DNA from: Macrostomum lignano | Lineage: Eukaryota | Length of the DNA: 64,000 nt | Direction: 5' to 3' | Assembly (NCBI GenBank): GCA_002269645.1 | Contig: NIVC01001852.1 | Location: 62,001 to 126,000 of the forward strand | Shown here: piece after piece, positions 1-64,000 of the stretch | How positions within the stretch are numbered: position 1 is the stretch's first letter | Layout of the letters: every line of letters begins with the position of its first letter | Notes under the pieces: model-generated | Seen by the model: the letters and a program-made list of their open reading frames with translations, nothing else | The model's database searches: none | Told to the model about the DNA's origin: nothing | Translations under genes and position numbers: made by a program

Positions 1-386
1 GCACTGCCGACAGCCACCGGTGCCCATTGGACGAGTCCACAACCAGCAGCAGGCGGCTCTCGTCTCCGCGACCTTCTTCGTCATCGGAGGCAGACGCGGA
101 ATCTTCCGAAGCCGTGGCCGCTTCTCTCCACAATTGCAGCAGAGCCTCCAGGCCCAGACAGGCGCCGCCAAAGAAGGCCCAGGCGCCGGCCGAGTCAGTC
201 GGTCCGCAATAGTACACAACGTACGTATCGTAGCGCTGCTTGTCTGGCGTGCGTTGACAGAAAAATTGGCGCAATTTTTGTTGAACTAAATCGCGAGATA
301 AACCGGAACTGTTCAAATCGCAGCCGAAGCTGGTTAATAGATGGCTGCTGAAGAAGTACTGGATGCTGTCCAGCTGACGGGTGCAC
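1..386 (-). CDS. TMEM168: TMEM168-like, second coding exon (runs off window start)
   Basis: Acceptor cctactttccAG|G at 388-387. Splicing in phase 2 to the upstream exon gives RCTRQLDSIQYFFSSHLLTSFGCDLNSSGLSRDLVQQKLRQFFCQRTPDKQRYDTYVVYYCGPTDSAGAWAFFGG...ESRLLLVVDSSNGHRWLSAV. This matches vertebrate TMEM168 as recalled (RSTGMLNAIQRFF...YGCDYSTSGLS...RHDTYILYYSGH...SRLIIVLDS). Not in the ORF track because it has no start codon. Confidence 0.9.
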
Positions 387-589
387 CTGGAAAGTAGGCG
401 CGTTTCTTAGAAGTATTTGAAATAGCGATTTCCTGGAAATGCTCAGAAGCCGGTTAAATAAACTGTTCCACGTTTGGGCGATTTTTATCAGAAATGGGTT
501 CGTAGCGATTCTTAAAAGCATTTTAGCTTTATTGAGGAATTTCTATAGTTCAGGGAAATGTTTTATAAACTGGCTAGACTGATTCCTAG

Positions 590-945
590 AAAACATCAAC
601 GGGAGATTCTAGAACGGCTTCTTCAACGCTTAGATCTAAGAAGCCGTTTCTGTCTCATTCTTAAAAACTGCATTTGAGTGTCTTATAAAAATTTCTCTGA
701 TTCTTAGCTGTACTTGTGTGATTCTTAGAAAAAAATGCTTGATTTTTAGAAATCGTAATTGTGTCTTGGAAATTTTTTTCTTAGAAGCTTCATCTGTGAT
801 TCTTGGAAACGTTCTCCGATTCTTAGAAACTTTTCTCTGATTCTTGGAAGCTGTTCAAGTGTGATTCTTGGAAAATGTTGCTGAATGATTCTTAGAAACT
901 GTTCTCCGATTCTTAGAAGCTGTTCTGGTGTGATTCTTGGAAAAA
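590..945. repeat. Degenerate intronic tandem repeat (TGATTCTTAGAAA core)
   Basis: Repeated tgattcttagaa/tgattcttggaa motifs fill TMEM168 intron 387-1009. Confidence 0.8.
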
Positions 946-1009
946 CTTTTACTGTGCAAGTCTTGGTTTAACAATCAAGTACAAAAGCATAAAAATACAT
1001 CCCACAAAC

Positions 1010-2634
1010 CTTGCCAGCTGTTCCCGATGAGCAGTCGGACTCTGCAGCAGCACCACAGTACTGCCGCTGCCGCCACCGCCTCCGACATTGTTGAAAAAGC
1101 CAGTGCTAGCACCAGGGGGCAGTTCGGGACTAACCAAACCGTAGGCTAGACAGGTACCGCCAATGCATTCGGTCAGTCTGGTGCAAGTGGCCAACAGCAC
1201 GGCATCGCAGGAGATTCCAATAGCTAGCAGAGCTAGAGAAGCTGAAGATCGAGTCTCCCAGGTCAGACAGACTAACAGACAGCTGGATGATAAGCTAAGC
1301 CATAGCAGTCTGCAGCCTAACTGTGCCAAGTATCTGAGTCCGCGAGCTGCCAACAGTGCTGGTGCCGACTGAGCAGTGGGCTTCGACTCAAACTGTCTAA
1401 ACAGCCGGCACAATCGCCTAGTGAACTGGTGCAACAGTAACAGTCGGGCTAGGTGGAATGCAAGATAAGGACAAGCCGACACAGCGTAGAATGGCAGCAT
1501 GAGCACGTGCTGAGGATGAGCCACAACAACTGTAGCTCCAATCGCTAGAGCTGATATATCCAAGCACAGCAGCATCGCGTACACAATATGATGCAAAAAC
1601 CAACGCTGCCAAGCCGACCACCACAGTTCTACAACTGAAGCCGATCCGGAATCTAACAGAGCGGCGCCCAGCTGCCTATACAGATACATTAGTAGCGGAG
1701 TTAAACTAGCGTGCAGCTGAATCGAATGCAATAGATAGACGCAGGCCGCAGATAATAGCAGAGCATTAGCCACCGCTAGCCAAGAGCGCAGCCGCAATAA
1801 AACAATAGTTAAGCACAGGCAAGCGTTAAACAGAGCCAATTCCCACCAATGCGATTGTTCAATTAAAGATATTGAGAATCCAATCTGTTCCCACAGTTCC
1901 TGTTTGCTTAGTAGGCTGCCGTATTGCGAGCTGCCGCTGTCCCTACCGGTCCCAATCGCCTCCCCGATGAGTCCTTCGCTGCCATCGGCTGCGGTTAGAT
2001 CGTCTACTGTTTTCGGCAGGGTGGCATCAGCGCCAGCCGCGGCGGACTGTCTGCGCGACACAGTCAACGGATAGACAATGCGAACAATGACAGAGCGAAG
2101 CATTGATGCAAGCACCGATAGCAGCATCAGACAGTTGATTGTCTGCTCAACTGATTCACTGCTAATAGGATGCAGCGGTCCAACGACAATAGGCTTAGCT
2201 CTGATCCCGCCGATTGCAATACGCCTGCCAGCGTCGTCGCCATCAAACGAAGTTTCTAAACTGGCGCTGTGGAAACAGCCCAGACCAAGAAAATAACCAA
2301 TCCACAGGTGATATAGTATAGGCCTGGCCTGTGCCAGGATGGATAACAATCGACTCTTGCCTTGCAGAGCAATTAATAAGCAGAATATGGCCAAACAAGC
2401 ACCCGAGATGCAATACAGTCTAATGGCTTCAGTGCCTCGACTGTACAGTGAGTAGCCAATGCCACACAATAACAGACTGGATGATGCGATGTCCAAGAAG
2501 GCAGCAATGGAGCAGCCACGCATTGCAGCTCTGGCTCCATCAATGTTCACACCATAGCGACGGGCGATGGCATTGAGCTGGCCTGCCCGGAGACACAGCC
2601 GCTCGCGACAACTCAATAAGTATTGACGCAGCAA
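1010..2634 (-). CDS. TMEM168: TMEM168-like, large first coding exon (multi-pass membrane region)
   Basis: Motifs LYHLWIGYFLGLGCF, LLSKQELWEQIGFSI, LAARGLRY and LTECIGGTCLAYGLVSP resemble TMEM168 (LSNLWFGFLLGLLCF, LLTTVEFLELVGFAI, MASKGMRH, LGNCLGGTSVGYAIVIP). Donor GCAAG|GTTTGT at 1010/1009. The codon at 2634 is TTG, not ATG. Confidence 0.88.
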
Positions 2635-3414
2635 TGTTATGATAAAAAATTACTACAATAAATTTATTTGCAAATATAAACAATCATAGTCTATTTCTGA
2701 ATTGAAACACTGTTAAATCAATTTTCTTTTTTGAATGGTAAGAAACTTTCTGGTTAATAATCAGATATCCTATTTTTGGTAAAATTAGATACCTGAGCTA
2801 AAATCAAAGCTTTTATAGTTAAATGTTATAATGTAGATGTTATAAAATAAACGCTTAATTCTTTCAGATGCATCTAAATTTCAAATTTAAAGACAATATA
2901 TAACTAGAATACTTAGCTTAATCTTTGGGGCATAGCATATCAACAATTTATATATATATGAAATAGGTGAAAATATATATATATCATATGATATTCCCCA
3001 AAGACTAGTATATGCCATGATTAAGCTAAGTTGTTATTAAGCTTAGTATGCTAGGGACTCCTTATATGTGCCAGAATTTTCTATGGCAAAGGCCACTTTC
3101 TTGACTAACTAGAGCTATCTATAAGAAAATCTATATAATCTACATTTGACAGAAAAGTTAATGGCCAAAGTTATACTTGTCCAATAATGCATAGCAAAAT
3201 ACTACCAACTTTATATGATACACTCGTACTATTACTACTAGTATATAATATAGTAATATTAGACAAGTAATGCATTAAAAAATAAGTATAGCAAGAACAA
3301 AAGACACTGTTACAGCAAAGAAGAATAGATAGGCTAAACCTGCCACAACTCACAACTTGATGACATTAATAGGATTGTGTTAAAAAAGAGCAAATCCCCT
3401 ACATACATCACACT

Positions 3415-3687
3415 CATACATGCCCAACACCCATCTGACTTGTCTGAACTAGATGGGTGAAATGGCTGCTGGCCAAGGTAAGTTGCAAAATTGAAAATGC
3501 GAAAACAAAAAATTGGGGGAAGAAAGAAAGGAGAAGAAAAGAAAATGAAAAGAAAGGAAAAAAGAGAGAGGGAGAAACTAAGTCGCAATTGGAAGTAACT
3601 AAGTCGCAATCGGGAGGAACTAAGTTGCAAATCTGGACAAAACTAAGTCACACTGGACAGGTGAAATTTTGAGGTTAGGCATATATG
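3415..3687. mobile_element. MITE of the CATACATG-terminus family (hAT/P-type), purine/pyrimidine-tract cargo
   Basis: Termini CATACATGCCCAAC...GTTAGGCATATATG, perfect 8-bp TSD ATCACACT (3407-3414 and 3688-3695), subterminal TAAGTCGCA repeats. Confidence 0.85.
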
Positions 3688-4489
3688 ATCACACTTTGGA
3701 TCATGTAGTATATGCCTGAAAATTTGGGCATGCATTGGCTTTGCATGCCAAAAGTAGGCATGTACAATAGAGTCTAACTGAGATTTAGATTTTTGTTTTA
3801 AGGCAAGATTAATAAGAATTTTATAAAAAAAATCATGATTGAGAATAAGTTGAACAAGAATTGGAGATCCAGCTGCAATTGTAAATTTGTACAGAATGAA
3901 TAGTATCTATAATAAGATATATATACAAATTAGCCTGTATTATAAGTAAGTAGATAATACAAAAGAAATAGCTCAAATGTACCATCACAATAATATATAT
4001 GCAGCAATATACACAAGTAAGCCATTAACTCTGGCTATGCCACTGTATGCCACTGTAAGATACATAAATAGGATGAAGGTTGGTAATGGCCTACCAGGTA
4101 AGCCATAGTCAGGATCATGCCATGCCTGTGCTAGAACAAATCTTATCAAAATAGTTTGATTGTACCATGTGCTAGAACTTTTTTTGCAAAAAACACGAAC
4201 ACAAAAATCTGTATTCTCCTTTTTAAAAAATACTAGTAAATCTTGTATTTGAATCTGTTTTATAGAAAAACAATGTTTATGTATTTTAATTTAAAAGCCA
4301 TCAATATACTAGCAAACAAAAAAGTTCTAATTATGCATTAGACAAAGCATAATTTTTTTCATTTGGCACTTCACAATATTTTTATACTTCATGTACTGAA
4401 TTCAATCTTGTTAGACTATTCTTGAATTCCAAGCCCATTTTTGAAATTTTGAGAATTTCTCAAAATGACCCAAAAAGATCCAAGTCTCA

Positions 4490-5300
4490 AAATTTTGAGA
4501 TTGAGATCAATGTTTTGGTTGAACTCTAGTGCATACTAGCAATCAGCGCCCCCCATTGGGGAGCCAAAAATGCAATACAAGTTTTTTTAATAAACTACAT
4601 ATAGCAATCTCTTTGCAATATCCCTCAGAAGTTCTTTGTAAGACTTGACATGTTAGCAATTCCCCCCACAAGCCTTACCATATCAACTTCCAGCCTTGAC
4701 ATCTCAGCAATGCCCCCCATAAGCCTTGAAATCTTAAAAAATCTGTCAACCTTCTAACCCTAACCATAACCCTAAAGCATTGACAGTTCAGTAATTCTCC
4801 TTAAGAGTTATTATAGCACTACAGCATTATAGTGATTCCCTGCAAGCCTTGACATTGTAGGGATTCCCAAATGAATCTTTTAACTTCGACATGATGCTTC
4901 TTTTATTTTATACATTACGCTTTTTTTATCAGCAACCCCCATAAGGAGCCAACAAATAATGTAATAAAAAGTTTTGAATAAACTACATGTAGCTTCTGAC
5001 TCAACTTAAGCCTTAACATCTTAGTTATTCCCCCATGAGCCTTGACATCTCAGCTATTCCCCTTGCAAGTCTTGATATCTCAGCTATTCCCCTTGCAAGT
5101 CCTGACATTTAAGCTATTCCCCTTTTTTACATGACCCTTATTCTATCAGCGCCCCTCATGGCGAGCCAACAAAGAATGTAATAAAAAATTTGAGTAAACT
5201 ACATGTAGCTTCTGGCTTTTGCCTTGACATCTTAGAAATCTCACCATAATCCTTTACATCTCAGTAATTCTCTGTGAGCCTTGATATCATAGTAATTCTC
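4490..5300. repeat. Degenerate tandem repeats
   Basis: Recurrent cttgacatctcagc...ttcccc units, and three copies of a ccccat..ggagccaa...aataaactacat.tagc block. Confidence 0.65.
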
Positions 5301-5379
5301 CTCAAGAGTCACAGCACAGTTTCATGTAATGCTTTTTTATTTTTGACATGAGGCTTCTTTAAATTTTTATACGACACTT

Positions 5380-5830
5380 TTTCATGTTTGACATGATACT
5401 TTTTTATTATTCCATGATGCTTTTATAATTTTTTCATGACACTTTTATGATTCTTTACATGATGCTTCTAAGATTCTTTACATGACGCTTCTATGATTTT
5501 TTATGATGATTCTATGATTGTTTGCATGACATTTCTATGATTTTTACATGAGGCTTCTACGATTTTTTTTACATGATGCTTCTATGATTGTTTACATGAC
5601 ATTTCTATGATTGTTTTCATGACGCTTTTATGATTTTCTACATGATGCTTCTATGATTGTTTATATGAAGCTTCTATGAGTGTTTATATGATGCTTCTAT
5701 GATTTAACATGACACTTCTATAATTGTTTGCATGACATTTCTATTATTTTTATGACGCTTTTATGATTTTTTACATGACACTTTTATGATTGTTTACATA
5801 ATGCTTCTATGATTGTTTATATGACACTTA
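5380..5830. repeat. About 21-bp minisatellite
   Basis: Unit approximately acatgatgcttctatgattgtt, repeated in tandem. Confidence 0.85.
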
Positions 5831-6059
5831 TAAATGAAATTGTACCACTTATATAATTATAATTCAACATATATAAAGCAGTTATGACATGATTAATTTG
5901 TCAGGCAAGTCAGTATCAGTCTCAATTAAAGTTGACAATATAGTTACACAATCAAAATCAAGTCTAGTGCTATATGCTTCCACACTACATTTTCAATATT
6001 GTGACACAATTAAATTCAGTGTCAAAATTCAGCCAGGATATAGACAATAAATAAAAAGC

Positions 6060-6265
6060 CTATGTGATGTAATCTATTTCAGAATGTGATTTCAACCAGT
6101 CAGTTTTTTTCTAGCATTCTTACAATGCATTTCAATTCAAAAAGTTTGCTTGACCTTTGCAAAAAGCATGTTTTTCAAATATTTAATGCCTTTAGCATCA
6201 AGCAATTTCTTAGCCAAGACATATGTACTATCAAGGGAAAATTTCTAATTGAACAGTGCAAGTCT
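6060..6265. repeat. Dispersed repeat, inverted copy at about 25530-25755
   Basis: ttcagaat...gacctttgcaaaaagcatgtttt...gcaatttcttagcca is present as the reverse complement near 25.6 kb. Confidence 0.75.
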
Positions 6266-6316
6266 CATGAAAATAAGTTAAGCTGTTTTTTCTCTAATCT
6301 ATCACATATATATAGA

Positions 6317-9146
<2,830 letters not shown>

Positions 9147-12123
9147 CAAGCTGTTGAAACCCGCGGATTTTGAACCCGGGGAACTCCATTTCCCGGAATT
9201 ATTTTTGCATGTATTCTAAAATCTGAGGTAAAACTCAAACAAAAACTTGTTCCCTTGTTAATAGTTAGGATAGAGTTAAACATAAAATAGTGTAAATTCA
9301 TTTAAAATTAGGATTTGAGGCAAACATTGATATTGTTGGCTGGGGTGCTGCGCAGAATATCAGGCAAACTCTGGCCTCTACGTACCTCTGCCTCTCCCTA
9401 TGTCCTTTGCATCCTTTGAAACTTCCATCTTCTTTTCTGTTTCCTATCTTCTCTCTCGTCTCTTCTCTCTCTCCCCTCTTATCTCTTCTTTCTTCTCTCC
9501 TCTCTCGTCTCTTCTCTCATCTCTTCCCTCTCCCCTCTATTCTTTTCTCTCTCTTCTCCTCTCTTCGCTCTGGTCTCTGGTCTCTCATATCTCCTTTCTC
9601 CTGTTTTATCTTTTCTCATTCTCTCTACTCTCTACTCTCTCTTCCCTCTGCTCTCTGCTCTCTCTTCCCTCACCTCTCTTCTCACTCCTTACTCTACCCT
9701 CTCTCAACTGCACTTTCCTTATCTCTACTCTCTCCTTTTTCCTCTCTTCTCTCAACTCTTTCCTCTCCTCTGTCCACTCTCTCCTCTCATCTCTCTGCTC
9801 TCTCCTATCCTATCTCTCTTCTCTCTCTTCTCTCCCCTCTTTCCTCTCCTCCCTCGTCCTTTTCACCAATTTCCCCTGTCCTCTCGATTCTCTCCCTTCC
9901 CCTCCTCTCTCCTCACTCACTTCTCATCTCTCCCTTGTCTCCACCTCTCATCCCTTATTTCTTATCTCTCCTCTTTTCCCTCTACTCTCCCATCTCTCGT
10001 CTGTTCACTCTCATATTTCTGCTCTCTCATCTCCCCTCTCTTATCTGTCATCTTTACTCTCATATGTTCTCTCACCTCTCTCCCTTTGTACTCCTCTCTT
10101 TCCCCTTTTTGACTCAGGAGGACTCGATCCTTTCTTCTTTCTTCTCGTCTCTTCTCTTCTCTCTTCTATACTCTCTCTCTCTCTTGTCTTCTCTCTTCTC
10201 TCTCACTCTCCTCTCTCCTCTCTTATATCGTCTGTTCACTCTCATCTTTGCTCTCTCATTCCCCTCTCTCTTCTGTCATCTCTACTCTCCTCTCTACTGT
10301 GTACTATTCTCTTTCCCCTCTTCTGACTCCTCTCTTTCCTTACTCCTCTCTTCTCTTCCCTCTTCTATACTCTCTCCCCTCTATTCTCTTTTCTCGTCTC
10401 TCCGCACTCTGCTCTCTCTTCCTTCATCTCTCATCTCTACTCTACTCTCTCATATTTCCTTTCATCTCACTCATCTCTACAATCTCATCTCTTTCCTCTC
10501 TCCTCCTCTTCCCTTTACTCTATCATCTCTCCTTTGTCCTCTCTTCTTTCTCAACTCTCTCTCTCATCTCTATCTTCTCTCTTCTCACTCGTCTCTCCCC
10601 CTCTTATCTCCTCCCCTCTATCCTTTCTAATCCCCCCTCTCGATACTCTCATTTCCTCTTTGTTCTCTCATCTCACTCTTCTCTACTCTCCTCTCTCATC
10701 GATCCTCTGTCTCATCTCTCCCCTCTTCTCTCTCCATCTTCTCACCTCTACTATTTCCTCTCGCTTCTCTCTCCCCTCCTCTCGCTTCTTCTTCCCATAT
10801 TCTCTGCTCTCTCCTCAACCTCCTCGTACGTCTCTCCTGTTATCTTCTATCTTTTCTTTTATCCCCTCTCGCCCCTCCTCCCTTTCTAATAGTCTATTCC
10901 TTTTCCTTTTCACTCTCATCTGGCCCGTAGCTGCCGATCTGCCGATCCCTGCTTCGAAAGCCAGTTTGTGGGACGTAGTACTATCATGGTTGTTATCATT
11001 TCTCATGCTTTAATCACGTCATCTTTCTGGTCAATTAGCAGCCCTGAGAGAAATTTGTATATCTCCAGCTCCACCACCACAGTCTAGTGCAGCAGTCTAA
11101 CAACCATGGAAATACGCATTTCTTAGGAGGCCATTTAAATTTTAAAGTACCTTATGCGAATCTTAATGTTAAAATTTTCATGGTGTAACTAATTTAGTAG
11201 GATTGCATTGTAATCAGTTATTCATTAATTTTTCGCTATTTTTACAAACCATCCCGCATCGCCTTGATTTGCCTGTTTGCCATCTACTGTTAAACTGCTG
11301 CAGACTTGTGTCTATACAGAGGACAGTGGTTTGAATCTCTCGCTGAAACTGTCTGTCCTCTCCACGCCTCTCCACTCTCGGGGTGCAGAGAAGGCTATTA
11401 AAAAGTTATTCCAAAACACTGTACATTCGCTATTTACATTGAGCCCTATCGCCTGACCCTTCGTCTGGCTCTGGGGCAATGAGTGAGTGAGTGGCACAAA
11501 CAACAGAAAAAGCAGACAAACTTCACATGCTTACAGTTTCTTTTTCGGTTGAGTTACAGAGTTGAAACTTTACATTTAGACAGAGAATGGGTCAATGAAG
11601 AATTGTGTCAAGTTTGAAGTCAATCGCTTTACGTAAAGCAAACTTATGACAGCCCAAAGTTAGTCATTTAAAAACCTATTTGCACCCTTTGCCCAGATCG
11701 GGAAAGAGAGGCAGGCGGGCGGAGGTTGGGGTGGTTGCTACGCTGAAAAAACAGCCTTACTTTAAAAGTGCACAGCACCGCTCAGGATTAACTTTGAGAC
11801 TCGAAATTTTACATGATTGTGCCAAAATAGTTTAAGATTATCTGTGTCAAATTTGAAGAGAATCGGTAGAAGTGGAGCGGCGCTATGGAGGATTAAGTGA
11901 AAAAATCGCGCATTTTGAGCAGTTTTTTGTACTTTTAGGTAGGAAGACTTGAGTCTAGGAGATTAAAAGGTAGCCTAAGACATTCTCCGTAGTAAGTTTA
12001 GGGTGGGTGTAAAGTTTGGTGTAATTTGGTTGAGCGGTTTGGGAGTCCATAGCGATCAAAATTGTCCACACACAGACAGACAGACAGACAGACAGACAGA
12101 GTTTTGATTTTTATAGGTAGAGA
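9147..12123 (-). mobile_element. Non-autonomous Helitron-like element, tandem copy 2
   Basis: Exact head-to-tail junction ...tttttataggtagaga|caagctgttgaaacccgcgg; same modules as copy 1. Confidence 0.7.
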
Positions 12124-12822
12124 CAAGCTGTTGAAACCCGCGGATTTTGAACCCGGGAAACTCCAATCCCCGGAACTATTTTTGCATGTATTGAGATTAA
12201 ACTCAAACAAAAACATTTATTAGTTGGGATAGAGTTAAACATGAAATAGAGTACATTCGTGTAAAATTAGGATTTGAGGCAAACATTGATATTGTTGGCT
12301 GGGGTGCTGCGCAGAATGTCAGGAAAACTCTGGCCTCTACCTCTGCCTCTCCCTATGTCCCTTGCATTCTTTGAAACTTCCATCTTCTCTTCTGTTTCCT
12401 CACTTCTCTCTTGTCTCTTGTCTCTTCTCTCTCCTCTCATCTCTTCTTTCTTCTCTCCTCTGTCCCCTCTTCTTTTGTCTCTTCCCTCTATTCGTTTCTC
12501 TCTCCTTTCCTCTCTTCTCTCTCGTCTCTGCTCTCCCATCTCTCCTTTCTCCTCTTTTATCTCTTCTCATTTCTCTCTGCTCTCTCCTCTCTCTTCTCTC
12601 TCTGCTCTCTACTCTCTCTTCCCTCTCCTCTCCTCTCTTCTCACTCATTACATTACCCTCTCTCAACACTTCCCTCATCTCTCCTCTCTCCTTTCTCTTC
12701 TCTTCTCTCCACTCTCTCCTCTCATCTCTTCTATCGTTTCTTTCCTCACCTCTCTTCTCTCTCATCTTTGCTCTATTATCTTTCCTTTCTCTTCTTTTAT
12801 CTTTTCTCTCTTATCTCTTCTC

Positions 12823-12888
<66 letters not shown>

Positions 12889-13570
12889 TCTCTGCTCTCT
12901 CCTGTCTCATCTCTCTTCTCCTCTCTAATCTCTTCCCTCTTTCCTCTCCTCTCTCGTCCTTCCCCTGTTTCCCCTGTCTTCTCGATTCTCTCCCTCCCCT
13001 CCTCTCTCCTCACTCACTTCTCTCTCCCTTTGTCTCACCTCTCATCTCTCATCTCTTATTTCTTATCTCTCCTCTTTTCTCTGTCATCTGTCATCTTTAC
13101 TCTCTTATACTCGTATGCTCTCTCACCTCTCTCCTTTGTACTATTCTCTTTCCCCTCTTTTGACTCCTCTCTTTCCTTTCTCCTTTCTCCTTTCTTCTCT
13201 TCTCTCCCCTCTTCTATACTCTCTCCCTCTCTTGTCTTCTCTCTTTTCTCTCCACTCTCCTCTCTCCTCTCATATATCGTCTGTTCACTCTCATCTGTCT
13301 CACCCCCTCTCTCTTCTGTCATCTCTACTCTCCTCTCTCCTGTGTACTCTTCTCTTTCCCCTCTTCTGACTCCCCTCTTTCCTTACTCCTCTCTTCTCTT
13401 CCCTCTTCTTTACTCTCTCCACTCTATTCTCTTCTCTCGTCTCTCGTCTCTCTGCACTCAGCTCTCTCCTCCTTCATCTCTCATCTCTCCTTTTCTCTCT
13501 TATCTCTACAATCTAATTTCTTTCCTCTCTCCTCCTCTTCCCTTTACTCTATCTCTCCTTTCTCCTCTTT

Positions 13571-13649
<79 letters not shown>

Positions 13650-15176
13650 TTTATCTCCTCTCTTCTCACTCCTCTCTCCCCCTCTTATCTCCTCTCCTCG
13701 ATCCTTTCTAATCTCTCCTCTCGATCCTCTCCTCTCTACTCTCCTCTCTCATCGATCCTGTCTTATCTCTCCCCTCTTCTCTCTCCCTCTTCTCACCTCT
13801 ACTCTTTCCTCTCTCTTCTCTCTCCCCTCCTCTCGCTTTTTCCTCGCATATTCTCTGCTCTCTCCTCACCCCCTCGTATCTCTTGTTATCTTCTATTATT
13901 TCTCTTATTCCCCTCTCGCCCCTCCTTCTCTTTCTAATAGTCTATTCCTTCTCCTTTCCACTCTCATCTGGCCCGCAGCCATGAGCTTGATTCTTTATCT
14001 GGCCTTTGAGGTAAAAATCTGCCGATCCCTGCTTCGAAAGCCAGTTTTTCGGACGTAGTTGTTATCATTTCTCATGCTTTAATCACGTCATCTTTCTGGC
14101 CAATTAGTAGCCCTGAGAGGAATCTCCAGCTCCACGAACACCACCACAGTCTGCAGCAGTCTAACAACCAAGGACACACGCATTTCTTAGGAGATATTTA
14201 AATTTTAAAGTACCTTATGCGAAACTTAATGTTAAAAGTTTCATGGTGTAACTAATTTAGTAGGATTGCATCGTAATCAGTTATTTATTAATTTTTCGCT
14301 ATTTTTACAAATACGCTCGTACAAACCATCCCGCTGCTCGCATCGCCTTGGTTTGCCGCTGCTGCAGACTGTCCATACAGAGGACAGTGGTTTGAATCTC
14401 TCACTAAACTGTCAAGGCTAAACGTAGCCTCTCCACGCGCGGGGTGCAGAGAAGGCTATTAAAAAGTTATTCCAAAACACTGTACATTTGCTATGTACAT
14501 TCAGCCCTATCGCCTGACCCTTCGTCTGGGCTGGGGGAATGAGTGAGTGAGTGGCACAAACAACAGAAAAAGCAGACAAACTTCACATGCTTACAGTTTC
14601 TTTTTCGGTTGAGTTACAGAGTTGAAACTTTACATTTAGATAGAGAATGAGTCAATGAAGAATTGTGTCAAGTTTGAAGTCAATCGCTTTACGTGGAGCA
14701 AACTTATGGCAGCTGAAAGTTAGTCAATTTTGAAACCCTTTTACACATCTGGGCCCAGATCGGTATCGGGAAAGAGAGGTTGGCGGGCGGAGGTTGGGGT
14801 GGTTGCTACGCTGAAAAAAATAGCCTAACTTTAAAAGTGCACAGCACCGCTCAGGATTAACTTTGAGATTTGAAATTTTACACGATTGTGTCAAAATAGT
14901 TGAAAATTGTCTGTGTCAAATTTGAAGAGAATCGGTAGAAGTGGAGCGGCGCTATGGAGGATTTAGTGAAAAAATCGCGCATTTTAAGCAGTTTTTTGTA
15001 CTTTTAGGTAGGAAGACTTGAGTCTAGGAAATTTAAAGGTAGCCTAAGACATTCTCCGTAGTAAGTTTAGGGTGGGTGTAAAGTTTGGTGTAATTTGGTT
15101 GAGCGGTTTGGGAGTCCATAGCGATCAAAATTGTCCACACACACACACACAGAGTTTTGATTTTTATATGTAGAGA
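12124..15176 (-). mobile_element. Non-autonomous Helitron-like element, tandem copy 3
   Basis: Same junction at 12123/12124; ends ...tttttatatgtagaga|tatc. Confidence 0.7.
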
Positions 15177-15244
15177 TATCACATTTTAGTATATAGGATT
15201 TGGTGTATATCATTCCTAAAAAATAATGTGCGTGTACACCTGGC

Positions 15245-15731
15245 CCACACTCTGGATCATATAATATATGCCTGAAAATTTAGGCATGCATTAGCCTTGC
15301 ATGCGAAAAGTAGACATGCATAGTTGGCATGCATCACTCCTAAGAAAATACACCTGGCATGCACTTTATAGAATCATGTAGAAGAGTTATTGTGAAGTAG
15401 AAAAAAAGGTGAAAAAAGTTTCTTTTTATGCATAAATTTCTGGCTTTCTTGATTTTTAAGATTGTAATAGGGCATTTAAACAAATCTTTACATGTATCAA
15501 TTTTCCACTGTAAATACTATTGCCAAAAAAGCAGAAAAATGAACCAAATTATCTGTCAAAAAGCGTCTATTATGCAAAAAAGGTTATTTATTGTCACAAT
15601 GTAAAAAAAGGTAATTTATTGTTGCAACACTGTCAAAGTTTTAATATTAGGCATGTACTAAATTTTTTTGGCATGCATTTGTAACTATCAATTTTTGCTT
15701 AGGCATGCACCCAGTATGATCTAGACTATGG
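15245..15731. mobile_element. MITE of the CCATAG-terminus family, inserted in an older copy of itself
   Basis: Termini ccacactctggatcat...atgatctagactatgg with 8-bp TSD CACCTGGC/CACCTAGC. 15732-16133 repeats the internal sequence and ends catgatctggactatgg. Confidence 0.6.
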
Positions 15732-18700
15732 CACCTAGCATGCATTTTATAGAATCATATGGAAGAGTCAGTGTTAAGTAGAGAAAGGATGAAAAAAGTT
15801 TTCCAGTTTTTTTAAAGCTTGTAAGCTTTTAAAGCTTATGCTTTTTATGCTTTTAAAGCTTTTAAAGCATTTAAACAAATTTTTGCATGCATCAATTTTT
15901 TGCTATAAATAATATAATTGAAAAAGCATAAAAATCAACCAAATTATTTGCCAAAAGGGTTATTTTATGGTCATTAAATGTTATTAACCTAAAGGTCATA
16001 AGGTCGCAATATGCCAATACTAGCATAGTTTTGGAAATAGGTATGTATATCATGCATGCAATTTTTTGGCATTCATTTGTAATTATTCAATTTTTGTTTG
16101 GGTATGCACACTTAGCATGATCTGGACTATGGCCCTTTCTCTACATAGCTCTAGCTATAGCTTTGGTGATAGGCCTAGCTATTTGAAGTTAGTATAGTTA
16201 TAGCCTTACTATAAGTATAACTTTAGTAAAATAGTATTAGCAGTTAAAATTATAATAGAGACAGGAGAGCTGCCCCATTACAATATTAAGTATATATAAA
16301 GTGTTATATACAGGATAGAATTCTTGCTCGGGGGAAGGGAAAAGGGGCGCACACATTTTTGGAGCAGCGCAAGCGCGCACACCAGCGCGCAGGACAGCTG
16401 TAATAAAATCAAAATGCAGATCATGGTGGGCCCATGCACTAAAAAATGAAATTTCTAGTTTTTCAATTTGTGGCAGTTGGGTACCACTTAATTGATATTT
16501 GAACTAATAACCATTACTTTAATAACTCATTTAAAAGAAAACTGCTACAAACGTTAAATTTTTGTCCGCTCATTGTTCAATTTTTGTCACATTTCCATTG
16601 ACTGGAGGTTCTAGAAATTGTTCTGTTCTTCCTTTGGTTGGAAAAGTAGTCTTCCCCTCTGGAATCTTGGTCAAAACTTTTGTTTTAATTTTGTTGCTTG
16701 CATGTTTGTGAGCTGTTCCATCGGTAGTCTCTACACATGGGATTTTTGGTCCAGTAGTGTATCCAGCGGCATCCCCATTCACTGATTGTAACCTCCTTTT
16801 TTAATATTTATACTGCCTTGATGTGCTGCCTAATTTTCAACTCCCTTTTCCTTTTTCTTTTCCTTTTGCGTATGACAGTTTTAACGTTCCGTAATATGTA
16901 AATTACAGTGGTGGCAGCAACTACCCTACTGAAAGTAACAAGTTTAACATATCGATGCCTCAGTTTATGGAGTCAGAATCTCTAGTGATTTATCATCTGA
17001 ACAACCGTGCCACTCTATGACCGCTCTGCTATGATTACGACTACCCTCCCCTTGACTTGAGACTTGAGAATCTGGCTGTTGGAGTAAAGCAGGAGAAAGA
17101 AAATTTCTTTGTGATTTGTCTGCGCGATTTCTTTGGATTAATTCGTGCAAAAGCAATGCCGATGGGTTTCGAAGAAACCTTGAAGTACCCAATTTGTTTG
17201 AATTACCAAGTTATTAAATTTTCTTTCTCCACCCCTCCTCAAATTCTTATGCTGATGTAAATTAGAAAGTTGTACTTCAAGTGTAAAGTAGCTTGAACAC
17301 TATAATTTTTAAAGAAAATAATCTTTGAAAATTATAAGAGTTTCACTAAACTTTAAAGTAACTGTTTTTGCTAAAAACTATTATTCTTTGTTTTACTTTT
17401 GTTTAAAATTTTCTGGCGTAAAAACAACCTTCCAGACTATGGGCATTCTCAAAACTTGGGACACTAGTAGTGAAAATACTATTTTCTAAAGGAATCAGTT
17501 AACCAGCGATGTTAAACACAAAATTAGTGATGACATATTGCGAAGAGATGGATAAAAGCAGAGAAAACACTTTAATTTACAATTAGAAGCTGATTTGTTT
17601 ATTTGCACTATCAGAAAATTACAAGACTGATTTCTATATGCTAAATATAATATTAAGAGAAAATATTTTTACTTGAAAACATAAAAGTATAGCACAACTA
17701 AACCAGCATTTAATTAATGTCTTTTTTTCGATAATATGGGACTGTGTATTTGTTAATATGTTAATTTTTTATTACACCGAATGATTTTGATTTCCCAAAC
17801 AGAGAATGTATTAAATTGACATAATTTATTGCGCTTAGCTGCAATACCACGCTACAGCTACGTGATGTATAAAAAAATTAAGTTACTAGTCCATAGATTT
17901 TCTATGTGCTTGCTTATTTGTTTCCTGCTTTCTTCCTCTTTCTTCTATTTCTTTGAAAGTAGAAATAAAACATCTTAACTGTCATAATAATCATTATCAT
18001 AACTAATAAATCAATACAGGAACTCCATTAACTGAACTGAATTTATTGAAAGAATCCAAAGGGCTACATCGTTTAAATAAATAGCTTATCATAACTGGTA
18101 GCTGAAACAAGCAATCTAAATATAAATTTTCATTTCTGCACAATATAAGATTTCTCAGGACATCAATATTTATTATTATTACTGATATTACAGCCAGATT
18201 TATATGGAAAATTTAGGAAAAATTAAAACACTTTTATACCTCAACTCTCATACTGACTTTTCAATATGATATACTATGCTCTTTTAAATATATCTTACTG
18301 CAGGTATCAATTTGGTAATTAGCAATTTCGATTTAAATTAGGTAAAATTGAATGAGAAACTTAATTAAAAACCAACTGTAATGTATTTGTAAAGTATTTT
18401 GTATAGTATAAGGCTGAAAACTGAAAAAATTCACTTGTCAAAAATCATCTCAACTAGAATTTTCAAATTGTATTTCAAATACATTTATATGCTTAATAAG
18501 AAATACTAATACTGATCAAAATTTGATTTAAAAATGATCACAATGCTTATAAGATTAAATTTAATGCCAAAATTACCAGCATAGTTGGTGAATTCATAAT
18601 GTGGCATATTTTATGAGAAATATATACATCTAGAAGCAACAACATGGCAATTGCATTGCAGTTGTGCATTAGGAGTAATTGTAGTTTTTCATGTGTCAGA

Positions 18701-18899
18701 ATAATGGGGAACTTATATTATTGGCACCATATAATCCATTTTGCAGATAGTCAATCTCAATCTACTGTTTTACTTTTTTAGCTTGTAGCTTAGGTCTGGT
18801 TTATATAAAATCTTGCAGGACTGGACTGTAATCTGGAAGAAGCTGCTCCACATCATCATCCACCAATTGTATATAAAATTATTTCAAGTCATTTTTCTT

Positions 18900-19308
18900 C
18901 CATTGAATGAGCAGAATGCTGCACAGAATGTTGCACAAATGCCGAGAGAAAGCAGAGGCAAGGGAATAAAGGAGAAGAGAGGTGAAGAGAAGAAAAATGA
19001 ATTAGGAGAGGAGAGAGAAGAGAAGGAAGAATAAAAAAGAGAGGAAGAAAAGAGAGGAGAGGAGAAGAGAGAGAAGGGAGAAGAGAGAAGATGAGAGGAG
19101 AGGGGACAAGAGAAGAGAGAAGGGAGAGAAGGGGAGGGGAGAGAGGAAAGGAGAGAGAAAGGAGAGGAAAGGAGAAGAGAGAAGAAGAGAGAAGAGAAGA
19201 GAACTGAAAAGAGACACAAACCTTGAGCAGGCCAGATTTCTATTATGAAGTTTTAAAGAACCCAAGGGTTTTGAGGGCCTCATTTGGTCAACAGGCTTGC
19301 CGCCTCTA
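18900..19308 (-). mobile_element. hAT-like MITE carrying a GA/CT tract (left boundary approximate)
   Basis: The reverse complement of 19210-19308 matches 58974-59070 (cccttgggt.cttt.aaacttca..atag.aatc.ggcc...ctcttttcag). Confidence 0.6.
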
Positions 19309-19418
19309 GCTTAAATTATGTGGGATCCCCCATATTCTTATCTAAAAGTGCTGATTGCCTGATTTTCTCTCCTATTTTCCTTCTATTTTCTTCTATTTTC
19401 TATTATATATTAAAATAT

Positions 19419-19592
19419 ATTGGGACACTAGAAATTGCGGGACTGGATTTTGCGCGACTGGATTCGAGTTAGACTAGAAGGTTTAGATAGAAGTTGTTGT
19501 TGTAACTGTATTTAAATCCAATTGTGTGAAATCCAGTCACACAAAATCTATTCACGTGAAATCCAGTCGCATTGAAATCTAGCATCCCAATA
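19419..19592. mobile_element. Small MITE
   Basis: Inverted termini attgggacactagaaat / aaatctagcatcccaat in an (AT)n context; internal ctggattt/aaatccag inverted repeats. Confidence 0.6.
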
Positions 19593-19879
19593 TATTTATA
19601 TTGGCTACTTAAAAAGATAACAAATTACATAATGTGCACAGATAGTTTATTAAAGAATACCAACATAACAGAAACTAAAATGGAAATAGAAACTATGCAG
19701 ATTATTTTGAATTTACAGCTTTAAGATTAGCTACTTTATGCTAGAGAAGTCCTATTATTAAAAAAGTTGTACAATCTGACATTTTTCACATTGAAAAATT
19801 AAAAAAATCTTTAAATAATGATATTATTTATAGTTCTTATATACAATTGCATCTTAAAAATGCAAAACATTATAGCTTT

Positions 19880-20790
19880 CATACCACCTTAGGGTGGGTT
19901 CTTTGTGTGTAAAGTTTTGTCTTGATTTAGTTGTCCAAGCCTGAGTTATACTGCACTTATAGACAAAATTAATGAAAAAAGCCTAAATATTGACATTATT
20001 GCTTATTATTATCTACCTAGATACTTATTTACAATTTTAAACAGTATAACTTTTGCACCACCTTATGATAGCCATAGTCCGGAAGGTGGCCTTTACGCCG
20101 GAATTTCCGGCGTAATTTTGCACTCGCTGACAATCTTGGCATACATTTGGCGTATAGAATATTCAGGTTCAACATGAAGTGTAAACAACCGGCGTACAAG
20201 AAATAGAAAAGTTCAGGGCTGATGCAATCGTGTAGTTAAATATCAATTAACCAAAGCTCTTCTGAATATAAACGGTTAACAAAACAGAAAATATTAATGA
20301 AATTTACAAGAAAAACAAAATTAAAACAAAGAATATTAGTTTTTGGAAAAAAACTGCCATTTTCAAGTAAATAATTATTTTTAAGTTTTAAAAAATACAA
20401 ATTCTTTAAAAAGTTGGCATATAAACAACTTTTGACTTGGCGTAAAAATTTTTTGAACTTTACGTTGGCGTAAAATTGAAAAGACACGAATTTTCACTCC
20501 GGCGTATGCCTGCCATGATCCGGACTATGGTATGATAGATACTTTGTGTGTGAAGTTCTATCTTGTTTTGTTTTTCCAAGTCTGAGTTATGCTGCACTTA
20601 GACTAAATTTATAAAAAAATGTTTAAATATTGACATTAATACTTATTTAATACTTTACCCATACAACTATTCAAAATTTTGAAAATCATTACTTTTGCAC
20701 CACCTCAGGATGGGTGCCTTGTGTGTAGTTTTGTTTTTAAATGATTTTCGAGGTCTGAGTTATGGTGCATTTATAGAATAAAAATTGTGC
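19880..20790. repeat. About 175-190-bp tandem repeat interrupted by a MITE
   Basis: caccacctta(g)ggtgggt...tgtgtgtaaagtttt...ctgagttat.ctgcactta recurs at about 19885, 20060/20540 and 20700. Confidence 0.7.
20072..20530. mobile_element. MITE of the CCATAG-terminus family
   Basis: 12-bp TIR CCATAGTCCGGA/TCCGGACTATGG and perfect 8-bp TSD TATGATAG (20064-20071, 20531-20538). Confidence 0.9.
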
Positions 20791-21033
20791 TCTCTGATAG
20801 TGGATATTTTTTGTGAATATGGAGTGTGCACATACCTTCTTTAAAAGCGTGCAAAAAGGCTCCTTTTTAGCGCGCATGCGCGTACAAATTTGACAAGTGT
20901 GCACAAATGCGTAACAACTTTTATGCAAGAATTCCATCCTGGTGTTACATTGCAAAAAGACTAAATAAACTCAATAAAAATAAAAACATTTTGCTTTTGA
21001 TCAAAAGTGATCATACATATAACATAGTTAGTA

Positions 21034-21247
21034 CCTAGTCCTAAGGGCCAAAAAGCATTGCAAATTAGAACCTTAGGGCCAAAAAGCATTACATAATTTT
21101 TCATAACTTTAAAATGAAAAACCAAAAAGTAGCTTAAGTCTCATTAAAGTCTATGATATTATTGTATTTTGACATCAGTATATTCCTATTCACTCAATGA
21201 GTCATGACTCATTTAGGATTACAATTAGGAGCCTTTTTAGGACTAGG
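21034..21247. mobile_element. MITE with TA target site (Tc1/mariner-type)
   Basis: TA|CCTAGTCCTAA...TTAGGACTAGG|TA. Confidence 0.65.
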
Positions 21248-23269
21248 TAACAAATATTAAGAAGTGGTGTAAAATTTTATCGAAATGGGGATTATCACAA
21301 AGAAGAAATGTCGCAATTAAAATAATATGGTTCAACAAGTTTTATACTTTTTAGATGAACACAGACTGACAGTTATTTAGGAATGTTTTAAAACTTCTTA
21401 GTTGCCAAAAATTTTAGTGGTGTATAAGATTTCGTAGAACGATGATGATATTTTAAATTTGCGCAACTTAACAAAAAACTGCCGTAAATTTATTGACAAA
21501 ATTATTAAATAAATAAAAATATTTTTACTAGTTTTTCTAATGTTTACTAGTAATCCTTTTAAAAAATCGTCAGGAATTGTGAAAGTTGTAGGTTTGGCAC
21601 AGTTTTGTTAAGATTAATTTCAAGAATCAATTTGTGGTAAGGTCGGTCTACCACTGCAGGTGAACGACGGCAAAGGCGGTCGACCAAGTTCCACGGAATG
21701 ACGGTTGACGTCTTTATGTTTTCAACGTTTGTTCCCATGCTTGTTCCCTCAGGTTTTCCCGCCCTTGCTCCTTCGTCTGCTTCTTTTGTTGTTCGCTCCC
21801 GTCCGGCCTCTGTTGTTTTATTGCTTCCAGTGGCCGAGTTTTTCCCTTTTCCTTCGTTGTCCCTTCCCTTGTCCCATCATCCGTTGCCCCACCCCCTGGG
21901 TTATCCATGCCAATTTAATCATATAAGACGCTGTTTTTGTAATCATTTGCTCATGCTTTGCCCCCCAACTAACCGAGCATTTCGACAGACTACGAATTTT
22001 ACGGTGTCAGAGGACCCAGTTTGAACGACCGTGCCGCTAAAAGACTGCTCGACTACGATTACGACTACCCTCCCCCCGGAATTGAGGACCCCGGCAGACG
22101 GAGTATCCATGAAGGAGAAGAATCAACGCATCAATTTGTGCAATTTTCCGGCTTTTCGAGTGCCGAGACAACACAAGCGGCAATTCAAGAGGCTCTTCAT
22201 ATTGCTTTTTCTGGTTCTAGAACCAGAACCAATTTGTAAAGCATAACTTTTTGTCTCCTAAACTAGAGGGATATTAGTGCTTTAAAATTGTGATAATTGG
22301 ATGGCAATAGCCAAGAAGAAAGTGAAAAATTGTGCAAAGTGAGGCTGCTAAGGCAGTCAAACATTCAGCAAAGTTAAAAAGTTATACTGCTTTTTTTCTT
22401 GGAAATCCGAACCGATTCTGGTTCTGGAGTCGATTGCCGTGAAGAGCCTCCAAGTCTCTTGGATTTTCCGGTGTTAGCTAACGACAGCAAACCGACGACT
22501 CTCCTGTTTCGCGCAATCGCTCAGTTGTTGATTTTGCAATATGGTTCAACAGAATGTTGCAGTCCTTGTTTATATTCCTCGTCCTCGTTAAGTTATAGGC
22601 CTATTCCAAATATTTAAAGCATAATATTTATAATTAATAGTAGTTTATAGCTTACTACTGAAAATTTGAAACAAAAATGCACATTTTTTCAGAGAATTAG
22701 TCAATAATCAATATTGGGATTGGATTTTAACAAGTAGATGGAGGATGGACATGGACATGTTATAATATAATACTATTAAATATTTAAATAGGCCCAAGAA
22801 AGATGTATCATGTATGCATTGATGGCTTGGCATTGATGCATTATTCCTAGGCCTAGCATCAATTGACAATTAGCATCATTAACTTTTAGGCTAGGCCTAG
22901 TCTTTATATTTATTAAGACTAAGAGTGAGTTATTAAATATTAGGCAGTGGCAATGATTTGCAGAAAAAAAGCATTGCAAGCAAATGTTGGCAAGAAAAGA
23001 AAAAAGGCATTTTTCTCAAATTGTTTGTTAATTAAACTATTGCTTTCAATGTTTTTTGCACTTGTTCCATCTAAAAAGTTGATCTTAACATGTTTTTGTT
23101 CCTACATTCCCCAAGCTATTAATTTAATTAAAACAATAAAATTAACAACTTTGTTTTTTTTGCATTTTTTCGATTTCTAGCAATTCCTAATGATTTCTAG
23201 CAATCCCTAACAATTCATAGCAATTTTTTATGATTCCTAACAATTCCTTTATTTAAAACAATTCCTACG

Positions 23270-24126
23270 CACGAGTATAACTTTGGCTATCAACTTTTCC
23301 GTCAACTTTTCGTGTTAGTAGGCTAGAATAAATAACTTTATCTGTGACTCTGTCAACTTTTCTGTTAACTATTCCGTCAACTTTTCTATTAACTTTTCCA
23401 TCAAGTATTCCATCAACTTTTCCATTATTTATTCTGTCAAGTATTCCGTCAACTTTTCTGCCAAATATCTCATCATTTTTCTGTTAACTATTTCATCAAC
23501 ATTTATGTAAGTCCGTACAATATTCTATCAAATTTTTGTGTACTCTGAATAGAAAGTGATAATTTTTTGCGCAAGTACAGTTTCCTTTGCAATTTTTATA
23601 CATGCTTTAAATTTGTTTAGTATACATGTACATGTATTATAAATTATAAATAAAAAACACATTTAAAAATTTCTAGCGCGACATATTATAGAATTTGATT
23701 GGTATTGCTGCACTACTTACACTACAACATCTGCACTTGTTCATCGATTTATCTTTGTGAAATAAAGTGCTAATACTAGGGAAAATAGAAAAGATACAAA
23801 TTGTTACTGACGCAGACTTGTTTTTTCATCAATATATAAGCATGCAAACACAATAAATGATCAAAGAGCTACTCGCATGATGATCCTATTTGAGAAAGTC
23901 ACATATGTTTTTTCAGAACAATAAATTGCACTTTAATGAACTCATTTAAAGTGCAACACAGTACTTTTTTTAATTGAACACACGGGTTGCTAGAATCCTG
24001 TCCTTCCCCTAAAAAAAGTTGATAGAATACTTGATGGAAAAGTTGACGGAAAAGTTAATGGAAAAGATGACAGAAAAGTTAATAAAAAAGTTGACAGAAA
24101 AGTTGACAGCTAAAGTTATACTCATG
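23270..24126. mobile_element. Inverted-repeat element with subterminal 12-bp tandem repeats
   Basis: Left gagtataactttggctatcaacttttccgtcaactttt is the reverse complement of right aaaagttgacagaaaagttgacagctaaagttatactc. No TSD found. Confidence 0.6.
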
Positions 24127-25173
24127 GTCTGTTATGACACTAATGCTTGGAAGTGTCTATGGCCCACAGGGATAAGTTGGTTAAAGGGAAAGGAAGTATA
24201 AGCATTTAGACTTATGTTCTTACTACTAAGTTCTTGGTCTAGGTCTATCAATACTATGCTAGGCCTAAGAGGCTGCCTGGCTGGCAGCACTATCATTTAT
24301 TATAAATCTAAACTTTCAAGCTAACTAAAAGAAACATGCTGATATCAAGAAGAATGTCAAAAAAGCTTGGTTGGCAATTTTCTTGCAGAAAATTTACTCA
24401 TGGGGTAAATACACTTCAGAAAAATCTTGGTAGATAAGGCTTAATAGGAAAATCTTGGCAAATAAATCTTGGACTTGGTAGGCCTTTTAACATGTCCTAG
24501 GGCAAAAGAGTCATCCTATATTGACTAAAAATACAAAAAAATTGATGACCATTGTCCAAGTTATATGACATATGGAATTGCCCAATTGACAATTTAAAGG
24601 TCCACTGATTAGCTAGTTGACAAATCAACCTAAGGGTAATAACAATTTGATTAGGATCCTAGAATGCTTTATTTTGTCTAAAGAAAGGAAAATACTTATA
24701 AGGCCTATTGTTAATAAATTGTACAAGTCTAAAATATAAAACAAATCTATATTATAATGCCTAGCTATCTATAGCCTAGCTAATCCTGCTAGGATAGATA
24801 TATCAAAGTGTTAGCTATAAACCACATATATTATATTAGAATGGCTAGATTAGCCACTTAGGTATATATACTTAGCAAAATAGCTTTCTACTTTTAGTTT
24901 AGTAGCAATAAAGAATATATAGGCCTAAGCTATTATACAAGAATAAAGATAGTTTCAATAAATTTGATAAGTTTAAAAGCTAATCTTGCAAATTTAAACA
25001 GCTTGATAATTTGGTTTAGCCATAATATAATATTAGCCACTGTACAAAGCAGATTTAAGGTTGAACAACTGAAGGTAGGACTAATAAAATTAGGTAATAG
25101 CATAGGAATAAAGCTTCTATGTAATGTAGAATTAGAGGGTTTAAGCTTTGAGATTCAAACCAATACTTATAAA

Positions 25174-25345
25174 CATACATGCGCAACTTTGGGAATCACC
25201 CGGCCATTTCTATTGGCAACACACACATGTAAGTCGCTATTGGCTAAGAGCAGTCACGTGACTACTATTCCGTCCAATAGTGACTTACATATGTATGTTG
25301 CCAATAGAAATGGCCAAGTGAATCCAAAGGTTGCGCCCAAGCATG
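25174..25345. mobile_element. Short hairpin-type MITE of the CATACATG family
   Basis: Termini CATACATGCGCAAC...GTTGCGCCCAAGCATG, TSD CTTATAAA/CTCATAAA, internal palindrome ggccatttctattggcaaca...tgttgccaatagaaatggcc. Confidence 0.85.
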
Positions 25346-26199
25346 CTCATAAATAAGCCTTGTCTTTATAAATACACTAAAATAATTTAGTTTAACTTAC
25401 TATTGAACTAAAAGTTGTTTGAATGCAAATGTGCTAAGTGGCCTATCTAGTTATTCTAGTATATCCATATACTATAAACGCTTTGTGTATGTGTGTAATT
25501 AATTTTAGGAAAAAACTGTTTAACCAGTTTTCTTCAAAGTTGCACTATTCAATCAGAAATTTTCCTATGACAATATATGCATTGTGGCTAAGAAATTGCC
25601 CAATGCTATAGGGATTAAATATAAAAAACATGCTTTTTGCAAAGGTCAAACAGCTTTTTTGACTTGAAATGCATTGTAAAAATGCTAGACAAAACTGACT
25701 GATTGAATTCTGATTCTGAAATAGATTGTATCACACTAAGCTTTTTATTTATTTGTACTAACTTAGTATGAGTATTAAATAAGTGCTAAAAATTCATTTT
25801 ATAAAATCAACCAGAGCTACCTAGATATAAACAGACTACACTGCCAATGCAATAACCTAGGTTCAAATCTTTGTAGTTAAATTTTTTATCCAAAGCTTTT
25901 ACTAAAGGATTCATTAAATAATTATTGAATAGCTAAAAAGGATTTTTTGCACTAGCTGAGATATGGAATATTGCACTAGCTAAGAAAAGGATTACTGCAC
26001 TAGCTTAGAAAATAATTATTGCATTAGCTGAGATGGATTATTGCACTGGTTGAAAAGGATAGCCACCCTTGTCAAGCTTTTAGCCAAGCTCATATTGCAC
26101 TGGCTGATACATAGATTATTGCACTACCTGAGAGCTATTATTGCATTAGCTGAGGAAATTGTTGCATTAGCTACTTGCTTTCTGGTGGATGCTTGCTAT

Positions 26200-26320
26200 T
26201 TAGGGATGCTTGCTATCTGGGGGGGGGGGGGGCTGTTTGATATCTCGGGGATGCTTGCTATCTGAGGGATGCTTGCTATCTGTGGGATGCTTGCTATCTG
26301 TGGGATGCTTGCTATCTGAG
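26200..26320. repeat. About 19-bp minisatellite
   Basis: gggatgcttgctatct(gt) tandem copies. Confidence 0.85.
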
Positions 26321-26799
26321 ATATTGTAACTTTAAAGATTTCTGACTGATATATTGTTTTATAACCTAGGCTTGCATTTTTGGTGGCATGCATAAATGTT
26401 GAATAAAAGCATTTTTTTAATTTGTTTTATTAATATTCCAACATACATGTATATTGTTATATTAATCGCATACATACAGTATATGCTATCAGTTTCTTCA
26501 AATAGTAAGCTGTTTGTTGACTTTAAGCTTGAAAATTAAAGACTTGAAACTTTGTTTTAAGCTAATGGACATCATTTTGAGGATTTATCATGAGTCTGTC
26601 TCTCCTTTGTTTGATGTACTGTACTGTAACAAGCAAGATTTTCATTTTTAGTATATTGGATTGGGTTTGGCTACCCTGTTTCGGTCCTCAGAGACTGTAA
26701 AATGGGGCCAGATACTCTACTAGCATTAAAAATTTACCAGCATTTGACGAATAGTTTTAACCCAGTTTCAAATCGCTTACAAAACAATGGACTTATTGC

Positions 26800-27261
26800 A
26801 TGTCTGATCAAGCGTCTCACAGTAGACAACGCGAAGCTGCGGCCGCCGCCGCCGCTCGCATTGCCAGCAGCGACGAGGACGACGCCAGCTCGAATGGCGA
26901 CGATGAGGACAGTCTGGACTTTGATCCGTCTTATTATGACAACACGGACGAGGATATGCTAGATGGAGCCAGCGCCGACTGTCGCTCGCAACCTCAGCAT
27001 CAGGAATATGAGACTCTGTCTGTGCCGCAGGTTGAGCAGCTGCTCAACGAAGCCGTTGAAGCCGCCTGCTCAGCTCTGGAACTTCGTCCTGCCACAGCCA
27101 GGCGATTATTAATTGCCTATAATTGGAATTTGGCCGCTTTGGAAACCGAATGGCGTCGGGATCGGCGCGCGGTGATGCAGAAGGCGCGGATTTTGCCGCC
27201 AGATCCCTGCGTGTCCGGTGCTCAGCGTCCGCCGCTGGGGGCGCCGATGCCTAAGCCACAG
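26800..27261 (+). CDS. ARIH2: Ariadne-2-like RBR E3 ligase, exon 1 (acidic N-terminus, UBA-like)
   Basis: ATG at 26800, acidic tract, then YETLSVPQVEQLLNEAVEAACSALELRPATARRLLIAYNWN. Donor CAG|GTAGAC, phase 0, 154 codons. Confidence 0.88.
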
Positions 27262-27519
27262 GTAGACTAATATCGATTACATTGTGCGCGTTGGGGGGTG
27301 TAATCATAAAAATTTACAGGGGCTGTAGTGCACCCTGATGCGCAATGCTTTCGGTGACTTCGTCCAGCAACACCAGCGCTGAAGCAGGTCTGCCCATTCT
27401 GCTGACTTCTACAAGCCCGTCAATACTGTACGCAGAATTACACAGGATTTGCAGCGGCCCTGACCTTCTAATCGTTAGCCGTGATGCCATTTACGAAAAT
27501 CATTAAATCAAGAATGGCA

Positions 27520-28370
27520 TGGTAGATACAGTAGGTATTGCTATAGGTAGATAAAAGTAGGTATTGCTATGGGTAGATACAGTAGGTATTGCTATAGGTA
27601 GATACAGTAGGTATTGCTATGGGTAGATACAGTAGGTATTGCTATGGGTAGATACAATAGGTATTGCTATAGTTAGATACAGTAGGTATTGCTATGGGTA
27701 GATACAGTAGGTATTGCTATAGTTAGATACAGTAGGTATTGCTATGGGTAGATACAGTAGGTATTGCTATAGGTAGATAAAAGTAGGTATTGCTATAGTT
27801 AGATACAGTAGGTATTGCTATGGGTAGATACAGTAGGTATTGCTATAGGTAGATACAGTAGGTATTGCTATGGGTAGATACAGTAGGTATTGCTATGGGT
27901 AGATACAGTAGGTATTGCCATGGGTAGATACAGTAGGTATTGCTATGGGTATATACAGTAGATATTGCTATGGGTTGATACAATAGGTATTGCTATGGGT
28001 AGATACAGTAGGTATTGCTATGGGTAGATACAGTAGGTATTGCTATAGGTAGATACAGTAGGTATTGCTATGGGTAGATACAGTAGGTATTGCTATGGGT
28101 ATATACAGTAGATATTGCTATGGGTTGATACAATAGGTATTGCTATGGGTAGATACAGTAGGTATTGCTATAGGTAGATACAGTAGGTATTGCTATAGGT
28201 AGATAAAAGTAGGTATTGCTATGGGTAGATACAGTAGGTATTGCTATGGATAGATATAGTAGGTATTGCTATGGATAGATATAGTAGGTATTGCTATGGG
28301 TAGATAAAGTAAGGTATTGCTATTGGTAGATACAGTAGGTATTGCTCTAGGTGGATATAGTAGGTATTCT
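27520..28370. repeat. 25-bp minisatellite in ARIH2 intron 1
   Basis: Unit gtagatacagtaggtattgctatgg. Confidence 0.95.
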
Positions 28371-28572
28371 TATTGGTAACTATAAATATATATGGCTATG
28401 GTAGACAGTTATAATTATGGTAAATAGAGAAGCTTAAAAGGCATAGACAGGACAGGCTCTTACTCTTAATGCTGTGATAGACAGCTTTATATAGTCTTGA
28501 TGTAAAATTAATGAATTAATTACGTTAGTAAACAGCTACATACCCAAATGCCAAATTCGCTTCTTAATGCAG

Positions 28573-29064
28573 GTAATGCAGCCAGGAATAGCCTGCCAAA
28601 TCTGCTGCCTACCAACCAGCCCAAACGTGACAGTCAAAGGCTTAGCCTGCGGTCACGTTTTCTGCACAGACTGCTGGCAGGCCTACGTAGCCACCCAGCT
28701 GCAGGCTAGCAAAGCCGATGTACAGTGCATGGAGCGGGACTGCGCACTGCTGGCCACTGACGATCTAGTTCTAGCCTGCCTGACCGATCCGGCTGTAAGG
28801 CGAAGATTTCACGAGGTTTCATTCCGAGCCCAGATTAGTTCGCATCCTCAGCTGGCCTTCTGCACTCGGTCGGATTGCACCGGCGTGCTGAGGGCTAAAC
28901 AGCGGGACGCCAGGCTGGTTGTGTGCGCCCAGTGCAAGTCGGCGTTCTGCTTCGCCTGCGGCTTGGATTACCATGCTCCAACTGATTGCGCTCTGATTAA
29001 ACGGTGGCTGTTGAAGTGCAGAGACGATTCGGAGACTGCTAATTATATAAGCGCGCATACTAAG
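28573..29064 (+). CDS. ARIH2: ARIH2-like exon 2 (RING1 + IBR)
   Basis: CQICC...LACGHVFCTDCW...CMERDC; IBR CTRSDC...CAQCKSAFCFACGLDYHAPTDC; KCRDDSETANYISAHTK is near-identical to ARIH2. AG and GTGAGA boundaries, phase 0. Confidence 0.95.
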
Positions 29065-29084
29065 GTGAGACTTGCTGACAGGCG

Positions 29085-30900
29085 GACAGACAGACACTGC
29101 AACAGCAGACAGACACTGCAATAGCAGACAGACACTGCAACAGCAGACAGACACTGCAACAGCAGACAGACACTGCAACAGCAGACAGACACTGCAATAG
29201 CAGACAGACACTGCAACAGCAGACAGACACTGCAACAGCAGACAGACACTGCAATAGCAGACAGACACTACAACAGCAGACAAAGACTGCAACAGCAGAC
29301 ACTGCAACAGCAGACACTGCAACAGCAGACACTGCAGACAGACACTGCAACGGCAGACAGACACTGCAACAGCAGACAGACACTGCAACAGCAGACAGAC
29401 ACTGCAACAGCAGACAGACACTGCAACAGCAGACACTGCAACAGCAGACACTGCAACAGCAGACACTGCAGACAGACACTGCAACGGCAGACAGACACTG
29501 CAACGGCAGACAGACACTGCAACAGCTGACAGACACTGCAACAGCTGACAGACACAGCAACAGCAGACATACACTGCAACAGCAGACAGACACAGCAACA
29601 GCAGACGTACACTGCAACGGCAGACGTACACTGCAACAGCAGACAGACACTGCAACAGCTGACAGACACTGCAACAGCAGACAGTCAGACACTGCAGACA
29701 GACAGACACTGCAACAGCAGACAGACACTGCAACAGCTGACAGACACTGCAACAGCAGACAGTCAGACACTGCAGACAGACAGACACTGCAACAGCAGAC
29801 AGACACTGCAACAGCTGACAGACACTGCAACAGCAGACAGTCAGACACTGCAGACAGACAGACACTGCAACAGCAGACAGTCAGACACTGCAGACAGACA
29901 GATACTGCAACAGCAGACAGTCAGACACTGCAGACAGACAGACACTGCAACAGCTGACAGACACTGCAACAGCAGACAGACACTGCAACAGCTGACAGAC
30001 ACTGCAACAGCAGACAGTCAGACACTGCAGACAGACAGACACTGCAACAGCAGACGTACACTGCAACAGCAGACACTGCGGACAGACAGACACTGCAGAC
30101 AGACAGACACTACTACAGCAGACACTGCAGACAAACTCTGCAACAGCACACAGACACAGCAACTGCAGACACTGCAGACAGACAGACACTGCAACAGCAG
30201 ACAGACACTACAACAGCAGACAGACACTGCAAAAGCTGACAGACACTGCAACAGCAGACACTGCAGACAAACTCTGCAACAGCACACAGACACAGCAACT
30301 GCAGACACTGCAGACAGACAGACACTGCAACAGCAGACAGACACTGCAACAGCTGACAGACACTGCAACAGCAGACAGTCAGACACTGCAGACAGACAGA
30401 CACTGCAACAGCAGACGTACACTGCAACAGCAGACACTGCGGACAGACAGACACTGCAGACAGACAGACACTACAACAGCAGACAGACACTGCAACAGCA
30501 GACAGACAGACACTGCAGACAGACAGACACTACAACAGCAGACAGACACTGCAATAGCAGACAGACACTGCAACAGCTGACAGACACTGCAACAGCAGAC
30601 AGTCAGACACTGCAGACAGACAGACACTGCAACAGCAGACAGACACTGCAACAGCTGACAGACACTGCAACAGCAGACAGTCGGACACTGCAGACAGACA
30701 GACACTGCAACAGCAGACAGTCAGACACTGCAGACAGACAGATACTGCAACAGCAGACAGTCAGACACTGCAGACAGACAGACACTGCAACAGCTGACAG
30801 ACACTGCAACAGCAGACAGTCAGACACTGCAGACAGACAGACACTGCAACAGCTGACAGACACTGCAACTGCAGACAGACTGCAACAGCAGACACTGCAG
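29085..30900. repeat. Compound minisatellite (GCAACAGCAGACAGACACT variants) in ARIH2 intron 2
   Basis: About 15-19-bp units and higher-order blocks. Confidence 0.95.
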
Positions 30901-31324
30901 AAAGAAAGATACTACAGACAGTCAGACAGACACTTAAAACAAAGAGACAGGCGGTCAGACAAGATAGGTTCAGTTGGACAGCTAGATATGTACAAAAAAG
31001 ACAGGTTCAGATATAACAGACAGACCTTCTATGGTAGTCCACACAATCCACACATAGAAGACAGCAGGTCCAGACAACAGAAAATGCAACTTCAGACAGA
31101 CAGGTAAGGAAATACCAACAACCAGGTCCAGACATGAAAGACAAACAGACCCAGACATAAAAGACAGGCAGGTCCAGACGACAGCAAAGACAACTTCAGA
31201 CAGACAGATAACCAGATCACAAAAGCCAGCTTGTTTGAATACTGTCGAAACGCAGTTTTTGAAAGTCTGTAAATGCTGTCATCCTAGTTAGCACCAAAAC
31301 GAACACTCGAACCTCCCAATCCAG

Positions 31325-31786
31325 GACTGTCCAAAATGCGGAGTTTGCATCGAAAAGAACGGCGGCTGCAATCATATGCAGTGCTTCAAGTGCAGATTCG
31401 ATTTCTGCTGGGTTTGCCTCGGCGACTGGCGTCAGCACGGCAAAGATTTCTACGAGTGCAGCAAGTACAAAGAGAATCCGTCGATGCTTAGCGAGGCCGC
31501 CGCAGGCGCCCAGGCTCGCGAGGCGTTGCGCAAATATCTGCACTATTTCACCCGCTGGGACAATCACGGCAAGTCTCTGCGATTGGAGGCCGACGCTTTG
31601 AAAAAGATTCGCGACCGAATTGAAGAGCGCGTCATGCTGAGCGAGGGCACCTGGATTGATTGGCAGTACCTGATTGTGGCGGCTGAGATGCTGCGCCGGT
31701 GCCGCTACACCCTGCAGTACACCTACCCGTACGCCTATTTTCTGCCTAAGGGTCACGTGCGCAAGGAACTGTTTGAGTATCAGCAG
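31325..31786 (+). CDS. ARIH2: ARIH2-like exon 3 (RING2 + Ariadne domain)
   Basis: ccaatccAG|[35 protein letters not shown]...GTWIDWQYL...[13 protein letters not shown]...LFEYQQ|GTGAGT. The catalytic Cys in GGCNH is intact. Confidence 0.96.
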
Positions 31787-31830
31787 GTGAGTTTAAGTTA
31801 AAAGTTTTCTGTACTGCCTATTGAAGACGA

Positions 31831-32262
31831 TACCGAGACAATAATAGCTGTTGAGTGCCTGCAAGCAACTCTCTTGTGATTCTAGCGACTCTTGTGACTG
31901 TAACGACTCAAAACGCGTCAAATGCGACAGAGAGGCTGAATCGTAGAGTCGCAGAATCGTAAAAGAGTCACGGTAGATTCGTCCAAGAATCTCTGTGTTG
32001 GCGCTTAACTTTCACCGGGGATGTGACTCTAATTTCATCAAGCAACGCAAATGCGCCTCAAGCACAACTTTGTGACTAGAGTGGTTTCAGAGTCGCAGAC
32101 AATAAAACGCTTTAAAGTGACTCTTAGGTGACTCTTTGACGACTTTATGGCGACCTGTACCGTGACATCTCGTAGTTTTAGAGTCTTCTAGAGTCACTTC
32201 TTTTCTATTTTACCTGAGTTTCCTGAGTTACCTGCAACGACTGAAACGACTTTGGGCCGAGG
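31831..32262. mobile_element. Dispersed TIR element (GACTCT/AGAGTC-rich), copy 1
   Basis: Shares ...ctcttagg.gact...tgtaccgtgacatctc...tttagagtc.tctagagtcacttc...ttacctgcaacgact with 35027-35441. Boundaries approximate. Confidence 0.6.
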
Positions 32263-32444
32263 CAAGGGACCTTTTTGGCCTAGGTACCATGGAAGTCATG
32301 TTGCCAATGCTTTTCAACTTTACTTGTTGCCATCCTGAAGTTGGACCCAGAATGCCAAATTAAAATTTGAGTAATCTGTAAATATGGAGTCTGCAGAATT
32401 GTTTGACTAGCTGGCATCCTGGTTTTCAATTTGGCACTACAATT

Positions 32445-32746
32445 GCGATGCCTAGTGGCTAGAGCGTTGGACTCACGACTGAAAAGTCGGAGGTTCGATT
32501 CTCGGTCCACTCGGGACAATTTGGGTCCTTGAGCAAGGCACTTAACTCTGCATTGCTTCAGTTCACCCAGCTGTAAAATGGGTGCCAGCATTAGCTGGGG
32601 TAATTGAGGCTGTGAGGCGACCCCCCCCCCAGTCCTTGGACTGAACAGCCGTACGCAGCCTTCAGATGCGCCGCGCAATAGCTGCGGCTGAGCTGTCGGT
32701 TGCACATCTGCCCATTATAGGTGTAATCAGTTATTATTATTATTAT
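32445..32746 (+). mobile_element. tRNA-derived CORE-type SINE
   Basis: A box TAGTGGCTAGAG, B box GGTTCGATTC, CORE-like CCTTGAGCAAGGCACTTAAC...CAGTTCACCCAGCTGTAAAATGGG, and a (TTA)n tail. Confidence 0.8.
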
Positions 32747-33032
32747 ATGTGATGCTTAAAAAACCCTGGCTTATCAATTTTACACTTGATAGCAAGACGA
32801 TTGAAGAGAATAAAGTTTAATATGGAGAACGGAAACGTAGAATGTCTAGCAATAGCACAAGGACGTATTAGATTAGTATAAGAGTCGTTTGAATTTTTTA
32901 AAAAAGTTGAATGAGTCGCGTAGAGTCTTGTTGGGAGACAGTTTTTGTAGCATTTTTAGCATAATATATACACTACTAACAGTAGTGTTAAGGGCAAAGG
33001 CGTTTGACTCTAACCATTTCTGTGTTCAACAG

Positions 33033-33176
33033 GCTATGCTGGAGAAAGCTGTCGAAGATCTGTCCTTCCTTATCGAGCGGGCCGATCTGTCGGATCGGTC
33101 CCATCGGGGCCAGGTTGAAAACCAGATGTTCCACTGCGAGAAGATGCGCGAATTCCTTGTTAAGGAGTTTCACTGA
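33033..33176 (+). CDS. ARIH2: ARIH2-like exon 4 (C-terminus)
   Basis: tgttcaacAG|AMLEKAVEDLSFLIERAD...RGQVENQMFHCEKMREFLVKEFH*, resembling ARIH2 AQLEAEIENLSWKVERAD...ENQMHIAE...LLKDFH. Spliced total 519 aa. Confidence 0.93.
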   Translation, partial: AMLEKAVEDLSFLIERADLSDRSHRGQVENQMFHCEKMREFLVKEFH

Positions 33177-33399
33177 CTCATTCACGCAACGACTTTTTTA
33201 CTTTGCGTTGTTTTCAATTTGTTCAAATTGTTCATGCGTAATAGATCGGAAATTCCCAGAGTGAGATGGGTATCCTAGGTGGATAGAGGTGAGTGTCCTA
33301 TGTAGATTTAGGTGGGTGTCCTATGCAGATTTACTCGTATTTGGGTGTCCTAGTCGGGGTGAGATAGGTGTCCTATGTGGGGTGAAACGGGTGTCTTAG

Positions 33400-34170
33400 G
33401 CGGAGTCAGTTGGGTGTTTTAGATGGGGTGGGGATGTGTGTTCTAGCCAGACTGAGATGGGTAATCAAAAAGGAGTGGGTGGGTGTTCTAGCCAGACTGA
33501 GATGGGTAATCAAAAATGAATGAGGTGAGTGTTCTAGACAGACTGAGATGGGTAATCAAAAAGGAGTGAGGTGAGTGTTCTAGCCAGGCTGAGATGGGTA
33601 ATCAAAAAGGAATGAGGTGGGTGTTCTAGCCAGGCTGAGATGGGTAACCTAAAAGGAGTGAGGTGGGTGTTCTAGCCAAGCTGAGATGGGTAATCAAAAA
33701 GGAATGAGGTGGGTGTTCTATCCAGACTCAGATGGCTAACCTGAAAGGAGTGAGGTGGGTGTTCTAGCCAGACTCAGATGGCTAACCTGAAAGGAATGAG
33801 GTGGGTGTTCTAGCCAGACTCAGATGGCTAACCTGAAAGGAGTGAGGTGGGTGTTCTAGCCAGACTCAGATGGCTAACCTGAAAGGAGTGAGGTGGGTGT
33901 TCTAGCCAGGCTGAGATGGGTAACCTAAAAGGAGTGAGGTGGGTGTTCTAGCCAGACTGAGATGGGTAACCTAAAAGGAGTGAGGTGGGTGTTCTAGCCA
34001 GGCTGAGATGGGTAACCTAAAAGGAGTGAGGTGGGTGTTCTAGCCAGGCTGAGATGGGTAACCTAAAAGGAGTGAGGTGGGTGTTCTAGCCAGGCTGAGA
34101 TGGGTAACCTAAAAGGAGTGAGGTGGGTGTTCTAGCCAGGCTGAGATGGGTAACCTGAAAGGAGTGAGGT
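33400..34170. repeat. 46-bp minisatellite
   Basis: Unit tctagccaggctgagatgggtaacctaaaaggagtgaggtgggtgt. Confidence 0.95.
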
Positions 34171-35026
34171 GGGCGTGCTATAAAATGGCTTGAATTTATA
34201 CAAGGTATAGTTTATTAATTCGGGTTATTTACGACCACATCTCTGAAGTGTAGTGTTGTAAAGTAAATGTTCAGTTTAAACGACGCCCATAAAACGTTCT
34301 AGAAACAGAATTTTTGCGTCTTCTCGTTAACTAATATTTATTGCTTTCTATTTTTGTAATAAGTTTTGCTAACTGTCCGTGCTACGTATAGTACGGCACG
34401 CATGAGCTCTTTTATTGTATGCAAATTATTCAGCATGCCTATAATTGGGCATAGCTCCAACTCTGTTAGTTTGTGATAGTGTGTGTCTGCTCTGTTGACT
34501 GTTTCTCCCTTAATGAGCATGTCAGATACGCTCGTTAAGTTTTACCTATGCTTGATTGGCCCCATTTTCATTTAATTATTGCAATATGCTCATTAAAATT
34601 TATTTGGGTTAATTTGCTACCCGCTTTTGCCATTAGCCGAGTAATGTTCGCTACTAAATTGTTCGCTTCGTTCAACCGAAATTCCTAATCTGGTTTAATC
34701 GCTTCTTTTCTGTAAATTAATCATGCCCAGGTTTTAAAAAGATAATTGAAGAGCAATCATAATGCTATAATTACAGTTTTATGTACATAGTGCACTGCAA
34801 TCAATACGAGCGTAGTTACAACTTTCAGAACTTTATTATGTCCTGTTGTTCGGTTCAGTCTATCGTAATTTATTATTCTGCACCAAGCATGTTTTTTTCA
34901 TAAATATTCAGGTGCCGAACTCTGAATTTATTATAATTGATTCAATTTTTTTAATCGAATCTAATTATCCGTGATTATATAATTAGTTAGATAATTTATA
35001 AACCAAACAATACCCGCTGAAAACTT

Positions 35027-35441
35027 AACCGTGACAAGAATCGCTAGAGAGTCATTGCAAACAACTCACTAATGACTCTAGCGACTGTTGAGGGATGACT
35101 GTTGAGACACGAGCGCATCACTTGAGTTGCAGAATGGTAAAAGTCGCAAAATAGTCATCCAAGAGTGGTTGTGTAATGGCGCTGGCGCTGAAGAGTAGTT
35201 GTTGTGAATGCGAAATGCAGTTCTAATTCATAAAGTGGCACAGATGCGCTTTATACGCAACTCAGTACCTCAGACACGACTCCACGGCTCCAGAGTCACT
35301 TAAACGCCTCACATTTACTCTTAGGCGACTGTTTGGCGACTTGTACCGTGACATCTCATCGGTTTAGAGTCGTCTAGAGTCACTTCTTTCCTTTTACCTG
35401 TGTTACCTGCAACGACTCTAGGACGCTTCTTGGTCTAGGTG
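35027..35441. mobile_element. Dispersed TIR element, copy 2
   Basis: Imperfect inverted ends accgtgacaagaatcgctagagagtcattgca / tgcaacgactctaggacgcttcttggtctaggt; homologous to 31831-32262. Confidence 0.6.
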
Positions 35442-35869
35442 CCGTTTTCATCGGGATAAATATTACATTGCTTCAAATATTTGTGTCTGTATAATGTGAA
35501 AATAATATATACTATTCTCTAAATATAGTTAGTCTATGCACCGTTTTTGTTTATTATTTGCTTTCCTAGTTCTACTGTGTCATTTTCCTTATTTAAATAT
35601 ATAAGAGTAGATGTTTCCTACCCTGAATTCAAGCTGTAATTAATTTTTGCTTTTTCACAGTGAATAATAAATGGGATTGGATTTAATATCCGCACTACAT
35701 TATAATCTGTGCTATCAGAATGATGTCGAAATTCTGCAAACGAAACTGACTCCTAAAGGCAGGTAATTTTTGCTCAAATTCTTTATCAATAACTTTCTAT
35801 AGTCATGTATGTCGTGTCTTCAGTTTATCTAGCTGCCTCCAAACCTCATAATCAGTTCTCTGCTTTAAT

Positions 35870-36480
35870 CAGCACCCTCCGAACTCAACAGCACCCTCGG
35901 AACTCAGCAGCAGCACCCTCCGAACTTAACAGCACCCTCCAACTCAACAGCGCCCTCCGAACTCAACAGCGCCCTCCGAACTCAAACACTCAACAGCATC
36001 CTCCGAACTCAAACACTCAACAGCACCCTCGGAACTCAGAAGCAGCACCCTCCGAACTCAACAGCACCCTCCGAACTCAAACACTCAACAGCACCCTCGG
36101 AACTCAGAAGCAGCGCCCTCCGAACTCAACAGCACCCTCCGAACTCAACAGCGCCCTCCGAACTCAACAGCACCCTCCGAACTCAAACACTCAACAGCAT
36201 CCTCCGAACTCAAACACTCAACAGCACCCTCGGAACTCAGAAGCAGCACCCTCCGAACTCAACAGCACCCTCCGAACTCAAACACTCAACAGCACCCTCG
36301 GAACTCAGAAGCAGCACCCTCCGAACTCAACAGCACCCTCCGAACTTAGCAGCAGCACCCTCCGAACTCAACAGCGCCCTCCGAACTCAAACACTCAACA
36401 GCACCCTCGGAACTCAGAAGCAGCACCCTCCGAACTCAAACACTCAACAGCACCCTCCGAACTCAACAGCATCCTACAAA
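35870..36480. repeat. Minisatellite (CAGCACCCTCCGAACTCAA variants)
   Basis: About 19-bp core with variants. Confidence 0.9.
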
Positions 36481-36810
36481 CTTTCCAGCATCCTCCCACT
36501 CATAGCACTCATACATTCTACATAGCACTCATCTTTCAAGCGCATGCAAACCTAAAAAAGACGTTAACGTCTTTGCAATGAAATATTGGCTCTAAATTAG
36601 TTCCTTATAATTTCTATCTTTAATATCTACAGTGTGTACTTGTACGAGTATTTACAAGTACTATTTATTAGTGCCAAGACAGGCAGTCAGACGCACACAC
36701 TTGCAGACTGTTTGGCCACACCCTATTTTCAGCGTTTGATGCCATAGAAATGTTGGGCCTATATTATACAGATACTAAATATACAACATCAGATAGAATG
36801 GCGTGTAATA

Positions 36811-37314
36811 TTGGTTTTGTCAGCCTAACTGAGAATAAAGCCATCCAAAGTGAGAATCCTGCCTACGCTGACTGCGAAGGGCCTGGCTGCGTGCAGCCTT
36901 AGTCTATGGGCCATAGACTATAAAGGACAAGCAAAGTGATAAAAAGCCATTCAATGTGAGAATCCTGCCTACGCTGAATACGGAGGGCCTAGCTGCGTCC
37001 AGCCTAGTCTATGAGCCATATGAGTCTAGGATTTTAACTCTTTACTTTACTGTACTGTATCATCCAGTGTGTTCCTGTTTCCGTTATTCCGTTCAAGCTA
37101 TTGGCTAGTCATATGGCTCAGAAGGTATAAAAATAAAAGAATACGACGCATAGACCAATCGATTCTCACATTAGATGGCTTTTTATCACTTTGCTTGTCC
37201 TTTATTGTCTATGGCCCATAGACTAAGGCTTCACGCAGCCAGGCCCTTCGCAGTCAGCGTAGGCAGGATTCTCACTTTGGATGGCTTTATTCTCAGTTAG
37301 GCTGACAAAACCAA
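36811..37314. mobile_element. Foldback element 1 (about 155-bp inverted arms)
   Basis: 36808-36964 is nearly the exact reverse complement of 37161-37317; TA flanks both ends. Confidence 0.8.
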
Positions 37315-37321
37315 TATAGCT

Positions 37322-37729
37322 TTTGTCATGCTATCTCAGCCTAGGGACATCCAAACTCAGCCAGCCCCATTCCGCAATGCGTTTTTTGGCTCGAGCTAGT
37401 CGAGTTTTACCATAGACATGCTTCTTAAGGCCATGCTATCTCAGCCTGGGACATGCAATCTCAGCCAATATAGATTTCAATTGCAAACAGATCTCAATGC
37501 TATCATTTCTGTAACGTGACATGAAATGGCAACAAACAGCAATGAATGAACGCAGCAAGAAAAGTCAGTAAGAATCTGAAAAGTGGCTGAGATTGCATGT
37601 CCCAGGCTGAGAAAGCATGGCCTTAAGAAGCATGTCTATGGTAAAACTTGACTGGCTTACGTAAAAAATCGCACTGTTGAGATGGGCTGGCTGAGTTTGG
37701 ATGTCTCTAGGCTGAGATAGCATGACAAA
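37322..37729. mobile_element. Foldback element 2 (about 146-bp inverted arms)
   Basis: 37322-37467 is the reverse complement of 37584-37729, with a 116-bp spacer. Confidence 0.8.
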
Positions 37730-38325
37730 TACTATACTAAACAGAGTGAATACGAGTATCTAATAACACGGTAGTGTTTCTTAATCAATTAATCGTACCG
37801 GGTTTCCTTTTCCTATGTAATTTTTTCATTTTATTGCATGTAAATCGATAAAATGTATCAACTATTTATGTTAGCAGCTTAGCTGCCATAACAATTTATT
37901 GCCCCACATATAGATATAGTAAGGTTGTAAGGTTGACTGAAGAATCATACAGTTCTAGATAAAGTTTCTGGAAAGGAAACTGACTGTAGCTTCCATATTT
38001 TCACGCTTTAAAAGATAGGGAGGCCAAAAAGCCAGGTGTCCCACCTCTATATAGTGTTATTGAAATAGTTTCTGCGAGCCTAGTTAGTAAATTATAGCTT
38101 ACTGTGTCAGTTCCAATTCCATGTAGTCTAGATAGCTAATTTTAAAACACACTGGCTGCATACTTGCCCTTGAAAACGATTTTATAAGAAAAATCGATCT
38201 AAGCTTTTGAATTCAACACTGCCATTTTAGACAGGAAATTCTAACAAATTTCAGTTTATTTTTTACGAGCTTGCAGGCCAATTCGAGAAGAAAAAAGTGG
38301 TTGGGAATGCTACGTGGACCGGAAC

Positions 38326-38333
38326 TGACGTGG
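38326..38333 (+). promoter_or_regulatory. UPRE-like element TGACGTGG next to CCGGAA, upstream of the ER protein gene
   Basis: tacgtggaCCGGAAcTGACGTGGa, with ATTGG about 45 nt downstream, about 170 nt before the ATG. Confidence 0.35.
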
Positions 38334-38503
38334 ACTGTGCTCAGTCAGACTTGGTCATCCTTTTCTGTCAGCTTCTCATTGGCGGACGCGCGGAGCTCGG
38401 GCTTCTTGTTGAGATCTACTTAAATGCCAACCCCTATTGAAATCCTTGCCTTGCTACTTTTATTGTCGGTTTTCTCACGTACGCAGAGTAACAATACGGT
38501 TCA

Positions 38504-38506
38504 ATG
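38504..38506 (+). CDS. SELENOM-like gene, first coding exon (ATG only)
   Basis: ttcaATG|GTGAGT donor; 86-bp intron 38507-38592 ending atttatacgcAG. Confidence 0.7.
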
Positions 38507-38592
38507 GTGAGTTTCATTATTCTGTTTCGAAATACATTCATTTTTCTAATATGAGTACACAAGATTTACCTATTCGATTTATTTATACGCAG

Positions 38593-39105
38593 GCAACTCT
38601 CAGGACCAGGAGCGTCGCTGCCGTCGCTGCGATCTGCTGCATTCTCTACCTGGCCTCCGTGATCACCGCTGCGTCCAATGAAGGCGACTCGCAATCGGCC
38701 CAGAAGGCCAAACGGCCCAAGTACAATGAAACTCGATTCAAGGAGGTTATCATCAGGGGCAATGTAGAATGGAATCGCACCAGAAAGGACGACGACATGC
38801 GGCCGTCCTATGCTATGCTGCACGCCCACCTGCAGTGCGGCTCCAACCTGACTAACATTAAAGAATTTGTCAAGTCGATCCTGCAGGAAGAATACTGGCC
38901 AAACGTCTACTGGAAGAACGGGCAGGACGCCAAGCCAACGCTTTACATATTCACCCAGGAGAAGAAGTACGCGCACCGGATTGATGTGCTGGACAAGTCT
39001 TCCGACGAGATCAAGGATCTGCTGAGAGGCTACGGATTCAACGGCACTCCCGATCCGCCGGAAGAAGAGGCAGAGGAGGACAAGAATACGAAGACCGAGC
39101 TTTGA
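38593..39105 (+). CDS. Sep15/SelM-family ER thioredoxin-like protein (Cys form, HxxC)
   Basis: Signal peptide ATLRTRSVAAVAAICCILYLASVITAA; WNR...YAMLHAHLQCGSNLTNIKEFVK...PTLYIF...RIDVLDKSSDEIKDLLRGYGF aligns to SELENOM (WNR...ARVETCGGUQLNRLKEVKAFV...PELVLL...RIPLSEMTREEINALVQELGF). C-terminal KTEL. No in-frame TGA. Confidence 0.75.
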   Translation, partial: ATLRTRSVAAVAAICCILYLASVITAASNEGDSQSAQKAKRPKYNETRFKEVIIRGNVEWNRTRKDDDMRPSYAMLHAHLQCGSNLTNIKEFVKSILQEEYWPNVYWKNGQDAKPTLYIFTQEKKYAHRIDVLDKSSDEIKDLLRGYGFNGTPDPPEEEAEEDKNTKTEL

Positions 39106-40690
39106 TTTTGATTCTATTAACTGCGTTGAACACATTACTCGTAGTAACTTACTTTGTGCTTTTACATGTAACAAAAAACCAAACTTAATTTTAACTAAAT
39201 AGGATAAGTACATGTAACTTAATTATTGGGGCGAGAAAATCGGTAATTAATACTACGTACTTTCAATTTATATTGTAAATGAATCAGCCATTTCTGTTGG
39301 TTTTGGAAACTGATTAAAATGACCGACTACATTTTCTGTTTTGAATCTCGGTTGCACGCGTATTTATTGTACGACCTTCTTGATAAACAAAATGCTTGCA
39401 TTGGTTAATGCCCACTTGAGGCGAGGACTGTTTGTGAATTGTCAGCTGAATATTTTGTTAAAGATACACTTTGCTGAAGTGCAGTGCTAAAGGTCTTCGA
39501 GAGATTCTGTGACTCAATTTCTTACAGGTGTACGTGCGTACTTTTGAAACTTCTCTTCTAATGCGTGCACACAATCTTTTAATTATTTGTCAACATCTGC
39601 CAGCAAGTGTATAGCGAAATATGTTAAATAGCTTCCGAAAAGTTTAATTTGTTTGATTTAATTTCACGCATACAGGCCTTCTTGTTCAGGTGCAGGTACA
39701 GCACATTTTGTATGTGTACGAGTACATGTAGTCAAATTTTTATGTACTGCATATCGGGGAATAAATGTAATTGACACACTATAGCTAGCTAGATTTTAAC
39801 AACAATGAGAAATCCAGATACAGTTGGATAAGTTTTGAGCAAAAGTCTATAGTAATATTAGTCATCTCTTCAGATTGATAATTCCCAAATAAATGGTTAC
39901 ATGTGTGTGTGCATGTCCATGCACGTCATGCTCGACAGCGGCTAAGATTATTCAAAACAAATGCTTCTGTGCAATCGCAGTTTAATGTAGCTATGCATAA
40001 AAATAAAGCCACACAAGGCTGCGTAAGTTACCCAAGCGAAATCGAATACAAGTGTGGCTTAAAATGCATGTTGCGTTTGATGAAATGAAAAAAGATTATC
40101 TGCAATATAATAGCTCTTAAATTGTTTGCACATTAACGGTTTTTTTTAAATTAAAACAAAAGAAAATATTATTTGTTTCACAATACCTTCTGATTGTATT
40201 TCAAAAGTTCAAAATTAAGTTATATTTTTTTATTTTTAGTCTTTTGTTTCAGCCGAAATTTAAGTTGTACATAAGTGGGGCGATTTTTTGGTCACTCATG
40301 TTTTCTTTTTTCTTTCTTGTTGCGTGATGCGGACTTTTGCGCGCATGCCCATGCAGTGAGAAGTCGTGTCGTTGTTCGGTTAGTCGTGAATGATGAAGAC
40401 AATAAAATTTTGTTCTTTTTGATGTAGTGTTTTTGTATTGTAATATCATACTCGTATAATCAGAAATTTGTGAATTTTGGGTAGGCCTATATGATTTATA
40501 TTTATTAAATAAAACTTTACAATTTTATCAAATCATTAATTTTGTCACCTGTAACCATACTTCATAGCCAGGTCCCGTGATTTTTATGGGGTATTTAGGG
40601 TATTTTAAATTTAAGCTCCATTTCTCTGTAACTTTGACTAAAATCCATATAATCAATAATCCATGTAGAATTTATTGTGGCAGAAGCTTT

Positions 40691-41096
40691 GGCAATCTTT
40701 TACTTTACTGCATTTAATTAATTTAACCGTTTTTTATTTCAGAACATAAAGATGGTAGGAGGATAAAAGGTGAGTGTCTTTAAGTGTTAGGTAAGTCAAT
40801 TAGTCAATAGTAATGAGCCACCCAGTACAGGAAGTTGCTAAACTCCTTTCTAGGAAAGAGCCAGCACCAGAGATACTCATTGAGATGGGTTTCAAACAGA
40901 GCTTCAGAAGTGCCATGCATTGCCCAGAACTTTGCCTTGACATGGGCCCACAACCCCTCGATGGTGTTTGTGTAGATCTATGGGTCATTAGGGTAGACAA
41001 AATTGAGTCAATGATTCACAACAGCGTGGTTCTGCAAGCCATTGTAGGCCTGCCATCTGCCAAAATTAATTAAAGGCAGTAAAGTAAAAGATTGCC
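40691..41096 (-). mobile_element. Internally deleted Merlin (IS1595/ISXO2-like) DNA transposon
   Basis: 34-bp TIR GGCAATCTTTTACTTTACTGC(A/C)TTTAATTAATTT and degenerate 8-bp TSD GAAGCTTT/AAAGTTTT. The minus strand encodes WQAYNGLQNHAVVNH*LNFVYPNDP*IYTNTIEGLWAHVKAKF...HGT...HLNEYLW, a Merlin transposase C-terminus with 2 stops. Confidence 0.85.
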
Positions 41097-41496
41097 AAAG
41101 TTTTTCATTTTAAATTGTATTGTAATTGTATTAAGATACAAAATACTAGCTAGGGCCTAGGCACAGCAATGGCACTAGGCTTAGGTATATATTAATATAT
41201 ATCTATATGTAATCTTGACTAAAATACATATAAAATATATCAAAAATATAGGCCTACCTATACTATACCTAGTGCTAGGCTTAGGCCTAGTGCTACAGTC
41301 CCATAGTATAGGGGCCTACTTAGGCCATAGTTTGGAAAGCAACAGAACATGTATCAGCAATCTTCCAGTTTGTTTTGCGATATTATTCTCAAGTTTGAAT
41401 TGGTGCTGCAACACAATGACACATGCTTGAGTGCAACCTTGGGATTCACTCGCATACATGCGTAACCCCCCTGTTTTACACTGGCCATGTGACTTA

Positions 41497-41842
41497 CTGG
41501 GTTTTTTTCATCCAAAATCTAGTTGCCAAATGGCAACTAGAGCTCAAAATCTAGTTGCCAATTACTATCCTCAGTTGCCAACTGACAACTGACCTACTTT
41601 ATAAAGTTGTTTTTGCAACAATTTTCATGCATTGATGAAAAAAATAATATGCTCAAATCAGCTTAGGCTTCTGGTTTTCAGCCAAGTCAATCTTAGCAGT
41701 AATAAAATGTGACAGACTGTTTTATCATTGGCAACTGCCTTGGTTCAAGTTGGTTGCCAGATTGGCCTCTGATGCCACAAATCCAGTTGCCAATGGCTTT
41801 TTTGGGTTGCTGGTGGCTATCGTATGGCCTAAAAAAACCCAG
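41497..41842. mobile_element. hAT-type MITE nested inside the 28S-carrying MITE
   Basis: TIR CTGGGTTTTTTT/AAAAAAACCCAG, perfect 8-bp TSD GTGACTTA (41489-41496, 41843-41850), internal ctagttgcca/tggcaactag repeats. Confidence 0.88.
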
Positions 41843-41892
41843 GTGACTTACCTATGAAAGAAACCCTAGAGCAACATTACCTAAAAACTTTT

Positions 41893-41956
41893 GGGTAAAT
41901 AGCAGGAGTAACTATGACTGTCTTATAAGGGCTAAATGCCTCATCATCTAATTAGT
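41893..41956 (+). pseudogene. 28S rRNA fragment (helix 69-71 region, R2/I-PpoI site)
   Basis: GGGTAAATAGCAGGAGTAACTATGACTGTCTTATAAGGGCTAAATGCCTCATCATCTAATTAGT versus the conserved 28S GGGTAAACGGCGGGAGTAACTATGACTCTCTTAAGGTAGCCAAATGCCTCGTCATCTAATTAGT (recalled). Confidence 0.85.
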
Positions 41957-42941
41957 ACTATGTCTGTATTCTTTGGGATGGGCATTTTTTGTGACTTACC
42001 CCTGGTCCACCACAATTTATAGTGGCCAGATTGGCCAGGTCGGCCAGTAGTTGTGTATGCATATTCACTTGGCCATTTCTATTGGACAGAATAGTAGTCA
42101 CATGACTGCTCTCAGCCAATAGCGACTTACATGTGTTGCTAATAGAAACAGCCGGGTGATTCCCAAGGTTGTGCATGCATGTAATGATATGTTAGAAAAT
42201 GATGTCTATGGCCAAAAGGGATGCAAAATAGCACTATTAAAGACATTCTGATTTCACTGGCTATCTGAGGAATTTCTATGGCACTGCCTATACCCTGGCA
42301 TAGCATTTGGTGCTGTGCTATATTGAGTGTCATATTATTATCCTCTGTAACCAGATCCTCTATAGTTTTCTGCTCTGTTTTTTGCCCCCCCCTTTAACTA
42401 TTACTTGTCTGCTTCTATTTCAGATCCCTTTTGGCCATAGGTATCATTTTCTGATGTTTCACTACATTGACACACCATTTTAAACTAAATAAACAAGCAA
42501 ATAATATTGTGAAACAAACTGGAAGATTGCCCATATATCATATATGCTAGTTGCCAGGATTTCTTGGTATACTATAAAAATGAAAGTATTAAAAATTTTT
42601 TATACTTTGTTTTTCATTGCAAAGGAATTGCAATGATTTTTAATAAATTCGGGAAAAGGTCTCTACATATGCCAAGTATACCAAAAAATTGGAAATATGA
42701 TAGTCATATATGCCAAAGTTAAAAAATTATGCAACTTTACTTTGTGCTTCAACAATAAAAGACATATTGTGCAGTTGCAAACAAAACAGTATGCAGTAAA
42801 ATTTGTTAATATAGTATTAAAATGTATTATATGAATGCTGCAAAATGCACCTTGATGTTATCTCTATAACAACATATGACTCATGTTTGTAGGTAGAACT
42901 TTTGCAATACAATAAGCAGAAATATATGAAAAAGCAACTAA

Positions 42942-43922
42942 AATAATAATAATAATAATAATAATAGTTACGCCCCATGCTAGCCACGGGAGTGGCCAAG
43001 AGGGGGGAGCGTCAAATCGCGCGTTTCAGAGCTAGGTCTCTAATGTGCTTCACACTGGCCGTCTGGCTGGGTGCTCGCACATCTTCAAAAAGGCGGTCGA
43101 CATAGTGGGCTGATCGTCCCTGGCCACACCTGCATGGTCCCTGCGGGGTCCACAGCAGGACGTCCTGCAGTGGCTCTGGGCAGCAGGCTTTGGCCCAGAT
43201 GACATGTCTGGCAAGCCGCAGGCGCCGCTGACTCAGCAGGGCAGAAGGCCGCGTCAGGCCTGTGTGCTTGTACAGGGACTCAGTTGTCTCGCTGCCAGGG
43301 CCGCAGCGGGCGCCGAAAGCGGCGCAGACTAGGGCCGCATGTGATGCGTTGAGCTGCGCCTCAAGCGCCCCGGTCAGCGTCCAGGTCTCAGCATTGTACA
43401 GCAGGGTGGTCTCAACAACCGCCTGGAACAGCTGGGACCTGGTGCCGTCGGACAGGGCCTCGGAGAGCAGCACCACCCACACAGATCGGAAGGCAGCCCA
43501 GGCCTTGCTGCGCCATCTCATTAGGTCGTCACCGACATCTGGCACCAGTCCGCCAAGGTAGACAAATGAAGGCACTTCAGGAGCGCCGTCCCGGGGCCAT
43601 CGCCGTCTCGAAGTCGAATCTTGGCGGGTAGATCATGCGGCACCATCAGCACCTTGGTCTTCCTGGCGTTGATGACGAGACCGACCCTCGCCGCCACCAC
43701 AGTCAGGCTGTCCAGCAGCCGTTGGGCGCCTTCGGCCATGGAAGACAACAGGGCAAGGTCATCTGCGTAGCCAAGAACAGACAGTTTCTTCTCCGGGTGC
43801 CGTCTACTGGTGCGCCTTTGCAGCAGAAAGCCATCCTCTGATGTCGGCAGGCCGGTCCTGAGCACCCAGTCCATCACCAGCACAAAGAGAAAGGGCGCCA
43901 GAGTGTCACCCTGTAGCACTCC
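42942..43922 (-). mobile_element. 5'-truncated RTE-type non-LTR retrotransposon (RT C-terminal part, one frameshift)
   Basis: GVLQGDTLAPFLF...LGYADDLAL...GLVINARKTK; frameshift near 43575; FVYLG...LLYNAETWTL...RRLRLARHV; stop at 43012, short 3' UTR and (TAT)n tail. Confidence 0.92.
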
Positions 43923-45377
43923 TGTAGCACAAAATTATAGAAATGGCTACTAAAGGCAATCATTGATATAAAATGCATGTCCTGTAGGCCTTTCTCAGAA
44001 GCAAGTGATAAGTAATAACTTAGTAGATAAGTTAAGTTTAAAGTATTTTAGCAATCAAAATTTTTTATGGATAAAAAAATAACCCTTAATCTCTATGGCA
44101 GTAGCAATTATACGAGCTAGCTACTGAAAAAATATTTTTTGATACATATAAGCAAGAATATTGTGTCTGGTTGCAACAACAATCTCTACTAGCATATAAA
44201 AGCCAAGTGTATAGAGGTGGCAAGCCCCCCCCCTACTAGCCTTTCAAAAGCCAGGAGTATGGAGGGTGGCAAGCCAACAGCAAAGTTGAGGGGAGGTAGA
44301 GGTATGAGTTAAGGAATTATAACTAAATATGGCTTCTTAGTTCTTATTTAGGCTAAATATATAGGTCTTAGTTATAAATCCATCGTCCTACCTTGAAGAT
44401 AATAGCATTTTTATTCATTAGTTACAAGTAATTTAATCAATATTAAATGCCTAGCAGCAATATATAATTTAAACTTGCAATAGAAAAATATTTAATTGTT
44501 ATTTTTTTAAAACTGAATCCTTTAAAAGCAAAATTAAGAATGCGAGTGCTATCATTTTTTGTTATGTGACATGTTTTGCTTTGCATCAGGCATTGTTAGG
44601 CTCCTGATATTTAGTTACAATTTATTTGTTTATTTACTTTTATTTAGCAATTAGATGATAGCATTATAATTTAGCAATTATAAGTAAATAAACAAATATT
44701 GTAACTAAATTTTAAGACCCTTTTCATCAGATGCGCAACTTTACCATAGTAATCCTTTAAAGTCCTTTAAAGGTTAATTCAATTAACATATTGTTTTTTC
44801 TAGGTCAATGTAGTTTGCGCTAGTAATCAAGTTGCAATTTCATTTTTCTTTTTCTTTTCTTTTGTTTTTCTTTTCTTTCATTTCTTTTATTTTTCTTGTC
44901 TTGTTGTTTTTGTTGTTTTTGAATTTTTATTTTCTTGGGTAGAACTTGGCTAGTAGCCTCTTTATATAGCTAGATTGGCTAAGTCATTCTTCTATCATAT
45001 ATCTATGCATAAGGACATCAATTTTTTCATTTGGTATATTTCAAGTCTTTTCTAAAATGCTATTTTCTTAAAGGATTTTTAGTTTTGTTTCATATGCATA
45101 TAGCTATATAAGAACATAAAGTAGACTGAAAATTTAGTGAATAAAATAGAATGTATTTGAATGTGCACAATGATTTTTTTAAGATATTAGGATTGAAACT
45201 GAATGATTAGGAGAGAAGAAGCTGAATTGTAAGATTAAAACATTTAGAAAATCAAATTTGTAAAAGCATATGATGACTACCAATTGTTTTTTGCTATATA
45301 TAAAAACTTAACTATAATTTGTATTTATAATTTTGCAAAATAATACAACATAGTTAATATGTTTTTTATGTTTTGTC

Positions 45378-45522
45378 CATGCTTGGGCGCAACCTAGGGA
45401 TTCACCTGGCCATTTCTTTTGGCAACACACACATGTAAGTTGCTATTGGATAGAATAGTAGTCACTAATGTGTGTGTTGCCAATAGAAAGAGCTGAGTGA
45501 TTCCCAAGGTTGCGCATATATG
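45378..45522. mobile_element. Short hairpin-type CAT-terminus MITE
   Basis: CATGCTTGGGCGCAAC...GTTGCGCATATATG, TSD GTTTTGTC/GTTTTGCC. Confidence 0.85.
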
Positions 45523-45572
45523 GTTTTGCCTGCATTATTGGTATCTGGAAAATACTATTGTAATAATGTATT

Positions 45573-45870
45573 CATACATGCGCAACCTCCAAAATTCGGT
45601 CGGCCATGCGACTTAGTTTTAACAAAAATGCGACGTAGTTTTTGGCCAAAAATGCGACTTACATGTAATAAAAACCCTAAAGCAAAATTAACGCAACTTT
45701 GGGTAAACGGAAGGAGTAACTATGACTGTCTTATTAGGTAAAAATGCCTCGTCAGCTACTTAGTAATACTACTTTGGTATTTTTCGGGTGGGCATTTTTG
45801 CGACTTCCTTGATTGGCTGCCAAATCGGTCGGCCGGATTGGCCGACTCGGCCGACTGTTGCGCATGTATG
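45573..45870 (+). mobile_element. CATACATG-family MITE carrying a 28S rRNA fragment, copy 2 (intact)
   Basis: Perfect TIR CATACATGCGCAAC/GTTGCGCATGTATG, perfect TSD AATGTATT (45565-45572, 45871-45878), subterminal TGCGACTTA repeats. Confidence 0.92.
45701..45764 (+). pseudogene. 28S rRNA fragment (helix 69-71 region, R2/I-PpoI site)
   Basis: GGGTAAACGGAAGGAGTAACTATGACTGTCTTATTAGGTAAAAATGCCTCGTCAGCTACTTAGT; about 56 identities by eye to the conserved 64-nt 28S segment. Confidence 0.88.
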
Positions 45871-47482
45871 AATGTATTTTAAAGCCCCAGGAATTTGCTA
45901 GCTAAACTTTTGTAGATCTTTTTTATACCAAACTTTTTTGAATGAATTGATGCTAATTGTTTTTATAATGATAGTTGCCTTACTAAACACACAGAAAAAA
46001 TTAAAATATGTAGAATAGCCTACTTAAGGAATAGTTGATAAATATAGATTATTATCAATATGAATGAGATTGGTAGTTCAAATCACATTTAAACTCTTAT
46101 AGCATGCTGGTATCGCCTCTAAATAGTGATTGTTGAAATAATAGCTCATATTGGTAAGTAGGGATTTCCAAATCCTACCACTTTTCAATCATCAGATTAG
46201 GAAATCCCAAAATCCCAGGATTATACTCGTAAATCAAAGTAATTCCCAGCCCAAAGTAATTTTAGTCCTCCTAGACAGACCTTGATAAAGATTTAATTAG
46301 TTTTCAAATGTAATCATAGGCTGTGATGATAGTTTTAGCCTTCAATTTTTTGTTGAAAAGAAAGCATCTTACTCTTATTCACATTGTAGGAACTAGATCT
46401 ACTAGATCTAGATCTATGGTCACAACCATATCACAGACCATGCCTCGCCTCATGATTAGCTGACATTGTGGGTTAGTATTGGTGGGTCAACTGTCTGTCG
46501 GTAGTAAAATATGAAATTTGGAATTGCATGAATTGCTGTCATTCAAAAAGTTGCTATTGTAAATCCCAGAATTTACAGTTGTCGAAAATCCCAAATTTTA
46601 AGAATACATTCCAGACTATACTGGTGAATCACAAGAAATTGCATCCGTAGTAACACTTTTGATGCTTTAAAAAATCATTCCCCAGAATAAAGTAGTATTT
46701 GCTCAAGTGTAGCTGCAGCAAAAAATTAACGGGATTAATTTGGTTAGATTGTTCGCCTGACTGCCCCTTTTAAATTGTATGTAGTTCTAACTTTAATCCC
46801 TCGGCTTGCTGCTCCCAATCCCATCAGAACAGTGAGGCATTCCCTGAAAGATAGAAGTTTCAGGCAGGGGAAGGAAAAGATCGGATTGAGCAGGGGGGCA
46901 GTGCAGTGAGGGAGGAAAGAGTGTAGCCGAATGGGAAAAAGATCTGTGCGCAGCGGGGCATTGGCTCTTTCAGTCAGTTAGTCAGGCAGGCAGTCTGTGT
47001 GCTTTGATGAAAAAACTGATGGGCCATTCGCTTCCCTCAAGGCATCCTGCAGGAGGGAAGCCAGAGAGCTAGTGAGGGAAGGGGGGCAGGTCCCGGCCGA
47101 TTTGAGGAGAATTTGAGAAGGAATGAAAACGTGCTCAATAGCGCTCGTCCAATAGGAGAGCTGACTTCTTCAATATATCCAAACATCAAAGCGTTATTTC
47201 GCCTATATTGCAGTTCTGTCCCATAGTCCATAGTTTCTCTCTGTCTCTGTGTCTACACTGTCTATATATGCCGATATTTTCAGACCCCATCCCCAATCTT
47301 TGGCTAATCGTTACATTCAACCCAGCTTCCCACAAGTTTTATATTGCTATAAAGTATATGTATTAATATAACGTTTACTCTAAAAGATTGAAACTCCGCT
47401 GCTTTCTTGATTCAATATTTATTTTCGCTTTTTCAGGCTCTCACGGTGCGAAATAGTTAACAATAATAACCATATTAACAGT

Positions 47483-47515
<33 letters not shown>

Positions 47516-47593
47516 GCGATTCGACAAGGGCGAAAGTCGGCTTCGACTCGATAGAGAGAGAGAAAGAGCAAAGGATTGTGAGGCTGACGCAGC

Positions 47594-48019
47594 ATGCCAG
47601 CTCTAGTGGATATCAATGTCACAATGGCCCTGACGCCAGTGTCACACTCGCCAATGGACGCCGAACAATGGGGCCGTCAGAGATTCGCTATATTTTTAGC
47701 CGCTTCAATTGGTTTGTACGCCGGTTTAGGATGCCTATTATTAGCCTGTATAGGTATCGTTTGGCGCCGTCGGAGGCGCTTAAATCGGCGCCGATTACGC
47801 GCCGGCGCCTCGTCGGCGGCTGTGTCCTCGTCGTCGGCCGCTATGGGCAACGGTGGTCACAATTTTGGCACCAATCACGACTGGCTGCTGGCGAGAGGCA
47901 CCGGCTGCAGCTCTTCGTCAGCTGGCGGGACTCCGTCGATGGATGACTGCAGCGTTCGGTTGGTCAGGCAGCTGCCTTGTTCGGGAAAAGCCGCCATCAT
48001 CTACGAGGCTGTGCTAGAT
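47594..48019 (+). CDS. BMP/TGF-beta type II receptor-like pseudokinase, exon 1 (TM + kinase start)
   Basis: Hydrophobic FAIFLAASIGLYAGLGCLLLACIGIVW followed by RRRRR; LVRQLPCSGKAAIIYEAVLD|GTGAGA, phase 0. Confidence 0.75.
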
Positions 48020-48024
48020 GTGAG

Positions 48025-49010
48025 ACTCCATAATCTTTTATTTAGATTCTATAATCCCTTATTTAGATTATCTAATCCTCATTTTGGATTCTTTAATCCT
48101 CATTTTAGATTCTCTAACCCCCATTTTGAATTTTCTGATTCCCATTTTAGATTCTCTAATCGCCATATTGGATTTTCTGATCCCCATTTTAGATTCTTTG
48201 ATCCCCATTTTAAATTCTCTAATCGCCATTTTATAGATTGTCTAATCTCCATCTAGCATTCTTTAATCCTCATTTTAAATTCTCTAATCCCCATTGTAGA
48301 TTCTCTGATCCCCATTTTAGATTCTCTGATCCCCATTTTAGATTCTCTAATCCCCATTTTAGATTCTCTAATCGCCATTTTATAGATTGTCTAATCTCCA
48401 TCTAGCATTCTTTAATCCTCATTTTAAATTCTCTAATCCCCATTGTAGATTCTCTGATCCCCATTTTAGATTCTCTGATCCCCATTTTAGATTCTCTAAT
48501 CGCCATTTTGGATTTTCTGATCCCCATTTTAGATTCTCTAATCGCCATTTTAGATTCTCTGATCCCCATTTTAGATTCTCTAATCGCCATTTTAGATTCT
48601 CTGATCCCCATTTTAGATTCTCTGATCCCCATTTTAGATTCTCTAATCGCCATTTTAAATCCTCTAATCCAGATTATAGATTTTAAATCTCCATTTAAGA
48701 TTCTCTAATCCTCATTTTATAGATTCTCTAATCCTCATTTTATAGATTCTCTAATCCTCATTTTATAGATTCTCTAATCCTCATTTTATAGATTCTCTAA
48801 TCCTCATTTTATAGATTCTCTAATCCTCATTTTATAGATTCTCTAATCCTCATTTTATAGATTGTCTAATCTCCATCTAGCATTCTTTAATCCTCATTTT
48901 AAATTCTCTAATCCCCATTGTAGATTCTCTGATCCCCATTTTAGATTCTCTAATCCTCATTGTAGATAGTAGAATCCCCATTGTAGATTCTCTGATCCCC
49001 ATTTGAGATT
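48025..49010. repeat. About 21-24-bp intronic minisatellite
   Basis: agattctctaatccccatttt variants starting immediately after the donor site. Confidence 0.95.
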
Positions 49011-49092
49011 TTATAACCCCCTTGTCCACCCTCAATAATCAGTCTCATAAGCTACTGAATTCTGATTCGACCCATTCATACTTTAGTCTCAG

Positions 49093-49373
49093 AACGGCGA
49101 TCCCTTATCACCCTTCCCATCATGCCTCAATCAGTCCTCAGCCGGTGACAGCAGCGGCAGTCGATCGTGTGTTGCCAAACTGTTTTATCCGGAATCGTCG
49201 AGCTCTATAGCCCAGTACCGGTCTGAGCTGTCTTCTTATCGCAAGCTGGAACGAGCCAACGCTGTGACATTCTTCCCCAGGCTGTTTGGTTGCACAATGT
49301 ACACCGGACAGAGGCCATGTCTGCTGCTGGAACTGGCCACCGGGGGCTGCTTATCCGACCAGTTGGCCGATAG
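49093..49373 (+). CDS. Receptor pseudokinase exon 2
   Basis: tttagtctcAG|NGD...SCVAKLFYPE...QYRSEL...PRLFG...CLLLELATGGCLSDQLAD-AG|GTGAAT. An alternative in-frame acceptor lies at 49135. Absent from the ORF track. Confidence 0.8.
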
Positions 49374-50230
49374 GTGAATTCTTATCTATCACTTAGTTCT
49401 CGCTGTACTTTTAGATATTGATAAAACCCCAGGAGTATTGTATCTGAAAGCACTTTAACGAGTTTCTTGTGTCATAGTACTCTTGGCGCGACATGTTCAA
49501 ATTTGAAATGGCATAACCATTTTATTTGCCTTCCAATTATTATCTAGATTTAGATTAGCTAGATCTATATTGTCTATATTTATATAAGCATTAGCAACGG
49601 CGTGAGAGATTTTCTATCGGATATACTTAGCTTTTATTCTGTAAAACTGTTACGTACAATTTGCGTATATGCAGCGTAGGTCTACTTATTGGCTATGAGT
49701 TTATAAGCCTGCTAATCATAATTATTAATACGCTCGTATACAGCATTGCTTTGCAGAGATGCCTACCACAGTTCAGTTAATTAGCATTATTACCTTCATT
49801 CGATTTTATATGCACTACGCACTGACGATTAGTGTTAAACCTAGACAAAGCTGGGTAGAAGAGGTGGGAACGTATTTCGTGCATCAGTCTTGAAGGGGTA
49901 CCCAGATTTATGTAGGATACCTAGATTAATAAATACAGATAAACAGCCGTGTACTCAGATTAATACCTAAATAAATACTCAGTCATATAGCCATATAAAT
50001 ACTAAATAAGTACCTAGCCGTATACCCAGATAAGTACCCAGTCATATACCCAGATGTCCAAAAAAGTGGCCATCCTTTTTAGGTGAACAGCAGGGTATTT
50101 ATTTGGGTACATAATTAACTTTGAGTGACACTAAAAATCCCAATGAATATATCCAGCTGCTTAAGTGAACTCAAGCCCCATCTGTTACTCACTTTCAACT
50201 GATAAAATTCAACCAATCAAGGTGCTACAG

Positions 50231-50572
50231 CTGGTCAGATTTCTGCCGTTTAGCCTGCGCCCTCTGCGCCGCCGTGGCCCAGTTGCACAGCATCGGTCGG
50301 GCTCATTGCCGATTAGAGACTGCCAGCTTTGTGCTCAGAGGGCCGCTGGCACCACTGCTAGTGGGCCTGTCCGGCTTCTGGTCCACCGTTGGTAGTCACC
50401 TGCGCTACGCTGCACCAGAGCTGTTAGCAGCTTCCCAGCAGACTCCGCAGCATCATAATCAGAAACGGAATGGCAAATTGCATCAGCAGGGTCAGGGCTC
50501 GTTCAATCTGGAACAGCTGATGGCGGCTGATTCTTATTCGCTAGGCCTCATACTGTGGGAGGTCGCTACCCG
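50231..50572 (+). CDS. Receptor pseudokinase exon 3
   Basis: gctacAG|(S)WSDFCRLACALCAAVAQLHS...AHCRLETAS...LVGLS...VGSHLRYAAPELL...AADSYSLGLILWEVAT-CG|GTAAGT, resembling BMPR2 WVSSCRLAHS...SHRDLNSRN...DFGLS...VGTIRYMAPEVL...VDMYALGLIYWEI. Confidence 0.88.
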
Positions 50573-50619
50573 GTAAGTCCAATCACAGTGTAGTCTTCTA
50601 TGGGATACTTTGATATGGT

Positions 50620-50860
50620 TATGACGTCATTGATACTTACTGACGTCATCGACCCTCATTAATACTTACTCACATCATCAACTCTCATTGATGCTTTCTG
50701 GCTTCATCGACCCATATTGATACTTAATGACGTCATCAACCCATATGGATAACCTAATGACGTCATCGACCCGCATTTATACCTAATAGCGTTATTGACC
50801 ACCTGATATTTGCTGACGTCATCGACCCGCATTTATACTTAATGACGTCATTGACCCTCA
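50620..50860. repeat. About 29-bp degenerate intronic repeat with six perfect TGACGTCA palindromes
   Basis: TGACGTCA at 50622, 50641, 50728, 50758, 50814 and 50843. Confidence 0.8.
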
Positions 50861-51173
50861 TTTCTCTGATCGATAATTACTGAGACGTTATCAATCAATC
50901 GATACTCGTTGTTGATACCTAAAGACCTCGTTTATACCTGTCATTGATGACAGTAATAATCAAGCAGAGCTTATAAGTGACTATTCAATACAACTTTTCT
51001 GAATGAATTCAGAAAATGATTTTATTAATCAAAGTGATAATAAATAAACTTTAATATTCCCTCAATCATTTGAAACGAAAGCATTGACACTTGTAGCTGG
51101 CTTATTTACTGCCATAATTAACTACATTCATATTTAGAATTTAGTTTACACTACCTTAACTCGCATTGCGCAG

Positions 51174-51519
51174 GTGCTCTGCATTTTACGATAAATCGGA
51201 ATCGCCGCCGTCCTATGCTCCCGTATTCTCTGACCGGCTAAAAGTTCGCAGTTCGTCTGCCTCATCGGCCGATTCGTCTGCTCAACGAACTCTAACAGCT
51301 TCTCAGGCTAGAGCAGCTCTGCTCAGGCCCGGCCTAGACTATTTGTCTACTGCTAATCCTCTGTCGGCCTCTCTGACACTGCCGGTGCAGAATCATCCGG
51401 CGCTGCCATTTATTGCTGAAACTCTGGCCGAGTGTTGGACACCGGCTAGCGTTGGTAAACGGCTTAGCCCGGCCAGTCTGCACGCCAGGTTCTCGTCTTT
51501 GGCGCCAAATTTTGTTTGA
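51174..51519 (+). CDS. Receptor pseudokinase exon 4
   Basis: ttgcgcAG|G gives RCSAFYDKSESPPSYAPVF (BMPR2: RCTDLFPGESVPEYQMAF)...LAECW...RLSP; stop at 51517-51519. Four exons sum to 1395 nt, in frame. Confidence 0.85.
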
Positions 51520-52324
51520 AATTTCTTTTCAATTTACCGGCTAATTAGCTGACGACGCATTAAAGCTTGATTTTTAATGCATTGTTGCTCCTGCCGCTTA
51601 TTTACTTTTTAAAATAAACTCAAAAGAATGACTATGCGATTTTTTAGATTAGTTCTATAACTAATATAATACTCATTAGATGTCGAGGCCTTTCATTATC
51701 CTAACAAAAGAATAGCTACTCGTGCCGTTTACCCATCGCAAACTTCAACATTAATGGAAATAGAAAATTATTATAACCCCTTCACTGCTTTGTGCAATTA
51801 TGCACGAAATGTTACTTATTAAAACCATATCTACACCTGTAAGTCGATACTAGTTTATAATCATAGCCTCAAAACTAATTAGATGACGAGGCTTTTCATT
51901 AATAAGGCTAATGTATAGTTACTCTCGCCCTTTAAACCCTAAATATTCACTTGTATTTTGCCTCTACCCCTTCTCTCCCCTTCTCCTTCCTAAGAAAAAA
52001 TAACACTCTCTGAAATTGGAACAGCAGCTTAATCCGATTGGTATTTGCATAGAGAAATATTAAATTTCTTCTTTTTTAACCTGCATCTAGTCAGTCCTAA
52101 TCATGAAAGCAGAACGCTGAAGCTATCGGAGCCCGCCCCACGATTTCATGCCAGCTGCTTTTCGATTAACCAATTCGAATTTTATCTAGTCGCTTCTTAT
52201 CCTGTTACTTGAGCTTCAACTGGTTCTTCTCTCAGCTGCTTTTTGCAGAGCGATGCTGCAATGTTAATTTGGATTTTATCACTGCGCCTTTTTATTGCTT
52301 CACTGCTGTATTGTGTCAGCATGT

Positions 52325-52519
52325 AAGTCCTGTCTGTCTCTGTCTGTCTGATTGTCTGTCTTAGTACCTGTCTGTCTGTCTGTCTGTCTGTCTCTGTCTG
52401 TCTGATTGTCTGTCTTAGTACCTGTCTGTTTGTCTGTCTGTCTGTCTGATTGTCTGTCTTAGTACCTGTCTGTCTGTCTGTCTGTCTGTCTGCTTTAGTA
52501 CCTGCCTGACTGTCTGTCC

Positions 52520-52551
<32 letters not shown>

Positions 52552-52700
52552 GCTTTAGTACCTGCCTGACTGTCTGTCCGTCTGTCTGTCTGTCTGTCTG
52601 TGTGTGTGTGTCTGACTGTCTGTCTTTCTAGTGTCTGCCTGTCTGTCTCTTCCTATCTGCCTGTCTCCCTTTGAGCCCACCAGCTGTCTGTCTGTCTTAC
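52325..52700. repeat. (CTGT)n compound microsatellite
   Basis: Direct reading of the sequence. Confidence 0.95.
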
Positions 52701-54039
52701 CGCTACTGTCTCTATCTACTGTCCCCTTCATTATTCATTCGCTTGCCTAAAGTGCAACGCCCCCTAACTTGTTGATCACTTACAGCAGTGTTTAATTCGC
52801 AATCGAATTCAGCTCTATTATCTTTCATTCTGAGTGTAAACTTGTTTTTTTTATTTGAGTACTTTTTTGAGCACCAATCTTTTTAAGTCACCTCCACAGG
52901 GAATCGCGAAGTGAATATGCACTCAATAATTCATTGCTGAATCTCCGTAACTTCGTGCAGTGACTTCGTGCTAAATATTTTTCAGTACAAACTTGACCCA
53001 GTTTGCTACTCACTTGGCAGTTATTGCTGGGAGGCAATCTCTGTTGTTATAACTGTTAAATGCTTGTAACTATGGAGATTATATTTCTTCAATTCGTTGT
53101 GTACACACGCATCCTCTTCATACGAGCTTTGTTGACGGCCGATGAATTTTCCCAATGATTTTTTATGGCTTACTATTTATTATTAGTATTAATTATTAGT
53201 CTGGTGTACAGTCGTGAACAGATTTTGTACACAGTACGTGGATGTATTTTTCTAGATAAAAGATCTAAGAAAAATTGTTTTGTGGCGTTTATACTGCAAA
53301 TGAAAGTGCAATAAGTACTTTATATACTCTTTAGCTTATATTTGTCTTGCCCGTTTTTAACTGTTTTGTCCGCTTATAAATATGCATTATGTACTTATTA
53401 ATACAGATACTCAATAGAGTTAACTGCCACGCATATTTGAGCATGTTCGTCTGCGTCTCTCCTATTCACTGCTGCACTTTTAACTTTGATAATACGTTAA
53501 TAATGGTCATTGTTGTTCTAATATATTTATATTTGTTTTTTAAGTCATTGTCAGATTTTCTATTAGCATATTAAGTATATACCCAACACAATTCTTTTGG
53601 TACTGTTGAAGTAAAAAAATAAAATTGCAAATATGCCAATCCAATAGTTTATCTTTCTCTTTTTTATTGTTGTAGAAACTAATTTCAGTTTTTTATCTCA
53701 ACTTTTCTCACTTATTGTCAGTAATTTCTTTTCTATTTTTAACTTTTGTGTTTCTTTTTTTTGCGTTTTTCCACTTACCTTTGGCTCTACTGTCTATTAG
53801 TGCAATTTGCGACAGAATCTAGATTATTAACTCGATAGTTGGAGTACTGACTGATAATGTTACCTTTGCAGCAGGTCAATACAAATACAGATGGACTTAA
53901 TATATAGTGGCGTTATGTTAAGCAATAAAAGCTTTGCTTGTTTCATTTTATTCTACACATTTTAGTGGCTATAGCGCTTATTAGTATCCTTATTCTGACA
54001 TTTCCATTACAATCCGTGTTTTATATCCGAATATGACCC

Positions 54040-54800
54040 CCATTTGCATGTAGATCCTAACATGACCCCCATTTCCATGTAGATCATACCATGACCCCCG
54101 ATTTACATTTAGATTCCGCAATGGCCCACCAATTTACATTTAGATCCCACAATGGCCCACCAATTTACATTTAGATCCCACTATGGCCCACCAATTGACA
54201 TTTAGATTCCGCAATGGCCCACCAATTTACATTTAGATCCCACTATGGCCCACCAATTTACATTTAGATTCCACAATGGCCCACCAATTTACATTTAGAT
54301 TCCACAATGGCCCACCAATTTACATTTAGATTCCACAATGGCCCACCAATTTACATTTAGATTCCACAATGGCCCACCAATTTACATTTAGATTCCACAA
54401 TGGCCCACCAATTTACATTTAGATTCCACAATGGCCCACCAATTTACATTTAGATTCCACAATGGCCCACCAATTTACATTTCGATTCCACTATGGCCCA
54501 CCAATTTACATTTAGATTCCACAATGGCCCACCAATTTACATTTAGATTCCACAATGGCCCACCAATTTACATTTAGATTCCACAATGGCCCACCAATTT
54601 ACATTTCGATTCCACAATGGCCCACCAATTTACATTTAGATTCCACAATGGCCCACCAATTTACATTTAGATTCCGCAATGGCCCATCAATTTACATTTA
54701 GATTCCACAATGGCCCACCAATTTACATTTAGATTCCACAATGGCCCACCAATTTACATTTAGATTCCACAATGGCCCACCAATTTACATTTAGATCCCT
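54040..54800. repeat. 31-bp minisatellite
   Basis: Unit tccacaatggcccaccaatttacatttagat. Confidence 0.95.
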
Positions 54801-57105
54801 TCCGCTCCCTAAGTTGCCTTTCGCATTCTCCGTTTCCCCGTCTCTATTCGCAAAAGTTTCCCTACTTGAGCACAAACGCAGCATACATTGCTGATCATAA
54901 TTTTCGCTTGCCTCATTCTCTTCCCCATTTACTTTTTTAGTTTCAATGTAGAAAAGTTTTTCAACTCGTTAAAAATCGCCCCCAAAGCTGTGCTAATTTC
55001 CCGTTTCCCTGATTTTATCAGCCTCCCCGCAAGTTCAGATCCGTTAAAAATCGACGAATTGCTGGTCTGTTTCCCAGGAGAAAATTGAAGCAATTATTGT
55101 GTCAGTTTTTTGACGAGAACAATTTTTTCGCAGGAAACCTCCACTCACTGAAAAAGTGCACTGGTAGTTCTATATTAGTTTTATATAAAATCGATATTTA
55201 CCAATACCATGTCAGCACTCTGCCTTCCCAGTCTTTTCTGTAGAGCTTTAAATTAGGGATCATAGTGTGCGTCTTTTGGCCTATTCATTAGTAGTTAGTC
55301 ATCCCGTATCCACCAATGTCCACACTGGTCAAGTGCTGCTGTACCAGTTATTAACGTTGAAGTAATTATAACCCATCGATTTATTATTTATGATACCTTG
55401 CCTGGGAGAGACGCATTATTACATTGTATTCCAACATTCAGACTAATAGAATTCATATAGTCGTAACTGCGACTTTCGTAAGTGACCGCGTATTATAGAG
55501 GAGTCAATGTACTCTAAAAAATCTCTTCCTTGGCTTAAAGTTCCTGCAGTCAATTTTCAAGTAAAGCTTTTGTGCTGTGCTGTCGACTTCCTGTACCAGC
55601 ACCAGCGCTCTTTGCTTTTCGTACTCCGCTTTGTTAATCCTATATGAGCTTAGATTCTCGGGCGTCTCCGCTAAGTAGCCATGTTAATTCTGCCGCGTCA
55701 GTTTCTTGCACCCTTGTCAACCACTCCCTCACTAATACTGTATTGTGTTGGGTCAAAGCCGCTGCTATATGTGTGTATAGTGAAAGACTTTTCGATTCTT
55801 GACTTCTTCTTCTGGCGTTAGTTCTACAATGAAGTGGTTCCATATTCCATTACTAAACTTCCACAGCGTATGGGACAGAGTTGCAGACAGTCAATAGCTT
55901 TCGACACACACAGAGTGCTTCCTTCTATTTGCATAAACTGCGCCGGGATAGCAAAATGATGCTGGCTGGTAGCATTATAAGACTAGTGGGCTGGCACTCA
56001 CATAGAATGTACTGCGGCCCAGAGTTTCTAATCGTCAGATATGTACACTCAATACTTGCATAAAAACTGAATTACAAAAAACTATGAATTAGAAGTCCTG
56101 GAGATCTTGGAGATGGAGATTTTCTAAGAGTGACAGTGGCGAGTGAGTATTATTGGAGAGTGACAGGTGGCAAGCACTCAAGAATATACGGTTTCGTATT
56201 GTCTATCACAATCTTTTCCCGGTAAACATTTCATGAAAGAAATAAAGAGCTTCATATAATTTTTTTGAGTCAACATTCGACACAGTTCATCTTTATTTGC
56301 AATTCAAAAGTCCAGATGGACGCGCTTCACGCCTTGTACGTTGCATTTGACCAGTTTGCTTGACTAGAGCTGAGTACACAAGGAGAGAATGTAGCAGAAT
56401 TTTACCCAAACGAAAAAGCCGGCCGCTCAATAAAACAAAGCTGCTTTTTTGTTAGAGTTCCCTGGGGTCCGGTCTAATCCATATTGATCTTCTGCTGTGC
56501 TCTACTCTGCTCTGCCGGTTAATCATCTATCGCAGCCGGCCTGTCCCCCCGTGCATCTCCCTTATCTTGTTCGTGCACTAGTTTCTCAATGTCCTCTCTT
56601 ATGTATTAGTCAGAAAAAAAGAGCTAATCTGTATTCTGCAACAAGCCTTAGCTAAATCCATTGGGAAATTGTCACTCACAAATTGCTTTAGAGAAAAAAA
56701 TGAAAAATCTACAAATTACAGCTGATTTTGGTTTGGGGCATCGGTGCTCAAATAAACCCTAAACAAAGCTTTCCGCGTACTGCCCATAGTGCTTACCTGA
56801 CTGTTATAGACAATTTTTCAGTAGTGCAGCAGACAGTTTTATTATCTTACGTTAATATTACATTATTGAGTTTATTTTTTGCCTGCAGGCATATTAGATG
56901 CAGCAACTATAGTGGACTGAATCAATAGCTGATGATGAGAAAGATGGGTTGGAGACTGCTTGGCCAGTTAGGTCTGCGTACTTTTTTGCATTCCGGCTTC
57001 TATATATAGAATCTACTTGTCCTGCGTGCATATAAAACATCCGAATTCTCCGTCTGTCTTAACCTTTTTGCCAACGTTCCGAATTAATTCTATTTGTGCG
57101 CTTCC

Positions 57106-57177
<72 letters not shown>

Positions 57178-57539
57178 GGCCTGTCTGTCCTTCCTATTCT
57201 ATGTTGCAATTCGTTTTACCTTCTAGTCCACATTGCATTGCATATTCTTAGTAGCAATTCTAATGGTTAATCCCTTTAGTAATTTTGTTTGTTTCTTTTT
57301 TGTCTTTTAAAAAGGACACGATGTCACTAAAATGGGCGATTCAATAATAGTCACAAACTATACTTTACAACAAAACACACTCAGTATGAACCGAGAGACA
57401 ACATCTGTAAGATTTTTTACTGTCAAGCTTGACACGGATATATTATTTAAAAACATAAGCAATAGAAATTTTTAATTCCAGAGGATAACATCTTATCTAA
57501 TTCAGTCTATGCTTATTCTCTACCTAAAGCCTATTGCAA

Positions 57540-57950
57540 GTCATTCTCCACCTAAAGCCATAGACTACTGCAAGTCATCATATACCTAAAGCCATAGACT
57601 ACTGCAAGTCATCCTCTACTTGAAGCGATAGACTACTGCAAGTCATACTCCACCTAAAGCCATAGACTACTGCAAGTCATCCTCTACTTGAAGCGATAGA
57701 CTACTGCAAGTCATACTCCACCTAAAGCCATAGACTACTGCAAGTCATTGTCTACCTAAAGCCATAGACTATTGCAAGTCATACTCCACCTAAAGCCATA
57801 GACTACTGCAAGTCATCCTCTACCTAAAGCCATAGACTATTGCAAGTCATTCTCTACCTAAAGCCATAGACTATTGCAAGTCATTCTCCACCTAAAGCCA
57901 TAGATTACTGAAGTTCATTCTCTACCTAAAGCCATAGACTATTGAAAGTC
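57540..57950. repeat. About 34-bp minisatellite upstream of the BMI1-like gene
   Basis: Unit cctaaagccatagactactgcaagtcat.ctc.a. Confidence 0.95.
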
Positions 57951-58090
57951 ATTTTTGACGTAGAGCTAAATTTTACGTAACTAGCATTGTTACTGAGTGT
58001 GGTAATTAATTAATAAGTTATCTAGTTAACTTCACTTAGCTGCACTAAAACCCATAACTATACAATTAAAATTTCAGTTGCAAAAATACC

Positions 58091-58903
58091 ATGCACAAGC
58101 TAGTACACCTGCCAATCAATCAATTAAACGAGCACATCACCTGTCGCCTATGCCAGGGCTACCTGATTGACGCTACTACCATAGTAGAATGCTTGCACGC
58201 CTTCTGTCGCTCGTGCCTATTGACCCATCTGACTCAGCAGCACGCCTGTCCAGTATGCGATATCCAGCTGCACAAAGGCGATCCATACCGCGCCATCCGC
58301 CTAGACCGGGCGCTGCAATCGCTCGTATACAAACTCGTGCCCGGCCTATTCAAATCTGAGATGACTCGTCGCCGTCAGTTCTACGTTGAGCATCCTTCGG
58401 CTGGGTCTGACCGAGCTTTGAGTCCGGAGAAACGCGGCGATTTATTAGCGCCAGAGACTGCTAGCCTAGTCCAGGACGACGAACGGGTGTCCTTGTCGCT
58501 TGAACTGGCCGACACTAAGCGAATCCGTAATGGCCGACTGCTCAGAACTGATTGCGTTGATCAGACTCGGGCTTGCTACCTGCTAGCGCCCGCCTGTCTT
58601 ACTGTGCAACAGTTGCAAAAATTTCTCCGATTGAAACTGGACCTACGACCGACTCAGTCTATTGCAATATTCTACACTGAGGACTGTTTGCACGCCGACT
58701 TCTCTATTATGGATATTGCCTACGTGTACGCTTGGCGTAGGAAAGGACCTTTGAGACTGTTTTACACTGTGCTTGAGTCGGCTGCCGCTAGGGCATCTGC
58801 TGGAGCTGCTGCTGCGGCTGCTGCTACTGGCTGTCCCAGCTCAACTTTTGGGTTGAGCAGCTGTTCCGCTAGCGACAGCGGGGCTGATGCCAATTCCAGC
58901 TGA
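58091..58903 (+). CDS. BMI1: BMI1/PCGF4-like Polycomb group RING finger protein (RING + RAWUL), intronless CDS
   Basis: LNEHITCRLCQGYLIDATTIVECLHAFCRSC...CPVC...DRALQSLVYKLVPGLFKSEMTRRRQFY closely resembles BMI1/PCGF2; C-terminal RAWUL YLLAPACLTVQQLQKFL...SIMDIAYVYAWRRKGPLRLFY. Acceptor tttcAG 13 nt upstream of the ATG. Confidence 0.9.
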   Translation: MHKLVHLPINQLNEHITCRLCQGYLIDATTIVECLHAFCRSCLLTHLTQQHACPVCDIQLHKGDPYRAIRLDRALQSLVYKLVPGLFKSEMTRRRQFYVEHPSAGSDRALSPEKRGDLLAPETASLVQDDERVSLSLELADTKRIRNGRLLRTDCVDQTRACYLLAPACLTVQQLQKFLRLKLDLRPTQSIAIFYTEDCLHADFSIMDIAYVYAWRRKGPLRLFYTVLESAAARASAGAAAAAAATGCPSSTFGLSSCSASDSGADANSS

Positions 58904-58973
58904 GGTGCAGTGCAAGCTTGGGGTTTTTTTGGCTAGGGTGATGGCTTTCATCTTCAGATTACAAAGTCTAGAG

Positions 58974-59294
58974 CAGGGGTCCGGCCCCCCGCGAAGCCTC
59001 TATCCGGCCCTTGGGTACTTTGAAACTTCACCATAGCAATCCGGCCCTCTCGAGGCTTCTCTTTTCAGCATTGCAAGCTCTTCCCCTCTGCTCTCTCCCT
59101 TCCCCTCTGCTCTCAGTCACCTCTCCCCTTTTCTTTTCTCTCTCCCCCTTCTCTCCTCTCTCCCCTCTTCTCTCATCTCTCATCTCCTCTTTACTTTTCT
59201 CTCTACTCCATTCCCTCTCCTTTCATTCGGCTTGCAAGCCATGAGCAAGATTAATTATCTGGCCATTGAGGCAAATAACTTTGCCGACCCCTTG
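58974..59294 (+). mobile_element. hAT-Charlie-like MITE with CT tract
   Basis: GTCTAGAG|CAGGGGTC...CCGGCCC; right end CTTTGCCGACCCCTTG. TSD not matched on the right. Confidence 0.65.
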
Positions 59295-59639
59295 TTGTAA
59301 CTCAAAAACGATCAGTTAAAATTCGACAAATCTGTTCGGATTGTCGATGGAACTCTTGCAGAATCTTTAATCTTATGTATTCTTCAACTATTGCTCATGT
59401 TAATACGATTTACATGAGCAATTGCATAATCTACCGTTGAAAAATGAATCTCTTTCCTGTTCTATTATTAGTGAATGTTAGCCGCATGTTTCTTTGCCTA
59501 CAATTGTGGAAAATATTGCGCTAAAAACTCTCTCGAAATCTTTATTTTCTCAGTCCTATTTTCTAGAGCACATATTTGCCTGAGTTGCTTTGGCCTGACA
59601 ACTGAATAGATTGCCTCATTAATATGCAATTCCATCTGC

Positions 59640-59886
59640 TGCATAGTAGTATAGTATCTAGCTGTGAACTAGTAGTATAGTATCTAGCTGTGTACTAGTA
59701 ATATAGTATCTAGCTGTGTACTAGTAGTATAGTATCTAGCTGTGTACTAGTAGTATAGTATCTAGCTGTGAACTAGTAGTATAGTATCTAGCTGTGTACT
59801 AGTAGTATAGTATCTAGCTGTGTACTAGTAGTATAGTATCTAGCTGTGTACTAGTAGTATAGTATCTAGCTGTGTACTAGTAGTAT
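59640..59886. repeat. 26-bp minisatellite
   Basis: Unit tagtagtatagtatctagctgtgtac. Confidence 0.95.
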
Positions 59887-60319
59887 AGAACCAATTAGAA
59901 GCTAAGATCAATTTTCAACTTCCTGTATAGATAGACCGAGACAAACTGGTATTGCTACTATCAGCCCTAATTATATGGGTAATTATTGCTAGTAAAAATG
60001 CTTATCTGATGTGCATTATATAGCCCTTTGTGTACTTTAAGCTTTGTCGGTTAATTCAAACTTTGAGTGCATCGTCATTAATGGCTTTTTAATGACAGAA
60101 TTCGGGTACTTATCTGTAAATTTTCAGTGTGAAATTTTACTTTTCAGTTTGACTTCTCCAATTTTTATAGGTTTTTACTTATTTGCTGCAGGTAAACTAT
60201 ATTTTCGCTCTTCTATTTTTATTATTTAGTCTTTTATAGCCAACTAATTGTTTTTTATTCTGTTTGCCATGTTTTTTGTATATTGTCTTTCTTTATTGCT
60301 TTGTACTTTATTGTAAAAT

Positions 60320-60434
60320 TGGCTGTATGTGTGTCTGTGACCGTCTGTCTGTCTGTCTCTCTGTCTGTGTGTCTTAGTGTCTTAGTATCTGGTTGTCTGC
60401 CTGCCTGTCTGTCCGTCTGTCTGTCTGCCTTGTC

Positions 60435-60491
<57 letters not shown>

Positions 60492-60492
60492 G

Positions 60493-60539
<47 letters not shown>

Positions 60540-60569
60540 GTCTGTCTGTCTGCCTTGTCTCTGTCTGTC

Positions 60570-60606
<37 letters not shown>

Positions 60607-60650
60607 GTCTGTCTGTCTGTATGTGTCTGTCTGTCTTTCTCTGTCTGCAG
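60320..60650. repeat. (TGTC)n microsatellite
   Basis: Direct reading of the sequence. Confidence 0.95.
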
Positions 60651-61777
60651 CTGTGTATCGGTTTCCCTGCCAAGATTGTGCACGCTGTGCCAAGACGCCA
60701 GTTTTATGTTATGCTAAAAAGAATTGGAAAAGCATCATCAATGCGGTTTCATATGAAAATTTGCAATTTTAGGCTTCACAGCCTAAAGCTTTAGCATTAA
60801 TGTTCCAAATACTTTGTTGCAGTGCACTGTTGCCAAGCGCATGCTCATTTTGTTGTTATGCAAACTTTTTTGAATGGCTTTGAATTGCTAATTTTGCTAA
60901 AATGGAGTGCTAAAATAACTTTTTATTACAAGGTTTCTGATCTGCGCCTTTTGATTCAAGCAGTTCGCAGTGGCTATGTGAATTTTTATGCTGTTAGTAG
61001 TTGGCGCGCGTTTTTACTGCTTTTTATTTTTATAATCTTTACTGCTCACCACCTGTATAGCTTTACAGGATGTAAGTTTTTCTCTGCAACGCAGCGACTG
61101 TTGAATTTACAAAATAAAATTTGCGTAATAAAAAATTAGGGTATTAACTATTATGTATATATAATATACTAAGTAACTTTTTTAAAGCGCATTTAGAAAT
61201 ATATATTTCGTTTGTTTTGGTTTTGTTGTATTTTTTTGCAGTATAATGTTATTATATTCATATTTTATTATAAATGGCCTGTCACTTGGAGAAATTTGCA
61301 AAATAACAAAGGAAAGAGGATTTACATTACATTAGGCGCATCTTTTAGTACACATAGGGAAGTTATTGTTTTTTGGAGTATTTGAGACTTAGGTTCAGAC
61401 GACTGGCCTGAATAATCAGGGAATTTGCTTTTAGATACAAGGGTTTATAAAGCCAGTTAAAGCAATAAAAATCTGCTAATCAATGACAGTCTATTTTATA
61501 AGAACCTTTGCACACGGGTAGCATGACGACAGCACCGGAACTGAAAACCGTGCAAGAATCACATTATTATGAATTCTAGATGAGCCAGTGCGAAGAAAAG
61601 TTCCTGTTTAAACTACTTTCTTTTGGGCATATGAAGTGCAAATAACTGCCAGATTTTGCAATGGGAAGACGTCAGATTTTTATGTTTTCGGCCGCAGGCA
61701 AATACTCAAAACCAATTAAAACTGAGATTTCGCTTTGACTATGCAATAGAATTCCCAGTGCTTTTAGGCCAACCTGT

Positions 61778-61926
61778 TCAGTCGGACAGCGGTCGCACTC
61801 TCTGCAGCAGCGCCGATCCTTGTGTGCATCCAGCTGATCCCATAGACAGTTTCACCGCTATAACGACGGCAGCCGCTACTGACGCTGTGCCTAGTAGGCT
61901 CATCAGACCAATTGCGAGCGGGGTGT
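61778..61926 (-). CDS. Membrane mucin-like protein, last exon (TM + short tail)
   Basis: ttttaacAG|AC, phase 1, gives YTPLAIGLMSLLGTASVAAAVVIAVKLSMGSAGCTQGSALLQRVRPLSD*. Confidence 0.75.
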
Positions 61927-62208
61927 CTGTTAAAAGTATTGAAAATGAAAAAATAGTTTTATTACAGATAGATCCGGCAAGAAAATGTCTTTCATGTGGC
62001 ATTTCACTTTTATATGTTTTAGAATAGAATTTGTCGCAATAATTCCATCATAGAAATTCTCGCTGAACAGGCAAAACATTCAACATAGCATAGCCTCAAC
62101 ATAAGCATTGATCTAAATCATTGTCCAATTGAAAGTATATCTACTTCTGTCCCTACACTAGGTTAGTGTTCCATAACCTTCACACTAAACATTTTGACTG
62201 TTGCTTAC

Positions 62209-64000
62209 ATCCTTCACAACCTGTACCACTACGGAAAGGGCCACAATCAGTGATTTGCGCCGAGGTTGCATCGCTGATGCTGATTGTTGTTGCACTTGCG
62301 ACTGAATCTGATGCTGTAGCGACAGAAAGTGTTGATCCTGTGCCGGTAAATTCACTAGATGCTGCACTGGCTGCGCTTGCTGCGGTTGATAATCCACTTG
62401 CTGGAGGACTCGTAGTCAATCCTGTCGCTTGAGAACTCGGAACAGTTGTATCCGTCGTTGGCAAGCCACTTGCTGGAGCACTGGCTGTAGTCAATCCTGT
62501 CGCTTGAGAACTCGGAACAGTTGTATCCGTCGTTGGCAAGCCACTTGCTGAAGCACTGGCTGTAGTCAATCCTGCAGCTTGAGAACTCAAGACAGTTGTA
62601 TCCGTCGTAGTCAATCCAGTCGCTTGAGCACTGGCTGTAGTCAATCCTGTCGCTTGAGAACTCGGAACAGTTGTATCCGTCGTTGGCAAGCCACTTGCTG
62701 GAGCACTGGCTGTAGTCAATCCTGTCGCTTGAGAACTCGGAACGGTTGTGTCCGTCGTTAGCACGCCACTTGTTTGAGCACTCGCTAAAACAGTGTCTGT
62801 CGGTGTCACGCCACTTAAAGCACTTGGTGAATTTGTGACTGACAGAGTCGTGTCAGTCGCTTGAAAACTTGGAACACTTGTATCAGATGATGACAATCCA
62901 GTAGATAAAAAATTCAACGCTGTTGAAGTTACACTAACAGTTGATTCGGTCAATGGAGTCAGTCCTGTAACTAATGGATTGACAGTCGTTTCAGTCTGCG
63001 GTGGTCCAGTTGTTGGATTGACAGTCGTGTCAGTCGTTGGTGAAGGACCTGTGGTTAATGGATTGACAGTTGTGTCAGTCGGTGGTAAAGGACCTGTGGT
63101 TAATGGATTGACAGTCGTGTCAGCCGGTGATGAAGGTCCAGTTGTTGGATTGACAGTCGTTTCAGCCGGTGATGGAGGTCCAGTTGTTGGATTGACAGTC
63201 GTTTCAGCCGGTGATGGAGGTCCAGTTGTTGGATTGACAGTCGTTTCAGCCGGTGATGGAGGTCCAGTTGTTGGATTGACAGTCGTGTCAGTCGGTGTTG
63301 AAGGACCTGTGGTTAAAGGATTGACAGTTGTGTCAGACGGTGGTGGAGGTCCAGTTGTTGGATCGACAGTCGTTTCAGCCGGTGATGGAGGTCCAGTTGT
63401 TGGATCGACAGTCGTTTCAGCCGGTGATGGAGGTCCAGTTGTTGGATTGACAGTCGTTTCAGCCGGTGATGGAGGTCCAGTTGTTGGATTGACAGTCGTT
63501 TCAGCCGGTGATGGAGGTCCAGTTGTTGGATTGACAGTCGTTTCAGCCGGTGATGGAGGTCCAGTTGTTGGATCGACAGTCGTTTCAGCCGGTGATGGAG
63601 GTCCAGTTGTTGGATCGACAGTCGTTTCAGCCGGTGATGGAGGTCCAGTTGTTGGATTGACAGTCGTTTCAGCCGGTGATGGAGGTCCAGTTGTTGGATT
63701 GACAGTCGTTTCAGCCGGTGATGGAGGTCCAGTTGTTGGATTGACAGTCGTTTCAGCCGGTGATGGAGGTCCAGTTGTTGGATCGACAGTCGTTTCAGCC
63801 GGTGATGGAGGTCCAGTTGTTGGATCGACAGTCGTTTCAGCCGGTGATGGAGGTCCAGTTGTTTGATTGACAGTCGTTTCAGCCGGTGATGGAGGTCCAG
63901 TTGTTGGATCGACAGTCGTTTCAGCCGGTGATGGAGGTCCAGTTGTTGGATTGACAGTCGTGTCAGTTGGTGTTGAAGGACCTGTGGTTAAAGGATTGAC
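62209..64000 (-). CDS. Membrane mucin-like protein, large Thr/Pro/Ser repeat exon (continues beyond window)
   Basis: The frame is open from 64000 with 15-aa repeats PTTGPPSPAETTV(N/D), then about 24-aa TGLTTASAPASGLPTTDTTVPSSQA repeats, then ITDCGPFRSGTGCEG-T|GTAAGC donor. Confidence 0.8.

Follow-up and report, generated by a model that had tools for sequence, protein, structure and literature searches.

The window, a 64-kb stretch of the Macrostomum lignano contig NIVC01001852.1, carries on its + strand the annotated gene Mlig028532.g1, whose start codon (47594) and stop codon (51519) were placed identically by the annotation and by an earlier reading made from the DNA letters (hereafter the sequence-only reading). 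The four-exon, frame-preserving structure proposed in that reading was borne out: all introns are GT-AG, and the coding sequence of 1362 nt encodes a protein of 453 amino acids with zero stops, identical to the deposited model (PAA63356.1). The exons and the features within them are listed in Table 1. The donor of exon 1 reads CTAGAT/gtgaga, and the acceptor of exon 2 (aatcag/) is conserved in 3/3 homeologous copies. A second acceptor for exon 2, located upstream at 49087, would also keep the frame and yield a protein of 469 amino acids. It was ruled out: its AG is missing in homeolog L001, and the homeolog changes in the 48 nt between the two acceptors would all be nonsynonymous. Therefore, the annotated acceptor at 49135 is preferred. 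The predicted 5' end of the gene rests on the annotation and the sequence. Thus described, the gene model and the observation that it encodes a pseudokinase apparently without an ectodomain are confirmed.

Table 1. Features of Mlig028532.g1 and its 5' flank, in positions of the window.
Feature	Position	Strand	Basis
In-frame TGA, three codons (9 nt) 5' of the ATG	47585..47587	+	direct reading
Exon 1: start codon, 30-aa N-terminus, TM helix, poly-Arg, juxtamembrane part, Gly loop	47594..48019	+	
TM helix, residues 31-57 (FAIFLAASIGLYAGLGCLLLACIGIVW)	47684..47764	+	hydropathy, AF2
Poly-Arg stop-transfer stretch RRRRRLNRRRLR, directly after the TM helix	47765..47800	+	
Degenerate Gly loop CSGKAA (GxGxxG in canonical receptors)	47978..47995	+	alignment
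Exon 2: beta3 Lys (CVAK, K157), alphaC Glu (E173), hinge	49135..49373	+	
Exon 3: alphaE, degenerate catalytic loop, DFG-less segment, short activation loop, APE, Q/H-rich insert, start of the DSYSLGLILWEVATR signature	50222..50572	+	
Catalytic loop HCRLETAS, replacing HRDLxxxN	50304..50327	+	alignment
DFG-equivalent segment LLVGLSGF, without Asp	50355..50378	+	alignment, AF2
22-residue Gln/His-rich insertion after APE, lineage-specific, predicted disordered	50436..50501	+	alignment
Exon 4: RC...YAPVF, Ser-rich insertion, AECW, subdomain XI Arg (KRLSP), stop codon	51174..51519	+	

The sequence-only reading had counted about 30 residues ahead of the TM helix, and the N-terminus indeed comprises 30 residues, with zero Cys and an NVT sequon at N8. 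The in-frame TGA that it placed at 47585 is present, as could be read directly, and therefore a contiguous 5' extension of exon 1 is ruled out. The single TM helix is apparent from hydropathy (maximum 19-residue Kyte-Doolittle value of 2.19) and from the AF2 model, in which a helix spans residues 23-70 with a pLDDT of 88-96. Positively charged flanks of membrane helices face the cytoplasm (positive-inside rule), and by this rule the poly-Arg stretch RRRRRLNRRRLR would put the N-terminus outside and the kinase-like domain on the cytoplasmic side. The juxtamembrane part encoded by exon 1 is Ser/Ala-rich. It is noted that a Ser-rich CSSSSAGG stretch about 20 residues ahead of the Gly loop is of low complexity and was unmatched by type I receptor structures.

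Motifs of the kinase-like domain were assigned by MAFFT alignment to 13 type II receptors. The Pfam kinase domain, the sole Pfam match in the protein, was barely over its threshold (24.4 bits versus a cut-off of 23.1). The beta3 Lys (K157 in CVAK), the alphaC Glu (E173), the APE motif (286-288) and the subdomain IX Asp (D325) are kept, in agreement with the earlier reading, and the subdomain XI Arg (R435) is kept as well. The losses described in that reading were likewise found. HRDLxxxN is replaced by H250-C-R-L-E-T-A-S257, in which the Asp is gone and the Asn is changed to Ser, and the Gly loop is degenerate (C129-S-G-K-A-A), with 2/3 of its glycines lost. For the DFG motif, which had been read as LVG, the loss of the Asp stood, whereas the LVG register is one option: MAFFT and AF2 instead set G269-L-S at DFG, the latter by a strand pattern in which beta8 comprises residues 266-268. 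Compared with BMPR2-type receptors, the aligned activation loop lacks about 21 residues. Two lineage-specific insertions were found, and the Gln/His-rich one has a pLDDT below 50 at residues 296-314 in the AF2 model.

A kinase fold was regarded as a pseudokinase when one or more of three residues (VAIK Lys, HRD Asp, DFG Asp) are missing. With both the HRD Asp and the DFG Asp gone from a domain that AF2 and Foldseek identify as a kinase fold, the proposed classification as a pseudokinase holds, and the protein would be unable to phosphorylate. The beta3 Lys-alphaC Glu pair and the APE motif are kept as in some nucleotide-binding pseudokinases, which would fit an atypical active kinase or an ATP-binding switch with non-canonical residues. 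This is considered extremely unlikely, as the catalytic base is missing along with the Mg-binding Asn, the DFG Asp and two Gly-loop glycines out of three, and the catalytic loop has no evident compensating acidic residue except E254, which stands at a non-equivalent position.

The resemblance to type II receptors stated in the sequence-only reading was recovered by phmmer against PDB, by Foldseek and by the best database matches. The best PDB matches were TGFBR2 (2.4e-8), ACVR2A (4e-6), ACVR2B and BMPR2, with 36-21 bits, while the best match outside the receptor family, CaMKIV, reached 20 bits and type I receptors about 14 bits. When the N-lobe and the C-lobe were queried separately, TGFBR2 came first for each, and the C-lobe matched exclusively the TGF-beta receptor family. 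ACVR2A, TGFBR2 and ACVR2B made up the top five Foldseek matches of the AF2 model (pLDDT 61.7, pTM 0.57). In an exhaustive HMMER search the best non-self matches were receptors of the BMPR2/wishful-thinking (wit) type with about 25-32% identity, and the receptor-family signature WExxxRC was present in about 38/64 of the best database matches. No SGSGSG motif of a GS box could be identified, as expected of type II rather than type I receptors.

In a crude neighbor-joining tree the protein formed a very long branch that fell outside the type II clade, and in a contrast of two HMMs it scored 83.4 bits with the type II model versus 83.0 bits with a model built from other TKL matches. Because the branch is so long, neither approach gave a placement inside the type II clade. 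Since the two HMM scores are nearly equal, membership of the type II receptors is taken from the ranking of best hits and not from phylogeny; in this sense the assignment as a putative type II receptor relative is supported. Among 1.84 billion representative proteins, the exhaustive HMMER search returned no orthologue below 1e-10 outside M. lignano, no flatworm sequence below 1e-10 and no orthologue nearer than type II receptors in general, and the gene appears confined to one lineage. A special kinship with a Trichobilharzia receptor-like protein, which shares the position of an insertion and reads HRN and DIG, was unsupported by BLASTP. When a canonical M. lignano type II receptor was sought with the query P0006, which itself looks arthropod-like, the top 120 matches came from other phyla only.

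The claim that no Cys-rich exon is located upstream was borne out by a listing of open reading frames and by tblastn of 8.4 kb. Between 39105, where the preceding gene on the same strand ends, and the ATG, the + strand contains no Activin_recp-like or Cys-box ORF, and tblastn of 12 ectodomains against the interval 39.1-47.6 kb gave chance or low-complexity matches only. The best + strand match (39703-39771, E=0.19) belongs to the AT-rich 3' flank of the neighboring gene and runs into a stop. Part of the interval is filled by a reverse-transcriptase fragment. PF01064 (Activin_recp) was absent from the protein in the Pfam search. A longer isoform turned up neither in a word-indexed search of 5.8 billion protein sequences nor among 1.84 billion cluster representatives searched exhaustively with HMMER. 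Spliced-leader trans-splicing at 47592 or 47606 was considered with the published leader sequence (PMC8629364) and rejected, as the leader ATG would be out of frame and zero coding sequence would be added; no sequence derived from the leader was found within the 64-kb window.

These results bear on the possibility that the model is incomplete at its 5' end, and that the real mRNA or an isoform includes upstream exons for a signal peptide and a Cys-rich ectodomain, which would make the product a kinase-dead type II receptor of ordinary architecture, like EmTRL of Echinococcus. Models of flatworm TGF-beta receptors frequently miss 5' sequence, as did 3/4 of those in Echinococcus (PMC10073696), and a possible acceptor (ctctag/) is present at 47606/47607. 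Furthermore, MAFFT pairs LVDINVT with LCNxNVT, the Cys-box end of canonical receptors, which hints at a truncation point right at the end of the ectodomain. However, the NVT match comprises three residues only, the upstream + strand lacks an ectodomain-like ORF and is partly taken up by the reverse-transcriptase fragment, a longer protein was not found in the databases searched, and the same ATG is annotated from RNA-seq in all three homeologs. A missing upstream part is therefore judged quite unlikely. Support for the lack of an ectodomain comes from Pfam, the upstream ORFs and tblastn, the RNA-seq-guided annotation and all three homeologs.

The Mlig_3_7 gene models were built from StringTie/TACO RNA-seq assemblies (PMC5730564), and because the deposited models are an RNA-seq-guided annotation, we infer that Mlig028532.g1 is expressed. 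The three gene IDs Mlig028532.g1, Mlig003883.g1 and Mlig016454.g1 did not occur in the papers and supplements searched, and the protein collection searched contained no copy derived from Logan RNA-seq. In all three homeologous copies the ORF is intact and the splice sites are canonical, and exon 1 is matched at 99.8-100% identity by the two other copies. Zero indels were found among them in the 1362 nt of coding sequence, whereas the introns differ by 7-498 gap columns. A neutral dN/dS, which the sequence-only reading had named as speaking against its proposal, was not observed: values among the three M. lignano homeologs were 0.09-0.23, with 6 nonsynonymous versus 11 synonymous events (binomial P=0.0009). 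With a dS of 0.01-0.03 the divergence of the homeologs is very recent; the selection test therefore has few events, and a contribution of gene conversion is conceivable. The apparent purifying selection shows that the gene has a function, though not which one.

The same data speak to whether the gene is a decaying relic, that is, a truncated duplicate that is becoming a pseudogene and is at most incidentally transcribed. The ectodomain and the catalytic motifs are gone, the Pfam score is marginal, the gene IDs lack expression data in the papers and supplements searched, and the homeologs are so young that intact ORFs are weak evidence, all of which would fit such decay. Against it stand the three intact ORFs with canonical splice sites, the indel-free coding sequence beside indel-rich introns, the nonsynonymous deficit and the deep divergence from every receptor, which implies a long history as an ORF. 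A relic is thus very improbable.

We favor, as somewhat probable, the explanation that Mlig028532.g1 is a highly diverged type II receptor paralogue restricted to M. lignano, single-pass and without ectodomain and catalysis, which kept its C-lobe and has a non-catalytic role. A duplicate of a TGF-beta-superfamily type II receptor would have lost its catalytic residues and its Cys-rich, ligand-binding ectodomain, while keeping the single-pass anchor (N-terminus outside, kinase fold in the cytoplasm) together with the C-lobe of the receptor family. Its action would be non-catalytic. Most probably it would bind, independently of ligand, to the cytoplasmic domains of TGF-beta/BMP receptors or to cytoplasmic clients of these, and it could thereby damp or bias signaling or serve as an allosteric partner or scaffold.

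A functional membrane pseudokinase could also have left the TGF-beta/BMP pathway and been neofunctionalised for an unrelated process, in which it would serve as a scaffold or an allosteric partner. The identity of merely 25-32% to any receptor, the lineage-specific insertions, the shortened activation loop and the lack of an orthologue below 1e-10 outside M. lignano would agree with this; without an ectodomain, ligand-assembled complexes would be inaccessible, and purifying selection is compatible with any function. Yet the best-conserved part is the C-lobe with its receptor-family-specific motifs (DSYSLGLILWEVATRC, YxPxF, ECW, RLS), and its PDB matches are TGF-beta-family receptors only, which suggests that a family-specific surface was retained. 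A role outside the pathway is therefore regarded as unlikely, though still to be reckoned with.

For the favored explanation of a non-catalytic type II receptor paralogue, the inhibitor of BMP/activin signaling proposed in the sequence-only reading is plausible, and the direction could be that of an inhibitor or an enhancer. Type II receptors bind ligand and trans-phosphorylate a type I receptor; a kinase-dead one normally inhibits via its ectodomain, by entering the ligand-assembled complex. Without an ectodomain the protein would not be recruited by ligand, and thus this classical dominant-negative route would be closed. Tentatively, and with less confidence than in the paralogue itself, the protein may be an intracellular, ligand-blind equivalent of BAMBI and tune the gain of Smad signaling by occupying the cytoplasmic domains of type I receptors.

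To our knowledge, TGF-beta receptors have rarely given rise to pseudokinases, and those that exist have barely been studied. The closest published case that was found is EmTRL of Echinococcus (PMC10073696). A form without an ectodomain would demonstrate that selection can maintain the cytoplasmic domain of a type II receptor for a non-catalytic, ligand-independent job, and it could reveal how receptor kinase domains recognize each other without ligand-driven assembly. M. lignano is a flatworm used for the study of regeneration and stem cells; RNAi and transgenesis are available for it, and therefore the question is testable. The wider impact is uncertain because the gene appears confined to one lineage.

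Like the type II receptors of the TGF-beta superfamily (BMPR2/wishful thinking, ACVR2/punt, TGFBR2), the product of Mlig028532.g1 is predicted to be single-pass with a cytoplasmic kinase fold and no GS box, and it has in common with them the C-lobe signature D-x-Y-S-L-G-L-x-L-W-E-x-x-x-R-C, Y-x-P-x-F, E-C-W and R-L-(S/T). Unlike these receptors, it is without a Cys-rich three-finger ectodomain or signal peptide, has lost the HRD Asp, the Asn, the DFG Asp and the Gly loop, and has a shorter activation loop, the two insertions and no long C-terminal tail. EmTRL (EmuJ_000906600) of Echinococcus multilocularis is likewise a pseudokinase derived from a type II receptor, and it retains an extracellular Cys box and 7 cysteines (PMC10073696), of which the Macrostomum protein has none. 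Orthology of the two is not supported, with no flatworm sequence below 1e-10 in the exhaustive HMMER search. BAMBI-type pseudoreceptors have a type I-like ectodomain and, instead of a kinase domain, a short cytoplasmic tail. The Mlig028532.g1 product is similar to BAMBI as a membrane-bound, non-catalytic relative of TGF-beta receptors that could modulate signaling, but the architecture is its mirror image (a kinase-like domain and no ectodomain) and there is no sequence relationship. Arabidopsis ARLPK1/2, which are receptor-like pseudokinases without extracellular domains (PMC4848489), belong to the RLK/Pelle kinase family of a different kingdom and are comparable by analogy only; the design principle may nevertheless be the same, namely a relative of a receptor kinase that was cut down to a membrane-associated dead kinase, which in plants acts as a negative regulator.

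The four-exon gene Mlig028532.g1 lies in eukaryotic sequence, and translation of its exons gives exactly the deposited protein PAA63356.1 (P0003, 453 aa); it was therefore already annotated, although under no more specific name than hypothetical protein or "protein kinase domain-containing protein". The annotated locus L003 (NIVC01001852.1, assembly GCA_002269645.1) was compared with the window over two test segments and matched exactly in both: the initial 2 kb of L003 fall at window position 37594, and the 600 nt that open the gene at 47594. A protein search matched the product to Macrostomum lignano hypothetical proteins, and a literature search found no mention of Mlig028532.g1 or its sister genes Mlig003883.g1 and Mlig016454.g1 in papers or supplements. 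All junctions are GT-AG, and the donors GTGAG, GTGAA and GTAAG agree with the donor motif enriched in M. lignano (PMC8629364). The four exons proposed in the sequence-only reading were recovered, with exon 2 corrected to the annotated acceptor at 49135, which is conserved in 3/3 homeologous copies; splicing further upstream, at 49087, would also preserve the reading frame, but one homeolog lacks that AG.

Features of the window (window coordinates)
Feature	Position	Strand	Remarks
ORF, 561 aa	949-2634	minus	predicted multi-pass membrane protein
CT-rich low-complexity satellite	~6000-14000		GC skew ~-0.6, AT skew ~-0.5
Upstream same-strand neighbour	38504-39105	+	annotated 171-aa protein, weak Sep15/SelM redox-domain match, C-terminal KTEL
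Reverse-transcriptase (RVT_1) fragment	43521-43919	minus	retroelement remnant, upstream intergenic region
Mlig028532.g1 exon 1	47594-48019	+	ATG at 47594
21-bp tandem repeat	48041-49025		~46 copies, most of intron 1
Mlig028532.g1 exon 2	49135-49373	+
Mlig028532.g1 exon 3	50222-50572	+
29-bp tandem repeat	50627-50862		~8 copies, intron 3; CRE-like palindrome TGACGTCA in most units
Mlig028532.g1 exon 4	51174-51519	+	stop codon at 51519
(CTGT)n microsatellite	52330-52648		~80 copies, between Mlig028532.g1 and next gene
31-bp tandem repeat	54025-54798		~25 copies, between Mlig028532.g1 and next gene
Polycomb-group RING finger-like protein	58091-58903	+	downstream neighbour; RING + RAWUL domains

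M. lignano is a hidden polyploid (PMC10468722), and the locus was found in three copies, in the window and at L001 and L002. No indel separates the three 1362-nt coding sequences, whose identity is 99.0-99.6%; the introns show 7-498 gap columns and substitutions of up to 15%, intron 1 measuring 1115, 617 and 985 bp. Pairwise dN/dS values were 0.09-0.23, and the three-copy tree held 6 nonsynonymous and 11 synonymous events against a neutral expectation of 74% nonsynonymous (binomial P=0.0009, from few events between young copies), which argues for purifying selection on the gene. An older M. lignano assembly carries a 186-aa member of this gene family (P0005, UniProt A0A1I8FCK7, 76% identity) whose model looks frameshifted; it probably reflects an error of assembly or annotation in that genome rather than a fourth, broken copy.

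The RING finger-like neighbour is syntenic in at least two homeologous loci (L001, L002); the L003 gene table, which extends to window position 61519, lists nothing at its position. The core TGACGTCATCGACCC of the intron-3 repeat unit gave 6 matches with at most two mismatches against 0.01 by chance, with the palindrome kept in 5/6, and the array may represent either a satellite or clustered binding sites of the bZIP type. Long 'SLSLSL' ORFs in the CT-rich satellite are artefactual.

The sequence-only reading had claimed a BMP/TGF-beta type II receptor-like pseudokinase apparently devoid of an ectodomain, and its statements on the in-frame TGA, the short N-terminus, the membrane helix and the motifs were borne out. 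The TGA at 47585 precedes the ATG; residues 1-30 contain one NVT sequon and zero cysteines. The membrane helix, residues 31-57, is strongly hydrophobic (mean Kyte-Doolittle 2.19), lies within an AF2 helix at 23-70 (pLDDT ~90) and is directly followed by RRRRRLNRRRLR. The positive-inside rule predicts an extracellular position for the short N-terminus and a cytoplasmic one for the kinase-like domain.

Flatworm receptor models are frequently short at the 5' end (PMC10073696), and a 5'-incomplete model could hide an upstream ectodomain. MAFFT places LVDINVT opposite the LCNxNVT in which canonical Cys boxes end, but the likeness amounts to three residues; if real, it would mark where the ancestral ectodomain was cut off. 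On the plus strand from 39105 to the ATG, no Cys-box-like stop-free segment was found, and permissive tblastn of 12 receptor ectodomains against the upstream interval returned low-complexity minus-strand matches and one weak plus-strand match (E=0.19), rejected as an ectodomain as it sits in an AT-rich flank and ends in a stop. The KTEL of the upstream neighbour looks like an ER-retention signal. The 7.8 kb around the RVT_1 fragment are 98.3% identical to L001, more than the introns of the gene. Mlig_3_7 models derive from RNA-seq assemblies with boundaries set by trans-splicing and poly(A) reads (PMC5730564). The models of the three homeologs share one start ATG, and neither protein collection searched contained a longer isoform. 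If the 35-nt leader were trans-spliced to either of the nearby AGs, no coding sequence would be gained. A hidden ectodomain is considered improbable.

In a MAFFT alignment with 13 type II receptors, the beta3 Lys (K157, CVAK), the alphaC Glu (E173), APE (286-288), the subdomain IX Asp (D325) and the subdomain XI Arg (R435) are kept; the catalytic loop reads HCRLETAS in place of HRDLxxxN of canonical receptors, and the Gly loop CSGKAA. The DFG position lacks Asp, as had been claimed, but LVG is one possible register, and G269-L-S agrees better with MAFFT and with the AF2 strand pattern. Features that had previously gone unlisted are an activation loop ~21 residues shorter than in BMPR2-type receptors, a 22-residue Gln/His-rich insert after APE and a Ser-rich insert after YAPVF.

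Pfam identified the protein-kinase domain alone, with a score barely above threshold. Among all PDB sequences, the seven best distinct matches were TGFBR2, ACVR2A, ACVR2B and BMPR2 (36-21 bits), followed beyond type II receptors by CaMKIV (20 bits); type I receptors reached ~14 bits. When the lobes were queried apart, TGFBR2 ranked first for each, and all PDB matches of the C-lobe were TGF-beta-family receptors. The AF2 model (pLDDT 61.7, pTM 0.57) was closest to ACVR2A, TGFBR2 and ACVR2B, then type I receptors, a ranking that may be biased by the type II alignment on which the model was built. In an exhaustive HMMER search across 1.84 billion representative proteins, only those of M. lignano fell below 1e-10; from 7.8e-10, BMPR2/wishful-thinking-type receptors (arthropods, cnidarians, others) were mixed with generic TKL kinases. 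Neither a crude NJ tree nor a contrast of two HMMs could place the protein within the type II clade, on account of its very long branch. No GS box was found in the protein. It is filed as a derivative of the TGF-beta receptor family that stands nearest to type II without being a member in good standing, since ectodomain and catalytic competence, both defining, were tested and are lacking. Separately, a type II-like receptor of the jellyfish Sanderia malayensis (P0031, EukProt) with an intact Cys-box ectodomain carries HRN and GFD instead of HRD and DFG and may be an independent cnidarian receptor pseudokinase.

The gene thus encodes a conserved membrane-anchored kinase fold of TGF-beta-receptor ancestry without ligand-binding and phosphotransfer machinery, and this identity and architecture are stated with good confidence. 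The protein presumably acts through binding, not catalysis; the receptor-family C-lobe is its best-conserved region. Most economically, it would damp or bias Smad signalling by ligand-independent binding to the cytoplasmic domains of type I/type II receptors or to their clients; the "inhibitor" proposed previously is one version of this hypothesis. In classical dominant-negative action, kinase-dead type II receptors need the ectodomain to join the ligand-assembled complex, so this route is closed to the present protein. With almost equal likelihood, it may serve as a scaffold or allosteric partner, or act outside the pathway. Modulation of TGF-beta/BMP signalling is a tentative proposal, and the overall statement of family origin, architecture and function is slightly favoured.

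The literature search yielded no animal relative of TGF-beta type II receptors described as lacking ectodomain and catalysis together. The gene appears lineage-restricted, and its putative function can be tested in a tractable model. Among published cases, Echinococcus multilocularis EmTRL (EmuJ_000906600) comes closest, a type II-derived pseudokinase with no known function that retains its ectodomain (PMC10073696). Receptor-like pseudokinases of plants that have no ectodomain, such as ARLPK1/2 (PMC4848489), belong to another kinase family and offer an analogy only. The architecture of BAMBI is the mirror image of that of the Macrostomum protein.
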